From Alphaproteobacteria bacterium (GTDB taxonomy: Bacteria; Pseudomonadota; Alphaproteobacteria; CALKHQ01), in NCBI GenBank assembly GCA_965227515.1, contig CBDDFZ010000001.1, positions 3,232,001 through 3,296,000 of the forward strand: a DNA stretch of 64,000 nucleotides. The letters are read 5' to 3'. The notes beneath the pieces are model-generated. The model did no database searches. It saw only the letters and a program-made list of their open reading frames with translations, and was not told the DNA's origin. This document shows positions 1 to 64,000 of this stretch, in pieces; the stretch's first letter is position 1, and each line of letters opens with the position of its first letter. Both the position numbers and the translations under genes were made by a program.

Positions 1-807
1 GACCTGATCGGCGAGAAGGCGAAGGAGCGCAAGGTCTTCATCGCGGCCAACCTGTTCGAGGTGCACGAGGCCTATCCGGGCCGGTTCTTCAACTGCTCCT
101 GCCTGATCGGGCCCGACGGGAAGGTGCTGATCAAACACTGGAAAAACAACAACAATGCCTGGGTCTTCCCCTACACCACGCCGTCCGACATCTATTCCGA
201 CTTCGTCGCCCGGTTCGGGCGCGAGAACCTGTTCCCGGTCGCACGCACGGAGATCGGCAACATCGGGCTGTTGACCTGCGGCGAGCTCGGATTCCCCGAG
301 AACGCCCGCTGCACCATGCTGAACGGCGCCGAGGTGCTGCTGCACCTGACGTCGGAGCCGCACAACCTCAGCCACGGCGACGTACGCAACTGGGAGGCGC
401 TGCGCACCGCGCGCGCCTATGAGAACAAGTGCTTCTTGGCGATGGCCAATATCGGCATGTACGAGGGCGCGCTGCGTGGCCTGCATGGCAGCCACGGCGA
501 CAGCGCCATCCACAATTTCGACGGCTCGATACTGAACAAGATCAATGGCGGCGGCGAAGGCACCATCAAGGGGCCGATCGACCTGAACGCCCTGCGCCGG
601 GTGCGCGCCAAGCCGTTCCACCCGGTGACCCTGCGCGCCGAGATGTATGCCAAGGAGTACGAAGCCACCGTGAGCTGGCCCAATGACGGCTTCCTGGAAA
701 AGCCGATCGAAAGCATTGAGGAGACGCGCGCCCAGTTCCGCCGCCTGGTGGAGGAGCGCCGCGCCCGCGGCATCGACAAGGCCCCCCGCGACTATGCCCC
801 CGAGTAG
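1..807 (+). CDS. Nitrilase/carbon-nitrogen hydrolase family protein (5' end lies outside the window)
   Basis: Frame is open from base 1 (DLIGEKAK...). Motifs: FFNCSCLIGPDG, catalytic Lys region HWK, nucleophile region GLLTCGELGFPE, GAEVLLH, ARAYEN. Confidence 0.85.
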   Translation, partial: DLIGEKAKERKVFIAANLFEVHEAYPGRFFNCSCLIGPDGKVLIKHWKNNNNAWVFPYTTPSDIYSDFVARFGRENLFPVARTEIGNIGLLTCGELGFPENARCTMLNGAEVLLHLTSEPHNLSHGDVRNWEALRTARAYENKCFLAMANIGMYEGALRGLHGSHGDSAIHNFDGSILNKINGGGEGTIKGPIDLNALRRVRAKPFHPVTLRAEMYAKEYEATVSWPNDGFLEKPIESIEETRAQFRRLVEERRARGIDKAPRDYAPE

Positions 808-858
808 CGCCTTGCCCCCTCGCCGCCGCGTCAGCGTTCATCTGAAATCGAAGGAATG

Positions 859-1012
859 TTGACGCCCTCGGCCCTGTGCCGAGGGCCCATTCATCACGCG
901 TTCACTTGGCTTGCGGTCCTGGCTCGCTATCGCCCGCAGGTGCGGCGCGAATCTTGTAACCGATTGGGCATCGGACAAAAATGGGCCCTCGGCACAAGGC
1001 CGAGGGCGTCAA
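859..1012. repeat. Palindromic REP-doublet element, copy 1
   Basis: Arm ttgacgccctcggccctgtgccgagggcccatt (859-891) is the reverse complement, with 1 mismatch, of aatgggccctcggcacaaggccgagggcgtcaa (980-1012). Each arm is itself a hairpin. A related copy lies at 5525-5700. Confidence 0.8.
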
Positions 1013-1076
1013 GATGGTGGGTTGATATGCCGATAGAGGCAACATGCGCGCTCTGTTGTATCTCAAGGTCGCTCAA

Positions 1077-1646
1077 ATGCGCCGCCTGATCGTCGGCATC
1101 ACAGGCGCGTCCTGCGCCATCTACGGCATCCGCGCGCTGCAGGTTCTGCAGACCGTGGACGATGTTGAGACCCACCTTGTGCTCTCGCCCTCGGCCCTGC
1201 GCACCATTGTCGACGAAACCGACGTGCCTGCGGCTGATGTCCGCGACATGGCCGACGTGGTGCACGACTACCGCGACATCGGCGCCGGGCCGGCCAGCGG
1301 ATCGTTCCTTGCCCACGGCATGCTGGTCGCCCCCTGCTCCATCAAGACGCTGAGCGGCATCGCCAATTCCTACGACGACAATCTGATCGTGCGCGCCGCC
1401 GACGTGTGCCTGAAGGAACAGCGCCGCCTGGTCCTGATGTTGCGGGAGACCCCGCTGCATGCCGGCCATCTGGAGTTGATGCTGCGCGCGGCGCGCATCG
1501 GTGCGGTCATCGCGCCGCCGATGCCGGCGTTCTACCCCCGGCCGCAGACGCTGGACGACCTGATCGACCACGCGGTCGGTCGCGCGTTGGACCTGTTCGA
1601 CATCGATGCAGGTGTGGTGAAGCGCTGGAAGGACAGCGCGGGATAG
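1077..1646 (+). CDS. ubiX: Flavin prenyltransferase UbiX/Pad1
   Basis: RRLIVGITGAS, ASGSF, MLVAPCSIKTLSGIA, RAADVCLKEQRRLVLMLRETPLH, PPMPAFY. Start placed at ATG 1077. Confidence 0.93.
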   Translation: MRRLIVGITGASCAIYGIRALQVLQTVDDVETHLVLSPSALRTIVDETDVPAADVRDMADVVHDYRDIGAGPASGSFLAHGMLVAPCSIKTLSGIANSYDDNLIVRAADVCLKEQRRLVLMLRETPLHAGHLELMLRAARIGAVIAPPMPAFYPRPQTLDDLIDHAVGRALDLFDIDAGVVKRWKDSAG

Positions 1647-1772
1647 CTCGGCGACTGCGTAGATGGGCTAACGGCCCTTGTTTGGTGGCGTGCATGAGTG
1701 GTCGTCCCTCAAGATGTCGGTGTCATACACGGAGTCGGGTTTGCCGCTCCAAGACATCGAGGAGAGACGACC

Positions 1773-2816
1773 ATGAACTACTATGCCGGGATTGACGTTT
1801 CTTTGGAATGGTCATCGGTGTGCGTTGTTGACGGCGCGGGCGGGATTGTCTGCGAGGCTCGTATTGCGAGCACGCCGGCGGGTTTGTTGTTGTGGTTTGG
1901 GTCTTTGGGGATTTCGGTTGAGCGGATTGGTCTTGAGGCGGGGCCGTTGTCGCAATGGCTTGTGCGGGGATGTAGCGAGGGCGGTCTTTCGGTTGAGTTG
2001 CTGGAGACGCGTCATGTTGCGCGAGCGCTTTCGACGATGCCGGTGAAGTCGGACCGCTCGGACGCACGCGGGATTGCTCAGCTGATGCGTGTGGGCTGGT
2101 TTCGGCCGGTTCACTGCAAGTCTTTGGCGGCCCAGGAGATGCGGGCCCTTTTGAAGGGTCGCGACCAGCTCCGCGCGAAGCTGCACGATCTTGAGATGCA
2201 CCTTCGTGGTCAGCTGCGGAACTTCGGGCTGAAGGTAGGGCACACCACCAGGCGCAGCTTTTCGACACGTATTTCGGAGCTTGTGGCGGGGCATCCGGTA
2301 CTGGAGGCGGTGGCGGGGGCGCTGCTGTCGGCACGCGATGGCCTGTTGCTATCGTTCACGGCGCTGGACCGGCAGGTCCGGGCGGCGGCGCAGGCCGACG
2401 ATCGCGCTCGCCTGCTGATGACGGTGCCGGGCGTGGGGAGCATTGTCGGACTGACCTACTTGTCGGGAGTGGACGACCCCGGGCGGTTTGCCTCGTCGCG
2501 CCTGGTGGGTGCGCACTTCGGCCTGACGCCGACCAAGCGCCAGTCGGGCGAGAGCGAGGTGATGGGGCGGATATCGAAGGTAGGGGACGCCGATGTGCGC
2601 TCGGCCCTCTATGAGGCGGCACACGTGGTTCTGACCCGGCCGATCGAGGGCGGCTGGCTGAAGAGCTGGGCGATGAAGCTGGCCAGGCGTGCGGGCATGA
2701 GGAAGGCGAAGGTCGCGCTGGCGCGCCGGCTCGCCGTGATCATGCACCGGATGTGGGTTGACGGCACACCGTTCAACCATGCCGGACCGGTGCGCCCGGC
2801 GATGGCGACAGCATGA
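1773..2816 (+). CDS. IS110-family DEDD transposase/recombinase
   Basis: YAGIDVS, IGLEAG, KSDRSDA (DEDD RuvC-like), TVPGVG, GLTP..RQSG (catalytic Ser), ISKVGD..RSALYEAA, KAKVALARRLAVIMHRMW. RBS gagga before ATG 1773. Confidence 0.96.
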   Translation: MNYYAGIDVSLEWSSVCVVDGAGGIVCEARIASTPAGLLLWFGSLGISVERIGLEAGPLSQWLVRGCSEGGLSVELLETRHVARALSTMPVKSDRSDARGIAQLMRVGWFRPVHCKSLAAQEMRALLKGRDQLRAKLHDLEMHLRGQLRNFGLKVGHTTRRSFSTRISELVAGHPVLEAVAGALLSARDGLLLSFTALDRQVRAAAQADDRARLLMTVPGVGSIVGLTYLSGVDDPGRFASSRLVGAHFGLTPTKRQSGESEVMGRISKVGDADVRSALYEAAHVVLTRPIEGGWLKSWAMKLARRAGMRKAKVALARRLAVIMHRMWVDGTPFNHAGPVRPAMATA

Positions 2817-3080
2817 TGGCCGCGGCATAAGGAGAACCGACACACGAGCTTCGACGGGCACCGACACCGGCCCGTCGAGCGCCGTCCCGCGCCGGGACGA
2901 TGGATCAGGTCAGGCCGCCATCCGGGATGTCGCCTCGCATGAGAGCACGCTTCCGTAGATTGGACCGACCGATCCTCGCATATCCATCTTGGCGGCGGCC
3001 CTGCGCCGACCCCGTACAGAAGCATGACCCAGGCGCCGGGACGACGAAAAAGGGATTGACCAACAATGGCCCGTTACAGA
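2817..3080 (+). ncRNA. Putative IS110 bridge/seek RNA region (3' non-coding end)
   Basis: Contains cgtag (2954, left target), ccatct (2984, rc of AGatgg), tacagaag (3015, element right end) and acccaggc (3027, rc of right target), with GC-rich hairpins between them. Boundaries are inferred. Confidence 0.6.
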
Positions 3081-3134
3081 AGCCTGGGTGAAGCGCAGCG
3101 AAACCCGGGTTCCACTTCGTTCCACCCAGGCTAC
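3081..3134. repeat. GTAG-type REP hairpin (interrupted IS target)
   Basis: Removing the IS restores GTAGCCTGGGTGAAGCG...TTCCACCCAGGCTAC, an inverted repeat beginning with GTAG and ending with CTAC. Confidence 0.8.
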
Positions 3135-3252
3135 GAGCCTGAGCGAGGCCGCCACCTCCTCACAAAATTACCTTTGTAATTTCGCGAAAGAAAAAAGCTA
3201 TTGTTCCGCGCCATTTTTCGTTAGCCTTGATGCATGGTCATTTCATTCGGCA

Positions 3253-3323
3253 CCAGCCCTCTCCCCCACCCGGCCGCCCAACGACAGTATCCTGCTGGGT
3301 GGCCGGGTGGGGGAGAGGGCTGG
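3253..3323. repeat. Long intergenic palindrome (REP/RPE-like hairpin)
   Basis: ccagccctctcccccacccggccgccca ... tgggtggccgggtgggggagagggctgg: 28-bp arms with 1 mismatch. Confidence 0.75.
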
Positions 3324-3431
3324 CGCAGATTCAGCGCAAGCTGAGCTTGAGCTAGGCACCAATCGTGCCGATGAGGCCGCCGCGACGGGTGCATCCGCCT
3401 GGCGCCGGTGCCGTGAAACGAGGAGATTGTC

Positions 3432-4616
3432 GTGCGTAAGGGATTCCGGGTCATCGACGTAGACAGCCACGTGACGCCGTCGCTTGAGGTGCTGCACAAA
3501 TACGCCAGCCAGGCACTCAAGGACCGCTGGGACGAGTTCAATCCCTATCTGCGCGAGATGAACTCACCCCCGGGCCGCGGCCACCCGACCGGACCCTGGC
3601 ACACCATCAAGGTCAACCCGATCCCCTACAACCGCATTGCCGGCGAGAAGCCCGGCGTGGAGTTCGCCGAAAAGGGCGGCAAGGGCGCCTTGGAATCGCG
3701 GGTCAAGAATATCTCGAAGTACGAGTGTGCCGAGCGCATCCAGCACGACAATCCCGATGGCCGTGTCGCCGACATGGACACCGAGGGCGTGGACGTGAAC
3801 GTGCTGATCCCGGGCACCTGGGCCTCGGCCTCCACCGCACTCGATCCTGGCCTGTCGTCGCTGCTCTACGGCGCCTATCACGACTACATGGCGGATTTCT
3901 GCAGCGGTCACCCCAACCGTCTGCTGGGCCTGTTCCTGGCGCCCGGCAACAACATCGAATGGGCGGTGGAGAACCTAAAGAAGCGCGGCGAGGAAGGCTG
4001 GGTCTCGTGCGTCTGGCCGTGCCTGCCCGAGGGCATGCCGATCGACGACCCGGACCTGGAGCCGTTGTGGGAGGTGATGAACGACCTGCACCTGCCGATC
4101 ATCCACCACTCGTTCTTCTATGAGCCGCCGTACTTCCCGGGGTATCGCGACATCTGGGGCAACGCCGCCATCGCGCGCACCGCCGCCCACCCCTGGGGCG
4201 CGCAGCGCCTGCTCGCCTACGTGATTGCCGGCGGCATCCTGGACCGGCACCCCAACATCAAGGTGGGCTTCGCGGAAACCGGACACGGCTGGCTGCCCTA
4301 CTGGGTGAAGCGTCTCGACAGCCAGGTGACCTATGTCGCCGGCACCGTGCGCCCGCTGAAGTACCTGCCCAGCGAATACGTCAAGATGGGCCGGGTGTTC
4401 TGCTGCATCGAAAGCCACGAGGGCCCGGAGATGACCAAGGCGGTGATCGACGTGCTGGGCGACGGCTGCCTGATGTATGCCTCCGACTTCCCACACCCGG
4501 AGTGCGACTGGCCGCATTCGGTCGACAACGTGATCGCGTGGGAGAACCACCTGGGCAACGAGCCGCTGCGCAAGCTGTTGGGCGCCAACGCCGACAATTA
4601 TCTGCGCGTCGCCTGA
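3432..4616 (+). CDS. Amidohydrolase family (Amidohydro_2) metallohydrolase/decarboxylase
   Basis: VIDVDSHV metal motif, DMDTEGVD, PIIHH, GGILDRHP..KVGFAETG..WLP, MYASDFPH. RBS aggag. Confidence 0.9.
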   Translation: MRKGFRVIDVDSHVTPSLEVLHKYASQALKDRWDEFNPYLREMNSPPGRGHPTGPWHTIKVNPIPYNRIAGEKPGVEFAEKGGKGALESRVKNISKYECAERIQHDNPDGRVADMDTEGVDVNVLIPGTWASASTALDPGLSSLLYGAYHDYMADFCSGHPNRLLGLFLAPGNNIEWAVENLKKRGEEGWVSCVWPCLPEGMPIDDPDLEPLWEVMNDLHLPIIHHSFFYEPPYFPGYRDIWGNAAIARTAAHPWGAQRLLAYVIAGGILDRHPNIKVGFAETGHGWLPYWVKRLDSQVTYVAGTVRPLKYLPSEYVKMGRVFCCIESHEGPEMTKAVIDVLGDGCLMYASDFPHPECDWPHSVDNVIAWENHLGNEPLRKLLGANADNYLRVA

Positions 4617-4668
4617 TCGGCAGGCGTGGCGTAGACTGCGGGCTTCGGCGAACAGCGGGACACCGGTC

Positions 4669-5496
4669 TTGGATTACGAGGACGCGCACCGCTACGTCGC
4701 CCGCGCTCGGGCGGAAGGGGCAGCCCGAGACACCAAGGTGACGGTGGCGATCCTGGATGCGGCGGGCCACCCGGTGCTGGTGGCGCGCGGCAAGCCGGAT
4801 ACGTGGCACGGGCCGTACATGGCCATGGGCAAGGCGCGGCTGGCGGCGGCGTTTCGCAAGCCGACCGCCGACCTGCTGGAGCGCTGGGAGGACCGGCCGC
4901 TGTTCGCCCAGAGCCTGACCGAGGTCATCCCCGGCGGCGTGACCCTGAACAAGGGTGGCTACCCGATCTTCCGCGACGGCAAATGCGTCGGTGCGATCGG
5001 GGTTGGCGGCGGGTCGCCAGATATCGATGATGCGGTGGCCAGGGCGACGGTGGAGGCGCTGGCGGATGATGCGCCCGATGATGCGAGCAATGAGGCGGAA
5101 GTGACTGATAATTTGGAAAAGACGCCGATCCACACCGATGGCGCGCCGACGCCGACCGGGCCGTTCAACCAGGCCATGGTCTGGAACAATCTGGTGTTCA
5201 CCTCGGGCCAGGCCGGGCGCAACCGGGAGACCGGCCAGATGGGCGACATCTCCGATCAGGCGCGGCGCTGCATCACCAACATCGGCAATGTGCTGGAGGC
5301 GTCGGGCAGCTCGCTCGCCCACCTGCTGAAGGTGACCGTGTTCCTGAAGGACGCCGCCGACTGGAAGGCCTTCAACGAGGTCTACGTCGAGTTGGTGCCG
5401 GAGCCGCGCCCTGCCCGCTCCTCCGCGGTCGTGCAGCTCAAGAACCCGGACATGCTGGTGGAGATGGAGGCCGTGGCCTACGTGCCCCAGAAATGA
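4669..5496 (+). CDS. GlcG/HbpS heme-binding domain fused to a RidA/YjgF domain
   Basis: N-terminal half: VTVAILDAAGH, A.GKA..AAAF..PT, GGYPI..DG..VGAIGVGGG..D..VA. C-terminal half: APTPTGPFNQA, VFTSGQ, LKVTVFL.D..DW..FNEVY, PARS, LVEMEAVA. Confidence 0.85.
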   Translation: MDYEDAHRYVARARAEGAARDTKVTVAILDAAGHPVLVARGKPDTWHGPYMAMGKARLAAAFRKPTADLLERWEDRPLFAQSLTEVIPGGVTLNKGGYPIFRDGKCVGAIGVGGGSPDIDDAVARATVEALADDAPDDASNEAEVTDNLEKTPIHTDGAPTPTGPFNQAMVWNNLVFTSGQAGRNRETGQMGDISDQARRCITNIGNVLEASGSSLAHLLKVTVFLKDAADWKAFNEVYVELVPEPRPARSSAVVQLKNPDMLVEMEAVAYVPQK

Positions 5497-5524
5497 TGAC
5501 AGCACGGCACCACCACACCCACCC

Positions 5525-5700
5525 GTCATCCTCGCCCTTGTGGCGAGGATCCATTCATGGCCAGCGCGCGAGCCGCGGGCTCGGCTTGCGGCGCACCGTG
5601 GTGGAGCGCATAGATGTCCTTGCAGGACCGGCAATCACGAACAAGGCCCGCAATCGCGCCCTGCACAGCGATGGGTCCTCGGCACAAGGCCGAGGACGAC
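5525..5700. repeat. Palindromic REP-doublet element, copy 2
   Basis: gtcatcctcgcccttgtggcgaggatccat (5525-5554) pairs with atgggtcctcggcacaaggccgaggacgac (5671-5700). The right arm is nearly identical to 981-1005. Confidence 0.8.
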
Positions 5701-5719
5701 GATATTTTGTTGGAAAAGC

Positions 5720-6841
5720 ATGCTCCGCATCGTCGACCTGAAGAAGAGCTACATCGCCGACGACGAGCGGGTCGACGCCCTGCGCGGCATCTCGTTCGAG
5801 GTCGACGAGGGCGACTTCTTCACCCTGCTCGGCCCCAGCGGCTCGGGCAAGAGTACGGCGCTGCGCTGCGTCGCCGGCCTGGAGCACGCCCAGGGTGGCG
5901 AGATCTGGATCGGCGACCAGTGTGTGTTCTCGGCCGAAAAGCGGATCATGGTGCCGCCGGATGCGCGGCCCATCGGCATGGTGTTCCAGTCCTACGCCAT
6001 CTGGCCGCACATGTCAGTGTTCGAGAACGTGGCCTTCCCGCTGCGCCACGGCTCCACCGAGGGTCGCCTCGGCCGCGAGCAGATCCAGGAACGGGTCGAC
6101 GAGGCGCTGGGCAAGGTGCACTTGCAGGGCTATGGCGCGCGGCCCGCGCCGCAGCTTTCCGGCGGTCAGCAGCAGCGTGTCGCGCTGGCCCGCGCCCTGG
6201 TGCGGCGGCCGAAGCTGCTGCTGCTCGACGAACCGTTGTCGAACCTGGACGCCAAGCTGCGCGAGGAAATGCGGATCGAGTTGAAGGAAATCACTGAAGC
6301 GCTTGGCATCACGGCATTTTTCGTCACCCATGACCAGATCGAAGCGCTGGCGATGTCCGACAGGATCGGCGTCATCATGGAAGGCAATTTGATCGAAATA
6401 GGCACCCCGCACGAGGTCTACACCAACTCGCCGAGCCGGGTGGTTGCGGGCTTCCTGGGCGTGGTCAACGTGATCGAGGGTCGGGTGACCGCGTGCGACG
6501 CCGATGGCTGCGTGACGGTGGAGACCGACTGCGGCCGGGTGCGCTCGACACGGGCCGGCGGTGTGGCGACGGACACCCAGGCCGCCGTGGTCATCCGCCC
6601 GGAGGCGCCGATTTGCAGCCGCATCGCCCCCGCTGACGACCCGACGGCCAGCAATGTGTTCGAGGGCACGGTGACCAGCGTGTCGTTCCTGGGCGGCTAC
6701 ATCGATGCCGAGGTCGAGATTGCCTCCAATGGCGCCGGCCCGCGGCAGCTCAAGGTCAGCCTCAACCCCTACGACCACTTCACGCCGGGCGAGCGCATCT
6801 ACGTCCAGGTGCCGCAGGACCGCTGCCAGGTACTGCCTTAG
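5720..6841 (+). CDS. ABC transporter ATP-binding protein (PotA/FbpC-like, C-terminal TOBE)
   Basis: Walker A GPSGSGKST, Q-loop MVFQSYA, signature LSGGQQQRVALARAL, Walker B LLLLDEPLSNLD, VTHDQ. Start at ATG 5720; the upstream ORF extension is repeat DNA. Confidence 0.93.
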   Translation: MLRIVDLKKSYIADDERVDALRGISFEVDEGDFFTLLGPSGSGKSTALRCVAGLEHAQGGEIWIGDQCVFSAEKRIMVPPDARPIGMVFQSYAIWPHMSVFENVAFPLRHGSTEGRLGREQIQERVDEALGKVHLQGYGARPAPQLSGGQQQRVALARALVRRPKLLLLDEPLSNLDAKLREEMRIELKEITEALGITAFFVTHDQIEALAMSDRIGVIMEGNLIEIGTPHEVYTNSPSRVVAGFLGVVNVIEGRVTACDADGCVTVETDCGRVRSTRAGGVATDTQAAVVIRPEAPICSRIAPADDPTASNVFEGTVTSVSFLGGYIDAEVEIASNGAGPRQLKVSLNPYDHFTPGERIYVQVPQDRCQVLP

Positions 6842-6867
6842 CGACAACGACCGGTGTGGCCTTACGT

Positions 6868-6903
6868 AAGAAAGGGCAGCGCCCGTCGGCACTGCCCTTT
6901 CTT
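6868..6903. terminator. Probable bidirectional intrinsic terminator
   Basis: aagaaagggcag-N12-ctgccctttctt, a perfect 12-bp stem between convergent genes. Confidence 0.65.
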
Positions 6904-7038
6904 GTGGCGCCTTTGCTCGCCCATCGGCGGCGTTTGCTTGCCTGTTCGCCTGCGATGCGTGGCCTGCATGTGTCGCGGCCGATGCTCACACGGCGGTCAT
7001 AGGCGCCAAGAATGGTTTAGGTGGTGTGCGGTTCCCGA

Positions 7039-7800
7039 TCAGGAGCTGGTTGCGACGGCGGTGCTGCCGGCGTGGCGCCACCACATGGTCTGGTTGAGGC
7101 TGAAGTAGGGCCGGTAGTGGCTGATGGAGGACGCGCGCACCACCTGGTCGATCTGGTTGTCGAGCACGTAGGCCTCGTCGTTGTGATAGACGATGAGGAT
7201 GGCGTGCACGAGGTTGAGCTGGGTGTCGTGGACCACGGCGATGCGCATGTCGCGGTCTGAGAAGCCGAGCTCGCGCAGCGTCATGTACTTGGCGATGGCG
7301 TAGTCCTCGCAGTCGCCGGAGCGGGTGAAGAACTGGCCCGGGGTCGCCCAGTAGTCGCTGGCGCCGTAGTTGCGCGCATCCTCGATATAGGCGGCCGAGT
7401 TCATCCGGGTGTTGACCTGGACGATCTGGCTGAACCGGTCCAAGCCGCGCAGGCTTTCCACATAGACCAGCCACTGCTGCAGCTTGCAGTCGCCGCCGGC
7501 GCAGGGCTGCTCGGCCTGGGCGCGTTCGGTCTGGAAGGCGGCCAGCATCCGGGTCCACTTGGTGAACTGGGAGACGTCGGGGGACGGCGTGCCTTGCGAC
7601 CCGAACAGCGGCGGCGCGGAGGCCATGAGATCGACGGCCTGTGCGGTGCCGGCAAGCCCGGTGAGGGTAGCTGTGGCAACCGCGACGGCGGCAACGAACC
7701 GGCGCACGGTGTTGGCGGGGCGGGCCGTGGCGGCCCGGCGGAGAACGCGATCGAGCCGTGAGTACCGGATCGTGTTCGGTGTGTTTTTCATCGCAGACAT
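7039..7800 (-). CDS. Transglutaminase-like cysteine peptidase (BTLCP/LapG, peptidase C93)
   Basis: DYWATP..F...GDCEDYAIAKY..L, HAILIV, YVLDN (Cys-His-Asp triad) and a signal-peptide-like N-terminus. True start may be downstream. Confidence 0.92.
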   Translation of the reverse strand: MSAMKNTPNTIRYSRLDRVLRRAATARPANTVRRFVAAVAVATATLTGLAGTAQAVDLMASAPPLFGSQGTPSPDVSQFTKWTRMLAAFQTERAQAEQPCAGGDCKLQQWLVYVESLRGLDRFSQIVQVNTRMNSAAYIEDARNYGASDYWATPGQFFTRSGDCEDYAIAKYMTLRELGFSDRDMRIAVVHDTQLNLVHAILIVYHNDEAYVLDNQIDQVVRASSISHYRPYFSLNQTMWWRHAGSTAVATSS

Positions 7801-7823
7801 GAGTTTGTTTTACCTGCGACCTT

Positions 7824-7838
7824 TTAAATAGCGCTTAA
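7824..7838. promoter_or_regulatory. CtrA-box-like site
   Basis: Exact TTAA-N7-TTAA (ttaa atagcgc ttaa) in an AT-rich intergenic region upstream of the BTLCP gene. Confidence 0.45.
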
Positions 7839-8045
7839 TAATTACACGACTGTTCTTCCATTATTATCTACATACTTGACAAACATTCCACATTCACTTG
7901 ATTATTATTTTCGACAAACACAGATAAAATTTGAGCGGCATTGCCGGCGGTGGCACCGGAAAGCGCTTGAATTCGGGCACAAGAGTAAGTAGTTGCTTAC
8001 GCTATCGGTGGTGAGACCGCCGCGATCACGAGGGCGAGTGCGACC

Positions 8046-8384
8046 ATGGCCTATGACGAAGACCTGGCTGACCGGTTCCGGCGGGCGATCGAAGGCGTTC
8101 AGGGAACGTCGGAGAAAAAGATGATGGGCGGCATCTGCTTCTTCGTGAACGGGAACATGCTGGGCGGCGTCAGCACGGCCAAGAACGGCCGCCGGTTCAT
8201 GTTCCGGGTCGGCAAGGAGAACATCGCCGAAGCCGAGGCGATGAGCGCGGGCGAGGAAGTCGTGATGGGCGCGCGCCGGATGCCCGGGTTCTTCCATGTC
8301 GAGGCCGATGCCTGCGACGACGACCTGTTCCGGCAATGGACCTCGCTGGCGCTCAGCCACGCCACCGCCCTGCCCCCGAAGTGA
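8046..8384 (+). CDS. TfoX/Sxy N-terminal domain family protein
   Basis: MAYDEDLADR, EKKMMGGICFFVNGNM, MFRVG, M.GF..V, W..LA.....LPPK. Confidence 0.88.
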   Translation: MAYDEDLADRFRRAIEGVQGTSEKKMMGGICFFVNGNMLGGVSTAKNGRRFMFRVGKENIAEAEAMSAGEEVVMGARRMPGFFHVEADACDDDLFRQWTSLALSHATALPPK

Positions 8385-8391
8385 GCGTGCC

Positions 8392-9027
8392 ATGACCATG
8401 TTGAGCGCCGAGACCTGTACCTTCCTGCGCGACCTGAAGGCGAACAACACCCGCGAATGGTTCCAGGCCAACAAGCCCGCCTACGAGGCCGCGCTGAAGG
8501 CGCCTTCGGCGGCGTTCGCCGATGCCATGGCGGCGGCGCTGGAAGCGGCCTGCGGCGAGCCTTGCACGCCCAAGGTGTTCCGCATCCACCGTGACGTGCG
8601 CTTTTCCAAGGACAAGACGCCCTACAACGCCCACCTGCACATCTCGTTCGCGCCAGAGGGCAAGCCGCCGGCCTGGATGTTCGGGCTGGAACCGGACCGG
8701 CTGGTTCTTGGCGTCGGCACGTTCCAGTTCGACAAGGCGGAACTGGATGCGTACCGGGCGCGCATCGACGGACCGGATGGCGCGGCACTGGCCGAGACCC
8801 TGGCCAAGTTGCAGGCAGATGGCGTGCGGCTGAGTGATCCCGACCTGAAACGGGTACCGGCCCCCTACCCCGCCGACCATCCGCGCGGCGACCTGCTGCG
8901 GCACAAGGGTCTCGCCGCCTGGATCGACGATCTCGATCAATCGCAAGCGTTCGCAGACCAGGGCCCGGCCCGCTGCACTGCGGCGCTGGTGCGCCTGAAA
9001 CCGGTGTTCGATTGGTTGAGGGGGTAG
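8392..9027 (+). CDS. DUF2461 (TIGR02453) family protein
   Basis: FLRDLKANNTREWFQANK, FRIHRDVRFSKDKTPY, LKRVP..Y..DHP..DLLR.K. Confidence 0.92.
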   Translation: MTMLSAETCTFLRDLKANNTREWFQANKPAYEAALKAPSAAFADAMAAALEAACGEPCTPKVFRIHRDVRFSKDKTPYNAHLHISFAPEGKPPAWMFGLEPDRLVLGVGTFQFDKAELDAYRARIDGPDGAALAETLAKLQADGVRLSDPDLKRVPAPYPADHPRGDLLRHKGLAAWIDDLDQSQAFADQGPARCTAALVRLKPVFDWLRG

Positions 9028-9033
9028 ACTGCT

Positions 9034-9645
9034 CTAGCGGTCGGAGAATGCCAAGCGTGCGCTCAGTGCGGCAAAGGCGCCGGCGAAGCCGCAGCGTAGC
9101 CACAGCATCACCCGCGGGCGGGAAATGACGTAGCGCCGCGTGGCAGCGGCAAACGCACCGTAGCCCGCGAACACCACGAACGTCATTGCCATGAAGACGC
9201 CGCCCAGCAACAGCGCCTGCCACGTGCCGTTCGTCGCGTCCGCCGGCACGAACTGCGGCAGGAAGGCAAGGAAGAACAGCGACAGCTTCGGATTCAGGAT
9301 GTTGATCAGGAAGCCGTTGACGACGATGCGCAGGCCCGCATGCGGTGCCGCATTGCCGCTCACCTCCAGAGCGCCGCCGCTACGCAGCACGCCCCAGGCC
9401 ATATAGAGCAGGTAGGCGACGCCCAAATAGCGCACCACCTCGAACGCCACGGCGCTGGTGTGCAGCAGGGCTGCCAGCCCGGCCACCGACGCCGCGATAT
9501 GGGGCAGGATGCCGAGCGTGCAGCCGAGGGCCGCCACCACGCTGGCCCGCCAGCCACGGCCAAGCCCGTAGGCGAGCGTGTAGAGCACGCCGGTGCCCGG
9601 CAGCAGGATGACCACCAGAGATGTCAGCAGGAATTCAGGTGTCAT
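9034..9645 (-). CDS. LysE/RhtB family translocator
   Basis: LLPGTG, G.RASVVAALG, YLGVAYLLY.AW, NILNPKL.LFFLAFLPQFV. Start at ATG 9645. Confidence 0.92.
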   Translation of the reverse strand: MTPEFLLTSLVVILLPGTGVLYTLAYGLGRGWRASVVAALGCTLGILPHIAASVAGLAALLHTSAVAFEVVRYLGVAYLLYMAWGVLRSGGALEVSGNAAPHAGLRIVVNGFLINILNPKLSLFFLAFLPQFVPADATNGTWQALLLGGVFMAMTFVVFAGYGAFAAATRRYVISRPRVMLWLRCGFAGAFAALSARLAFSDR

Positions 9646-9773
9646 GGCGATCTGCCTTTCCGTCCTATCTCGCGCCCGATACTGGCCGCAGACCGGTGTT
9701 GGCGGCAACATCGCCATGCGCGGCAATTGAACCCGCCTGCCCGTCCCGGTGACAGACGTGCATGTCCCATCCC

Positions 9774-9820
9774 TTGACATCGCGTCCTTGCATTCCGATA
9801 TTTCTGTCATGACAGAAATA
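9774..9820 (+). promoter_or_regulatory. sigma70-like promoter with a perfect 22-bp palindromic operator spanning the start codon
   Basis: TTGACA at 9774, a -10-like region near 9797-9804, and palindrome tatttctgtcatgacagaaata (9799-9820) centred on ATG 9809. Confidence 0.65.
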
Positions 9821-10390
9821 ACAGACAAATCCGACCTGCCCGCGCCGGTGGAACGCTTCATCCTGCAATGGGGCGACATGGGCACCGCCTGGGGGGTCAA
9901 CCGCTCGGTCAGCCAGATCCATGCGCTGCTCTACCTCTCCGAACGCCCGCTGACGGCGGAGGAGATATCGCAGACCCTGGAGATGGCGCGGTCCAACGTC
10001 TCCAACTCGCTGAAGGAGCTGATGGGCTGGGACCTGATCCGGCGGGTGCCGATCAGGGGCGACCGGCGCGATCATTTCGAGGCCGAGACCGATATCTGGG
10101 AGATCGTCAGCCGCATCGCCGCCGGCCGCAAGGAGCGCGAGCTGGACCCCGCGTTCGAGGTGCTGGCGCGCTGCGTCGACGAGGCCAAGGCGGACCGATT
10201 TGTGCATCCGGTGGCGCTGCAACGCCTGCGCGAGATGCAGGAATTCACAGCACTTGTCGACCGCTGGTACAGCCAGATGTTGCGGGTGCCGAAGACCAAG
10301 CTCGCCATCGCGCTGAAACTGGGCGCGCGGATCATCGATTTCCTGCCGAAGGGCCGGGGCCGAAAACAAGAAAACCAAGACAAGGACTGA
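9809..10390 (+). CDS. GbsR/MarR family transcriptional regulator
   Basis: FILQWGDMG..WGVNRSVSQIHALLY, PLTAEEI...L.MARSNVSNSLKEL, GDRRDHFEAE. Confidence 0.92.
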   Translation: MTEITDKSDLPAPVERFILQWGDMGTAWGVNRSVSQIHALLYLSERPLTAEEISQTLEMARSNVSNSLKELMGWDLIRRVPIRGDRRDHFEAETDIWEIVSRIAAGRKERELDPAFEVLARCVDEAKADRFVHPVALQRLREMQEFTALVDRWYSQMLRVPKTKLAIALKLGARIIDFLPKGRGRKQENQDKD

Positions 10391-10394
10391 GGCC

Positions 10395-11087
10395 ATGAGC
10401 ACGCAACCGAAATGGGCCGAACCGGCCGATCCTCCCGCCCCAGCCGCCCCTGCTGCTGCCGCAGGCGAAACCGCGGCACTCGGCGACCTTCGGTTTCGCG
10501 CGCTTCTGGATGACGAGGGCTGGGCAAACCTGGCGCCGGAAGTGCGGGCGCGGTTCGCACGCAAGGCCGGCCCCGGCCAGTCCATCGTATTCAGCGGCCA
10601 GGTGACCGAATGGCACGCGACCAGGGTCGGACGCCTGCTCGCCTGGGCCTGCTGTGCCATCGGCGGGCCACTGCCGATCCGCTGCGTGGAAGGTGGCGCC
10701 AGCGTCGTCACCATCACCGAAGACCCACGTGGCGGCGGCCAGACCTGGACCCGCATGTACGCGCGGCGCACCGGTTTTCCGCAGGTGATCCACTCCTCCA
10801 AGCGTTTCGCCGGTCCCACCGGGCTGGAGGAGCACGTTGGGCGCGGCGTCGGCATGACCCTGGACGTGGCGGCCGAGGACGGCGGCATCGCGTTCCGCAG
10901 CGTGCGCTACTTCATGCAAGTGCTTGGGCGGCGCTGCTACCTGCCAAGCTGGCTTTCGCCGGGCGCGCTGACAGTGCGCCACGACCCCATCGATGCCACG
11001 CATTTTGAATTCTCGCTCACTATCGACCATCCGCGCCTGGGGTGCATCCTCAGCCAGACGGTCGTGTTTCGGGAGACGGGCCAATGA
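10395..11087 (+). CDS. DUF4166 domain protein
   Basis: W..L...VR.RF, QTWTRMY, FPQVIHSSKRF, LEE..G, F.FSL...HP..G....Q...F. Usual neighbour of TIGR01777. Confidence 0.82.
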   Translation: MSTQPKWAEPADPPAPAAPAAAAGETAALGDLRFRALLDDEGWANLAPEVRARFARKAGPGQSIVFSGQVTEWHATRVGRLLAWACCAIGGPLPIRCVEGGASVVTITEDPRGGGQTWTRMYARRTGFPQVIHSSKRFAGPTGLEEHVGRGVGMTLDVAAEDGGIAFRSVRYFMQVLGRRCYLPSWLSPGALTVRHDPIDATHFEFSLTIDHPRLGCILSQTVVFRETGQ

Positions 11088-12706
11088 TCTCCGATCTCAT
11101 CTGGGCGCTGGTTGCGGTGCAGATGGCGCTGGGGCTGTTCGACACCCTCTATCATCACGAATTGACCGAGCGGCTGGCCTGGCGGCCGACCCAGGCGCGC
11201 GAACTGCGCCTGCATGCGGTGCGCAATTGGCTCTATGCCGTGCTGTTCGCGACCCTGGGCTGGCTGGTGCCGACCGGCGCCGTCGCCTGGGCGGTGATCG
11301 CGATTCTGGCGGTCGAGGTCGTGATCACGCTGTGGGACTTCGTGGAGGAGGACCTGAGCCGCAAGCTGCCTGCCACCGAGCGGGTCGCCCACACCCTGCT
11401 GGCGCTGAACTACGGCGCGATCCTGGTGCTGCTGGCGCCGGTGCTGATCGGCTGGGCGGCCCAACCGACAGGGCTTGCGACGGCGGACCATGGCACCTGG
11501 TCGTGGCTGTGCAGCATAGCGGCGGCCGGCACGCTGGTCTTCGGCCTGCGCGACTGGACCGCCGCCCTCCGTGCCCCCCACCTGCGCGAGGCGCCGGCTG
11601 GTGGCCTGCTCCCGTCGCTGGGTGGCCGGCGGACCGTGCTGGTGACCGGCGCCACTGGCTTTATTGGCCGGCGGTTGGTTGCAGCCCTGGTGGCCGACGG
11701 TCACGCGGTGATCGCGCTGGTGCGCAACCCCGAGAAGGCGGCAGCCCTGCCGATGCCGATCACGCTCGTCGACGACCTCGACCGGATCGACCCGGCAACG
11801 CCCATCGACGCCATCGTCAACCTGGCCGGCGAGCCCATCGCCAACTTCTGGTGGACCAGGGCCAAGCGGCAACGGATCGTCGCCTCTCGCGTTGAGACCA
11901 CGCGCGCTGTGGTGGCGCTTGCGGGGCGGCTGGCGACGCCGCCAAAGGTGCTGGTCAATGGCTCGGCCATCGGCTGGTACGGCGCGCGCGACGGTGCCGA
12001 GACGCAGGATGAGACGTCAGGTCCCGCGCCCTGCTTCACCCACGATGTCTGCGCCGCCTGGGAGGCTGAGGCCGCGCGCGCCGAGGCTCTTGGCGTCCGT
12101 GTGGTGTGCCTGCGCATCGGGCTGGTGCTCGGCCAGGGCGGCGGCATGCTGAGCCAGATGCTGACGCCGTTCGAGTTCGGCCTGGGCGGGCCGATGGGCG
12201 ATGGCCGTCAGGTCATGTCCTGGATCGCCCGCGACGATCTGGTCGGCCTGATCGGCCACGCCATCGCGACGAAAGACCTTTCCGGCCCGGTCAACGCGAC
12301 CGCGCCAGAGCCTGTCACCAACCGGGCGTTCTCGCGCGCCCTGGGTCGCGCCCTCCACCGCCCTGCCCTGCTGCCGGTGCCCGCCTTCGTGCTGCGCCGG
12401 CTGGCGGGCCAACTGGCGGAGGAGTTGCTGCTCGGCGGCCAGCGCGTGCTACCGGCCAAAGCGCTGGCCTCAGGCTACCGCTTCCGCCACGCCACTATCG
12501 ATAGCGCATTGGCGGATGTCGTTGGAAGCAAGCAACGACGCGCGTTCAAGGATGCCACGCTTGTGGGGGGCGGTGCGCCGCGGCGACGCACCACCGCCAA
12601 TGGCGCCTACTCGAACAGGCTGCTGCCGCCCTCGGCTTCGTCCTCTGCGCCGCCGTCGCTCGCGACGTCGCCCAACGTCCCCTCACCCACCGCGTCGGAG
12701 AAGTAG
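11084..12706 (+). CDS. TIGR01777 family NAD-dependent epimerase with N-terminal membrane domain
   Basis: VLVTGATGFIG, VNLAGEPI...WT, SAIGWYG, WE.EA, LRIGLVL, G.Q.MSWI..DD, N.TAP.PV.N, GQRVLP. N-terminal TM helices (FDTLYHHE, DFVEED..RKLP). ATGA overlap with the upstream gene. Confidence 0.9.
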   Translation: MISDLIWALVAVQMALGLFDTLYHHELTERLAWRPTQARELRLHAVRNWLYAVLFATLGWLVPTGAVAWAVIAILAVEVVITLWDFVEEDLSRKLPATERVAHTLLALNYGAILVLLAPVLIGWAAQPTGLATADHGTWSWLCSIAAAGTLVFGLRDWTAALRAPHLREAPAGGLLPSLGGRRTVLVTGATGFIGRRLVAALVADGHAVIALVRNPEKAAALPMPITLVDDLDRIDPATPIDAIVNLAGEPIANFWWTRAKRQRIVASRVETTRAVVALAGRLATPPKVLVNGSAIGWYGARDGAETQDETSGPAPCFTHDVCAAWEAEAARAEALGVRVVCLRIGLVLGQGGGMLSQMLTPFEFGLGGPMGDGRQVMSWIARDDLVGLIGHAIATKDLSGPVNATAPEPVTNRAFSRALGRALHRPALLPVPAFVLRRLAGQLAEELLLGGQRVLPAKALASGYRFRHATIDSALADVVGSKQRRAFKDATLVGGGAPRRRTTANGAYSNRLLPPSASSSAPPSLATSPNVPSPTASEK

Positions 12707-13656
12707 TACAGCGTGTAGGTGCCCGGCGTGCCGTCGGTCAGGAAGTAGAACGACTTGTCGAACGGGTCGCCGACGATGTCGCCGGAGATCGAGTTGGAGG
12801 TGCTGCGGGTCAGCACGCCCTCGCCAAGCTCCTGGCCGACCGGGATTGTCGGCAGGCCGTTGGGGCCCACGAGCTGGATCGAGTTCGTGTAGAACGAGAA
12901 GCCCTCGTAGCTGGAGCCAATCGAGTTGTACATGAGCGGCGTGATGTTGAAATCCACCCGCACCATCTGGCCGGCGCTGGGGTTCACCGTGCCCGCCACC
13001 GGCTGGCGGTAGTAGCTGTGGGCGGTCACGATGCCGTCGACCGGCGTAATGCCGGTGACCTCGAAGTCGGCGGTGTCGCCGGGCATCAACGGTTGGCTTG
13101 CGTCCTGCGGGATGTCGATCTCGACCGCATACAGCTCACCGAAGGTCAGGGTCGCGGTGGTGGCGTCGGCGGGCACCGACCAGATGTGCTCCATGAACAC
13201 GTGCTCGTCGTCCTCGGCCTCGTGGTCGGGCCAGTCGCGCGGACGCGATGCGGACAACGAGCGGGTGCCGGTCTCGAACACGCCATAGCGCTCCAGGAAC
13301 CCGATCATGGTGATCGGCTCTTCCAAGCCGTCGATGGTCAGCGTCAGGTCGGTGTAGGAGACGGAAACGCGGTCCATGTCCTCCGACCACGGCACGTCGA
13401 TCTCGGCGGAGATGTGCAACAGCACCTGGTCAGGATTGGACACCACATGCGGGAAACAACACGGCAGGCCCACGTCTTCCTCGGTGTTGATCAGGCTGTC
13501 GTAGCGCATGATTTCGAGTGATACGAACGGCCAGGGCTCTTGCGCCTGGGCCAGCGCACCGCCGGCCTGAAGCGTAACAAGGGCGGCGGCGGCAGTCGCA
13601 CCGGCCAACGGGAAAGGTCGAGGAAGGGTCACGTTATCACTCCATAAAGGCATCAA
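12607..13656 (-). CDS. Hypothetical secreted acidic beta-rich protein
   Basis: Signal-peptide-like AAALVTLQAGGALAQA, host-like codon usage, beta-strand patterning. No family recognised. Confidence 0.7.
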   Translation of the reverse strand: MMPLWSDNVTLPRPFPLAGATAAAALVTLQAGGALAQAQEPWPFVSLEIMRYDSLINTEEDVGLPCCFPHVVSNPDQVLLHISAEIDVPWSEDMDRVSVSYTDLTLTIDGLEEPITMIGFLERYGVFETGTRSLSASRPRDWPDHEAEDDEHVFMEHIWSVPADATTATLTFGELYAVEIDIPQDASQPLMPGDTADFEVTGITPVDGIVTAHSYYRQPVAGTVNPSAGQMVRVDFNITPLMYNSIGSSYEGFSFYTNSIQLVGPNGLPTIPVGQELGEGVLTRSTSNSISGDIVGDPFDKSFYFLTDGTPGTYTLYYFSDAVGEGTLGDVASDGGAEDEAEGGSSLFE

Positions 13657-13777
13657 ACAGGGCCCCCGGATACCATGGACCGAAGTGTCAAAGAAGCAGC
13701 AATGCCGCGAAAACAGCCAAGTGCATTCGAATTGAACTTGGTGCCGGGAAACCCGGTGTCACGCGGCCACGGTGCGA

Positions 13778-15556
13778 TCAGCCGGTGCCCTGCTGGCGGC
13801 TGAACTTCACCACCATCATCCGCCCGACCACGGTGAATGCGACCAGGGCGACGATCAGCAGCACGCCGAGTGCGGTCGCCTTGCCGGGATAGCCGTCGTC
13901 CCAGGCATGCCACAGCTCGACCGACAGCACCCGGTTGTCATGGCTGGACAGCAGGACGGGGATCGAGAAGTTGCGCAGCCCGTGCGCGGCGACCCAGATC
14001 CAGCCCGAGATGAACGATGGCAGCAGCAGCGGCAGCACGATCTTGCGCATCACGGTCGCCCACTTGGCGCCGCTGGTTCGCCCCGCCTCCTCCATCTCGA
14101 CATGGAGCTGCGCCACGGCACCGTTCATGGTGCGGGTGCCGAAGGCGAGGTAGTGGATGGTCAGGCCCAGCACGATGATCCAGATCGTGCCGTAGAGCTG
14201 CAGGTCGATCAGCCCTGGCAGGCTGAACACCAGCAGGATCGAAATACCGACGATCACGCCCGGAATGGCGTTCGGGAGGAACATGATGCCGTCGACCACG
14301 CCGCGGCCGGGGAAGCGCATCCGCTGGATGCCCCATGAGACCACCAGCGCCAGCAGCATGGTCACCGTGCCGGCGACGGCCGCGACGACCAGCGTGTTCA
14401 GCGTCGTCGACCAGATGTCCGGGTCGTTGAAAATCTCCTGGTAGTTGCGCAGGGTCGAGTTCATCAGCCGGTCCCAGGTCGGCACCCGGTAGAGCGGCTG
14501 GAACGAGGTCCACAGCAGGATCAGGCACGGCGCCACGATGGTCAGCAGGGTGTAGAGCACCACGACCGCGAAACACGGATAGCGCCACTTGCCGAGCTTG
14601 ATGATGCGCGGGCGGTAGCCCTTGCCGGTGATGGTGACGTAGCGGCCGAGCTTGCCGGCCTGGCGCCGGTACCACCAGACCAGCACGATCGACAGGATCA
14701 GGAAGGTGGCGCCCAACGCTGCCGAGATGCCGTATTCCGGCGGCGAGGCGCGCTGGGTGGAGAAGAAGATGTACGACGAGAACACATAGACGTTGCCCGG
14801 CAGGCCGATGACCAGCGGCACCTCCAGCGATTCCAGGCTGGTCATGAACGAATAGATGCCGCCGGCCAGGATGGCCGGGGACAGCAGCGGCAGCAGGATG
14901 CGGAAGAAGGTGCGGGTGTTGCTGGCGCCGGAGATGCGGGCCGCCTCCTCCAGGTTCGGGTCCATGGTGCGGAAGGCGCCGACGATGATCAGGAACACCG
15001 TGGTCACGCCCCGCAGCCCGTCGAGGAAGATCATGCCCCCCATGGTGCGGATATCGAACGGGCCGGTCGTCATCTCGATCCCGAATACGCCCGCGACGTC
15101 GCGGATCAGCACGTTGATCAGGCCGATGCGCGGCTGCAGCAGGAAAATCCACGAGATCGCGTAGAGGATGCCCGGAATGGCGATCGGCACCAGCAGCAGC
15201 ATCCACGCCACGTTGCGGAACGGCATGTCCGTGCGCTCGGTCAGGAACGCGAAGAACACCGCCAGGCTGACCGAGATGACCGTGCCGCTGACCGCCAGGA
15301 TCAGCGTGTTGCCCAGCATGCGGTAGGTCAGGGCCTGGGAATAGGCGCCGGTGTAGTTACCGAGAGTGAAGTCGCCGGGGTTCCAGGGGGTGCCTTGCCG
15401 GAAGCTGAAGATCAGCAGCACGGCCAGCGGCACCAGCACCATCAGCACCGACACGGCGATGATGAAGCCGGGCAGAAGGTTGCCGGATCCGCTGAAGACG
15501 TACCGGCGCCAACCGCCGGTCGCTGGATGCGTCATTGTCACGGGCGCACCCGCCAC
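13778..15556 (-). CDS. ABC transporter permease, duplicated MetI-type (FbpB-like)
   Basis: Two EAA motifs (LEEAARISGA, MEEAGRTSGA), ERTDMPFR, about 12 TM segments. Start may be ATG 15535. Confidence 0.92.
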   Translation of the reverse strand: MAGAPVTMTHPATGGWRRYVFSGSGNLLPGFIIAVSVLMVLVPLAVLLIFSFRQGTPWNPGDFTLGNYTGAYSQALTYRMLGNTLILAVSGTVISVSLAVFFAFLTERTDMPFRNVAWMLLLVPIAIPGILYAISWIFLLQPRIGLINVLIRDVAGVFGIEMTTGPFDIRTMGGMIFLDGLRGVTTVFLIIVGAFRTMDPNLEEAARISGASNTRTFFRILLPLLSPAILAGGIYSFMTSLESLEVPLVIGLPGNVYVFSSYIFFSTQRASPPEYGISAALGATFLILSIVLVWWYRRQAGKLGRYVTITGKGYRPRIIKLGKWRYPCFAVVVLYTLLTIVAPCLILLWTSFQPLYRVPTWDRLMNSTLRNYQEIFNDPDIWSTTLNTLVVAAVAGTVTMLLALVVSWGIQRMRFPGRGVVDGIMFLPNAIPGVIVGISILLVFSLPGLIDLQLYGTIWIIVLGLTIHYLAFGTRTMNGAVAQLHVEMEEAGRTSGAKWATVMRKIVLPLLLPSFISGWIWVAAHGLRNFSIPVLLSSHDNRVLSVELWHAWDDGYPGKATALGVLLIVALVAFTVVGRMMVVKFSRQQGTG

Positions 15557-15586
15557 GTGGTTTGCTGCCGTCGGGCCGTGACCGGC

Positions 15587-15970
15587 CTACTCATCATTGT
15601 CGTAGTAGTGGATTTCCAGCAGCAGGCAGCCCTTCTCGGACTTGAAGGGGCCGTGGTGCACACCCGGCGGGCGGCAGGCATAGGTGTTGGGGTCGAAGCT
15701 CTCGCCGCCCCGTCCCTGGTCGTCATTGCCGACGATCAGGTCTCCCGACACCAGATAGACCTCTTCCCAATAGTCATGCACGAAGGGCGCGGTGGTGAAG
15801 GCGCCCGGCTGAAACCTGAGCAGGCGCGTGCGGGTGCCCGATTTGGCCTGCTCGTCGAGCGCTCCGGTCAGGATCTTCTGCTCCAGCCCATCGGGATAGC
15901 CGGGCGGCGTCTCCCAGCCGACGGCCAGGTCGACCGGATGGAACTCCAAATGGTCCTTGTTGATCGTCAT
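15587..15970 (-). CDS. Cupin domain protein (ChrR-like)
   Basis: TRLLRF.PG, HDYWEEVYLVSGDL, YACRPPGVHHGPF.S..GC.LLE. Confidence 0.88.
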   Translation of the reverse strand: MTINKDHLEFHPVDLAVGWETPPGYPDGLEQKILTGALDEQAKSGTRTRLLRFQPGAFTTAPFVHDYWEEVYLVSGDLIVGNDDQGRGGESFDPNTYACRPPGVHHGPFKSEKGCLLLEIHYYDNDE

Positions 15971-15994
15971 GCGTCGCCCCCGTATGGCCTGCAA

Positions 15995-17488
15995 TCAGGC
16001 CGCAACCCCTTTGGCCTTGGCCGTGCTCGTCTCGTCCTTCAGCGTCCCTTCCAGGTCGTAGCCGGCCAGGAAGTCGTCCAGCATCGCCTTCGACCGCTCC
16101 CAATCGAAGCAGCGGAAGGCGTGCCCCTTGGTCACGAACGCGGCGCCGGCATAGAACATCTCGTACTGCAGGTGGCGCGAGGCGAACTCCGACCCGACGG
16201 CGTCCCACGCCAGGCGGTAGAACTTCACCTTGTCCTCGGCATCGGCGGCCGGCGATTGCTGGGTCTTCTCGATCAGCGCGGCCAGCTCCGGATTGGCGAA
16301 GTCGCGCGCGGAAGACGGCTGCATGATCATGCCGCCGCCGGCCAGTTCGCGGATGGCGGTGGTGAACTTGGGATAGAGCTGCTGGGTCAGCACCTGCGCG
16401 GTGTAGAGCGTGTGCTTGTCCGGAATGAAATAGGCGCCGACCTGGCTGCCCTTCGCCTCCATGCCGGCGACCAGCCCCTCCACCATGCCGACCTCCGCGG
16501 AGATCTGGCCGAGCATCTCGCGGACCTGCGGGAACCCCATGGTGCCGTTGATCTCGGCGATGCGGTGGGCGATGCCGGCCAGGAAGCGCAGCTTCACCAT
16601 CAGGCGAATTTGCGCCTGGTAGTTCTGGTAGACGTGCGCCGGCGTGGCGTGGAACTGAGCCATGCAGCGCTTCACGTCGTTGGCGACGAAGACCCGGTCC
16701 CACGGCACGTGTACGTCGTCGAAATAGAGCACCGCGTCGTTCTCGTCGTAGCGGGACGACAATGGGCTGTCGAACACGTTGTCGGCGCCCGCCTCATACG
16801 ACTTGCGCGACAGGATTTTCAGCCCGCGCACGTTCATCGGCACCGCGAACGAGACCGCGTAGCGCTCCTCGCCTTCCTTCAGCGGCTGGATCGTGGTGAC
16901 CAGCACCTCGTTGGCCATGATGCCGGCGGTCGACAGCATCTTGGCGCCGCGCACGGTAATACCCTCGGCATCCTCGTCGACGATGCCGGCCACGAAATCC
17001 TCGGTCTGCTGGTCGCCGGCGGAGCCCGCGCGGTTGGCCTGCGGGTTGATGATCACATAGGTGAGGTAGAGGTCGTTGTCGCGGGCGAAGCGGTAATAGT
17101 CGGTCAGCGCCCTGCCGCGCTCGTCGCCGAACACCTCTGGCGCCATCGCCATGCCGGTGATGCACGACGCCACGTGATCGGGCGAGCGCCCCAGGAAGCC
17201 GGCATGCAACGACGACCACCGCTCCAGCGCCTCGCGGCGCGACACCAGTTCCCGATAATCGGCGGGCATCTGCCACATGCGGTTGGCCGGGCCGTCGCCG
17301 TCGGCCGGGGTCCAGGTCAAGAGCTTGCCCAGCGCCGGATCGTGCTGGGCGTCGTACAGCCCGCATACCGAGGCAATGGCATTCTTGAAGGCCGGGTCGG
17401 TGGTGACGTCCCTGACCAGCCCACCGTCGATATAGACCTTCCGTCCATCGCGGAGCGAAGCCAGGTGTTGCGCGCCGGTCTTGATCAC
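15995..17488 (-). CDS. 4-hydroxyphenylacetate 3-hydroxylase family (group D flavin monooxygenase, oxygenase subunit)
   Basis: SLRDGRKVY..G..V.DVT, GRSPD, INPQ..R, GITVRGAK, PLSSRYDENDA..FDDV.VPWDRVF, EFASRH.QYEMFYAG. Confidence 0.92.
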   Translation of the reverse strand: MIKTGAQHLASLRDGRKVYIDGGLVRDVTTDPAFKNAIASVCGLYDAQHDPALGKLLTWTPADGDGPANRMWQMPADYRELVSRREALERWSSLHAGFLGRSPDHVASCITGMAMAPEVFGDERGRALTDYYRFARDNDLYLTYVIINPQANRAGSAGDQQTEDFVAGIVDEDAEGITVRGAKMLSTAGIMANEVLVTTIQPLKEGEERYAVSFAVPMNVRGLKILSRKSYEAGADNVFDSPLSSRYDENDAVLYFDDVHVPWDRVFVANDVKRCMAQFHATPAHVYQNYQAQIRLMVKLRFLAGIAHRIAEINGTMGFPQVREMLGQISAEVGMVEGLVAGMEAKGSQVGAYFIPDKHTLYTAQVLTQQLYPKFTTAIRELAGGGMIMQPSSARDFANPELAALIEKTQQSPAADAEDKVKFYRLAWDAVGSEFASRHLQYEMFYAGAAFVTKGHAFRCFDWERSKAMLDDFLAGYDLEGTLKDETSTAKAKGVAA

Positions 17489-17506
17489 GGCCGTGTCTCC
17501 CCTGCC

Positions 17507-18085
17507 CTATTTTTGATCCCGGATTGCCGCCGCCGGGTTGGCAACGCCGCCGGCCAGGTAGTCGACCAGCGCCACCGCCTCGTCACCGGAGCTGATCAGC
17601 TTGCCCATAAGGGCGCTCAGCTCCTGGAACATCTCGCGGTCCAGCGGGCGGAACAGCAGATCGTTCACCTCGCTCTGCGCCGGCGCCAGTTCCGCCAGCA
17701 GCGCCATGCCCTTTTCCGTTACGCGCAGGCGCACCCGGCGCCGATCCTCGGGATCGGGCTGCTTCTCCACCAGGCCAAGCTTGACCAGCTGCCCGCTGAC
17801 CAGGGTGACGAACGACCCGGTCAACCCCAGATCCTCGGCAATGCGGGTCACGCCCACCCGCTCGCCGTCTTGCAGGTGCGCGATCGAAATCAGCGTCGTG
17901 TACTGGATGCCGGTCAGCCCGATGATGGAGCCGAAACCGGAACGCACCGCCTCCAGCCGTGCCGAGAACGCCAGCAGGCGATGCACGAAGGTTCGAAAGG
18001 CCTGGTCGGACCCGTCGACGAGCAGCGCCGGCGACGTTACGGTGGTCTGCGCCGCGGTCGGGGTGGATTTCTGGTCTTTGGTCAA
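17507..18085 (-). CDS. MarR family winged-helix regulator
   Basis: GLTGIQY..L, IAEDL......VT.....LV..GLVEK.PDPEDRRRV.L..T..G. Start (TTG 18085) is uncertain. Confidence 0.88.
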   Translation of the reverse strand: MTKDQKSTPTAAQTTVTSPALLVDGSDQAFRTFVHRLLAFSARLEAVRSGFGSIIGLTGIQYTTLISIAHLQDGERVGVTRIAEDLGLTGSFVTLVSGQLVKLGLVEKQPDPEDRRRVRLRVTEKGMALLAELAPAQSEVNDLLFRPLDREMFQELSALMGKLISSGDEAVALVDYLAGGVANPAAAIRDQK

Positions 18086-18276
18086 GGGGCTGATCCGGTT
18101 TGGTTTTCGTTGGCATGCGCAGCGATCGAAGCGTGCGAGCATTGCGAATGCCTGCTCAAATTAGCTTTGAGACTTCGCAAAGTTCTAAAGGTATCTTATC
18201 CTGGCTGTCAACGGTCAGCGCCACCTGGCGCCGCTGATCGAACCCGGTTCAAACCGACATTACATGAGTGCACCCC

Positions 18277-18966
18277 ATGCAGAATCCGCCCCTAAGGTTC
18301 GTATGCATATCCGGCGACCGCGAGGAAGAGCGCACGGTCGCCATACACACGCTGATCATCGCCGGATGGACCGGGCGCGACCAGGCCAAGGTCGATGCCC
18401 ACATCGCCGAGTTGGCGGCACTGGGGGTGGCGCCGCCGGCAACCACGCCGTGCTACTACCGGGTCGCCGCGAACCAGCTCACCACCGCCGATGAGATCCA
18501 GACCGCCGGGCGTGCCGCCACCGGAGAGGCCGAGGCCGTGGTGATCGCCATGGACGATGGCATGTGGGTGGGTGTCGGCTCCGACCACACCGACCGCGAA
18601 CTTGAGGCGACCGGGGTCACGCTCTCGAAGCAGCTTTGTGCGAAGCCGGTCAGCCCGCAATTGTGGAAGCTGGACGATATCGCGGACCACTGGGACCGGA
18701 TTGCGCTCACCGCCGATGCCACGATTGGCGGTGCGGTGCGCCGCTATCAGGACGGCACGCTGGCGGCCATGCGCACGCCGGACGACCTGATCGCGCGCTA
18801 CGGCCAGGGCCCGCTGGCGCCGGGGACCGCGATGTTCTGCGGCACGCTGGCGGTGCAGGGCGAGATCACATTCGCCGACCGCTTCGCCGTCGCGCTGGAG
18901 GACCCGGTGCTCGGCCGGCGACTGGAACATGCCTACGATATCGAGGCCCTGCCGATTGCGGGGTGA
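18277..18966 (+). CDS. DUF2848 domain protein (FAH-like fold)
   Basis: IIAGWTGRD....HI.EL..LGV.PP...P..Y, GEAE, VGVGSDHTDRELE, SKQLCAKPV, CGTL. Confidence 0.88.
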   Translation: MQNPPLRFVCISGDREEERTVAIHTLIIAGWTGRDQAKVDAHIAELAALGVAPPATTPCYYRVAANQLTTADEIQTAGRAATGEAEAVVIAMDDGMWVGVGSDHTDRELEATGVTLSKQLCAKPVSPQLWKLDDIADHWDRIALTADATIGGAVRRYQDGTLAAMRTPDDLIARYGQGPLAPGTAMFCGTLAVQGEITFADRFAVALEDPVLGRRLEHAYDIEALPIAG

Positions 18967-18999
18967 CGGCCGCGCGTCGCACCAGGGTGCCGCGGGCGA

Positions 19000-19827
19000 T
19001 TACCACACCCTTGGCAGTACCGTGGTGACACCCATATGGCGGCGGTCTTCGCCCTCGAAGCCGAAGCTCGCCACGTCCACCAGCACCAGCATGACCAACT
19101 CTTCGTAGCAGCAGGCCGCCTGCTCCGGCAGGCCCGGCGCGTACACGATCACGCTGTGGATGCGATAGCCGGTGGCGCACCCTCGGCTTTCGGGCAGCGT
19201 GGTGTCCTCCTGCAGGATCATGAGGCGGTCGTAGCCGTGGAAGTAGAGTTCCAGCGACATCATCGCCACCTGCCCCAGGTCTTGCGCGTCGCAGGCATGG
19301 CCTGTGATCGGGCGCTCGGTCACGGTCAGGGTCTGGCGGTCGCCGCCATAGGGTGAGAATGCTGCGTCGATGGCGAAGTCGACCACATGGTCAGGTGCCG
19401 TGAGGTCGCTCAACGGATGGTGGATCAGCGTCGTCCCGGTTTCGCCGGCGACGATGCCGTGGCGGTCTAGCAGCGGCTGCGCCGCGGCCATCGCGCGGTC
19501 GCGGGCCATGCCGACCTCATCCTCGACGGCGCTCCAGTCCTCGGCGTCATCGAAGTCCAGCTCGACCCGGATCGGAGAACCCGGCACCCAAGCGTTGGCC
19601 GCCACGTCGATCACATGGACGATCGAATAGGGCAGCCCCTCGTTGAAGGTGCCGTAGTCCTCGAACGCCACGTACCGGCCATCGAGGGAGAAGCCGATCA
19701 GGACCGGCCGGGCGATATCGCCGGCACCTGCCGCACCCGGCCACATGCCCAACGCGACAGCCGCAGCCACCAGCATCGCGGCCAGCCGGACGGCCGGCGT
19801 GCAAGAAGTTCTGTGGCGTTGCCGCAT
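19000..19827 (-). CDS. DUF2259 family secreted protein, paralog 2
   Basis: Signal peptide then AGD.A....IGFS.DGRY.AFE.YG, LQED..LPESRGC..GYRI, SFGFEG.DRR. Confidence 0.8.
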   Translation of the reverse strand: MRQRHRTSCTPAVRLAAMLVAAAVALGMWPGAAGAGDIARPVLIGFSLDGRYVAFEDYGTFNEGLPYSIVHVIDVAANAWVPGSPIRVELDFDDAEDWSAVEDEVGMARDRAMAAAQPLLDRHGIVAGETGTTLIHHPLSDLTAPDHVVDFAIDAAFSPYGGDRQTLTVTERPITGHACDAQDLGQVAMMSLELYFHGYDRLMILQEDTTLPESRGCATGYRIHSVIVYAPGLPEQAACCYEELVMLVLVDVASFGFEGEDRRHMGVTTVLPRVW

Positions 19828-19855
19828 CGGGTCGCTCCTGATCTGTCCGGAACAG

Positions 19856-20680
19856 CTAGAGCAGATCGTGCAGCATGGTCGTGACGCCCATGTGGCGGTA
19901 GTCGGGTCCTTCGAAGCCGAAGCTCGACATCGACAGCAGAACCAGCATGGCCAGGTCGTCATGGCAGCACACGCTCTGGTCGGGCGTGTTGGGTGCGTAC
20001 ACGTAGACGCTGTGGATCCTGTAGCCGGTGACGCAGCCGCGACTGTCCGGCAGCCGGGAGTCCTGCTGCATGGTGATGGTCCGGCCCTGGTTGGGCATGC
20101 TGAGCTGCAGCGACATCATCGAGACCGGGCCCAGGTCGTAGCGGTCGCACGCGTGACCGGTCACCACCTGCTCGCTCAGAATCAGGCTCTGGCTGTTCCC
20201 GCCATAGGGCGAGTAGCCGCCCATGATGGAGAAATTGGCCAGGTGGTCGGCCGCGTCGAGGTCGCTCAGCGGGCGATAGACCAGCAGGGTGCCGGTCTCC
20301 CCCGCGACGATGCCGTACTGGTTCAGGGCCGCCTGGGCCTGGCCCATCGCCTGGTCGCGGGCGCGGGTCACGCCGTCGACGATCAATTCGGGGTTCGGCA
20401 GCGACTCGATGTCGAGCTCGACCCGGATCGGCGTACCCGAAACCCAGTCATTGGCGGCGACATCGATGACGTAGATGGTGGAATAGGTGAAGCCGGAGGC
20501 ATCCTGCATGCCATAGTCTTCGTAGGCGACATAGCGGCCGTCGCGCGAGAAGCCGATCACCTCCGGCCGCGCAAGATCGCCGGCCTCGGCCGCGCCCGTC
20601 GCCAGCCCGGCCGCCAGCCCGGCCGCCATCGCGATTGCAGCACCGGTCCGAATCAATGCTGCGGCTAGGGTCCGTTTCAT
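19856..20680 (-). CDS. DUF2259 family secreted protein, paralog 1
   Basis: AEAGDLA...VIGFSRDGRYVAYEDYG.QD.SGF.Y, LPDSRGC..GYRI, SFGFEGPD. Colinear with the 19000-19827 gene. Confidence 0.82.
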   Translation of the reverse strand: MKRTLAAALIRTGAAIAMAAGLAAGLATGAAEAGDLARPEVIGFSRDGRYVAYEDYGMQDASGFTYSTIYVIDVAANDWVSGTPIRVELDIESLPNPELIVDGVTRARDQAMGQAQAALNQYGIVAGETGTLLVYRPLSDLDAADHLANFSIMGGYSPYGGNSQSLILSEQVVTGHACDRYDLGPVSMMSLQLSMPNQGRTITMQQDSRLPDSRGCVTGYRIHSVYVYAPNTPDQSVCCHDDLAMLVLLSMSSFGFEGPDYRHMGVTTMLHDLL

Positions 20681-20971
20681 TCCCGTGATCCTCCGACGAC
20701 CTGTAAGTGACGACGCCATTGCCAAGACGCCGCGCCCATTGGAACGCAAATGTGAACGCGCCGACCACTATTGAGACGCCGCCGGGCGACTTCATGCAAC
20801 CAAAGGACTTGGCGACATTGCATGCGCGGGCGTACTCTTGTTGTGCCGCCCCTGAGCACGACAAAGCAAACAGAATTACAACGTCGTTCTCGCGAATGGA
20901 CGGGGCTGGCTGGAACCGGCGGGTGCATTCACGCAGCCCGGCCGAACACCAAAAAGTTGCGGGAGGAACAC

Positions 20972-21424
20972 GTGGTTTCACTAACAGTCAATGGCGAGGA
21001 TCGCACTTTCGAGGGCGATCCCGATACCCCGGTCTTGTGGTACGTGCGCGACGAGTTGGGGCTCGCGGGCACCAAGTACGGCTGTGGCCAGGGCCTGTGC
21101 GGTGCGTGCACCGTGCATGTCGACGGCGTCGCGGTGCGCGGTTGCCAGACACCGATCTCGTCGGTCGAGGGCAAGTCGATCACCACGATCGAGGGCCTGT
21201 CGGAGGACGGCAACCATCCGGTCCAGGTGGCGTGGCGCGAGCTCAACGTGCCGCAATGCGGCTTCTGCCAAACCGGCCAGATCATGCAAGCCGCATCCCT
21301 GATCGCGCAGAACCCGAACCCGTCCGACGACGACATCCTAGGCGGCATGCAGGGCAATATCTGTCGTTGCGGCTGCTACCAGCGGATCGTCGCCGCGGTG
21401 CGCCAGGCCGCGACGGGAGCATAG
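20972..21424 (+). CDS. (2Fe-2S)-binding small subunit, IorA/CoxS-like
   Basis: [16 protein letters not shown]...[24 protein letters not shown] start after RBS ggagg. Confidence 0.95.
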
Positions 21425-21428
21425 AGCC

Positions 21429-23759
21429 ATGTTGCAATATCTGAACGACAACAGCGCCCCTGCATCCGCACCGGAGACAGGGACCGCGATCATCCAGAAC
21501 GTCAGCCGGCGCAATTTCCTGGCCGGTGCCACCGGCCTTGTGGTCGCGATGCAGTTCGTGCCGACGCGCGATGCGCAGGCGTTCGATTCCTATCCCCATG
21601 GCGGCCAGGGCATGCCCCACGGCGTGGTCAACGACCCGCATGTGTTTGTGTCCATCGACCCCGACGGCACGGTCACCATCGTGGCGCACCGTTCCGAGAT
21701 GGGCACCGGTTCGCGCACCAGCATTCCGATGATCATCGCCGACGAGATGGAAGCCGACTGGGACCGCGTGACGATCGTCCAGGCGCCCGGTGACGAGCCG
21801 AAATACGGCAACCAGGACACCGATGGCTCGCGCAGCCTGCGCCACCACATCCAGCCGGCCCGCGAAATCGGCGCTGCGGTCCGCCGCATGCTGGAAGAGG
21901 CGGCCGCCGCCGAGTGGGGCACCGACGTGCGCAACGTCACCGCCATCGGCCACGAGGTGGTGCACAACACGCTGGGAACGCGTCTCGGCTATGGCGACCT
22001 CGCCGAGGCGGCGATGTCGCTGCCGACGCCAGCGCGCGAGCTGCTGCGCTTCAAGGACGAGCGCGAGTTCCGCTATATCGGCCGGGGTGCGGTGCAGATC
22101 ACCGACCTGCACGACATCACCACCGGCAAGGCCGTGTACGGTGCGGACGTCTCGCTGCCCGGCATGCGCTTCGCTGCCGTCGCCCGGCCGCCCGTCGTGG
22201 GGGGCACGGTTGTCAGCGTCGATTCCAGTGCGGCGCTCGCCGTGCCTGGCGTAGAGCAGGTGATCGAGATTCCCGGCAGCATTCCGCCTGCGAAGTTCGC
22301 GCCCCTGGGCGGCGTCGCCGTCATCGCCACCAGCACCTGGGCGGCCATGAAGGGCCGCGATGCGCTGGTGATCGAATGGGATGATGGCCCGCATGCCGGC
22401 TTCACGACGTCCGAGTACCGGCAGGAGCTCAGCGCCTCGGCCAATGCGCCGGGCAATGTGGTCCGCGACCAGGGCGATGTCGATGCGGCCATGGCGGGTG
22501 CGGCACGCGTGTTCAGTGCCGAGTACTACCAGCCGCACATGGTGCATGCGCCGATGGAGCCGTTGGTGGCGCTCGCCAATTACGCCGACGGCAAGTGCGA
22601 GATCTGGGCGCCTGTGCAGAGCCCCTATGTCGCGCGTGTCGATGCGGCGGAGTTCCTGGGCATGGACCCGGCCGACGTGACCATGAACGTCACTCTGCTG
22701 GGCGGCGGTTTCGGCCGCAAGTCGAAGGGCGACTTCGCCACCGAGGCGGCGTTCCTGTCGCGCGAGGCCGGGGTTCCGGTGCGCGTGCAGTGGACGCGCG
22801 AGGACGACATCCGCCACAGCTTCTACCACACCACCTCGGTGGAGCGGATCGACATCGGGCTGGATGCCGACAACACGCCGGTCGCGTGGCTGCACCGCAG
22901 TGCCGCACCGTCGTTCCTGTCGACGTTCGCGCCTGACCAGGGCGTGCAGCATCCGATCGAGCTCGGCATGGGCCTGATCGACATGCCGTTCGACATCCCG
23001 AACATCCGGGCCGAGCAGTGCCAGGCCTTGGCGCATACCCGTGTGGGCTGGTTCCGGGCAGTGTCGAACATCCCGCGCGCGTTCGCGGTGCAGTCGGCAG
23101 CGGCCGAACTGGCAGCGGAACTCGGTGTCGACCAGAAGGACTTCCTGCTGCAGCTGATTGGCGAAGGCCGGGTGCTCGACCCCGCGTCGTCGGGCCTGCC
23201 GGAGGACTTCTGGAACTACGGCGAGCCTTATGGCGAGTTCCCGAACGACACCAGTCGGCTGCGCAACGTGGTCGAATTGGCTGCCGAGGAGGCCGGCTGG
23301 GGCCAGGATCTGCCGGAAGGCGAGGCCATGGGCATTGCTGCGCACCGCAGCTTCGTGTCCTACGTCGCCGCGGTGGTGCGCGCGAAGGTGGCCAACGGCA
23401 CCGTGACCGTGCCGGAGGTTCACGTCGCCATCGACTGCGGCTTCATGGCCAACCCGGAGCGGGTGCGCTCGCAGATGCAGGGTGCGGCGGTGTTTGCCAT
23501 GACGGCGGCGATGCATGGCGGGATCACGTTCGAAAACGGCCGTGTCGTGGAGTCGAACTTCCACGACTACCAAATGGTGCGCTCGTCGAACTTCCCGGAG
23601 GTGGTGCACACCCATGTTGTGCCGCATCCGTTCGCCGTCCACGCCACCGGCGTCGGCGAGCCCGGCGTGCCGCCGTTCATTCCGGCACTGACCAACGCCA
23701 TCTTCAACGCCAGCGGCATTCGCATCCGTGACCTGCCGATCGGCAATCAGTTGGCATAG
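21429..23759 (+). CDS. Molybdopterin-binding large subunit, isoquinoline 1-oxidoreductase beta (IorB)/aldehyde oxidase type, Tat-exported
   Basis: Tat motif SRRNFL, SEMGTG, TDGS.S, HAPMEP, LGGGFGRK, WTREDDI, GWFRAV, AIDCG, GVGEPG.PP. Confidence 0.93.
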   Translation: MLQYLNDNSAPASAPETGTAIIQNVSRRNFLAGATGLVVAMQFVPTRDAQAFDSYPHGGQGMPHGVVNDPHVFVSIDPDGTVTIVAHRSEMGTGSRTSIPMIIADEMEADWDRVTIVQAPGDEPKYGNQDTDGSRSLRHHIQPAREIGAAVRRMLEEAAAAEWGTDVRNVTAIGHEVVHNTLGTRLGYGDLAEAAMSLPTPARELLRFKDEREFRYIGRGAVQITDLHDITTGKAVYGADVSLPGMRFAAVARPPVVGGTVVSVDSSAALAVPGVEQVIEIPGSIPPAKFAPLGGVAVIATSTWAAMKGRDALVIEWDDGPHAGFTTSEYRQELSASANAPGNVVRDQGDVDAAMAGAARVFSAEYYQPHMVHAPMEPLVALANYADGKCEIWAPVQSPYVARVDAAEFLGMDPADVTMNVTLLGGGFGRKSKGDFATEAAFLSREAGVPVRVQWTREDDIRHSFYHTTSVERIDIGLDADNTPVAWLHRSAAPSFLSTFAPDQGVQHPIELGMGLIDMPFDIPNIRAEQCQALAHTRVGWFRAVSNIPRAFAVQSAAAELAAELGVDQKDFLLQLIGEGRVLDPASSGLPEDFWNYGEPYGEFPNDTSRLRNVVELAAEEAGWGQDLPEGEAMGIAAHRSFVSYVAAVVRAKVANGTVTVPEVHVAIDCGFMANPERVRSQMQGAAVFAMTAAMHGGITFENGRVVESNFHDYQMVRSSNFPEVVHTHVVPHPFAVHATGVGEPGVPPFIPALTNAIFNASGIRIRDLPIGNQLA

Positions 23760-23785
23760 CCCGACCTTCAGGTTGGATATCTGCG

Positions 23786-23816
23786 ACCGGCGGGGTCTTG
23801 GCCCCGCCGGTTTTTT
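23786..23816 (+). terminator. Intrinsic terminator after iorAB-like genes
   Basis: accggcgggg-tcttgg-ccccgccggt followed by a T run. Confidence 0.85.
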
Positions 23817-23823
23817 CGCGTCA

Positions 23824-23851
23824 CCGACACATAACGTCCTTTATGTGATAG
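23824..23851. other. dif-like (XerC/XerD 11-6-11) site at the left edge of the metal islet
   Basis: ccgacacataa-cgtcct-ttatgtgatag. The CATAA-N6-TTATG core matches the dif architecture. Confidence 0.4.
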
Positions 23852-23919
23852 AGTTGAGGTGATGGCTCAACTCCCGCACACTATCGGATTATTCTACGGC
23901 TCAGCATGGCAACGGTCTT

Positions 23920-24354
23920 TCATGGCTCTTGGTCATGCCGTGTGTTGGAGTGGTCTGCCAAGGCGTCAACAATGTGACACCGTTTGATGCTGCCTCCGCT
24001 GCAAGCTCGGACCATGCGTTCCAATTCCGCCCTTAGGGCCGTGAGGAGAGCGATGCGTCCGGTCACGTCGTCAAGGTGCGCCTTCGCAATCGCAGTGACT
24101 GCCTCGCATGACTGATCCGGATGATCGGTTAGCTCCAGCAACTCGCGCACGGCCGTTTGCGGAAAACCGAGTTCACGGCAGTGTCGGATAAAAACAAGCC
24201 GCGCCATGTGCGCGGATCCATAGAGTCGCGTATTGCCGGCTGACCGGCAGGGCTCTGGCAACAGGCCGATTCTCTCGTAGTACCGAATTGTAGGAACCTT
24301 GCAGCCAGTCTCACGCGCCAGATGGCCGATTGTGAACGCCGGCGGGGCCATCAA
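23920..24354 (-). CDS. MerR family heavy-metal regulator (CadR/PbrR/HmrR-like)
   Basis: IGHLARETG..VPTIRYYERIGLL, R.AGN.R.Y, FIRHCRELGF, and three Cys (SCEAV, RACSGG...RCHI). Confidence 0.92.
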   Translation of the reverse strand: MMAPPAFTIGHLARETGCKVPTIRYYERIGLLPEPCRSAGNTRLYGSAHMARLVFIRHCRELGFPQTAVRELLELTDHPDQSCEAVTAIAKAHLDDVTGRIALLTALRAELERMVRACSGGSIKRCHIVDALADHSNTRHDQEP

Positions 24355-24361
24355 ATTCTCC

Positions 24362-24392
24362 TTGAATCTATAGGTGCTATAGATCGTAGAGT
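24362..24392 (+). promoter_or_regulatory. MerR-type promoter/operator with 19-bp spacer
   Basis: TTGAAT (24362) - 19 bp - TAGAGT (24387), with dyad atctatag-gtg-ctatagat (24366-24384) in the spacer. Confidence 0.85.
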
Positions 24393-24475
24393 GACGACCC
24401 GTCAGCGTGCAAGGCTCTGCCGGAGCGCAATTGCGATGAACAAGCTGTGTTTGAATATCGAAGTGGAGCGAATCA

Positions 24476-24865
24476 ATGAGCTACACCGTGGATCGTACGA
24501 TTGTGGACCAGGATTTTGAATCGCTAGTGCAGAGGACTCGAACCGCGCTCGCCGATCAGGGGTTCGGCGTGCTTACCGAGATCGATGTAAAGGCGACACT
24601 CAAGAAAAAACTTGGTGTAGATATCGGCGACTATCTGATCCCGGGCGCATGCAATCCACAAATGGCACACAACGCGATGCAAATTGAGCCGAAGGTTGGC
24701 GCAATGTTGCCATGCAACATCATACTGCGAAGTGTCGAAAAGAGCGGCGTCATGGTCAGCGCAATCGATCCCGTCGAGTCCATGGCATCAATTGACAACG
24801 CAGAACTGAAATCTGTTGCCGGTGCGGTCAAGGAAATGCTGGCAACCGTGGTTGCCAATATCTGA
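24476..24865 (+). CDS. DUF302 domain protein
   Basis: GFGVLTEIDV.ATLKKKL, GACNP..A, GAMLPCN, VSAIDP..SM. Confidence 0.92.
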   Translation: MSYTVDRTIVDQDFESLVQRTRTALADQGFGVLTEIDVKATLKKKLGVDIGDYLIPGACNPQMAHNAMQIEPKVGAMLPCNIILRSVEKSGVMVSAIDPVESMASIDNAELKSVAGAVKEMLATVVANI

Positions 24866-24889
24866 CGGTCTGAACCGGAAGCGGTTGCC

Positions 24890-25522
24890 ATGTCTGGTTG
24901 TGGATGCGGGAGTGAGTCGAAGTTCGAGGGTTGCTCGACAGGCTATCGGCGTGTCCTTTGGGCGGTGATCGGGATCAATGCGACGATGTTCCTGGTCGAA
25001 TTGGCTGTTGGCATGGTTGCCGAATCCCAGGCCTTGCAAGCCGACGCGCTCGATTTTCTGGGCGATACGGCGACTTATACCATTTCGCTATTTGTTATCG
25101 GCATGCCCTTGATGTGGCGCGCACGAGCCGCCCTTTTTAAGGGATTGAGCCTCGGCCTGATGGGTCTATGGGTGCTGGGCTCCACGATCTATCACGTCGC
25201 CATCCTGGGTAATCCGCAGCCGGCATTGATGGGCGCAATCGGCTTCGTCGCTCTTGCCGCCAACCTGATCAGTGTTCTGCTTCTGCTCAAATACCGCGAT
25301 GGCGATGCAAATGTTCGGTCGGTCTGGTTGTGCAGTCGTAACGATGCAATCGGCAACTTGGCCGTTATCTTGGCGGCGAGCGGGGTTTGGGCGACGGGTA
25401 CTGCCTGGCCGGACCTCGTCGTGGCAGTTGCCATGGCGAGCTTGTTCCTATGGTCGGCGGTACAGATCATCCGACAGGCTCTCGTCGAACTGCAAAGAGC
25501 AAAGGCGATCCCGGCTGAGTAA
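24890..25522 (+). CDS. Short CDF-family cation efflux transporter
   Basis: N-terminal CGC, YRRVLW.V..IN..MF, SQALQADALDFLGD, GDANVRSVWLCSRNDAIGN, WPDL. Confidence 0.9.
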   Translation: MSGCGCGSESKFEGCSTGYRRVLWAVIGINATMFLVELAVGMVAESQALQADALDFLGDTATYTISLFVIGMPLMWRARAALFKGLSLGLMGLWVLGSTIYHVAILGNPQPALMGAIGFVALAANLISVLLLLKYRDGDANVRSVWLCSRNDAIGNLAVILAASGVWATGTAWPDLVVAVAMASLFLWSAVQIIRQALVELQRAKAIPAE

Positions 25523-25536
25523 ACGGAGCAGATGCC

Positions 25537-26127
25537 ATGCGTAGACATAAGATCTATTGGCTGATCACAGGACCGTGCGTGGGCGTGGTTTTGGCTGTCC
25601 TGTGCAGTGGCATGACGGGTCTCGATCGTGCATTCGCCCAATCGCCACCCCAGAGCGCGCAGCCTGGCCAATGGGATATGTGGGATCCATATTGGATGCA
25701 GCGTGATTTGTGGGATCATGGTCAGATGGGCACCGGCATGCCGCAAAGGATGGTGCGCCACTGGACTTTCATGCATCAAGGAATTCCGGCGGATTACCAG
25801 GGTGCGGGCAATCCCTTTGGGCCGGATGCGGAAACCATTGCAACAGGGCGGGTGCTGTATCAGGCAAACTGTGCGATCTGCCACGGGCCGACAGGCATGG
25901 GTGACGGTGAAGCCGCCAACTCGCTCAGTCCGTCGCCGGCATTGCTTGCCTACATGATCCAAATGCCGATGATGGTTGATGAGTACATGCTCTGGACCAT
26001 TTCTGAAGGTGGTGAAGCGTTCGGCACAGCGATGCCCGCCTTCAAAGGCATTCTGACAAAAGACGAAATCTGGTACATTATTACTTATATGCGAACCGGG
26101 TTTCCTGCCGAAGAGACGCAACAATGA
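25537..26127 (+). CDS. Exported c-type cytochrome with a Met/His/Trp-rich N-terminal segment
   Basis: CAICH heme motif, G.GDG, TAMPAF (axial Met), EIW.II.Y, signal peptide. Confidence 0.88.
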   Translation: MRRHKIYWLITGPCVGVVLAVLCSGMTGLDRAFAQSPPQSAQPGQWDMWDPYWMQRDLWDHGQMGTGMPQRMVRHWTFMHQGIPADYQGAGNPFGPDAETIATGRVLYQANCAICHGPTGMGDGEAANSLSPSPALLAYMIQMPMMVDEYMLWTISEGGEAFGTAMPAFKGILTKDEIWYIITYMRTGFPAEETQQ

Positions 26128-26468
26128 GGGCTATTCCTATGACTAGGTTCCTCCGTTTTCTAGTTTGGTTGGGTGGGGCTTTTTTTGCCTCGGCCCCAGT
26201 TCTCGCGCAACAAGCCCAGGGGTCCTCCTACGGACCGCATATGTGGGACGGCGGCTGGTTTTTTGGCCCGATCATGCTGATCGTGTTCATCGCCGTGGCG
26301 GTGGTCGTGGTCGTGCTCCTGGTCCGCTGGCTTGGTGGACCTGGGCATGGCGGTGCTATTCACGGCCCACCCGGCAAGACACCTCTGGATGTGCTCAAGG
26401 AAAGATTTGCCAGAGGCGAGATCGACAAAGATGAGTTCGAAGAGCGGCGGCGCGTACTTGGTGAATAG
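26124..26468 (+). CDS. SHOCT domain membrane protein
   Basis: TM helix followed by PLDVLKERFARGEIDKDEFEERRRVL. Confidence 0.88.
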   Translation: MRAIPMTRFLRFLVWLGGAFFASAPVLAQQAQGSSYGPHMWDGGWFFGPIMLIVFIAVAVVVVVLLVRWLGGPGHGGAIHGPPGKTPLDVLKERFARGEIDKDEFEERRRVLGE

Positions 26469-26626
26469 AGGGCACGCACATCGCACTGCAAATGACGGTT
26501 TTGAGTCATTTGTCACCGTTGCCAGGCAACCTGATACACGTCTGAAAGGCCACAGAATGCGGGCATATTAAATGTCCCATTTATGGCAAAAATATCTGCC
26601 CGAATCGTCGCGTCGAGTGACGGTGC

Positions 26627-26776
<150 letters not shown>

Positions 26777-26908
26777 TCATAACCACTTTTGTGTAATAAA
26801 TCAGCGTGTTGAGCTGGATAGCTGCCCACTTTCCACAATCCCAATTATGCAACCATCACTGTCGATGCCCGAAGGAATTGATCCCTTAGGCAACACTCAG
26901 TCTCTCCC

Positions 26909-28297
26909 CTACCCCGCCGTGTCGGCGCCGCCCAGATAGGGTTCCGGCAGCCAGGTGCCGTCGGTCGGCACGCCGGCGCGGGCGAACAGGTCGTCGCGCT
27001 GGGCATAGACCCGGCTCCGGACGTGGTCGAGGTCGACACCAACAAGCTGCTTGCCGCGTTTCTTGGTCTCACCGGCGACCCAGATGCTGTCGACATTGCC
27101 TGTGTTGGCGCATTCCACGATGGCGCCGTAGGGGTTGTTCATCGGGAACATGTTGAGCGCGCCGGTGTCGACCAGGATCAGGTCGGCCTGCTTGCCGGGC
27201 GTCAGGCTGCCGATCCTGTCGTCCAGGCCGCATGCCTTCGCGCCCTGCTGGGTCGCGAAGTCCAGAATATCGGTGGTCATCAACGGCACCGGATCGACCA
27301 GCCGTTTCTCGTCCAGCGCCTTGCCGTTGAGCACCACCCTGGTGCCGGCCAACAGCATGCGCATGGCGCCGAACATGTCGCCGGCGATGGAGGTCACGAT
27401 ATCGATGGAGATCGAAGGTCGGATTCCGACCTCCAGCATGCGCATGGTTGCGAGCCAGCCATGGCCCATGGATAGTTCGACCTCGGGCGAGATCGACGTC
27501 GTCGCGCCGCAATCCGCGATCATCGGAAACTCGTCGTCAGCCAGCGTATTGCAGTGGACGAACGTCATGTCGTCGCCAAGCAGGCCGCGATCTCGCATCT
27601 GCTCGATAGGGCGGGTGGTTCCCCACAGGCCGTCGCCGACGTGCATGGTGATGCGCAGTCCCAGATCGCGCGCGTGGTTCAGTTCCTGCTCGGTGATGTC
27701 GAGGCTGGTGAACTGCGGCCCCCTCGCCGCGAACGCCATGGTGGCCAGCCCATCGTCGGACGCGAAGTGGGTGTTCCGGACCCGGGTGATGTCGGCCAGG
27801 TTGGCGGGCTGGTCGCTGGGCGGCACCCATTCGTCGTTGGTGTTGCCGTAGCCGAACACGCCGCGCAGGCCGGCGTCCTTCAGCCCCTTCACCGCCGCGT
27901 CGGCGTGGTCGGGCGTGTTGTTGTTGTGCGACCAGTCGTAGAGCGTGGTGATGCCGCTATCCAGTGCTTCCAGCGCGCCCAGATGGTTGGCGACGTACAT
28001 ATCCTCCGGCGTGTAGAGCCGGCCCATCACGCCCCGCACCCCGGCGAAATACTGGCCGAGCGTCCAGTCGGCGGCGGTCCCGCGCAACAACGCCTGCCAG
28101 GTGTGGCGGTGGGAGTCGACGAAGCCGGGCAGCGCGATCATGCCGTCGGCCGCGACGATTTCGGCATCGTCGGCGGAAATCGATGGCGCGACCTCCATGA
28201 TCTTGTCGTCGCCGATCAGAATGTCGGCGCTGGGGAAGTCGCCCAACGCCTTGTCCATGGTCAGCACCGTGGCGCCGCGAATCAGTGTCTTGCGCAA
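26909..28297 (-). CDS. Metal-dependent amidohydrolase (TRZ/ATZ, deaminase-like)
   Basis: PGFVDSHRHTWQ, GITTLYDWSH, ITMHV, VHC, SIDIV, IGSLTPGKQADLI. Confidence 0.92.
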   Translation of the reverse strand: MRKTLIRGATVLTMDKALGDFPSADILIGDDKIMEVAPSISADDAEIVAADGMIALPGFVDSHRHTWQALLRGTAADWTLGQYFAGVRGVMGRLYTPEDMYVANHLGALEALDSGITTLYDWSHNNNTPDHADAAVKGLKDAGLRGVFGYGNTNDEWVPPSDQPANLADITRVRNTHFASDDGLATMAFAARGPQFTSLDITEQELNHARDLGLRITMHVGDGLWGTTRPIEQMRDRGLLGDDMTFVHCNTLADDEFPMIADCGATTSISPEVELSMGHGWLATMRMLEVGIRPSISIDIVTSIAGDMFGAMRMLLAGTRVVLNGKALDEKRLVDPVPLMTTDILDFATQQGAKACGLDDRIGSLTPGKQADLILVDTGALNMFPMNNPYGAIVECANTGNVDSIWVAGETKKRGKQLVGVDLDHVRSRVYAQRDDLFARAGVPTDGTWLPEPYLGGADTAG

Positions 28298-28456
28298 TGC
28301 CTGTTCCTCCCGAGTGCCGCCTGTTGAGGGGCGGCTTTGGGTCTAGCTTAGCCGGCATTGCGGCGGCTCGCCACGGGCGGGGCCGCTTCAGTCGGTCCAT
28401 GCGTGCTGTATAGTGTCTACACCAAGATCAAAAATGTGACATCGGAGGGAACGCGC

Positions 28457-29695
28457 ATGGGCCACGCCATTGTGGTGGGTGGGTCGCTGGGCGGCCTGTT
28501 TGCGGGCTGCAACCTGCGGAAGATCGGCTGGGACGTGACCGTCCTGGAGCGCACGGCGGGCGAGCTCACCGGGCGCGGCGCCGGCCTGGGCGTTCACGCG
28601 CCGATGGTGCAGACCCTGCTGGCGGCTGGGTGCCACGTGGATACGACGCTTGGCGTCCCGATCCCCGGGCGGGTGTGCTTCGCGCGCGACGGCAGCGAGC
28701 TTGCGCGCATCGACATGCCGCAGTTCGGTATCTCGTGGGGCAAGCTCTATGCCCTGCTCAGTGAGGTGTTTCCAGCCGAGCACATCCGCCGCGGTGCCGC
28801 GGTGCAGTCCGTGGAGCAGGACGCGGATGGCGTGACCGCGCACCTTGAGGATGGCTCCACCGTGCACGGCGACATCCTGATCGGCGCCGATGGCGTGCGC
28901 TCCGCCGTGCGCCGTCAATTCCTGCCCGAGGTCTCGTTCGAATATGCCGGCTATATCTGCTGGCGCGGGCTGACGCCCGAAGCAGCGCTCTCCCCCGAGG
29001 CGCACGCCAAGCAGTTCAACATCTTCGCGTTCGCAATCCCGGAGGGCGAGCACATCCTTGGCTACCCGGTCCCGGGCGACAACGAGGACGTGCGCCCCGG
29101 CCACCGTTGCTACAACGTGGTCTGGTACCGGCCCGTCGACCCGAACAACGGCCTTAAGGACATGCAGACCGATGCCGAGGGCAACTACTATCCGGACGGC
29201 ATTCCACCCCATCTGATCCGGCGCGACGTGGTCGAGCGGATGTACCGCGATGCCGAAGCGTCGTTGCCGAAGGCCTATGTGGAGTTCGTGAAGGCCATTC
29301 CGCAGCCCCTGTTCCAGCCGATCGGCGACCTTGAGTCGCCCCGCATGTCGTTCGGCCGGGTGGCGACGCTGGGCGATGCCGCCTTCACCGCCCGCCCCCA
29401 TGTCGCGCAGGGCGCCATCAAGGCCGGGTTCGATGCGATGGAACTTGCCGCGTCGTTGAGCGCGGAAGACAGTGTGGAGGCTGGGCTCGCCCGCTATGAC
29501 TCGATCCGCCAGCCGGCCAGCCAGGCGGTGGTCGAGGAGTCGCGCCGGCTGGGCGCCTATCTGGAAGGCAAGCTCGGCAAGATCGACCGCGATCCGGAGA
29601 AGGTGCTGCGCGACAATGGCGGGGTGAACGATGACGATGCCAACGCCGATGGCGGGGTGATGATCGGCCTGCTGAAGGAACTGGGTTACGCTTGA
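28457..29695 (+). CDS. FAD-dependent monooxygenase (group A; 2,6-dihydroxypyridine hydroxylase-like)
   Basis: IVVGGSLGGL, GRGAGL, IGADGVRS.VR, YAGY..WRG, N.VWY, QPI.DL, LGDAAF.ARPH. RBS ggagg before ATG 28457. Confidence 0.9.
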   Translation: MGHAIVVGGSLGGLFAGCNLRKIGWDVTVLERTAGELTGRGAGLGVHAPMVQTLLAAGCHVDTTLGVPIPGRVCFARDGSELARIDMPQFGISWGKLYALLSEVFPAEHIRRGAAVQSVEQDADGVTAHLEDGSTVHGDILIGADGVRSAVRRQFLPEVSFEYAGYICWRGLTPEAALSPEAHAKQFNIFAFAIPEGEHILGYPVPGDNEDVRPGHRCYNVVWYRPVDPNNGLKDMQTDAEGNYYPDGIPPHLIRRDVVERMYRDAEASLPKAYVEFVKAIPQPLFQPIGDLESPRMSFGRVATLGDAAFTARPHVAQGAIKAGFDAMELAASLSAEDSVEAGLARYDSIRQPASQAVVEESRRLGAYLEGKLGKIDRDPEKVLRDNGGVNDDDANADGGVMIGLLKELGYA

Positions 29696-32304
29696 TCGCG
29701 CCCGTTGTCGTGGGGGTGGGCGTCGTCCTCCGGCGCCACCGCCGGGAAGATGGCGTGAACGATGGTGCCGCGGCCCCGGTTGCTGCGAATCCAAAGCCGG
29801 CCGCCGTGCTTCTCCGTCGCCAGCTTGGCGATCGGCAGGTCCAGGCAGACACCGCTGTTGCGCTCGTCCAGCCGGCTCCCCTGGTCGTGCGGCGGCAGCA
29901 CCACACTGTCCAGCTCGCTCTCGTCGAAGTCTGAGCTGGCATCGGCCACGCTGATCGAAAGCCCCAACCGCTTCTCGCGTCGTGGCACGATCAGAATGGT
30001 TCCGCGCGGCGGCGTGAAGCGCACCGCATTGGCCACCAACCCGTCGATGATCTTGCGCAACAGTCCGGAATCGCCCACCAGCGGTGGCAGATCGCTGTCC
30101 CCGGCCAGGCTCAGGGCAATCGACTTCGCCTTCGCCTTGTCCTGGTGCTCGGCGCAGACCTCCTTCAGGATCGGCAGCACGTCGAACGCCTCGGACTCGT
30201 CGCGAAGCGAGTGCGCGTCGATTTCCACGACCTCCAGGATCGTCTCGATAACCTCCAGCAGGTGCTGCCCGCTGTTGTGGATGTCATCGACGTAGCTCTG
30301 GTAGCGGCTGTCGCCCAGCGGCCCGTAGGGCGCCGACTGGATGATCTCCGAAAAGCCGATCACCGCGTTCAGCGGCGTGCGCAGCTCATGGCTCATCATG
30401 GTCAGGAATTCGCTCTTGGCGGCGTTGGCGCGACGGGCAGCGGCCTCGGCGGTGCGGCGCGCCGTGACATCTCGGATCACGAACGCGAACACGTGGTCCC
30501 GGTCGTGATAGAGCGTGCTGACGGCCACGTCGGCCTCAAAGGTCTGGCCGCTGCGGCGCCGGCCATCCAGGGTCTGGATGCCGCCTGCCTCGACCAAATG
30601 CACCGCAAGCGGCTTCTTCGGATCGGGCGCATCCAGCCGCGGGTCGATGAGCAGATCGGACAGCGGTGTCGGCCGCTCGCCGCTCGGTTTCAGGCCGAAC
30701 AGGTCCGCGGCGGCCTGGTTGTATGTCATCAGCCAGCCGTCGCTGTCGGTGGCGACGATCGCGTCGAAGGTGTTTTGCATGATGTCGCGCATCAGGCGGT
30801 TCACCTTCAAGGTGGCGTCGCGGTCTCTTTCCTCGCGCCGGTAGCTCGCATAGCCGATGACGATGGCCACCGCGACCGTGGCGGCGATGGGGAAACTGAC
30901 ATCGACGAGCAGGTCGGAAAGGTAGGCGATGCCGAACCCGACAACCGCGATTGCCGCGATCACGCCGATGCCCACGCCCAACTGACGGCGCGCCCGCATG
31001 CGCGGAAGGGTCATCACCAGCGCCAGCCCGAGCAGCAATGTGATGCCGAATTCGGCCATGACCACCTGTGGCGGCCGCGACAGATAGGTGTCGGACATCA
31101 GCGCGTCGATGGACTGGGCCATCAGTTCGACCCCCGGAACCGCCGGGCCATGCGACGAGGTGCCGACGTCGGCCAGGCCCTGCGCGGTGGAGCCGATAAT
31201 GACGATGCGGTCGTCCAGGCGCGCCGGGTCGTAGTCCCCGGCAAGCACGGCCCAGGCCGGCAGCCGGCGTTCCGTTGCAATCGGTCCCGGTCGAAGCCAG
31301 ATCGAGCCGTTGGCGCCGGTGTTGATGACACGGTCGCCGATCTGGACGGCGCTTACGCCCCAGTATCCGTCGGTGCGCAGCTCCACCTGTTCCACGCCCA
31401 GGGCAACACGCATGATCTCGAGCGGGAATCCCGGCAGCACCATGGGGCCGGATCGCGCGACCAGCGGCAGACGGCGGATCACACCGTCGCGATCCTGCGG
31501 CACGCTCAGATAGCCGCTGCCGACCGCCACGGCCTCCAGGACCGCGATGTTGCGGACCCGGCTGGACGCACTGGGCAGGAACTCGGCCGGGTTGTCCCCC
31601 GCCACCTGCAGGGATGGTGCAACGGCCAGCACGGAGCCAGCAGCGGACGAGCGCCCGAAGATGGCATCGCCCAACACCACCGGTGCCTCCGCCAGCGCAT
31701 CGGCGAAAACGGCATCGGAGTCCGGCATCTCCGCCGCGCGCGCGGCCACATCCGGCGCATAATCGCCAAGCGCCTGCGCCATCGCCTGTGGCGACATGCG
31801 GTCCGCTTCCACGAACATGATGTCGAAGCCGATAGCGCGCGGCCGCGCCGTGTTGATGCCCCGGGTCAACTCCGCCATCATCATGCGCGGCCAGGGCCAC
31901 TGGCCGTGGCGGGTCAGGCTTTCCTCGTCGATGTCGATGACGACGACATCCGGCTGGATGGGGTCGATCAGGCCGAGCAAGCCGATCGTGATGTCGAAGC
32001 CGATGTTGCGCAGGTACTGCTGCAATGGCGGATCGATGGCACGCACGGCGAACACGGTCATCAGCGCCAGCATCGCGACCAGGAACGCCGGGCGCACCAA
32101 GGGGGGTACCCTCTGGGTTCGCGCTATCGTCTCGCCCGCAATCGGCGCATGGTGAGGCGTAGCCCCCGCGGTCACAATGTTATCCGTGGCCACGATACGC
32201 GCCTGTGCGTTGGTCCGATCCCCCGCCGCTTTGCCGCAAGCCACGCCAAGTAAGCGGCGGGTGCCAAGAACAAGCCCCGTCGCCGACCAATTCCATATCG
32301 GCAA
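29686..32304 (-). CDS. CHASE2-PAS-HisKA-HATPase sensor histidine kinase (degenerate ATPase boxes)
   Basis: VVVIDIDEESL...GQWPWPR, GFDIMF.E.DR, D.DGVIRR.P, PGVE..AQ, 3 TMs, PAS (N.AA..LFG), H-box MSHELRTPLNAVIGF. Start is uncertain. Confidence 0.9.
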   Translation of the reverse strand: MPIWNWSATGLVLGTRRLLGVACGKAAGDRTNAQARIVATDNIVTAGATPHHAPIAGETIARTQRVPPLVRPAFLVAMLALMTVFAVRAIDPPLQQYLRNIGFDITIGLLGLIDPIQPDVVVIDIDEESLTRHGQWPWPRMMMAELTRGINTARPRAIGFDIMFVEADRMSPQAMAQALGDYAPDVAARAAEMPDSDAVFADALAEAPVVLGDAIFGRSSAAGSVLAVAPSLQVAGDNPAEFLPSASSRVRNIAVLEAVAVGSGYLSVPQDRDGVIRRLPLVARSGPMVLPGFPLEIMRVALGVEQVELRTDGYWGVSAVQIGDRVINTGANGSIWLRPGPIATERRLPAWAVLAGDYDPARLDDRIVIIGSTAQGLADVGTSSHGPAVPGVELMAQSIDALMSDTYLSRPPQVVMAEFGITLLLGLALVMTLPRMRARRQLGVGIGVIAAIAVVGFGIAYLSDLLVDVSFPIAATVAVAIVIGYASYRREERDRDATLKVNRLMRDIMQNTFDAIVATDSDGWLMTYNQAAADLFGLKPSGERPTPLSDLLIDPRLDAPDPKKPLAVHLVEAGGIQTLDGRRRSGQTFEADVAVSTLYHDRDHVFAFVIRDVTARRTAEAAARRANAAKSEFLTMMSHELRTPLNAVIGFSEIIQSAPYGPLGDSRYQSYVDDIHNSGQHLLEVIETILEVVEIDAHSLRDESEAFDVLPILKEVCAEHQDKAKAKSIALSLAGDSDLPPLVGDSGLLRKIIDGLVANAVRFTPPRGTILIVPRREKRLGLSISVADASSDFDESELDSVVLPPHDQGSRLDERNSGVCLDLPIAKLATEKHGGRLWIRSNRGRGTIVHAIFPAVAPEDDAHPHDNGRDQA

Positions 32305-32434
32305 TCCGATATCGGCAACGCGCTGCGGCGTCGTCCGCTTCTTTACCTATTCTGGGCAACTTGGCTCTCGGTATTCCTGACCCGCTTGGCGCTTCCTGCT
32401 ACAGCACCATTGTGCGCGGCGCCAAGCATGCCCT

Positions 32435-33475
32435 CTATTGTACCGAAACTTCAACCCGGCGGTTGCGCGGTTCGTCCACGTTGTCGGCCGTGGGCACCAC
32501 AGGGCTGCTCTCGCCGAGCGACGTCGCATCGATCGCATCGGCCTCAATGCCGGCCGCGATCAACGCCTGTCGAACCAGTTCGGCCCGCCGGGTCGACAGC
32601 GCGACATTTCCGGCCGGCGCCCCGACAGTATCCGTGTGGCCGGTGACGATCACGCTCTGCACCGGCCGGGACGCCGCCAGGGCGGCAATTTCCGGCAACT
32701 GCGCCTCGGATTCCTCGGTCAGCACTGACGTGCCGGGCTCGAAATAGAGGGTGAAGTGCACCGGATCGTCCGGTTCCGCCTCCAATGCCTCTCCGAACAC
32801 CTCGCCGACCGTTTCGTCTTCGACTTCCGCTACCGGGGCGGCATCGCCGGTGCGCGCGATGGTGCCCTCGCCGACGTCATCCACTTCGATCTCGCCATCC
32901 GGGGTGCCCACGGTCACCGCCGATGGGCCCTGGTCCGGTGGCTCCAGCAGAACGACCATCGCGCCCTGGAGCTGGGCTTCCGCACGCTCCAGCGATTCCA
33001 GGAAGGCGGCGCGGCACGCCTCCATATCCTCCGGCTGGCGGTTCTCTTCCAGCTCCTGCATCAGGCAGTCGTAGCGCGCCTGCGCACGGGCTGCATCGTC
33101 CGGCGCGAACTCCTTTGCGCCGTTGGTCAGGGCACGCATCAGGCGGACGCGCGCGTCGATCATCGGCTGGACCTGGTCTTCCGGCAGATCCCGAAACGCC
33201 ACGTCTTCCGGTTCAACCGTTTCGCCCGCCGCCACCAATTGCGCACGCAGGTAGAAGGTTTCGCCGTCGCGCCAATCCTGTTCGGCGACCTCCTCTGCCG
33301 CGACCTCCAGATATCCCCGATACAGGGCCTGATCGAACGGCGACAGGCCGTCGGGAATGTCCGCGGCGTCGTCGAGCTGGCGCTGCCCGATTGCGCAACC
33401 GGCCATGGCGAGCACCATGGCGGCCACGGCAACAAACCTAGCGCAGTGGCGCAATTTCGGCGCGCCCACGATCAT
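32435..33475 (-). CDS. OmpA-family peptidoglycan-binding lipoprotein
   Basis: Lipobox LAMAGC, LYFE.G...L, VTGHTDTVG, N..LS.RRA..V, GES.P, NRRVEV. Confidence 0.92.
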   Translation of the reverse strand: MIVGAPKLRHCARFVAVAAMVLAMAGCAIGQRQLDDAADIPDGLSPFDQALYRGYLEVAAEEVAEQDWRDGETFYLRAQLVAAGETVEPEDVAFRDLPEDQVQPMIDARVRLMRALTNGAKEFAPDDAARAQARYDCLMQELEENRQPEDMEACRAAFLESLERAEAQLQGAMVVLLEPPDQGPSAVTVGTPDGEIEVDDVGEGTIARTGDAAPVAEVEDETVGEVFGEALEAEPDDPVHFTLYFEPGTSVLTEESEAQLPEIAALAASRPVQSVIVTGHTDTVGAPAGNVALSTRRAELVRQALIAAGIEADAIDATSLGESSPVVPTADNVDEPRNRRVEVSVQ

Positions 33476-34062
33476 GACACCGAGATCGCGAACCGCGTGC
33501 CGCGGATGCCGATGACGCCGAACGGAGTCTCGAAGATTACGTTCTCCGGTGCGATCTCACCGATCTCACCCGTGGTCACCACCAGGGTGCCCTCCATGAT
33601 GGCGCCAATGAGCGAGAAGTTCTGGGCGATCGGGTCCATTTCGTACACCACGAGGGTGAATACGCTGTTGGGCCCCAACGACAGCAGCGTGTCGTCCTTG
33701 AGCGTGATGCCGACCGACCCGTCGGTCGATGTCACGACGGTATCGCCGGCATTGACGATAGAGCCGCTGGTCAGCGCGATATTGCTGCCCGAGCGCTCGA
33801 CATGGACCTGCCCGGAAATGGTCATCACCACACCCGCGGCACGGCTCTGTGCGAAGCTGGATTCGCTGGTCAGGGCCAGCAGCAACAGTGCCCCGCCCAA
33901 GAACGCCATTGTGCGGGCCAACACTATTGAATTTGAAAGTAGTAGCCGCGCCACTAAGGGCCTCGTGCGAAAGTGTGCCGCGACACCGCCGGCTGGCAAC
34001 CTGTTTGTGAGGGGCATTGGATTGGCATTTTTCTTGGTTAACATGGCGAATTGGGTCCGCAC
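33472..34062 (-). CDS. FecR domain protein
   Basis: GDTVVT..DG.V.ITLKD.T...LGPNS, G.L...TG.I, TP.G.IGIRGT.F. Start uncertain (possibly 33909). Confidence 0.85.
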   Translation of the reverse strand: MRTQFAMLTKKNANPMPLTNRLPAGGVAAHFRTRPLVARLLLSNSIVLARTMAFLGGALLLLALTSESSFAQSRAAGVVMTISGQVHVERSGSNIALTSGSIVNAGDTVVTSTDGSVGITLKDDTLLSLGPNSVFTLVVYEMDPIAQNFSLIGAIMEGTLVVTTGEIGEIAPENVIFETPFGVIGIRGTRFAISVS

Positions 34063-34420
34063 GCTTGTTCAATACGATGCTCCCCGCCCCGCCCGGCAAC
34101 CTACCATAATGTAATCGCCAGTCCACAACCAGGGTCGTTTCAGAGGTCATCATTCTTGAACTTCGCGGACTTCAGGCGAGGCGATTTGCGCGGGAAATGC
34201 CACCGCGTTGACGTTGGCAAGAGGGGCCTTGCCGGCCGCCGCAGGCAGAACGGCGCCACTGCCGATTGAATTTCTTGCCCGCCACGGCGGCCCCGGACCG
34301 GCTGACTTTGAAATCTGAGCGTAAAGATACGGCAACGAACTGGTCATCGGATCCGAATCTGGCTAGGGTGCACTTCCAGATCGCCTGATTCGCAAACACA
34401 AGATGCTGTGTCGCGGCGAC

Positions 34421-34496
34421 TGGACGGTGGCAGATTTGGCAATGCACTCGGCTGTTCACCGAGACCATCCTGGTTCGAGCCCAGGCCGTCCAACCA
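34421..34496 (+). tRNA. Atypical tRNA with GTT (Asn) anticodon
   Basis: Exactly 76 nt. Acceptor TGGACGG/CCGTCCA, U8, D-stem GCA/TGC with A14, G18G19, A21, anticodon stem CTCGG/CCGAG, loop CT-GTT-CA, T-stem CCTGG/CCAGG with TTCGA, encoded CCA. Confidence 0.85.
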
Positions 34497-34618
34497 ACCG
34501 GACGAGACTTTGCCAAACGTCCCCCTACCCCCTTAGCGCGAGTGGTTGCGTCTAGCTGAATTGGCTACGATGAAGTCGCGTTCGCCTACGATCGGCCGCG
34601 TTTCCTGACACGTACGCA

Positions 34619-34658
34619 AGAAAAAGGGCACCGCCAGCCGTGCCGGCGATGCCCTTTG
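34619..34658 (-). terminator. Intrinsic terminator of the L,D-transpeptidase gene
   Basis: aaaaagggcaccgcc...ggcgatgcccttt hairpin; the A run reads as a U tract on the minus strand. Confidence 0.65.
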
Positions 34659-34675
34659 CTAGCCCGTAAACGAGG

Positions 34676-36388
34676 TCAGTTGGCGGCGATCTGCGTGTCG
34701 CTGGCAGCCGCCACGCTCGCAATGATCTCGCTCACCAGCCGCGAGTCCCGGTCGTAGATGTCGCGACGGAACTGGACGCTGCCGTCATCGCCGACCCAAG
34801 CGGTCTGGTAGGTGATGTAGACCGGAAGCGTCTGCGCCAGGCTGATATCCCGGGTGCGGCCCGAATTGATCAGGGTGGAAATCCGCTCCCGCGTGTAGGA
34901 CGGGTCCACGCCAAGCACGAACTCGGCCAGGTCCAACGGGTGCTGCACCCGGATGCAGCCGTGGCTGAACATCCGTGTCGTGCGCTGGAACAGCGGCTGG
35001 GTCGGCGTGTCATGCAGGTAGACGGCATGCCCATTGGGGAACATGAACTTGATGTTGCCCAAGGCGTTGCCGACACCCGGCTCCTGCCGCAGCGAATATG
35101 GGAACGTACGGCCGGCGTAGGAGGCCCAGTCGATCAGGATCGGATTGATCTCGCTGCCGCCCGAATAGATGCGAATGTTCCGGTTCAGCAGATAGAACGG
35201 GTCGTTGATCAGGGCCGGCAGATATTCCTCCGTGGCGATGCTCGACGGCACGTGCCAGTAGGGGTTCATCTGGACGTATTCCATGCTGTCGTTGAACACC
35301 GGGGTTTGGTTTTCCTGGGTGCCCACGATCACCCGCATGGTCAACTGCTCGGTGCGCGAGGCGTCGTACGCCGTCAGATGGAAGCCCGGCACATTCACCA
35401 TGATGTACCGGTCGCCCAGTTCGCGGGGCAACCAGCGCCAGCGCTCCAGGCCGACCTCCAGTTGCTCGATGCGGTCCTCGATCGGAGTATTCAACTCCGC
35501 GAAGGTGCGCGGGCCGACGACGGCATCGACCAGCAGGCCGTGCCGCTCCTGGAACAGCTTGACCGCATCGGCCAAGCCCTGGTCGTAAGCATTCGGGTCG
35601 GAGACCTGATCGGCCGGCACGGTGTATTCGCCGGTTACCCGCAGGCGGTCGCGCAGCGCGGCAACGGCGTTGCCGTAGTCGCCCGGCTCCAGGTTGCTGC
35701 CTTCGGGCACCTGCGGCCAGCCGCCGGCGGCGGCCAAGGCCCGGTAGGCCTCAAGCGCCTCTTGGATGCGCGCATATTGCGGATGCGTCGGCGCCATTGC
35801 GGCAATCGCTTCTTCGACCGCGCCAGTGTCCGCGGCATAGCGCAGAGGCTGCAACAACGCCCGGTTCGGCTCGTGGATACGCACGCCGCCATACTGCTCG
35901 CCCTGGCGATAGCGGCCTTCCATCACATTGATGCCGAAGTCCACAAACGCCTCGGTCAAGCTGAGTTCGAGAAGCGCCAGATCCTCCGCCTCGGTCGAAT
36001 TCATCAGCGCGTCCAAATTGGCCGGCAGATAGTTCACCGAATGGAGGCCATGGCTCGCAGCATCGCCCAGCGCCTCATACAACGCCCAGCCGGCCTCATT
36101 CAGCCCCTCGTCATTGGTCCACGCAGGCGCATATTGGCGTCCGACATAGAACTCCGACACCGTCTGTTGCACCTGCAGATCGCCCGCGCTGAGCAGCGTG
36201 GCCAGATACTCCGCGACGCCGCCGACAACGGCTACGTCGGCAACCGCCGCGTCACCCTGATTCTCGACATCGACCCGCACTTCGGCCATTGCCGTTGCCG
36301 AGCCTCCGGCGATCGAAAGGGCGACAAGCGCCGCAGCTGTGCGCCTGCAGCGCTGGTTCAGTTCTGCTCTGAAATCCAATCGGATCAC
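34676..36388 (-). CDS. L,D-transpeptidase, YcbB/LdtD type, with PG-binding domain
   Basis: FQERHGL..D.VVG..T (PG_binding_1), ERWRW, VNVP.F.L, VIVG, NPYW.VP, RQEPG..NALG.IKF.FPN..VYLHDTP, FSHGCIRV. Confidence 0.93.
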   Translation of the reverse strand: MIRLDFRAELNQRCRRTAAALVALSIAGGSATAMAEVRVDVENQGDAAVADVAVVGGVAEYLATLLSAGDLQVQQTVSEFYVGRQYAPAWTNDEGLNEAGWALYEALGDAASHGLHSVNYLPANLDALMNSTEAEDLALLELSLTEAFVDFGINVMEGRYRQGEQYGGVRIHEPNRALLQPLRYAADTGAVEEAIAAMAPTHPQYARIQEALEAYRALAAAGGWPQVPEGSNLEPGDYGNAVAALRDRLRVTGEYTVPADQVSDPNAYDQGLADAVKLFQERHGLLVDAVVGPRTFAELNTPIEDRIEQLEVGLERWRWLPRELGDRYIMVNVPGFHLTAYDASRTEQLTMRVIVGTQENQTPVFNDSMEYVQMNPYWHVPSSIATEEYLPALINDPFYLLNRNIRIYSGGSEINPILIDWASYAGRTFPYSLRQEPGVGNALGNIKFMFPNGHAVYLHDTPTQPLFQRTTRMFSHGCIRVQHPLDLAEFVLGVDPSYTRERISTLINSGRTRDISLAQTLPVYITYQTAWVGDDGSVQFRRDIYDRDSRLVSEIIASVAAASDTQIAAN

Positions 36389-36721
36389 AGTGACCTCCGA
36401 GATGAATGGTCCGCTTTTTCAACCGGCGGACGAGAAGCGTGGCGTAACGTGTCAGCCTAGGGCCTGATTCAAGCGCGCAACCTACCGATTACTCCAACAC
36501 CCGGCAAGGCGCTTCGTTTCACTCTAAGGAGAGCAGCCACCCTCTTCCACTTGCGCCACACGCCGCCAGTCTGCACATTGGCGCGCCCTACAAGGCCAGC
36601 GCCGCGTGTGCCGTTGCAGTTGGCTATGGAACAAGATTTTGGCGAAATCTGGAGCGCATGTTTGCCGGGCCACGGAATCTAGGGTGGTCTTGCCGATAAG
36701 GGAAACTGGGGAACGACGCCG

Positions 36722-37198
36722 ATGAGGAGATGGATGGCCGCGATGGCGGCGGGATGTGCGATCGCGATGACCGGCTTGGCCGCCGGCAGCGCGGAAGCCG
36801 GCGGAACGATCGTGACGGCGCAGGGCGAGTTGCCGTTCGACGGCCTGTTCGTCAACGATGTCGGCGCGCTGGACGTCACCTCGTTCGGGGCGCGGATGAG
36901 CATCGTGTTCAAGTCCGTCAGCCAGATCGAGTTCGTCAGCGTCGAGCCGGAGAACCAGGTCGCCACCATTCGAATCACCTTCCACGACGGCTACGCGATG
37001 CCGGCCGAGTTCCCCCTGGCCGAGAACACGCCGTGGCTGGTGATCGGCAGCTACGGTCACGCGTTCTACGACCTGGATGCGCTGATGGCCGGCGCGATCG
37101 ACCGCATCGAATTCGACCCGCCGGAGGACGAGGGCAGCGAGGGCGACGGCGAAGGAGACGAAGGCGCCGATAACGGTGCCTCCGGCGACGCGGGCTGA
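36722..37198 (+). CDS. Hypothetical secreted protein with acidic tail
   Basis: Signal peptide ending SAEA, host-like codon usage. No family recognised. Confidence 0.65.
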   Translation: MRRWMAAMAAGCAIAMTGLAAGSAEAGGTIVTAQGELPFDGLFVNDVGALDVTSFGARMSIVFKSVSQIEFVSVEPENQVATIRITFHDGYAMPAEFPLAENTPWLVIGSYGHAFYDLDALMAGAIDRIEFDPPEDEGSEGDGEGDEGADNGASGDAG

Positions 37199-37234
37199 CC
37201 GGCCGTCGCCGCGGTGAGCCGCCCCGGTCCTGCA

Positions 37235-38152
37235 ATGCCGCACCTCGCCACCGACGCGACCGAACTCTTCGGCATCGTTCCCAGCCTGAACACACCGTTC
37301 GACGCCGACAACGGCATCGACGAGCCGTCCATTCCCCGGCTGATCGACTACGTCACCGACGCGGGCTGCGCCGGCGCCCTCACCCTGGCCGCGGCCGGCG
37401 AGACCGTGCACCTGAGCGCGCCGGAATGGCATCGCATCGCGGACGCCACTTGCGCCGCAGCGGCGGGCCGGCTGCCGATCCTGCTGTCGGTCACCGCGCC
37501 CGATCTGGAGGCGAGCCTGGAGCGCGCCCGCGCCGCGCGGCGCCTGAAGGTCATGGGCATATTGTGGCAGCCGCCGGCCGCGTTCGGACGCGATGAAATC
37601 GGCGATGGGATGGTGCGGCTGAGCGATGAGGGCATCGGTTCGGTGATGCTGCAGGACCTGGATTTTGTCGGCAACGGCTATCCGGTCGCCTGGATCGGCG
37701 GCTGGTTCGACGCGGTCGAGGGTTTCACCAGCATCAAGATCGAGAACAACGATGCGGGCCCGAAATACACCGCCGTCCAGGAGATAACCGGCGACAAGCT
37801 GCACATCACCGGCGGCTGGGCGGTGCGTACGATGATCGACGCCATGGAGCGCGGGGTCGCCGCCTTCATCCCCACGGGCATGGAGCCGGTGTACGTGGCA
37901 ATCGACCGGTGGTGGCGCGCCGGCGAACGGGCACGTGCCGAGGCGCTGTTCCGCGCCGCCTTCCCTGCCCTGGACTTCGCCACCCGCAACCTCGAGCACT
38001 CGATCCGCTTCTTCAAGCGCATGCGGCTCAAGACAGGTATCTTCTCCACCGACCGGGTGCGCGTGGACCCTCCGGTACTCAGCCCGGAGGACGCGGCCGA
38101 GGCCGACCGCCTGATCGCGCTTGCCGGCGCGTTGGAGGCCGGGCTGGACTGA
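37235..38152 (+). CDS. Dihydrodipicolinate synthase/KDG aldolase-like (DapA family) protein
   Basis: GIVPSLNTPF..D..ID, AAAGE...LS..E, MLQD, Schiff-base Lys in SIKIE. Confidence 0.85.
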   Translation: MPHLATDATELFGIVPSLNTPFDADNGIDEPSIPRLIDYVTDAGCAGALTLAAAGETVHLSAPEWHRIADATCAAAAGRLPILLSVTAPDLEASLERARAARRLKVMGILWQPPAAFGRDEIGDGMVRLSDEGIGSVMLQDLDFVGNGYPVAWIGGWFDAVEGFTSIKIENNDAGPKYTAVQEITGDKLHITGGWAVRTMIDAMERGVAAFIPTGMEPVYVAIDRWWRAGERARAEALFRAAFPALDFATRNLEHSIRFFKRMRLKTGIFSTDRVRVDPPVLSPEDAAEADRLIALAGALEAGLD

Positions 38153-38230
38153 TGCCGTAGCCGCGTTGACAGCCGGCACCACCGCTCCCAAGATGCCCGA
38201 AAACATGAGGAAACGCCGAGAGGAACGCCG

Positions 38231-39439
38231 ATGGCCGCGTCCATCATCAACCGTGTCGAAGTGACCAGCTTCAGCTTCGCCGCCCCCAATCTGGGCGTGG
38301 TCGAAAGCGACGAGCGTGGTGCCGACCATGCCGGCGGCGCGCCTGGCGGCGCCCTGGAGTATGTGCCGGGCGCCAGCACCGACCTGATGCGCTATGCGGT
38401 AGCGATCGAGACCTTGGACGGCTGCCGGGGCGAGTACGTCACCCATTGGGTGGGCAGCCAGGCGGCCTTGGCCCAGACCCTGATGCTGGCGCCGTCGCTG
38501 CTGGGCCGCGATGCCGAGGCGCGCGAAGGCATCTACGACGACCTCAAGCGCGAAATCCGCCAGTTCGACCACATGGGCCATGGGCCGCTGGATATCGCCC
38601 TGTGGGACCTGGCCGGGCGCAAGTACGGCTGCTCTGTCGCAACCTTGCTCGGCGGCTATCGCACCCGCCTGCCTGCCTATGCCTCCACCTACCACGGCGA
38701 CCGGAATGGCGGCCTGGACAGCAAGGAGGCGTTCGCCGACTTCGCGGTCGCCTGCGGCGAGATGGGCTACACCGCCTTCAAGATCCATGGCTGGCACGAA
38801 GGCGACCGGGTCGAGGAAGCCGAGAACGTGCTGCACACCCGCAAGGTCGTCGGCGACCGCATGGTGCTGATGCTGGACCCGGCCTGCGAGCTGCGCACCT
38901 TCGCCGACGCGCTCTATGTTGGCTGCGCCTGCGACGAGGCCGACTATTTCTGGTACGAGGACCCGTTCCGCGATGCCGGCACAAGCGCCTTCGCCCACAA
39001 GCGGCTGCGCGAGAAGATCAAGACCCCGATCCTGCAAACCGAGCACATCCGCGGGCTGGAGCCGAAGGCCGACTTCGTGATCGCCGGCGGCACCGACATC
39101 CTGCGCTCCGACCCCGAATACGACATGGGCATCACCGGCGCGATGAAGACGGCGCACCTGGCCGAGGCGCTGGGGCTGGACTGCGAGGTCCACGCATCGG
39201 GCCCCGCCCACCGCGCGGTGATGAGCGCGATGCGCAACACCAACTACTACGAGGTGGCGCTGGTCCACCCGGATTGCCCGAACGCGATACCGCCGGTCTA
39301 TACGTGCGGCTATACCGACCAACTCGACTGCATCGATGCCGATGGCACGGTGCCGGTGCCCGATGGACCCGGCCTTGGCGTGGATTACGATTGGTCGTAT
39401 ATCGACGCCAACGTCATGAGCCGGCAGGTGTTCTCATGA
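38231..39439 (+). CDS. Mandelate racemase/muconate lactonizing enzyme (enolase superfamily)
   Basis: LDIALWDLAG, LLGG.R..LPAYAS, AFKIH, LMLD, WYEDP, TE, GITG..K.AHLAEA.G...EVH, P.GPGLG. Confidence 0.93.
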   Translation: MAASIINRVEVTSFSFAAPNLGVVESDERGADHAGGAPGGALEYVPGASTDLMRYAVAIETLDGCRGEYVTHWVGSQAALAQTLMLAPSLLGRDAEAREGIYDDLKREIRQFDHMGHGPLDIALWDLAGRKYGCSVATLLGGYRTRLPAYASTYHGDRNGGLDSKEAFADFAVACGEMGYTAFKIHGWHEGDRVEEAENVLHTRKVVGDRMVLMLDPACELRTFADALYVGCACDEADYFWYEDPFRDAGTSAFAHKRLREKIKTPILQTEHIRGLEPKADFVIAGGTDILRSDPEYDMGITGAMKTAHLAEALGLDCEVHASGPAHRAVMSAMRNTNYYEVALVHPDCPNAIPPVYTCGYTDQLDCIDADGTVPVPDGPGLGVDYDWSYIDANVMSRQVFS

Positions 39440-39463
39440 CGGCCCTGTGGGAGGGACCGGATA

Positions 39464-40324
39464 ATGCGTGATTTCGCGCCCGACGGCTTCGATGTCGACG
39501 AGGCCGTCGCCGAGCTGTTGGAGGGCAGCGGCGGCCTGTGTTTCCCCCAGGCCATTTCGCCGGAAAAGGTGGCGGACGTTCGCGCACGGGTGATGGAGCT
39601 CTCCGAATGCGAGGCGCCGAAAGTCACCCACTTCCAGGAGACCGGCGGCGACCAGGACTTGCTGCACAAGCAGCGCCGGGTCTGGAACCTGCTCGCCAAG
39701 GGCGATGTGTTTTCGGAAATGGCGACGCTGCCGGCGGTGATGAAGCTGATGCGCACCTTCCTGGGCGACGAGTTCATCATGGGCTCGATCTGCGCATCGC
39801 GTTTGCTGCCCGGCAGCCCCGGCCAGGAACCGCACATCGACTACCCCTATTGGGACTTCCACAAGCCGAAGAGCTTCCCGGTCCACACCAACGCGACATT
39901 CCCGCTGAACGCGCAGGCGACCATCGTGCTCGACCCGTTCACCGAGGAGTCCGGCGCCACGGCCTTCATGCCGGGATCGCAGCGGCAGATGCGCTATCCC
40001 TCGTCAGAGGACAATTTCTTCGATACATGCGCGCGGATGACCGGCGATCCGGGCGACGTCTTCGTGTTTTTCGGCGCTGCCTGGCACTGCGCCATGCCGA
40101 ACAATTCCGACCACGACCGCTCGGCGATCCTCATCGAGTACCTGCCGAAATTCGTGAAACCAGTGGAGGATATGCTGAGCCATCTGAACGACGACTTCCT
40201 GGACCGGGCGGACCCTTTGCTCCGTCAGCTCCTGGGCTTCGACTACCCCTATCCCCAGAATTTCGAGGCCAGCCCGGCCGTCAGTGCGGAGGGTCGGGGT
40301 GGGACTGAACAGCATGCCAACTGA
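39464..40324 (+). CDS. Phytanoyl-CoA dioxygenase family Fe(II)/2OG enzyme
   Basis: QEPHIDYP (HxD), LDPFTEESGAT..PGS, GDV.VF.G..WH.A..N.S...R. Confidence 0.9.
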   Translation: MRDFAPDGFDVDEAVAELLEGSGGLCFPQAISPEKVADVRARVMELSECEAPKVTHFQETGGDQDLLHKQRRVWNLLAKGDVFSEMATLPAVMKLMRTFLGDEFIMGSICASRLLPGSPGQEPHIDYPYWDFHKPKSFPVHTNATFPLNAQATIVLDPFTEESGATAFMPGSQRQMRYPSSEDNFFDTCARMTGDPGDVFVFFGAAWHCAMPNNSDHDRSAILIEYLPKFVKPVEDMLSHLNDDFLDRADPLLRQLLGFDYPYPQNFEASPAVSAEGRGGTEQHAN

Positions 40325-41033
40325 TATCGATCAGGACACCCAGGCGAAGCTGGCCAAGGTCAGCACCGCCACGCTGACCACCTGCCTGTTCAAGCGCGGG
40401 TTGCGCAATGTCTTCATCCAGGGCATCCACCGCATCAACCCGAAGGCCGGGCGTATGGTCGGCCCTGCGTTCACCATGCGCTATATCCCGGCGCGGGAGG
40501 ATCTGGATACGCTGGACGTGTTCCAGGGCACCAAGCACCCACAGCGCCGCGCGGTGGAGGATATTCCGCCGGGCTGTGTCTTCGTGATCGACAGCCGCAA
40601 GGACGCGCGCGCCGCATCCGCCGGGGATATCCTGATCACCCGCATGATGGTGCGCGGCGTGGCCGGGGTGGTGACCGACGGCGGTTTCCGCGACACGCCG
40701 ACCATCGAGGGATTGGACATTCCCTGCTATCACGCCCATGCGGCGGCACCGACCAATCTGGTGCATCACCACGCGACCGACCTGAACGTGCCGATCGGCT
40801 GCGGCGACGTGCCGGTCTATCCCGGCGACATCATCGTCGGCGACGACGAGGGTGTGGTGGTGATCCCCCGGCACCTCGCCGCCGAGGTCGCCGAGGAGTC
40901 GACGGAAATGACCGCCTACGAGGACTTCGTCTCCGAGCAAGTCCAGGGCGGCGCCGGCATCTTCGGGCTCTATCCGCCAAGCGACGAGTCCCGGGCCAAG
41001 TTCGCCGAGTGGCGCAAGGCCAACGGCCGCTGA
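40314..41033 (+). CDS. RraA-like/HMG aldolase family protein
   Basis: VSTATL, MVGPAFT.R, AGDIL..R...RGVAGVVTDG..RD, VPI.CG.V.V.PGDIIVGD.EGVVVIP. Confidence 0.9.
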   Translation: MPTDIDQDTQAKLAKVSTATLTTCLFKRGLRNVFIQGIHRINPKAGRMVGPAFTMRYIPAREDLDTLDVFQGTKHPQRRAVEDIPPGCVFVIDSRKDARAASAGDILITRMMVRGVAGVVTDGGFRDTPTIEGLDIPCYHAHAAAPTNLVHHHATDLNVPIGCGDVPVYPGDIIVGDDEGVVVIPRHLAAEVAEESTEMTAYEDFVSEQVQGGAGIFGLYPPSDESRAKFAEWRKANGR

Positions 41034-41414
41034 ACCCATCGGTTCCTGTACCAGGCTGCGTCTTCACCGTAGGACGCAGCCCGTGTTTTTCTTCAGAACA
41101 TCTCGGGCTGTCTACTTTGAATGTTCATTCAAGATTTCTAGTCTTGGGGTGAAACATGATCATTCAATACATTGCGATCTTGATTGTAATGTTTCGCAAT
41201 CTCGACGCCATAACACGCCAATTTAAGAATAACGAAATCATATAGGGATAGACCGGCAGGCACGCGGTGCCGGGGGCCGGTCATGACAGTGATTTGATTG
41301 CAGCGCCGCTTGACTGACACAAGCTGCAGCGCGCGCCGGTCGGCGTGTCGCGATGCAGCAATGTGCAGACAGGCGCAGTCCGCAGGTGCGGAACGCGCGA
41401 ATGTTGGAACTGTC

Positions 41415-43334
41415 ATGAGCGCGACCTTCGACGACCTGGCCCTTACTCCCGCCCGCGAACGCGGCCCCGGCGCCACAACACCGGACCGGCGCCGGCGCCC
41501 ACGCTTTGGCATGCGCAGGCGTTACGCCCGTGCCATCTCGCTGCGCTTGATCATGGTCGCCGTGCTGGTGACCACGGCGTTGGTGCCGCTTGGCATCTTC
41601 TGGGCCTGGTCGCAGGCGGTCGCCTTTCAGAACCAGATCGACGACGTTGCCGACCGCCACTTGCTGTTGGCGCGCAATCTGACGGCCGCACTCTCGCGCT
41701 ATCAGCGCGATATTCGAGCCACCTTCACCCTGCTGTCCGCCAATGTCGCCAGCGGCGTCGAGATTCCCGGCATGGACGCGATGATGGCGAACCTGGGCAT
41801 TCGCTGCGTATGCCGGGTCGCGCCCGACGGCAGCGTGCGCGAGACCATCGAGGCGCCCGGCATCAGTTGCCCCGATGCCATCCGGCCGGCCCGGCTTGCC
41901 GTGCTGTCCCATGCCTCTGTCGAGGGCGCGGCAACGTTCTCCCACGTGATGGCCGATGCAGCCGGACGGCCCACGCTCTATCTGCTGAAGCGCGACGGCG
42001 GCGATCTCATCATCGGTGCGCTCTCCACCGATCATTTCATCGAGCTGGCCCGGTCGATCTCGTTCGGTGCCAATGGCCATGCCGCAATCGTCGACAACAC
42101 GGGCCGGGTGCTTGCCCACCCGAAGGCTGAGTGGCAGCAGGAGATGCGCGACATCTCAGCCGTGCCCGCCGTGCAGCGCATGCTGAACGGCCAGACTGGC
42201 ATCGGCCAGTTCTACTCCCCTGCCCTGGAAGACGACATGATCGCAGGTTTCAGCGCGGTTCCGGAGACCGGCTGGGGCGTGATGATTCCGCAACCGGTCA
42301 ACGAACTTCGCGATGCGGCGGCCGCGGCCAACCGGTCTGCCTTGCTGATCCTGGGCAGCAGCCTGGTGATTGCCGTGGCGCTGGGGTGGCTGCTGGCGAT
42401 GCGGCTGATCGCGCCGCTTCGCGCGGTGATCGCCGCGGCGCGGCGCATGGCAGGTGGTGAGGTCGGTGCCCGCATACCGACCCAGAACCGCGCGCTGCCG
42501 ATCTCCGAGTTTCGGGAAATCCGCTACGCGTTCAACGGCATGGCCTCGGCGGTGCAGCGCGCCAATGACAAGCAGCGGCAGGCCCGCCGTGCCGCCGACG
42601 ACGCCAACCAGGCGAAGTCGATGTTCCTGGCCAACACCAGCCACGAGTTGCGCACGCCCCTGAACGCCATCATCGGGTTCTCCGAAGCGATGGACCAGGA
42701 GATCTTTGGCCCGATCGGCGAGCCGCACTATCGCGCATACGTTGGCGATATCCGGCAGAGTGCCGGCCATTTGCTACGACTGATCAACGACCTGCTCGAT
42801 ATCTCCAGTTTCGATCTCGGCAAGCTGAAGCTGGCGGAGGCTGAGGTCAGGCTCTCGGTCATCATCGACGCGGTCGCGATCATGACCCGCCGCGCCGCGG
42901 AGGAAATGGATGTCGCCCTGACCTTCGGCACCGCGGGCGACCCCACGGCGCGCAACTGCGTGCTCTGGGTCGATGCGGACCGCCTGTCGCAGATCCTGAT
43001 CAATCTGGTCGACAACGCCCTGCGCCACACCCGTCCGGGCGGGCGCGTGACGGTGAACGGCCAGCGCACGGCCGATGGGGGGATGATGATCCAGGTTGCG
43101 GACAGCGGGTCGGGCATCGCCGCCGACAAGCTTGCCAACGTGATGGAGCCGTTCCAGCGCGGCGAGAAGGCATCGACCCGCAAGGACGAGGGCGTCGGCC
43201 TGGGCCTGGCCATCGTTGGCGCCATCGCGCGCAGCCATCAGGCGGAATTCACCCTCCAGAGCGTCCCTGGCGAAGGCACCACGGCGACCCTGATCCTGCC
43301 GCCGGAGCGTGTCGTCAAGGCGACGCAGCAATAG
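41415..43334 (+). CDS. Cache-HAMP-HisKA-HATPase sensor histidine kinase (orphan)
   Basis: Two TMs, Cache (G.A.IVD..GRVLAHP), HAMP, SHELRTPLNAIIGFS, N box QILINLVDNA, G1 DSGSGI, G2 GVGLGL. Confidence 0.92.
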   Translation: MSATFDDLALTPARERGPGATTPDRRRRPRFGMRRRYARAISLRLIMVAVLVTTALVPLGIFWAWSQAVAFQNQIDDVADRHLLLARNLTAALSRYQRDIRATFTLLSANVASGVEIPGMDAMMANLGIRCVCRVAPDGSVRETIEAPGISCPDAIRPARLAVLSHASVEGAATFSHVMADAAGRPTLYLLKRDGGDLIIGALSTDHFIELARSISFGANGHAAIVDNTGRVLAHPKAEWQQEMRDISAVPAVQRMLNGQTGIGQFYSPALEDDMIAGFSAVPETGWGVMIPQPVNELRDAAAAANRSALLILGSSLVIAVALGWLLAMRLIAPLRAVIAAARRMAGGEVGARIPTQNRALPISEFREIRYAFNGMASAVQRANDKQRQARRAADDANQAKSMFLANTSHELRTPLNAIIGFSEAMDQEIFGPIGEPHYRAYVGDIRQSAGHLLRLINDLLDISSFDLGKLKLAEAEVRLSVIIDAVAIMTRRAAEEMDVALTFGTAGDPTARNCVLWVDADRLSQILINLVDNALRHTRPGGRVTVNGQRTADGGMMIQVADSGSGIAADKLANVMEPFQRGEKASTRKDEGVGLGLAIVGAIARSHQAEFTLQSVPGEGTTATLILPPERVVKATQQ

Positions 43335-43463
43335 GCTGGCCATTCGGTCCCGTCTCCATCGGCGCCTCCAGCGTCGCCAGCTTGTCGGGATGCGCAATTG
43401 TGCGGCACTCGATTTCGTGACAAGCTTTCGCCACACAAAAAAACGTTCTGGAGGAAACACGCC

Positions 43464-44468
43464 ATGATCAAGTGCCGCACTATGTTTGCGACGGGAGCGA
43501 TGACCGCCGTTGCCCTGGCGCTGGCCGCCACCGCCGCCTCGGCGGAGACCATCACCCTGGTCGGCGCCAGCCAGTTCGACGAGGACCACGCGTTCACCAA
43601 GACCATGCGCCGTTTCGAGGAACTGGTGCAGGAATATTACGAGGGCGAGGACGAGGTCGTTTTCGAACTCCACCTGAACAGCGAACTCGGCCTGGAGAAG
43701 GACTACTTCGAGTACATGAGCCAGGGCATCTCGGTCGACTATGCGATCGTGGCGCCCTCCCACATGTCCACCTTCTCCCAGATGGCGCCGTTGATGGACA
43801 TGCCGTTCCTGTTCCGCGATCTGGACCACTGGAACGCGGTGCTGGATGGCGACGCGATGCAGCCCATCGCCGACGACATCTATGAGAACGCGGGTGTGCA
43901 TCTGATCGGCTATGCCGGTGGCGGCACCCGCAACCTGATCGTGAACCGCCCGGTCACCAATATGGAAGAACTGGAAGGCCTGTCGATGCGGGTGATGGGC
44001 GCGCCGATCCAGACCATGATCTTCGAGGCGATCCAGGCGGCCCCCACCGTTATCGCCTATGACGAGGTCTACAACGCGATCCAGACCGGCGTCATCGACG
44101 CGGCCGAGAACGAGGCCGCCGGCATCGAGCAGATGAAGTTCTACGAGGTCGGCCCCCATATCGCGCTGACCCAGCATGCCATCACGGTGCGGCCGCTGTG
44201 CTTCTCCGGCGCCACGTTCGACCGCCTGCCGGAGGACCTGCAGGAAGTCGTCCTGCGCGCGGGCCGCGAGGCCGGTGCCTATGGCCGCGCGCTTGAGTCC
44301 GGGCAGGACTCCGAGAAGCTGGCGACCATGGAAGAAGCCGGCTGGCTGGAGACTCATGAATTTACCGAGCGCGATCAGCTTCTTGAGCTGGCGGCTCCGG
44401 TGAAGGAAGAGTACGCGGAGTCCCTCGGCGCGTCCGAGGTGCTCGCCGCGATCAACGCCGTCAAGTAA
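43464..44468 (+). CDS. dctP: TRAP transporter substrate-binding protein
   Basis: NSELG.E, D.PFLF.D..H, G.RN, L.GL.MRV, EVYNAIQTGVIDAAEN, KFYEV, LTQH. RBS ggagg. Confidence 0.93.
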   Translation: MIKCRTMFATGAMTAVALALAATAASAETITLVGASQFDEDHAFTKTMRRFEELVQEYYEGEDEVVFELHLNSELGLEKDYFEYMSQGISVDYAIVAPSHMSTFSQMAPLMDMPFLFRDLDHWNAVLDGDAMQPIADDIYENAGVHLIGYAGGGTRNLIVNRPVTNMEELEGLSMRVMGAPIQTMIFEAIQAAPTVIAYDEVYNAIQTGVIDAAENEAAGIEQMKFYEVGPHIALTQHAITVRPLCFSGATFDRLPEDLQEVVLRAGREAGAYGRALESGQDSEKLATMEEAGWLETHEFTERDQLLELAAPVKEEYAESLGASEVLAAINAVK

Positions 44469-44604
44469 GGCCGACAGCGGGAACATCCGCACGCCTGCCG
44501 GCCGCCGGTTTGCGCCCTCGCGCGCATCCGGCGGGCGGGGGTGTGCGCCCGCCCCTTGCCCGCCGCGTGCCCCGCCGCGTGCATAGCCTGACACACCGCC
44601 GGCC

Positions 44605-45177
44605 ATGCCTCAGCCTGTGACGCCAGGGGGCGATACGCCCGCCGCGCACCCCAGACCGCACCTGTTCACACGGGTCGTGGCTGGTTACTACCGTGTGCTG
44701 AAGGTCCTGCTGACCGTCCTGATGGCGGTCATCATCGTGCCGGTCACGATGCAGGCCCTGTCCCACAACATCACGGCCGTGCCCAGCTACATCTGGACCG
44801 AGGAGATCGCGCGCTTCTGCTTCGTGTGGATCATCATGATCGGCGCGATGATCGCGGTGCGCGACGGCACCCATTTCGACGTCGATATCCTGCCCGACAC
44901 CATGTCGGCGCGGGTGAACGCGGCGGTGAACCTGTTCGTGCACCTGGCGATCTTCCTCGTCGCCCTCACCTTCCTGGTCTACGGCTACGACTTCGCCGAG
45001 CTGGGGTCGCGGCAACGCTCCGAAATCTCGGGCCTGCCGATGCTGTCGATCTACATCGCCTGGCCGATTGCCGGCGCCTCCTGGGTGCTGTTCCTGGTCG
45101 AGCGGGTGGCGGTCGACCTGAGGAAATTCGCCGCCGGCGACGCGGCGGATCCCGCAAGTTCGGACGGCGCCGCATGA
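44605..45177 (+). CDS. dctQ: TRAP transporter small permease
   Basis: WTEEIARF..VW..MIGA..AVR...HF.VD, 4 TMs. Confidence 0.92.
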   Translation: MPQPVTPGGDTPAAHPRPHLFTRVVAGYYRVLKVLLTVLMAVIIVPVTMQALSHNITAVPSYIWTEEIARFCFVWIIMIGAMIAVRDGTHFDVDILPDTMSARVNAAVNLFVHLAIFLVALTFLVYGYDFAELGSRQRSEISGLPMLSIYIAWPIAGASWVLFLVERVAVDLRKFAAGDAADPASSDGAA

Positions 45178-45187
45178 AGGGCATCCA

Positions 45188-46567
45188 ATGAGCGCGGGTG
45201 AAGTCGCCACCATCATGTTCTCGGTGTTCGGCGTGCTGGTGCTCCTGCGGGTGCCGGTCGCCTTCGCGCTGGGGCTGGCATGCGTCCCGATCTTCATCTT
45301 CGCCGAGCGGCTGACGCCGATCATGCTGCCGCGCGAGATGTTCAAGTCCTACAACGCGTTCGTGCTGCTGGCGGTGCCGTTCTTCCTGCTGGCCGCGAAC
45401 CTGATGAACTCGGCCGGCATCACCGACCGGCTGGTCACCCTGGCCCGCACAATGGTCGGCCACCTGCCCGGCGGGCTCGGTCACATCAACGTCGTGGTGT
45501 CGATGATGTTCGCGGGTATCTCCGGCTCGTCGACCGCGGATGCGGCCGGCATCGGCTCGCTGTTGATCCCCTCGATGCAGAAGCAGGGTTACGATACCCG
45601 TTTCTCGGTGGCGGTCACCGCCTGCTCGTCGGTGATGGGCGTCATCATCCCGCCGTCGATCCTGATGGTGGTGTGGGGCGGGCTGATGACGGTGTCGATC
45701 GGCGGCCTGTTCCTGGCCGGTCTGATTCCCGGCGTGCTGATCGGGCTGTCGATGATGGCCACCGTCTACGTCTACGCCCGCATCTACGGCTATCCGATCT
45801 ATTCGCGCGCCAGCATGGCGGAGTTCATCATCGCGCTGGGCGGCGCGTTCCTGGCGCTGATGACGCCGGCCATCATTGTCGGCGGCATCGTCGGCGGCCT
45901 GTTCACCCCGACCGAGGCATCGGTGGTGGCCGTCATCTACTCCCTGCTGCTGGGCGTGTTCGTCTATCGCTCGATCAAGCCGCGCAACATCCCGAAGGTG
46001 CTGTACGACAGCGCCCGGTTCGCCGCGATCTCGCTGTTCTGCATCGGCACCGCGTCCGCGTTCGGCTGGATCCTGGCCTACTACCGCATTCCGCAGGCGC
46101 TGGTGGACATGATCGCGGTCTGGGAACTGGGCACCATCGGGACAGGGCTGGTCATCGTTGCCGCGTTCCTGGTGTTCGGCATGTTCATCGACGCCATCCC
46201 GGCCATCATCATTCTCGGCACGGTGCTGTGGCCGGTGGCCGAGGCGGCCTGCATCCACCCGATCCACTTCGCCATCATCGGCGTCGTCTCGCTCGCGTTC
46301 GGACTGGTCACCCCGCCCTATGGCCTTTGCCTGCTCATCGCCTGCGCCATCGGCAAGATCAAGGTGCGCCATGCGCTGCGCGACGTGGCCGTGTTGTTGT
46401 TGCCGATGCTGGCCGTGCTGTTGCTGATCGTGGTGCTGCCCGAGATGATCATGGCGCTGCCGCAATGGCTGATGCCGGAATTCGTGCAGGATGTCTGCCC
46501 GATGACCGAGGCGGCGCTCGACCCGACGCTGTCAGATTTGAAGGCGCGCGCTTTCGGCAATCTGTAG
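45188..46567 (+). CDS. dctM: TRAP transporter large permease
   Basis: VPVAFALG, LLAVPFF.LA, GISGSS.AD, IIPPSI, FTPTEA, TPPYG. Confidence 0.94.
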   Translation: MSAGEVATIMFSVFGVLVLLRVPVAFALGLACVPIFIFAERLTPIMLPREMFKSYNAFVLLAVPFFLLAANLMNSAGITDRLVTLARTMVGHLPGGLGHINVVVSMMFAGISGSSTADAAGIGSLLIPSMQKQGYDTRFSVAVTACSSVMGVIIPPSILMVVWGGLMTVSIGGLFLAGLIPGVLIGLSMMATVYVYARIYGYPIYSRASMAEFIIALGGAFLALMTPAIIVGGIVGGLFTPTEASVVAVIYSLLLGVFVYRSIKPRNIPKVLYDSARFAAISLFCIGTASAFGWILAYYRIPQALVDMIAVWELGTIGTGLVIVAAFLVFGMFIDAIPAIIILGTVLWPVAEAACIHPIHFAIIGVVSLAFGLVTPPYGLCLLIACAIGKIKVRHALRDVAVLLLPMLAVLLLIVVLPEMIMALPQWLMPEFVQDVCPMTEAALDPTLSDLKARAFGNL

Positions 46568-47593
46568 CAGGGCGTCGGTCGGCTCCGGCCCCACGACGAC
46601 GAAGGCGTGGCCGCTGTCGCGCCAGCTCACCAGCCCCATCTCGTCGCGCACCGTCTCGGTGAAGCCGGCGTCCTCCCGCTCGGTGGCCAGGAAGCAGAGC
46701 CCGATCACGGTGTCCGCCGCATCGGCATACATGAGCTGCGCCACCGGCGCGCCGTCGATGAACAGCAGCCGCGCGCCCTGGAAATCCAGCCCCTGCGCGG
46801 CAAGGTCGGGAATGGCGAAGTCGAGGCCGAGCCGCGCGCCGAGCCAATCGGTGATGTGCTCGCTCTCGTCGGCCGCCACCTCGACCAGATGGCGGGATTC
46901 CGCGCTATAGGCCCGGTGGTACTGGGCAACCTGGGTCAGCCAGCCATGTCGTATCTGCTCGGTCTCGGCCTGGCGCTCGACGCCGGCGTCGATGCCGGTG
47001 CGATAGGCGAGCGGGATGCCGGCCGCGGCGATCAGGAGCCCGGCGGCCGCCGCCATCGCCCAGCCGGTTGCCGCTGACAGGAACCGCCGCCGGGGGCGGA
47101 ACTGGGCGACGTTGCCCTCGTCCGCCGCTCCCTCCAGCGCGTCGGTTCCGTGGCGCGTCTCGCCCTGCAGTCCGGTCTGCGGCCGCGCGGAAATGTCGGG
47201 CGCGTCCGGCTGCGGGTCCAGCCACGACCGCACGTGCGGCGCTTCCAGCCTGTCGTCGTCCGCCGCCGGCCGGGGCACCTCGCCCGGCGTGTCGGCGGTC
47301 TCGGGCGCGCTCTCCATGGGCGGTGAGGCCGGGCGGCCCTCGCCTCGCGTGGCGCGGACCAGATCCATGGTGACCGGCGCCTGGATCACGGCGTCGAAGG
47401 CGCGCGGCAGCGCGGCATCCAGACTGCGCATCTGCTGCGCCAGGCGCACCAGTTCCGGGTCGTGGGCGATCAGGGCCTCGACCTCGCGCGCGGTCTCCTC
47501 GTCCAGCGCACCGTCCAGCCACGGCGCCAGATAATCGCGCACCGTGCCCGGGTTCAGGCGCGGCAGGCCCTCATATGCCGGGTGGTCAGGCAT
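46532..47593 (-). CDS. Transmembrane anti-sigma factor
   Basis: N-terminal anti-sigma domain (WLDG.LD......VE..I), acidic linker, TM (WAMAAAAGLLI), periplasmic domain W..QVA.YH..Y, LVEV, PDL...GL.F.G.RLL, AQLMY. Overlaps the sigma gene stop. Confidence 0.88.
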   Translation of the reverse strand: MPDHPAYEGLPRLNPGTVRDYLAPWLDGALDEETAREVEALIAHDPELVRLAQQMRSLDAALPRAFDAVIQAPVTMDLVRATRGEGRPASPPMESAPETADTPGEVPRPAADDDRLEAPHVRSWLDPQPDAPDISARPQTGLQGETRHGTDALEGAADEGNVAQFRPRRRFLSAATGWAMAAAAGLLIAAAGIPLAYRTGIDAGVERQAETEQIRHGWLTQVAQYHRAYSAESRHLVEVAADESEHITDWLGARLGLDFAIPDLAAQGLDFQGARLLFIDGAPVAQLMYADAADTVIGLCFLATEREDAGFTETVRDEMGLVSWRDSGHAFVVVGPEPTDALLQIAESARLQI

Positions 47594-48104
47594 TCGCCTG
47601 CTCCGCGGTTGCCGCCGCCAGCGCGCCGCGCGCGCGCGACAGCCGGCTCATCACGGTGCCGATGGGAACCCCCAGATGGTCGGCGGCCTCCTGGTATGAC
47701 CGGCCCTCCACCGACACCAGCATCAGCGCCACGCGCTGGTCCTCCGGCAAGGCCAGGATCAGCCTGTCGAGCAGGGTGAGCTCGGTCCGCGCCTCGGCCG
47801 CCTGGGCCGACCTCTCGTCCACCAGGTCGGCCGTGTCCACGCTGCCCGTACCTGCCCGCACCGCGTTCGCGCGCAACCGGTTCTTCCAGATCGAGTGCAT
47901 TATCGAGAACATCCAGCTGTCCAGCCGCGTGCCCGGCGTGAACTGGTCCATGCGGTCGAGCGCGCGGGCGCAGGCGTCCTGCACCAGGTCGTCGGCGCCA
48001 TCCAGATTGCCGGCGAGGCTGATGCCGAATCGGCGCAGGCGCGGCTGCAACTGAACGAGCGCACCGGGCAGGTCAAAGCCGTCTCCCATTCTGCGGTCGG
48101 CCAT
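47586..48104 (-). CDS. ECF RNA polymerase sigma factor (ECF26-like)
   Basis: PRLRRF...L......ADDLVQD, SWMF.I, LPEDQR..L.LV..EG.SYQEAA..LG.PIGTVMSRLSRAR. Confidence 0.94.
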   Translation of the reverse strand: MADRRMGDGFDLPGALVQLQPRLRRFGISLAGNLDGADDLVQDACARALDRMDQFTPGTRLDSWMFSIMHSIWKNRLRANAVRAGTGSVDTADLVDERSAQAAEARTELTLLDRLILALPEDQRVALMLVSVEGRSYQEAADHLGVPIGTVMSRLSRARGALAAATAEQANA

Positions 48105-48165
48105 GACCCCCTATCCCCGTATCGTCGTCATTCGAGCATACGGATCACGGCGCTGAATATCCGAC

Positions 48166-48191
48166 AACACCTGCGCAAGCATGTTTATTCC
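48166..48191 (-). promoter_or_regulatory. ECF-type promoter for the sigma/anti-sigma operon (autoregulatory)
   Basis: Minus strand reads GGAATAA-acatgcttgcgcag-GTGTT, with the same spacing as the two plus-strand copies. Confidence 0.7.
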
Positions 48192-48235
48192 ACGCACATT
48201 CAAAAAAATATTTGGCGAAAAATTTTGGCTCATCG

Positions 48236-48261
48236 GGAATAAAACCGGGCGGCTGATTGTT
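48236..48261 (+). promoter_or_regulatory. ECF-type promoter for small gene 1
   Basis: GGAATAA-aaccgggcggctga-TTGTT. Confidence 0.7.
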
Positions 48262-48463
48262 TTCACAATGTGTACGGCAGGTGATCGCCACCCGCCAACA
48301 CAACAAAGTTAATCAGTGGAAGGCCAATCGCATACCGATCCAAGCAACCTGATGACATCGGATAACCGCGAAGCGCCAACACTACAATAACAGCGCTACT
48401 CATCGGGTGGATTTTGAAGGTTCAGCATTGAAACGGCTACACGCCCCTCTAACGGAGAAAATC

Positions 48464-48820
48464 ATGTCTGCAACCATCGATGTCCAACAGAACGACGCCG
48501 CCGGCCTGCGCGCCGGACCGACCGACTTCATCGCCCGCCTGGTGACCAAGCGATACAAGGTGACCTCCAACGTGCATGCCAAGAGCGGGACTGTCATCTA
48601 CAAGATGCGCCCCGGACATTCGCTGCAAGCTACTTATGAGATGCGTGCCCCCGACGGCAAGACCTACACGGGCGTCGTCACCGCCACCTCGGCCAGCACC
48701 GGCACCTATGTGGACTCGACCGGCAACCTGACCGGCTCGCTGGAGATGGTCGACGTGCTGGGCGACACGGTGAACTGGCGCAGCGACGACGACAAGGAAT
48801 TCGGCAAGCTCCTGCGCTAA
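48464..48820 (+). CDS. Hypothetical small beta-rich protein, paralog A
   Basis: RBS ggag before ATG 48464. Colinear with the 50322-50678 protein (LRAGP..FIARLV.KRY.V.SNVHAK.GTVIY, QATYEMR.PDG, TGS.EMVD..G.TV.WRS). Confidence 0.85.
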   Translation: MSATIDVQQNDAAGLRAGPTDFIARLVTKRYKVTSNVHAKSGTVIYKMRPGHSLQATYEMRAPDGKTYTGVVTATSASTGTYVDSTGNLTGSLEMVDVLGDTVNWRSDDDKEFGKLLR

Positions 48821-48920
48821 CCGCCGCCCCGCAATCATTGTTCGAATTCAAACCCAGCAACCGGGCGGCGCGAAGCTGACTCGATCAGGGCCGCCCGGTT
48901 ATTTTTCGGAGGACTTTCTC

Positions 48921-49991
48921 ATGGGTATGACCCCCCAAGAAGCCCGTGGACTTGTTGATATGTACGTCGATGCCAATCTCGGCGTGTTTGGCCGGGTGTT
49001 TCCGAAGGACGCGTTCGCGATCCTTAACAACGGCGATACCGTGTCGTCTGCGGTTTCCGCATTGCTGACGGCGGTGACATTTCCCACTCTCAATATTGTG
49101 TTCTCGGCGGCCGGCAAGCTGCGCGAACGTTCGCGCAAGAGCCTGAAGGACGACATCCGCCTCCAGGAGATGGAAATGCGGGTGGAGATCGCGCCCTTGG
49201 ACAAGGACGGCAAGCTGATCGTCCAGGGCGAGGACGAGGTGGCGCCGGTGCGCGTGCTTGGCATCGACCCGTTCAAGACCAAGGCGATCCGCGTGGTGGA
49301 GACCGAGGACGGCAAGTTCATCACCCCGTCCGCCGATGGCAACAAGCTGCAGTTCGAGCCTGATATCGCCAATGTTGCCTCGACATTGCTGAAGGCAGCC
49401 GGCGGTGCGCTGCCGATACCGGGCGCCGGTGCGGTGGCGGGCGGCGCTGCGGCGTTGCTCGGCGCGGCCGGTCCCAAGCTCGGCCTCAGCTTCGATCTGT
49501 TCGGTGGTGCGGACAAGCCCAAGGTGCGCCTGCCGGTCGTAGAGAAGTCGACCATTGCCTCGCGGACCGAGTTTGCCTGGTACATGCGCTCGCTGGACGC
49601 CAAGACCGTCGGCGAGGGCCAGACCGAGGTTCTGTTGGCCGACGGCACGCAGTTCGGCTCGGCGTTCCTTCAGTTGCGCCGCGACGTGGCCAAGCTGCGC
49701 GTCAACATGCTTCTGGCGACCGACTGGAAGAACTCGATCCCGAACCTGTTCGAGGAAGAGTCCGTCACCCTGCAGGTCTTCCACCCGCCGGTGCCGAAGA
49801 CCCCGCAACTCACCGACTTTTCGTCGACCAGCGACATACGCCTGATGGTGCCGACCCGCGAGGTGCAGGAGTTCCTCGGCGTCGACGAGGAAGAGGTTGC
49901 GGCAATGATCACCGCCGGCGAGCTTGTCGCTTTCGGTAAGGAACAGGCAGCCGTCACCCGCTCCTCCTTGCTCAAGCTGATCGGCGAATAG
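48921..49991 (+). CDS. Hypothetical protein with internal Gly/Ala hydrophobic hairpin and C-terminal excisionase/MerR-like HTH
   Basis: RBS ggagg. C-terminus LMVPTREVQEFLGVDEEEVAAMITAGELVAF...VTRSSL resembles HTH_17. The rest is unrecognised. Confidence 0.75.
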   Translation: MGMTPQEARGLVDMYVDANLGVFGRVFPKDAFAILNNGDTVSSAVSALLTAVTFPTLNIVFSAAGKLRERSRKSLKDDIRLQEMEMRVEIAPLDKDGKLIVQGEDEVAPVRVLGIDPFKTKAIRVVETEDGKFITPSADGNKLQFEPDIANVASTLLKAAGGALPIPGAGAVAGGAAALLGAAGPKLGLSFDLFGGADKPKVRLPVVEKSTIASRTEFAWYMRSLDAKTVGEGQTEVLLADGTQFGSAFLQLRRDVAKLRVNMLLATDWKNSIPNLFEEESVTLQVFHPPVPKTPQLTDFSSTSDIRLMVPTREVQEFLGVDEEEVAAMITAGELVAFGKEQAAVTRSSLLKLIGE

Positions 49992-50150
49992 AGCCCGTCC
50001 CGCTATCGCAGGGCCGCGTCCCACGTGCTGGGGCGCGGCCGCTTCCCCCCGGTTCCCGCGCATCGTCGCGAACAGCCAGCCGTACCCGGGCCTTCCGGGT
50101 TCTTCCCGTCACGAGCGGAAAAGGCTTTTCGAAAAAATGCCGGGTCATCG

Positions 50151-50176
50151 GGAATAAGTCCGGCGGGAAGGTTGTT
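50151..50176 (+). promoter_or_regulatory. ECF-type promoter for small gene 2
   Basis: GGAATAA-gtccggcgggaagg-TTGTT. Flanks tcatcg and atgtg.acg are shared with the 48236 copy. Confidence 0.7.
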
Positions 50177-50321
50177 CTCCCGATGTGGACGCCGAAAACG
50201 ACAAATCAGCGCCTTGGTGGCAATGCCAAGCGCCAACACCAAAACAACAGCGCCATCCATCGGGAGGGTTTCGAAGGCTCAGCAACGACACGGCCAATTG
50301 GCCACGGGGAAGGAGTTCACG

Positions 50322-50678
50322 ATGTCTGAGACCATCGAAGCCCATCACAACGCTGCCGACACCTTGCGGGCCGGTCCCGCCTACTTCATCGCCCGCCTCG
50401 TCAACAAGCGGTATGCGGTGATCTCCAACGTCCATGCGAAGCAAGGCACCGTCATCTACAACGCGCAGCCCGGCCGGCCGCAACAGGCCACCTATGAGAT
50501 GCGCACGCCCGACGGCGAGACCTTCGCCGGCTCCGTGACCGCGGTGACGACGAACACCGCCATCTTTGCCGACACCAGGGGCGAGCAGACTGGCTCGATG
50601 GAAATGGTCGACAGCGGCGGGAGCACGGTGAGTTGGCGCAGCACCAATGGCAAGCAGTTTGGCCAGCTTGTGCGCTGA
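50322..50678 (+). CDS. Hypothetical small beta-rich protein, paralog B
   Basis: RBS aaggag before ATG 50322. Same length as paralog A and aligns to it without gaps. Confidence 0.85.
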   Translation: MSETIEAHHNAADTLRAGPAYFIARLVNKRYAVISNVHAKQGTVIYNAQPGRPQQATYEMRTPDGETFAGSVTAVTTNTAIFADTRGEQTGSMEMVDSGGSTVSWRSTNGKQFGQLVR

Positions 50679-50754
50679 ACGCTGCGCCCCGGACATCTCA
50701 CCCCGTCAAACACATTGAACACGCTCCAGGTATCAGGGGCGCGGCCGACTTCTG

Positions 50755-51408
50755 TCAGGATACGTGATCGGTGAATACCAGCTCGATGTACTCCACATCG
50801 CCGGGGTCTATGGTGTTGGGCCCACCGGTCTGTTCCATATAGAGCATCAGGTAGACGCGATCGGCGCCGTCGATCAGGTTCTCGTCCCGGCCGAGGTCGC
50901 GGATGTCGGCCACGAACCGCCCCATCGACGCTGCGTCGGAGGCATTGAACCGCTCCTCGACCAGATAGTTGTGGGTCACCGGCATGCCGGCTTCCAGGCC
51001 TTGCAGCGTATACAGGATGTCGTGGCCGCCGGCGGGCTCCGCGTAGCCGCCGCCCGCGAACGCATCCGCATTGGTGTACGCCGCATCCTGTCGCAGCATG
51101 TCGAGCAGGGCCAGGTCGTCGGTGGCAACGATCCGCAGCGCCGGAAAGTCGCCGCCGGCGTGCTTCCATATCTCGCGCGGCAGCCGGATGGTGAATGGCG
51201 CGCGTTCCAGCATGACGACAGCATAGCCGTCCGCCTTCGTGGTCAGCGCCTGGATCAGGCCGTCCTGCCAGATCTCGAGGCCGAGGGTCCGCGTGCTGGC
51301 GCCCACTTGGCCTTGCGCCAAGGCCGACCCGGCGGACGCCATCGCTGCCGCGGTGGCAGCCGCCGCCACGCCGATCCGCGCGAATTCCCGCCTGCCTAGA
51401 ATGCCCAT
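50755..51408 (-). CDS. Hypothetical exported protein (Tat-like signal), paralog of 51495-52142
   Basis: GRREFARIG..AAATAAA...ALA signal. Shared motifs E.WQ.G, R.PFTIRL...W, GYAEP.GGHDIL.T, NY..E.RFNAS. Confidence 0.8.
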   Translation of the reverse strand: MGILGRREFARIGVAAAATAAAMASAGSALAQGQVGASTRTLGLEIWQDGLIQALTTKADGYAVVMLERAPFTIRLPREIWKHAGGDFPALRIVATDDLALLDMLRQDAAYTNADAFAGGGYAEPAGGHDILYTLQGLEAGMPVTHNYLVEERFNASDAASMGRFVADIRDLGRDENLIDGADRVYLMLYMEQTGGPNTIDPGDVEYIELVFTDHVS

Positions 51409-51494
51409 CCCATACCCCGCAAGATCATTGGCCGTGCGGCCAGATCCCACAGACATGGGGCAATTCTGTGGCTCAGCGGCCTTTGGGCTAATGC

Positions 51495-52142
51495 CTATTG
51501 AAATGTGACGGTGACGTAGTCGAGGTCGCCGGACGGCAGAGCGCCGGTGTCGTACGACTGCGGCTGCGATGGCATGTAGAAGACGATATGCAGGGCATCT
51601 GTCGTCGCCATCAGGTCTACATTGCGTTCCGGATCGATCACGCTGGCCACCTGGCGGCCGAGATGGGTGTCGGTACTGGCATTGAACCGATCCTCAGCCA
51701 CGTAGTTGGTGCCGCGAAATTCGCCATCCGATGGATCGCCGACGGTAAACAGGATGTCGTGGCCGCCGTCCGGCTCCGCGTAACCGCTCGCTGCGTAGAA
51801 CGGCGATTCGGCGATCGGCGTGCCGGGGGGCAGCAGGTCGAACAATCGCGGGTGTTCGGAAACCGCCACCATCAGGGCGGGTTGGTGGTCCTGGGTGACA
51901 AACCACGCCGCCCAGGTCTTGTGGGTCAGCCTGATCGTGAAGGGCTCTCGGTCGAGCGACACGGTCGCGCGCAAATCCGTATCGACCGTCAAGGGCACGC
52001 GCGTGCCGTGCTGCCAGAATTCTGTGCGCAATTGCGGCGTAGAAGACGCCAACTGCTGGTCGGCCTCGGCACTGGATGCACCAGCCAGAACGACCGCGAT
52101 CGCCGCCAGGGTCTGCGCAATCAGCGTGCGAAGCATGTTCAC
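51495..52142 (-). CDS. Hypothetical exported protein (Sec signal), paralog of 50755-51408
   Basis: Signal peptide ending SAEA, same motifs as the neighbouring gene, RBS gagggg. Confidence 0.8.
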   Translation of the reverse strand: MNMLRTLIAQTLAAIAVVLAGASSAEADQQLASSTPQLRTEFWQHGTRVPLTVDTDLRATVSLDREPFTIRLTHKTWAAWFVTQDHQPALMVAVSEHPRLFDLLPPGTPIAESPFYAASGYAEPDGGHDILFTVGDPSDGEFRGTNYVAEDRFNASTDTHLGRQVASVIDPERNVDLMATTDALHIVFYMPSQPQSYDTGALPSGDLDYVTVTFQ

Positions 52143-52195
52143 GTCCCCTCACACCATCATTAGACCGACCTCGTGGGCGGACGATCTGCCCGGCC

Positions 52196-53434
52196 CTATC
52201 GGTCCATCAGCGACAGCACCGTCTGCAGCAGTACGTTGGCGCCGGCGGCGCAGTCCTCGCGGCTGGCCGCCTCGACCTCGTTGTGGCTGATGCCGTCGAC
52301 GCACGGCACGAACACCATGCCGGTCGGCACCACGGCATTGAGCTGGCAGGCATCGTGGCCGGCGCCGCTGATGATCTCGCGCCGGCTGTAGCCGCACGCA
52401 TCGGCCGCGGCCGCCACCGCCGCCACGCAGTCGGCATCGAACACCACCGGCGGCTTGTCCCAGATCTGGGTGATGTCGATCTCGACCCCACGTTCGTCGG
52501 CGATCTTGGCGGCCGCCGACCGGAATGCTTGGTCCATGGCCGACAGCGCTTCTGAGTCCGGGTGGCGCAGGTCGACGGAGATGTCGACCCGGCCCGGAAC
52601 CGTGTTACGCGATCCCGGCTGGATGTCGGCGAAACCGATGGTGGCGACGCCATCCGGGCCGTTGTCCTTGGCCGCCCCCTCGATGGCCAGCGACAGCGCG
52701 CTCATTGCCATCAGCGCGTCGCGGCGCAGCGGCATCGGCGTGGTGCCGGCATGGCGGTCCTCGCCGGTGATGACGACGTCGTACCACATCTGTCCCTGCG
52801 CGCCGGTGACGACGCCGATGGTGATGTCCTCGGCCTCCAGGATCGGTCCCTGCTCGATGTGCAGCTCGACGAAGGCGCTCAGCTTCATCGCGCCCACCGG
52901 GTCGGCCCCGCGATAGCCGATCTCCTCCAGGGCCCCGGCCATGGTGGTGCCGTCGCGGTCGGTGCGGCTGTCGGCGTATTCCTGGTCGAACAGCTCGGCA
53001 TAGACGCCCGACGCGATCATCGCCGGGGCGAAACGCGAGCCCTCCTCGTTGGTCCAGTCGACCAGGCAGACCGGATAACGGGTTTCGATGCCGGCGTCGT
53101 TCAGGGTGCGGATGACCTCCAGCCCGGCGAGCACGCCCAGGATGCCGTCGAACTTGCCGCCGGTCGGCTGGGTGTCCAGGTGCGAGCCGAAGCCGATCGG
53201 CGCCAGCGAGGGGTCGGTGCCGGGCCGGATCGCGAAGATGTTGCCGAGCGCGTCGACGCGGACCTCGCAGCCGGCGTCCTTCGCCGCCGCGACCAGCCAG
53301 TCGCGCACCTGGCGGTCGAGATCGGTCAGCGCCAGCCGGCAGATGCCGCCCTTCGGCGTCTTGCCGATCTCGGCGGTATCCATCAGCGTGTCCCACAACC
53401 GCGCGGGATCGATCCGTAAGTTCGATTGGTGCAT
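52196..53434 (-). CDS. Zn-dependent hydrolase, N-carbamoyl-amino-acid amidohydrolase/beta-ureidopropionase (M20 family)
   Basis: GSHLDTQPTGGKFDG..GV, WTNEEGSRF, ELHIEQGP.LE, HAGTTPM..R.DA, SGAGHDA, GISHNE.E. Confidence 0.94.
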   Translation of the reverse strand: MHQSNLRIDPARLWDTLMDTAEIGKTPKGGICRLALTDLDRQVRDWLVAAAKDAGCEVRVDALGNIFAIRPGTDPSLAPIGFGSHLDTQPTGGKFDGILGVLAGLEVIRTLNDAGIETRYPVCLVDWTNEEGSRFAPAMIASGVYAELFDQEYADSRTDRDGTTMAGALEEIGYRGADPVGAMKLSAFVELHIEQGPILEAEDITIGVVTGAQGQMWYDVVITGEDRHAGTTPMPLRRDALMAMSALSLAIEGAAKDNGPDGVATIGFADIQPGSRNTVPGRVDISVDLRHPDSEALSAMDQAFRSAAAKIADERGVEIDITQIWDKPPVVFDADCVAAVAAAADACGYSRREIISGAGHDACQLNAVVPTGMVFVPCVDGISHNEVEAASREDCAAGANVLLQTVLSLMDR

Positions 53435-53512
53435 CAGCCCCTCCAGCAGTTGCCCCTCTTGGCAAGTGCTGGGGGATGAGACAGGTTCAGCGTGGGCCGG
53501 TCAAGGCAGTAG

Positions 53513-54778
53513 CTAACCTGTTACGGCGTGGCGAATGGCCTGTTGCAGGTCGCGGATCAGGTCGTCGGGCGTTTCCAGCCCCACAGACAGCCGGATCAGG
53601 CCATCGGTGACGCCGATTTCCGCCCGGCCCTCCGGCCCCATTGCCCGATGGGTGGTGGTGGTCGGGTGGGTGATCAGGCTCTTGGTATCGCCCAGGTTGT
53701 TGGAGATCGAAATCAGGCTCAGCGCGTTGAGCAGGCGGAACGCCGCCGGCTGCCCGCCCTCGATCTCGAAGCTCAGCACGGTGCCGGCGCCGCTCATTTG
53801 CTTGCTCGCCAGCTTGTGCTGCGGGTGGCTTTCCAGGCCCGGATAGAGCACGCGGCGGATGCCCTCTATGCCTTCCAGCGCCTGGGCGATGGTCAGCGCG
53901 GATGCGGCCTGGCGCTCGACCCTGAGCGTGAGCGTCTCCATGCCTTTCAGCAGCACCCAGGCATTGAACGGGCTCAGCGCCGGCCCGGTATGCCGCATGA
54001 ACGGCTGCAACTGGTCGTCGATGAACGACTTGGTCCCAAGGATCGCGCCGCCGAGGCAGCGGCCCTGCCCGTCGATGTGCTTGGTGGCGGAATAGACCAC
54101 CACGTCGGCGCCCAGATTGAACGAGCGCTGCAGGATGGGCGTGGCGAACACGTTGTCGACGATCAGGTTGGCGCCCTTGGCATGGGCGATGTCGGCAACC
54201 GCGGCGATGTCGATCAACTCCAGCGTCGGGTTGGCCGGGGATTCCAGGAACAGGCAGCGCGTGCGGTCGGTCACCGCCGCGCGCCACTGGTCTAGGTCCG
54301 GGCCGTCGACCAGCGTCGTGCGCACGTCGTAGCGCGGCAATATCTGCGTCAGGATGTGGTGGCAGGAGCCGAAAAGCGCCTTGGAAGCAACGACTTCGTC
54401 GCCAGCCTTCAATTGGCACATCAGCGACATGAAGACCGCCGCCATGCCCGACGAGGTGGCGAAACACGCCTCCGCGCCGTCCAGCAGCGCAAGCCGGTCC
54501 TCGAACATTTTGACCGTCGGGTTGCCGTAGCGCGAGTAGATGTAGCCGTCGGCCTCGCCCTTGAACCGGGCTTCCGCCTGCTCCGCCGTCTCGTAGACGA
54601 AGCCGGAATTGAGGAACAGGGCCTCGCTGGTCTCGCCGAAGCCTGAGCGCTGGGTGCCGCCGCGCACCAGCAGTGTTTCCATGCCCAGCGGATGCGGTGT
54701 CAGGTCGGCCATCTCGTTCATCTCGTTATCGGCCGCGCTACCGTCCAGGCCGTCGTCCAGTTCGATGGCTGCACTCAT
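53513..54778 (-). CDS. metZ: O-succinylhomoserine sulfhydrylase
   Basis: RS.FGETSEALFL.SG, YSRYGNPTV, SSGMAA, ESPANP, VDNVFATP, PLP Lys in YSATKHIDGQGR, SNNLGDTKSLITHP. Confidence 0.95.
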   Translation of the reverse strand: MSAAIELDDGLDGSAADNEMNEMADLTPHPLGMETLLVRGGTQRSGFGETSEALFLNSGFVYETAEQAEARFKGEADGYIYSRYGNPTVKMFEDRLALLDGAEACFATSSGMAAVFMSLMCQLKAGDEVVASKALFGSCHHILTQILPRYDVRTTLVDGPDLDQWRAAVTDRTRCLFLESPANPTLELIDIAAVADIAHAKGANLIVDNVFATPILQRSFNLGADVVVYSATKHIDGQGRCLGGAILGTKSFIDDQLQPFMRHTGPALSPFNAWVLLKGMETLTLRVERQAASALTIAQALEGIEGIRRVLYPGLESHPQHKLASKQMSGAGTVLSFEIEGGQPAAFRLLNALSLISISNNLGDTKSLITHPTTTTHRAMGPEGRAEIGVTDGLIRLSVGLETPDDLIRDLQQAIRHAVTG

Positions 54779-54789
54779 GGCATGCTCCT

Positions 54790-55227
54790 TCATTGCTGGA
54801 TCCACGGCAAGCCGGCGGCCTGCCAGCCGGATGCGCTGCCGCGATGGCGCTGCTGGTCGAGCGGGCCTTCGAACCCGTCGGCGACGTTGTAGGCGTGGGC
54901 GAAGCCGCCATGGGCGAGCGCGATGGCCGCCGCCCGCGACCGGGCGCCCGAGCGGCACAGCAGCAGGATGGTCTGGTCCGGCGACAACCCCTTGTCCTGC
55001 AATGCCTTGGCGAAGTCGGGGTGGGTCTCCATGCGCGGGTAGGACTGCCAGCATTCGAACACCGGCGACTTGCCGATGTCGCTGAGATCGGGCACGCCGA
55101 CGAACTGCCATTCCGGCACCGTGCGCACGTCCACCAGCACGGCGTTGGGGTCGGCCTTCAGGCGCTCGAACGCCTCCACGGACGACAGGTCGCCGGCATA
55201 GTCGCCCGCGCGATCATCCATCGACAT
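54790..55227 (-). CDS. Rhodanese-like sulfurtransferase
   Basis: LVDVRT..EW..VG.P, LLCRSGARS, YNV..GFEG, GW...GLPW.Q. Confidence 0.93.
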   Translation of the reverse strand: MSMDDRAGDYAGDLSSVEAFERLKADPNAVLVDVRTVPEWQFVGVPDLSDIGKSPVFECWQSYPRMETHPDFAKALQDKGLSPDQTILLLCRSGARSRAAAIALAHGGFAHAYNVADGFEGPLDQQRHRGSASGWQAAGLPWIQQ

Positions 55228-55989
55228 CTACTGCATCCCCCAATTGTGGATGCCGCACTCGGTCTTGTCGGCCCCACGCCAGCGACCCGCGCGGGCATCC
55301 TCCCCAGGCGCCACGCGGTCGGTGCAGGTGTAGCAGCCGATGGACACGAACCCGTCGGCCACCAACGGGTGGCGCGGCAGGTCGTGGGCATCCATGTAGC
55401 GGTCCACCGCGGCGCGGGTCCAACCGGCCAGTGGATTGACCTTCACCCGCAGGCCATCGCTCTCGAACGCCGGCAGCAGCGCCCGCGACGCGGTCTGATA
55501 GCCCTTGCGTCCGGAAATCCAGGCATCGAAACCGTTCAAGCCTGCGCGCAGCGGCTGCACCTTGCGGATGTTGCAGCACCGGTCCGGGTCGTCGCGGAAC
55601 AGGAAGCCGTTGCCATCCGCTTCCGCCACCTGCACGGCGTCGGGCTGGACCGTCCGCACGTCGGTGAGGCCCAGTTGGTCGATCAGCCGGTCGCGGTAGG
55701 CGAGCGTCTCGCCGAACATCTTGCCGCTGTCGACGAAAACCACCGGCAGCGACGGGTCGATGCGCGAGACCATGTGCAGCAGCACGGCGGAATCGGCACC
55801 GAAGGAGGAGACCAGCGCGATCCGGCCGGGGAACTCGTCGCGGATCGCGGTCCGCAGCACGTCCTCGGCGTCCTGCTTGCCGTGCAGCAATTCCAGCTCG
55901 AAGGCCTCGTTGGCCAAATTGGCGCGGCGCTCGATATCCGGGAACGGCCACTCGACGGCTGGCGTTGCAGGGGCGATTTCTGTGTGCAT
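55228..55989 (-). CDS. cysH: (Phospho)adenylyl-sulfate reductase; the Cys pairs suggest the Fe-S APS-reductase type
   Basis: VSSFGADSAVLL, CC.IRKVQPL, WISGRK, KVNPL..W, SIGC..CT, R.GRW...KTECGIH. Confidence 0.94.
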   Translation of the reverse strand: MHTEIAPATPAVEWPFPDIERRANLANEAFELELLHGKQDAEDVLRTAIRDEFPGRIALVSSFGADSAVLLHMVSRIDPSLPVVFVDSGKMFGETLAYRDRLIDQLGLTDVRTVQPDAVQVAEADGNGFLFRDDPDRCCNIRKVQPLRAGLNGFDAWISGRKGYQTASRALLPAFESDGLRVKVNPLAGWTRAAVDRYMDAHDLPRHPLVADGFVSIGCYTCTDRVAPGEDARAGRWRGADKTECGIHNWGMQ

Positions 55990-55994
55990 CCGCC

Positions 55995-56501
55995 CTACTC
56001 CGCCGCGCGCCCGCGATGGCGCAACTGCCAGACCGGCGCGCGCGTGTCGGCCGCGGGCTGGTACCAGACGGTGAATTCGCGCAGCGCCGCGACATAGTCG
56101 TCGGGCGAGAACTCCGCCGGCACCGCGAACGCATCGAAACCGCAGCGGTGCATGAACAGCAACTGGTCGCGCAGCACGTTGCCGACCGCGCGCAGCTCGC
56201 CGCGATAGTCCATCCGGTCGCGCAGGATGCGGGCGTGGGAATAGGAGCGCCCGTCCTTGAACTGCGGGAATTCCAGCGCCACCGCGTTGAACTGGTCGAT
56301 GTCCTCGGCGAACGGCTCCGGCGACTGGTCGGACCGCAGCCACAGGCCGACCGGCCCCATGCGGTCCAGCAGGCGGTCGCGCGCCTCCGCCCAAACTTCG
56401 GCGGTCACGAAGATCGGGCCGTCGGTATCGTCGATGTCCGCAACATCGCCCACGAAGGTGAATTCGTCGACGTCGCGGCGTCCGTCCTTAATCAGTTGCA
56501 T
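55995..56501 (-). CDS. DUF934 domain protein
   Basis: ALEFP.F.DGR.YS.AR.LR....Y.GELRAVG.VL.DQL.FM.RCGFDAF, YQ. Confidence 0.93.
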   Translation of the reverse strand: MQLIKDGRRDVDEFTFVGDVADIDDTDGPIFVTAEVWAEARDRLLDRMGPVGLWLRSDQSPEPFAEDIDQFNAVALEFPQFKDGRSYSHARILRDRMDYRGELRAVGNVLRDQLLFMHRCGFDAFAVPAEFSPDDYVAALREFTVWYQPAADTRAPVWQLRHRGRAAE

Positions 56502-58143
56502 AAAGCCGCTCCTTGAAAGGCGCCAATCCGACGCGCGCGTAGGTGTCGACGAAGGTCTCGCCCTCGCCGCGCTGCGCCAGATAGGTCTCGATGATGGTCT
56601 CGATGGCGTCGGGCACCTCTTCGGCGCCGAAGGCCGGGCCCACGATCTCGCCAATGGCAGCGCCCTCGTCGGCACGGCCGCCCAGCGTGATCTGGTAGAA
56701 CTCGACCCCCTTCTTGTCGACGCCCAGGATACCGATGTTGCCGACATGGTGATGGGCGCAGGCGTTGATGCAGCCCGAGATGTTCAGCGTGATCGGGCCG
56801 ATCTCGTGCTGGCGCTCCAGGTCGGCGAACCGCTGGCTGATCGCCTGGGCGATCGGGATCGAGCGCGCGTTGGCCAGTGCGCAATAGTCCAGGCCCGGGC
56901 ACGCGATGATGTCGCTCAGCAGCCCGAAGTTCGGGGTTGCGAGCTGGTGCGCCTTCAGCGCCTGCCAGACCGCGAACACATCGTCCTGGCGCACATGGGG
57001 CAGCACCAGGTTCTGCTCATGCGCGATCCGGATCTCGGAAAAGCTGTAGTCGTCGGCCAGTGCGGCCACCGCGTCCATCTGGGCGTCGGTCGCGTCGCCT
57101 GGAATGCCGCCGATGGGCTTCAGCGAGATGTTGACGATGGCGTAGCCGTCGACCTTGTGGGCTTTGACGTTGGCACGGCACCACAGGTCGAAGTCTTCGT
57201 GGTCGCGGCGCGCCGCCTCGAAGACCTGCGACCGCGCCGGCAACGCCGCGAACTCCGGCGGCGCGAAATAGGCGGCGATCCGCGCGTATTCCTCCGCCGG
57301 CAGGTCGATGGCGGTGTCGCGCAGGTGCTGCCACTCCTCCTCCACCATGCGGGAAAATTCTTCCGCGCCAACGTGTTGGACCAGGATCTTGATCCGCGCC
57401 TTGTAGATGTTGTCGCGCCGGCCGAGCTGGTTGTAGACCCGCATGATCGCTTCCAGGTACGACAGCAGATACGGCTCCGGCAGGAAGTCTCGGATCAGCT
57501 CGGCGACAATCGGCGTGCGCCCCTGGCCGCCGCCGACATAGACTTCGTAGCCGCGCTCCCCGGCGTCGTTCTCCACCAGCTTCAGGCCGATGTCGTGCAG
57601 CTTGATCGCCGCGCGGTCGGTCGGCGCCGCCGTCACCGCGATCTTGAACTTGCGCGGCAGGAACGAGAATTCCGGGTGCAGGGTCGACCACTGCCGAATG
57701 ACCTCCGACGGCACCCGGCTGTCGGCAAGCTCGTCCGCCGCCGCGCCGGCGAACTGGTCGGCGGTGACGTTGCGGATGCAGTTGCCGCTGGTCTGGATGG
57801 CGTGCATCTCGACTTCGGCCAGCTCGTCCAGAATGTCCGGCGTCTCGTCCAGCTTCGGCCAGTTGTACTGGATGTTTTGCCGGGTCGTGAAATGGCCGTA
57901 ACCCTTGTCGTACTGGCGCGCGATGTGGGCCAGCTTGCGCATCTGTGTCGACGACAGGGTGCCGTAGGGCACCGCCACCCGCAGCATGTAGGCGTGGAGT
58001 TGCAGGTAGAGGCCGTTCATCAGCCGGAGCGGCTTGAACTCGTCCTCGCTCAGCTCGCCGTTCAGGCGGCGCGCCACCTGGCCGCGAAACTGGTCGACCC
58101 GCTCGCGCACGAACTGGTGGTCGAATTCGTCGTACCTATACAT
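56488..58143 (-). CDS. cysI: Ferredoxin-type sulfite reductase hemoprotein
   Basis: MYRYDEFD, NGLYLQLHAYMLRVA.PYG, HFTTRQN.Q, LPRKFKIA, siroheme/4Fe-4S Cys motifs ACPGLDYC and SGCINAC. Confidence 0.94.
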   Translation of the reverse strand: MYRYDEFDHQFVRERVDQFRGQVARRLNGELSEDEFKPLRLMNGLYLQLHAYMLRVAVPYGTLSSTQMRKLAHIARQYDKGYGHFTTRQNIQYNWPKLDETPDILDELAEVEMHAIQTSGNCIRNVTADQFAGAAADELADSRVPSEVIRQWSTLHPEFSFLPRKFKIAVTAAPTDRAAIKLHDIGLKLVENDAGERGYEVYVGGGQGRTPIVAELIRDFLPEPYLLSYLEAIMRVYNQLGRRDNIYKARIKILVQHVGAEEFSRMVEEEWQHLRDTAIDLPAEEYARIAAYFAPPEFAALPARSQVFEAARRDHEDFDLWCRANVKAHKVDGYAIVNISLKPIGGIPGDATDAQMDAVAALADDYSFSEIRIAHEQNLVLPHVRQDDVFAVWQALKAHQLATPNFGLLSDIIACPGLDYCALANARSIPIAQAISQRFADLERQHEIGPITLNISGCINACAHHHVGNIGILGVDKKGVEFYQITLGGRADEGAAIGEIVGPAFGAEEVPDAIETIIETYLAQRGEGETFVDTYARVGLAPFKERLYATD

Positions 58144-58462
58144 TAGCGGCGCCCCACTCCTCGGGCTGGCGGCACAGGTCGGGCCGCACGGTCGGGCCGT
58201 TGATGCGAATGCGCTCGCGCAGGCGCTCCGGCGTGCGCGCGCCTTCCACCGCATCGATGCCGATCAGATATGGCCCGGCGACTTCGGTGCGCTCGTCTTC
58301 AAGCGCGCGTCCCAGCAATGCCTCGCCAGCTTCCTTGCCCTCGGCGGTCGCGGCATCGCTGCGCTGGTCGCTCCAAACGCCGTCGGACGTGAAATAGACG
58401 ACCAGACCATCGGTCAGCCGGTTGGCGGTGACGATCTGCACCGCCGGTGTCTTCGCTGCCAT
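58136..58462 (-). CDS. DUF2849 domain protein
   Basis: TANRL.DG.VVY....W, V.GPYL, RERIR..GPT. Confidence 0.92.
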   Translation of the reverse strand: MAAKTPAVQIVTANRLTDGLVVYFTSDGVWSDQRSDAATAEGKEAGEALLGRALEDERTEVAGPYLIGIDAVEGARTPERLRERIRINGPTVRPDLCRQPEEWGAANV

Positions 58463-58472
58463 CGGCCGCCCC

Positions 58473-59888
58473 CTATTCCGCGGCCAGCGGCTGGTGCGCC
58501 AGGTCGGCCACCGCCGCCCGGCTTGCCGCCGCCTGCACCACCGAGCCGATCACGATCAGGGTCGGCGGCCGCACGTCGTTGTCCTCGATCAGGGCGCCGA
58601 GGCCAGCCAGCTCGCCGAAGATGCGGCGCTCGTCCGGCAGCGACCCGCGCTCGACCAGCGCCACCGGCGTGTTGGCAGGCAGGCCGTTCTCGATCAGCCG
58701 CTGGGCGATGGTCTCGGCCGCCGCGACGCCCATGTAGACGACGATGGTCTGGCCCGGGCGCGCCAGCGCGGCCCAGTCATAGTCGCAGTCGCTGCCTTCC
58801 TTGCCCTGGCCGCTCAGAAAGGTGACGGCCGACGCATGGTCGCGGTGGGTCAGCGGAAACCCGCCGATGGCCGCGCACGCCGTGGCCGCCGTGATACCGG
58901 GCACGATGTCGACGTCGATATTGCGCGCGGTCAGGAACGCGACCTCCTCGCCGCCGCGCCCGAACACGAACGGGTCGCCGCCCTTCAGCCGCACCACCCG
59001 CTTGCCCTGCCCGGCGAGGTCGGCGAGCAGCGCGTTGATGTCATCCTGCTTCCAGGAGTGGGTGCCCCGCGCCTTGCCGACGTAGATGCGCTCGGCGTCG
59101 CGGCGCGCCAGGTCCAGCACGTCCGGCCCGACCAGATTGTCGTAGACGATGGCATCGGCCGCGCGCAGCAGCCGATGGGCGCGCATGGTCAGCAGGTCGG
59201 CGCTGCCCGGACCGGCGCCGACGATGGCGACGCTGCCGCCGGCACCCGGCAGCAGGGACTGCCGCTCGATCTGCTCCCAGACGATGGCCTCGGCGCGATC
59301 CTCGTCGCCGGCCAACACCGCCTGGGCTGCGTCGCTTTCGAAGAACGCCTGCCAGAACGTGCGGCGCTGGCCATGGTCCTCGATGCGCTCGGCGACGATG
59401 GTGCGGAAGCGGTCGGCGAAGGCGGCCAGCCGCTCGATCTGCGGCGGCAGCAAGGCTTCGACCTGCCCGCGGATCTGCTGCGCCAGTGTCGGCGAGCAGC
59501 CGTTGGTCGAGATGCCGATGACGATATCGCCACGGTCGACGATGGACGGCACGATGAAGGTCGAGAGCGCGCGGTTGTCGACCACGTTGACCGGCACATT
59601 GCGGGCCGTCGCGGCCTCGGCCACGTGCGCGTCCAGCGCGTCGTCGCCGGTGGCGACAACTGCCAGCCTTGCCTCGTCCAGGTCGGCGGCATCGAAATCG
59701 CGGCTTTCCAGCCGGATCGCGCCCTCATACGCCCAGTCGTAGAACGCGGTCGGCGGATCGGCGGCCACCACGACCGGCTCCGCGCCGGCATTCAGCAGCA
59801 GCCTGAGCTTCGCCTCGGCCGCCGGCGTGGCGCCGACCAGCAGCACGCGCTGGTTCTGCAAATTCACGAACACGGGAAAAGCGTTCAT
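58473..59888 (-). CDS. cysG: Siroheme synthase
   Basis: FPVF.NL, VNVVD...L..FI.P.IVDR, IST.G.SP, VGAGPG..DLLT, VVRLKGGDPFVFGRGGEE, VPGITAA, PLTHR, YMG. Confidence 0.95.
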   Translation of the reverse strand: MNAFPVFVNLQNQRVLLVGATPAAEAKLRLLLNAGAEPVVVAADPPTAFYDWAYEGAIRLESRDFDAADLDEARLAVVATGDDALDAHVAEAATARNVPVNVVDNRALSTFIVPSIVDRGDIVIGISTNGCSPTLAQQIRGQVEALLPPQIERLAAFADRFRTIVAERIEDHGQRRTFWQAFFESDAAQAVLAGDEDRAEAIVWEQIERQSLLPGAGGSVAIVGAGPGSADLLTMRAHRLLRAADAIVYDNLVGPDVLDLARRDAERIYVGKARGTHSWKQDDINALLADLAGQGKRVVRLKGGDPFVFGRGGEEVAFLTARNIDVDIVPGITAATACAAIGGFPLTHRDHASAVTFLSGQGKEGSDCDYDWAALARPGQTIVVYMGVAAAETIAQRLIENGLPANTPVALVERGSLPDERRIFGELAGLGALIEDNDVRPPTLIVIGSVVQAAASRAAVADLAHQPLAAE

Positions 59889-60055
59889 CGGGCAGCCCCC
59901 CAGCCAGACAGGCACGGGCCGGCGTGGCCAGACACGCCTTGCGCGCGGCCCATGCAAACGATTTCGCGGATTTCAGGTGTCGGTAGCAGGCAGGGGATTG
60001 CGCGCATGCGCCGCCTCCATAGGTTCCACATTGGGCCCACGGAGCATTCCCCGTG

Positions 60056-60110
60056 GCGCTTTAGCGATTGGTGACGCGGCTGCAAGCTGCCCGATCAAAA
60101 TCCGCGGGTC
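60056..60110 (-). ncRNA. SAM-II (SAM-alpha) riboswitch
   Basis: Minus strand reads cgcgGATTTtgatcgggcagcTTGCAGccgcgtcaccAATCGCTAAAgcg. It has the P1 cgcgg/ccgcg stem, GATT/AATC pseudoknot pairing and the conserved TTGCAG and GCTAAA blocks, upstream of sulfur/methionine genes. Confidence 0.85.
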
Positions 60111-60144
60111 CGTAAGGAAGACCAATCCAACTGAACTGATTTCG

Positions 60145-60173
60145 ATATAGGGGCGGTGGCGTTAACCTGTCAA
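60145..60173 (-). promoter_or_regulatory. sigma70 promoter for the riboswitch/cysG operon
   Basis: Minus strand TTGACA - 17 bp - CTATAT, the alphaproteobacterial RpoD consensus. Confidence 0.75.
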
Positions 60174-60358
60174 CACCGCCAGATCACAACGCCTTGAAGA
60201 CAAAAATTATTTGAGAGAATGGCGATAAGTTCGTGTTTCTTGAATTAAGCGCCCGGCCACGGGCCATCACCCCGGTGTCGCCAGAACAACGCCTCGTGCG
60301 CGCCATTATGATTGTGCCATAGTGACTTGGGGCACAAGGCACTGGAGGATCGGCGGCA

Positions 60359-61180
60359 TTGTCAAAGAACAACGCCAAGGCAAAGAACGGCGACGACAGA
60401 CCCGAGCGGTTGAAGACGAAGGTCTACGAGAAGGAGCTGGAGCGCCTGCAGGTCGAGCTGACCAAGGTGCAGGCGTGGGCGCAGGAAACCGGGGCGCGCA
60501 TCGTCGTGATCTTCGAAGGCCGCGACGCGGCCGGCAAGGGCGGTGTCATCAAACGCATTACCCAGTGGGTGAGCCCCCGTGTCGTGCGCACGGTGGCGCT
60601 GCCGAAGCCCACCGACCGCGAGAAGACCCAGTTCTATTTCCAGCGCTATATCGAGCACCTGCCGGCGGCCGGCGAGATCGTGTTGTTCGATCGCAGTTGG
60701 TACAACCGCGCCGGGGTCGAGCGGGTGATGGGGTTCTGCACCGAGCACCAGGCCCAGGAGTTCCTGCGGCTTTGCCCGCAGATGGAAAAGGAGATCATCC
60801 GCTCCGGCATCCAGCTCATCAAATACTGGTTCGACGTTTCCCAGGAAGAGCAGACCCGCCGGTTCATGAAGCGCATCCACGATCCCTTGCGGCAGTGGAA
60901 GCTCAGCCCGATCGACATTGCCGGCTATGACCAGTGGTGGGACATGGCGCGCTACATCGACGAGATGTTCGACGCCACCGATATCCCGGAATCGCCGTGG
61001 TACGTCGTCGACGCCGACCAGAAGCGGCGCGCGCGGCTGAACTGCATTTCACACCTGTTGAGCCTGATCCCCTACGAAGAGGTGCCGCACACCAAGCCCG
61101 AACTGCCCGAGCGGCAGGAAAAGCCGGAAGATATCTCGGTCGACCGGCACTATCGGCACCTCGTGCCGAAGCGCTACTGA
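60359..61180 (+). CDS. ppk2: Polyphosphate kinase 2
   Basis: FEGRDAAGKGG.IKRI, P..RE..Q.YFQRY..HLP..GEIVLFDRSWYNRAGVERVMGFC, WKLSP.D. Confidence 0.96.
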   Translation: MSKNNAKAKNGDDRPERLKTKVYEKELERLQVELTKVQAWAQETGARIVVIFEGRDAAGKGGVIKRITQWVSPRVVRTVALPKPTDREKTQFYFQRYIEHLPAAGEIVLFDRSWYNRAGVERVMGFCTEHQAQEFLRLCPQMEKEIIRSGIQLIKYWFDVSQEEQTRRFMKRIHDPLRQWKLSPIDIAGYDQWWDMARYIDEMFDATDIPESPWYVVDADQKRRARLNCISHLLSLIPYEEVPHTKPELPERQEKPEDISVDRHYRHLVPKRY

Positions 61181-61989
61181 TGGGTGCGCCGAAACTGCGT
61201 GCGGTGACCGCGGCCGCGTGCGCGGCGGTCTGCCTGGCGGTGCTGACCGGTTGCCCGCGCGAGCGGTTCGTCGATCCGCGCGTTGTGCCGACGACTGCCC
61301 ACGACACCCGCCCTGCCGCGACGCCGCTGGCGGACGCAGTCGTGGAAGCACCTGGCCCGGCGGAAAGCGCGCAGCCCGACGACGAAACCGTCACGGACGT
61401 CGTCGAAGCGCCGGCCGATATCATCGTCATCGAGGCGTCGGATCCACTAGACGAGCCTGTTGACGTCGATGCACCGCCCATCGCGGTCGCGGCGGCGTAC
61501 GACCCTGACAGCACCGCGCCGGTCCCCGCTGCGCCAGACGACGTATCAACCGGTAACGATTCCGGACTGGATGCGGACCCTTCGGCGCTGCTCAGCGCTG
61601 TGACGGCGTGCACGGCCGAGCACGGTTACGAGCCGCTGGCGCCGCAACCGACGGCCGGGCTGGGCGTTGGCGAACTGGCTTGGCGCACCTGCGTGCATAC
61701 GGCGGCCGACCGCATCATGTCGCGCAGCCTGCGCCGGCCCGAGCTGCTGGTGCAGTTGCTGCGCGCGGACGGGCAGCTTACCGACGCCATCCTGACCGGG
61801 GGCGTGACCAGGGAACAACGCACGGCCGACATCCAGCGCCGGCTGACCGCCCTCGCCCAGCAGGAGCGCAACATCAGGCTGCGCGAAGCCGATGACGTCA
61901 GCGATTTGCAGGTTGTCGCGGCCAGCCGGCTGCGCCAGCAAATCGATCAGATTGAGAACGATATCAATATTTTACTGCAGGTTCTCTAA
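61180..61989 (+). CDS. Hypothetical lipoprotein
   Basis: TGATG overlap with ppk2, lipobox VLTGC, Pro/Asp-rich linker, helical C-terminal domain with two Cys. Confidence 0.7.
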   Translation: MGAPKLRAVTAAACAAVCLAVLTGCPRERFVDPRVVPTTAHDTRPAATPLADAVVEAPGPAESAQPDDETVTDVVEAPADIIVIEASDPLDEPVDVDAPPIAVAAAYDPDSTAPVPAAPDDVSTGNDSGLDADPSALLSAVTACTAEHGYEPLAPQPTAGLGVGELAWRTCVHTAADRIMSRSLRRPELLVQLLRADGQLTDAILTGGVTREQRTADIQRRLTALAQQERNIRLREADDVSDLQVVAASRLRQQIDQIENDINILLQVL

Positions 61990-63497
61990 ACCAAAGCATG
62001 GTGCAGCGGCCGCAGGGCCGCGCGGGCGGGCTGATACACCTCGCGAAAACGGGCCTCGTAGAGGTCGGTCCAGTCCGGATTGGGCGCAATAGAGCGTACC
62101 GCCGGGCGTATCCGGTCCAGTGCATCGGCGAGTGACGCGTAGACGCCGGCGCCGATGCCGCCCAGGATCGCCGCGCCCAGGCTGACCGACTCCGGCATCT
62201 CAACGATTTCAACCGGTTGGTTGTAGATGCTGGCCTTGATCTCGACCTGCAGCGGGTTCAGCGTGCCGCCGCCGATGGCGATGATCCGGCCGGGCCTGGG
62301 TGCGCCGGGCTGCGCCTGCATGGTCTCCGCGATATTGCGCACGTCGTAGGCCACGCCCTCCAGCACCGCGCGATACATCACGGCACCGGTCACATCGCCA
62401 TTCAAGCCCAGAAAGGCGCCACGGTCGCGGGCGTCGACGAACGGCGGCGAGCCCAGGCGCAGATGGGGCAGGAAATGCACGCCGTGGCTGCCGGCCGGCA
62501 CGTCGGCGGCTGCCGCGATCAGCGTCTCGCGGTCGGCGTCGGCGGCAACGATGGAGCGCGCCCACTCCACGGCGCCGCCCGCGGTCATCAGCCCGCCCAT
62601 CAGGTAATACATGGGCCGGTCCAGGTGCATGATCGCCTGCTCCAGGCCAACTGAGACGAAATCGTCGCTGGCCACGGCGGTGTCCATCGTCAGGGCCAAC
62701 GCCTCCGCCGTGCCCATGGAATCGAGCATGGTTCCGGCCTGGAACAGGCCGACCGCCAGCCCACCGACGGCGTGATCGTGGCCACCGGTTGCGACCACGC
62801 AGTGCGATGGCAGGCCCGTCTCGGCGGCCACCTCGGGCCGCACCGTGCCGATACCGGTGCCGTTCGCGGTCAACGGTTGCAGCAGGGCGGGATCGATGCC
62901 GACTGCCTCGGCCGCGTCATCGGCCCAGGCCAGCGCCCCCTGGTCCAGCAGCAGCATCCGCGAGGCAAGCGTGTGTTCGGTGGCGCCCGCGCCGCTCAGC
63001 CGCCAGGCGATGTAGTCGGCGACGTTCAGCCAGCGCTTGGCCCGGGCGAAGTCGTCGGCCCGGTTGGCGCGCATCCACAGCATCTTGCAGAGGCCGGCGG
63101 TCGGGTCCAGCCGCATGCCGGTGCGCCGGGTCAGCGCCTCGCCGAAGCGGTCCGCCAGCGCCTGTGTCTCGGCGGACGGTCGGGTGTCGTACCAGGCCAG
63201 CGCCCGGGTCACCGGCTGGCCGGCCGCGTCGACCGGAATGCCGGACTCGCCGACACTGGCCACCGCCAGGCCGGCAATGCGCGACGGCTCCGGCGTGTCC
63301 GCGACCGCCTGCCCGATGGCGCTCACGGCAGCCTGCCACAGATCCTCGGCCTCATAATCGGCCCAACCCGGTTGCGGATGGCGCACGTCCGCCGCGGCGG
63401 CCCCTTCGGCGACGACGGTGCCGTCGGTCGTGAAGACAAGCGCGCGTACCCGGCTGGTGCCGGCATCGATGCCCATCAGCAGCGGGTCAGCGGTCAT
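61986..63497 (-). CDS. FGGY-family carbohydrate kinase
   Basis: GIDAGTS, GES..VD..G, WYDTR, K..W, DYI.WRL.G, ASR..L.D, GGHDH, S.GT, FLPHL, RAVLEG, GGG, LGAAI. Confidence 0.93.
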   Translation of the reverse strand: MTADPLLMGIDAGTSRVRALVFTTDGTVVAEGAAAADVRHPQPGWADYEAEDLWQAAVSAIGQAVADTPEPSRIAGLAVASVGESGIPVDAAGQPVTRALAWYDTRPSAETQALADRFGEALTRRTGMRLDPTAGLCKMLWMRANRADDFARAKRWLNVADYIAWRLSGAGATEHTLASRMLLLDQGALAWADDAAEAVGIDPALLQPLTANGTGIGTVRPEVAAETGLPSHCVVATGGHDHAVGGLAVGLFQAGTMLDSMGTAEALALTMDTAVASDDFVSVGLEQAIMHLDRPMYYLMGGLMTAGGAVEWARSIVAADADRETLIAAAADVPAGSHGVHFLPHLRLGSPPFVDARDRGAFLGLNGDVTGAVMYRAVLEGVAYDVRNIAETMQAQPGAPRPGRIIAIGGGTLNPLQVEIKASIYNQPVEIVEMPESVSLGAAILGGIGAGVYASLADALDRIRPAVRSIAPNPDWTDLYEARFREVYQPARAALRPLHHALV

Positions 63498-63566
63498 GAG
63501 TCCTCATGTGAAGTCATCGGTACGGGCGTTAACCTACGGAAATAGCGTAATTTCAAAGGATGGTGC

Positions 63567-64000
63567 TCAGGCCATGGTGAGTTTGAGAGCGGTTTCCACC
63601 GAAGCACCGTCATGCACGATCTCGCGCAGGGCCGCGACCATGCCGCCCGGGTTCTCCGCCTGCCAGACATTACGCCCGAACACCACGCCCTTGGCGCCAG
63701 CCTCCATGGATTCGGAGACGGCGACCAGAACTTCCTCCACGCTGTTCATCCGCGCCCCGCCGGTGATGAAGACCGGCACCGGGCAGTTCTCGATCACCCG
63801 GCGGAACGACTTGCCGGACCCCGTGAAATAAGTGCAGACCATGTCGGCGCCGTGCTCGAACGCCAGGCGGCAGGCGGCGGCCATCGGCTCGGCATCCAAG
63901 GTGTCGTGGATATTGGGGTTGGGGCACGGCAGCGCTTCCACGACAACCGGCATCTTGCCGTAGCACTCCTCGGCCACGCTGCCGATGATCTGCATGGTCG
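63567..64000 (-). CDS. Class I aldolase, DhnA/LsrF family (5' end outside the window)
   Basis: GKMPVVVE, ACRLAFEHGAD.V.TY, CPVPVFITGG, AGAKGVVFGRNVWQ. Confidence 0.85.
   Translation of the reverse strand, partial: TMQIIGSVAEECYGKMPVVVEALPCPNPNIHDTLDAEPMAAACRLAFEHGADMVCTYFTGSGKSFRRVIENCPVPVFITGGARMNSVEEVLVAVSESMEAGAKGVVFGRNVWQAENPGGMVAALREIVHDGASVETALKLTMA

Follow-up and report, generated by a model that had tools for sequence, protein, structure and literature searches.

A predicted two-loop bridge/seek RNA in the right end of an IS1111-type insertion sequence that targets REP-like palindromes

The element, its gene and its insertion sites

The window is a stretch of 64,000 nucleotides from an Alphaproteobacteria bacterium (assembly GCA_965227515.1, contig CBDDFZ010000001.1, positions 3,232,001 to 3,296,000 of the forward strand), and all coordinates given below are those of the window. 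Near its beginning lies an insertion sequence, whose features and immediate target are as follows.

1661..3082, + strand: IS110-family insertion sequence, IS1111-type, 1,422 bp including the AG core at both ends (1661-1662 and 3081-3082)
1773..2816, + strand: transposase/recombinase gene, 347 aa, matching Pfam PF01548 (E 9.5e-13) and PF02371 (E 2.3e-20)
1669..1686, + strand: left arm (18 nt) of the subterminal inverted repeat, with 78% complementarity to 3059-3076
3059..3076, + strand: right arm of the subterminal inverted repeat, pairing with 1669-1686
1699..1773, + strand: 5'-UTR hairpin, arms 1699-1710 and 1762-1773 (12 nt, 92% complementary)
2848..2879, + strand: hairpin just 3' of the stop codon, CUUCGACGGGC...GCCCGUCGAG, read by eye
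3056..3061, + strand: TTGACC, likely -35 box of a circle-junction promoter, proposed from the sequence and the published Pjunc
1656..1660, + strand: left target flank (..tgcgt) of this copy; GT precedes AG in 20/20 genomic copies and CGT in 15/20
3083..3139, + strand: rest of the REP-like target palindrome, right flank CCTGGGTGA..., recurring on both strands in dozens of places

Twenty full-length copies of the element were found in the genome, with 89.8-100% identity, together with one internally deleted copy. All 20 start with AGATGGGCTAACGG and terminate with CAACAA[T/C]GG[C/T]CCGTTACAGAAG, and their flanks differ, so that they represent separate insertions and the bounds of the element can be set at 1661-3082. 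Thirteen copies show an identity of at least 99%, indicating that the element was recently active. Among the genomic copies the non-coding end is better conserved than the gene.

The transposase matched the NCBIfam model NF033542, 'IS110 family RNA-guided transposase', with 237.4 bits for a cut-off of 140. An alignment of seven proteins (that of the window and those of six relatives, 41-65% identity) shows no variation at D8, E55, D94, D97 and S258; by analogy with D11/E60/D102/D105/S241 reported for IS621 (PMC11208158), these are the predicted catalytic residues. The protein would therefore associate an N-terminal DEDD (RuvC-like) domain with a C-terminal Tnp domain carrying the catalytic serine, the organization of the IS110 family. 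The non-coding ends are of unequal length, with 112 nt on the left and 266 nt on the right. The relatives described below likewise have a subterminal inverted repeat, the arms of which form a perfect 10-bp pair (GTAACGGGCC / GGCCCGTTAC). Since a subterminal inverted repeat and a short left and a long right non-coding end are described as hallmarks of the IS1111 group (PMC11208160, PMC11187229), the element was assigned to this group.

The 3' arm of the 5'-UTR hairpin covers the ribosome-binding site and adjoins the start codon, and the relatives are organized alike (GGTCGTCCCTC ... GAGGGACGACCATG). A hairpin also occurs in relatives at the place following the stop codon, with a different stem sequence (TTTCGGGCGGG...CCTTCCCGAA). 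As to the TTGACC motif, nearly all relatives have a conserved TTGAC equally distant from their right end. A junction promoter, Pjunc, has been published for IS1111/IS110 elements (PMC12288879; PMC11187229); by analogy, such a promoter would arise in the excised circle from TTGACC and, after a spacer of 17 nt, GAAG joined to the AT with which the left end starts.

The target of the 20 copies reads nGT-AG-CCYGGRTG(R)AGCG, which corresponds to the left edge of a REP-like palindrome recurring throughout the genome. The genome also contains 114 uninterrupted nGTAGCCYGGRTG sites, each with a single AG. Because these empty sites hold one AG only, the core is AG and the target is not duplicated. Insertion is thus site-specific and free of target duplication, with a core dinucleotide common to the ends and the target, as in the IS110 family.

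Guide segments of the predicted RNA

Relatives of the element were collected with a protein-pattern scan, which yielded 29 loci from genomes and 80 from metagenomes, with protein identities of 43-69%. The 3' end of the element in the window can be aligned well with theirs. A covariance model built from 41 relatives was searched in 100 sources (loci L120-L129 being left out) and returned 90 matches, all of them downstream of the gene and on the transposase strand. The putative guide-RNA region consequently occupies, in this family of elements, the long right end, as described for the IS1111 group. Both anchor columns are spanned by 84 of the 90 matches. The right end, identified as a second copy of the 7-mer of the left donor guide (LDG) at least 45 nt downstream, was located in 76 of those, and 69 elements were non-redundant by guide and flank. 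For the left end, fuzzy matching with the left-end consensus was used and placed it in 58 non-redundant elements. Elements truncated by a contig end were dropped. A one-piece regular expression for all guides parsed only 7 elements and was replaced by the covariance-model alignment.

According to the rules published for IS621 (PMC11208160), the left target guide (LTG) is identical to the top strand of the left target with the core, and the LDG to the right end with the core; the other two, the right target guide (RTG) and the right donor guide (RDG), are reverse complements, of the core plus the right target and of the core plus the left end, respectively. With these rules, the original prediction had read four guides and a hairpin between 2941 and 3040: cgtag as LTG (2954-2958), ccatct as RDG (2984-2989), a GC hairpin (2991-3011), tacagaag as LDG (3015-3022) and acccaggc as RTG (3027-3034). 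All five segments are present at these positions, as verified on the sequence and by a pairing check, and the four labels are internally consistent by the IS621 rules. Comparison with the relatives yielded the following set of guides.

2918..2926, + strand: RTG, CCATCCGGG, directly after the conserved anchor CAGRCCG (2911-2917)
2954..2958, + strand: LTG, cgt plus core AG, equal to the left flank plus core (gcgt-AG)
2984..2990, + strand: RDG, CCAUCUU, complementary to A-AG-ATGG of the circle junction (7-nt match)
3015..3022, + strand: LDG, UACAGAAG; tacagaag is the right end plus core, and the identical 8-mer lies at 3075-3082

The claim that an IS110-family element carries target and donor guides in its 3' non-coding end was thus upheld, with three of the four guides first proposed and the hairpin correctly identified. 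These three guides and the hairpin occupy homologous, conserved positions in 84-90 related elements. The fourth guide is found elsewhere, 15 nt upstream of the interval that had been read.

The RTG was identified by comparing, in the 69 non-redundant elements, the 14 nt following the anchor with the core and right flank of the same element and scoring the longest exact complement. The mean was 7.22 nt and the median 8 nt, with at least 6 nt in 49/69, at least 7 nt in 46/69 and at least 8 nt in 40/69 elements (p=5e-34). Control pairs, in which elements and flanks were mismatched, gave a mean of 3.33 and a median of 3, and only 2.6% of them reached 6 nt. Position by position, guide positions 2-9 and flank positions 8-1 formed an antidiagonal of 59-78% complementarity within the clade of the window. 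Guides and flanks of very different sequence correspond to each other in the relatives, such as CATGCGGG with CCCGCATG, AATCCGCC with GGCGGATT, CATGTCCG with CGGACATG, CAAACCTTCT with AGAAGGTTTG and TTGCCCACC with GGTGGGCAA. In the genome under study, the right flank found most often is CCCGGATGG, of which CCATCCGGG is the exact reverse complement. Against this assignment, the strict complement between RTG and flank is shorter than 6 nt in 20/69 relatives, and in L023, L054, L069 and L087 the RTG and the flank disagree, which mobilisation in trans, decay of the copies or an incorrectly placed end could explain. The copy in the window itself has a strict Watson-Crick score of 3 only, because its flank, CCTGGGTG, needs two wobbles, with which 8 pairs are formed.

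The LTG lies in a fixed frame, CACGC-N4-7-AGAUUGG. It is followed by a conserved AU (2959-2960), identical to the first two bases of the left end, and AGAU is invariant in the alignment of the relatives. The run of identity between the LTG and the left flank of the same element, counted leftwards from the core, had a mean of 2.84 and a median of 3 and reached at least 3 nt in 34/58 elements (p=1e-35); mismatched pairs had a mean of 0.50, and 4.4% of them reached 3. The suspicion, voiced when cgtag was first noticed, that it might be a chance match can therefore be lifted, although this guide is very short, with 2-4 nt in addition to the core. Genomic copies match it at GT in 20/20, at CGT in 15/20 and at CCGT in 4/20 cases, and the 5/20 copies that match at GT only speak against it.

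Both donor guides had been correctly recognized. The ccatct segment is the reverse complement of AGatgg, and the match extends by one nucleotide to CCATCTT (2984-2990). In relatives, the RDG ACCCCATC equals the left end ACCCCATC exactly in 16/58 elements, and most of the others are 1-2 positions off. A possible pairing of the RDG with GAUGG (2899-2903) was also noticed; L039, which has a different left end, carries no compensating change there. The 7-mer of the LDG follows the right-end type by lineage, with ACAGAAG, AGAGAAG, AGCGAAG, ACCGAAG and ACGGAAG as variants. Since this 7-mer served to locate the right end, the agreement is not an independent statistic and none is claimed. As a side observation, the base that follows the core after the LDG is C in 64/69 and A in 5/69 relatives, and 4 of the 5 elements with A have A as the first base of the flank, which represents few events.

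Variation was then sought in all four guides among the 20 genomic copies. Only one guide position, G2924A in the RTG, and two positions of the hairpin between RDG and LDG were found to vary; LTG, RDG and LDG are invariant and hence provide no test within the genome. G2924A turns CCATCCGGG into CCATCCAGG and is carried by 7 older copies, with 89.8-97.6% identity. Position 2924 faces flank position 3, at which all 7 copies with A2924 have a T (CCT sites, of which 6 are CCTGGGTG and 1 is CCTGGATG). In contrast, copies with G2924 have T at this position in 2/13 and C in 11/13 cases (Fisher p=0.00046). The exact complement of the G2924 guide, CCCGGATG, is the site of 9/13 of these copies, for a background of 27/134 among occupied and empty sites (binomial p=1.8e-4). 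When rG.dT and rU.dG wobbles are allowed, each guide class can pair with every site occupied. G2924A may thus have split the copies into two target classes, which would amount to a natural retargeting inside one and the same cell line, and wobbles may let one guide cover a degenerate REP family.

Helices of the predicted RNA and the strand downstream of the left donor guide

Three helices, P1, P2 and P4, were predicted by RNAalifold from the 41 relatives; a fourth one, P3, was read by eye.

2889..2896, + strand: P1 5' strand, long-range closing helix, GCGCCGGG
3028..3036, + strand: P1 3' strand, CCC-A-GGCGC, overlapping the segment 3027-3034 formerly read as right target guide
2902..2914, + strand: P2 5' strand, basal stem of the target-binding arm; 7 pairs, 5 of them changed on both sides, 95.8% of cells paired
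2965..2975, + strand: P2 3' strand, from RNAalifold and covariation
2929..2948, + strand: P3, inner hairpin of the target-binding loop, G2929-C2948 ... C2936-G2941, loop GCAU, by eye
2994..3011, + strand: P4, GC hairpin between RDG and LDG, 2994-2999/3005-3011; 5 pairs, 4 of them changed on both sides, 98% of cells paired

Over the 17 pairs tested in the 41 relatives, 96.3% of the cells were paired and 14/17 pairs had changes on both sides. None of 500 shuffles reached the observed covariation score, and sliding the partners by 1-3 columns left only 29-50% of the cells paired. In P1, all five pairs tested (2889-2893 with 3032-3036) change on both sides, in 4-13 sequences per pair, with 95.1% of the cells paired, and the GGG/CCC extension of the helix, read from the sequence, is invariant. 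The two strands change together from GCGCC/GGCGC in the window to UCGCC/GGCGA in the commonest clade, CUCGC/GUGAG in another one and UCACCU/AGGUGA in L034, and the targets of these elements are unrelated. The register of P2 in the window was re-read by hand as GGAUC/GAUCC, GGUC/GACC and GG/CC. P3 is also present in minimum free energy (MFE) folds, and its positional counterpart in relatives is GUGG...CCAC, of variable length. The GC hairpin proposed earlier at 2991-3011 stands, with compensatory changes added to it, and its stem is now placed at 2994-2999/3005-3011.

Folding of single sequences was no better than that of shuffles (z = +0.68, -1.58 and -0.80), and the MFE structure pairs guide regions with each other. 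Single-sequence folds were therefore not used as evidence, and the structure rests on the relatives. A search of 1500-3500 against Rfam, with E values up to 1, gave no match within 2817-3082; the region's only hits, on the palindrome at 3244-3331, came from microRNA and snoRNA (Pab91) models and stayed below threshold.

Taken as a whole, the guides and helices make it very probable that the 3' end encodes an ordinary two-loop bridge/seek RNA of the IS1111 type, with a predicted length of about 148 nt (2889-3036) and on the transposase strand. As far as the sequences tell, its elements are ordered, from 5' to 3', P1(5') - P2(5') - RTG - P3 - LTG - P2(3') - RDG - P4 - LDG - P1(3'). In this predicted structure P1 closes the RNA, and P2 carries the target-binding internal loop with the RTG on its 5' side, P3 in the middle and the LTG on its 3' side. 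RDG and LDG flank P4 in a multiloop between P2 and P1, a location of the donor-binding nucleotides that is one of the features of seekRNAs. The other one is also found, namely an RTG, complementary to the top strand, placed 5' of an LTG, complementary to the bottom strand, both of which track their flanks in the relatives. The succession RTG-hairpin-LTG then RDG-hairpin-LDG makes two tandem units, target then donor, with the guide complementary to the top strand coming first in each. Transcription and processing of the RNA and its binding by the transposase are inferred from the homologues; among the sequencing runs searched, three contain the stretch, and none of these is on record as RNA. 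By analogy with the published IS621 and IS1111 work, from which pairing to DNA and circle formation are taken, RDG and LDG would pair with the circle junction ...TACAGA-AG-ATGG..., the DEDD/Ser recombinase would exchange strands at the AG core, and the element would insert without duplicating its target.

The P1 3' strand deserves particular attention, as acccaggc (3027-3034) is the reverse complement of gcctgggt (3082-3089) and had been taken for the RTG. Since P1 is formed by GCGCCGGG and CCC-A-GGCGC, 3027-3034 belongs to the 3' strand of the closing helix. Its relation to the target was assessed in the 69 non-redundant elements with the 18 nt that follow the LDG. These gave a mean of 3.61 and a median of 3 for the own target, with at least 6 nt in 4/69 elements (p=0.21), for a mean of 3.46, a median of 3 and 2.6% reaching 6 nt in mismatched control pairs; the window was the sole case of at least 7 nt among the 69. 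No antidiagonal appeared for this site in the position-by-position table. The check proposed with the original prediction, covariation of guides with target sites across homologues, is therefore passed by 2918-2926 and failed by 3027-3034.

The same region contains an invariant local hairpin, GUCCC...GGGAC (2885-2898), which overlaps the P1 5' strand, so that the two are mutually exclusive; the loop of this hairpin and GGG are what pairs with 3028-3036 in P1. In L033, a change that breaks the top pair of the hairpin is compensated in P1 and not in the hairpin. This single case makes a switch between the hairpin and P1 possible. One may imagine an RNA alternating between an open and a P1-locked state, in which the freed ACCCAGGC could touch CCTGGGT-type sites, in addition to the natural retargeting by G2924A; we consider this combined scheme rather unlikely. 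If true, the switch could follow transposase binding or processing from the 3' end of the mRNA.

A related proposal is that in this lineage ACCCAGGC, which owes its existence to the extra A3031, has another role besides forming P1, either as an additional guide for the CCTGGGT form of the REP sequence or by pairing with read-through RNA from the right flank, in which case copies integrated at such sites would misfold. It would account for the exact fit of ACCCAGGC to CCTGGGT sites, at which the RTG needs one or two wobbles, and for the presence of 6/7 older copies at such sites. However, the older copies carry an RTG variant, CAUCCAGG, that accounts for their sites with a single wobble, and a strand engaged in a conserved helix is unavailable for other pairing. 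The match is at a chance level of 15%, and the relatives give no support. This dual use of the strand is thus very improbable.

The two-loop RNA described above also has to be weighed against the nested arrangement initially put forward, in which LTG (2954-2958), RDG (2984-2989), LDG (3015-3022) and RTG (3027-3034) follow each other with the donor guides inside the target guides, as an alternative, new architecture. The exact 8-nt complementarity of 3027-3034 to the right flank of this copy is real, it extends to 13 nt at 85%, and acccaggc fits 8/20 genomic copies, those at GCCTGGGT sites. Yet 296 of 2,000 shuffles of the non-coding region (15%) also gave an exact match of at least 8 nt to one or the other strand of the 25-nt target, so that this match is not significant by itself. 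The other 12/20 copies, including 11/13 of the youngest, lie at sites mismatching acccaggc, which is a second failure of the covariation check, and L034 has the same ACCCAGG with an unrelated target, CAGACGTC. Combined with the compensatory changes in 5/5 tested pairs of P1, the lack of target relation in the 69 relatives and the strongly covarying guide at 2918-2926, these observations make the nested order extremely unlikely: the true RTG is 5' of the LTG, which gives two tandem units, and the apparent nesting resulted from one strand of a structural helix being taken for a target guide.

Finally, the idea that the protein alone picks the target and that the matches are relics of end duplication or chance events in G+C-rich DNA, to which the near copy of the right end CCCGTTACAGAAG in the LDG region CCCGUACAGAAG and the unremarkable thermodynamic folds would lend themselves, is hardly conceivable in view of the covariation of guides and flanks across many different targets, the compensatory base-pair changes, the higher conservation of the non-coding end than of the gene among genomic copies and the experimental proof reported for homologous IS1111 elements (PMC11187229).

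Significance and comparison with known systems

The RNA predicted here is not a new architecture of programmable recombinase. What the locus offers is a cleanly bounded element of the IS1111 type, with four guides, helices and a target mapped by about 70 relatives that read many targets, together with a single guide mutation accompanying a shift of site choice within one genome. The G2924A example is a test case for the tolerance to mismatches and wobbles of IS1111-type guides, which are less studied than those of IS621. The locus also calls for caution when guides are read by eye in DNA rich in G+C and REP sequences; here, a segment matching the target exactly over 8 nt proved to be one strand of a structural helix.

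The closest likeness is to the IS1111 elements ISEc11, ISPa11, ISKpn4 and ISPst6 (Siddiquee et al. 2024, PMC11187229), which are described as coding for a DEDD transposase of about 340 aa and as having subterminal inverted repeats and a long non-coding region after the gene. In the seekRNAs reported for this group, encoded in the right end, the segment complementary to the top strand precedes, on the 5' side, its bottom-strand counterpart, which is the reverse of the order in IS110-type RNAs (PMC11187229). Short forms of 70-100 nt and long forms of 145-170 nt are given in the same account, and these two ranges accommodate the 74 nt of the target arm (2902-2975) and the 148 nt of the complete predicted RNA (2889-3036). 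IS1111 relatives of the ISEc11 kind are also reported to be naturally retargeted by guide changes (PMC11187229), as appears to be the case here. The likeness to these four elements is one of description: their sequences and targets differ from those of the present element, which has a REP-like palindrome as target and an RNA that is predicted.

IS621, of the IS110 group (Durrant et al. 2024, PMC11208160; Hiraizumi et al. 2024, PMC11208158), is described with four guides as well, one for each strand of target and donor, which extend up to a shared core dinucleotide, with a REP-type target, insertion without duplication and a target unit followed by a donor unit. Several differences separate the two systems. 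The IS621 RNA is encoded in the left end, upstream of the gene, whereas that of the present element would come from the right end, downstream of it; the guide for the bottom strand comes first in the IS621 loops, and the guide for the top strand here. The donor loop of IS621 is a simple internal loop, while the donor guides lie here in a multiloop closed by P1. Lastly, IS621 has an LTG of 8-9 nt and a CT core, in contrast to the 2-4 nt in addition to the core, and the AG core, of the present element.

ISPpu9 and ISPpu10 of Pseudomonas putida (PMC12288879) are IS110-family elements that share with the present one an insertion in REP sequences, recombination at an invariant AG and the formation of circles. 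They are presented in that work as IS110-group elements, with an RNA upstream of the gene and without subterminal inverted repeats, and as having the Asr9/Ssr9 small RNAs; these small RNAs were not seen in the present element.

Donor nucleotides located in a multiloop have been described for many IS1111 orthologues (Durrant et al., PMC11208160), and the IS1111 structures drawn in Extended Data Fig. 10c of Durrant et al. and in Fig. 3 and Supplementary Figs 6-7 of Siddiquee et al. may already show the same layout. Both the strand order of the guides and the multiloop donor site are thus already published for IS1111, to which the present element adds an IS1111-type example that targets REP sequences.

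Copies of the element in the genome

The copies of the IS1111-type element carried by this genome belong to two coexisting sub-lineages, which split at window position 2924, within the right-target guide. The G2924 sub-lineage comprises 13 copies of 99.0-100% identity and the A2924 sub-lineage 7 copies of 89.8-97.6% identity, and the variants of the REP target, the REP-like palindrome in which insertion occurs, differ between the two. An internally deleted copy was also noticed at G000:C1:998355-999181 (source genome coordinates), which retains element positions 1-711 and 1301-1422 and has lost most of the 3' half of the gene together with part of the guide RNA region.

Local structures and the donor guide

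Two local structures were recorded within the element:

2885-2898: invariant local hairpin, GUCCC-loop-GGGAC
1699-1710 with 1762-1773: 12-bp stem that covers the ribosome-binding site and adjoins the transposase start codon

P1, the covarying long-range closing helix of the predicted guide RNA, takes its 5' strand from the loop and the GGG of the first hairpin. Since the hairpin and P1 are mutually exclusive, they may represent a conformational switch. The stem over the ribosome-binding site (1699-1773), an arrangement common to relatives, probably blocks the translation of read-through transcripts.

The left donor guide region CCCGUACAGAAG (3011-3022) corresponds to the right end of the element, CCCGTTACAGAAG (3070-3082), less one T. 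This likeness in sequence hints at an origin by duplication in either direction, the guide being born from the end or the end from the guide.

Surroundings of the insertion

The insertion falls between a gene at 1044-1646, a putative UbiX-type flavin prenyltransferase by the look of its translation, and a gene at 3432-4616 whose translation, judged in the same way, resembles an amidohydrolase. Two other repeat families lie nearby:

3247-3331: near-perfect palindrome of 85 nt, second repeat family
861-895 and 981-1013: short palindrome of GGGCCCTCGGCACAAGGCCGAGGGC type, third repeat family, present here as an inverted pair

BLAST against the genome returned 328 matches for the former, with up to 99% identity, and 155 for the latter, a further copy of which was seen near 5640-5680. 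Rfam matches of the 85-nt palindrome to microRNA and snoRNA (Pab91) models were below threshold and spurious.

Comparison with related elements

In the related element at locus L021, about 1 kb (L021:2750-3833) separates the guide RNA from the right end. This segment, bordered by inverted repeats (CCTGATTACGC...GCGTAATCAGG) and by what looks like a duplication of AAGGGAT, is probably another insertion sequence nested within the element. The right flank past the true end still agrees with the guide of this related element. At locus L058, the right end of the related element is duplicated in tandem (~1350-1420), GCCCGTGACAGAAG occurring twice.
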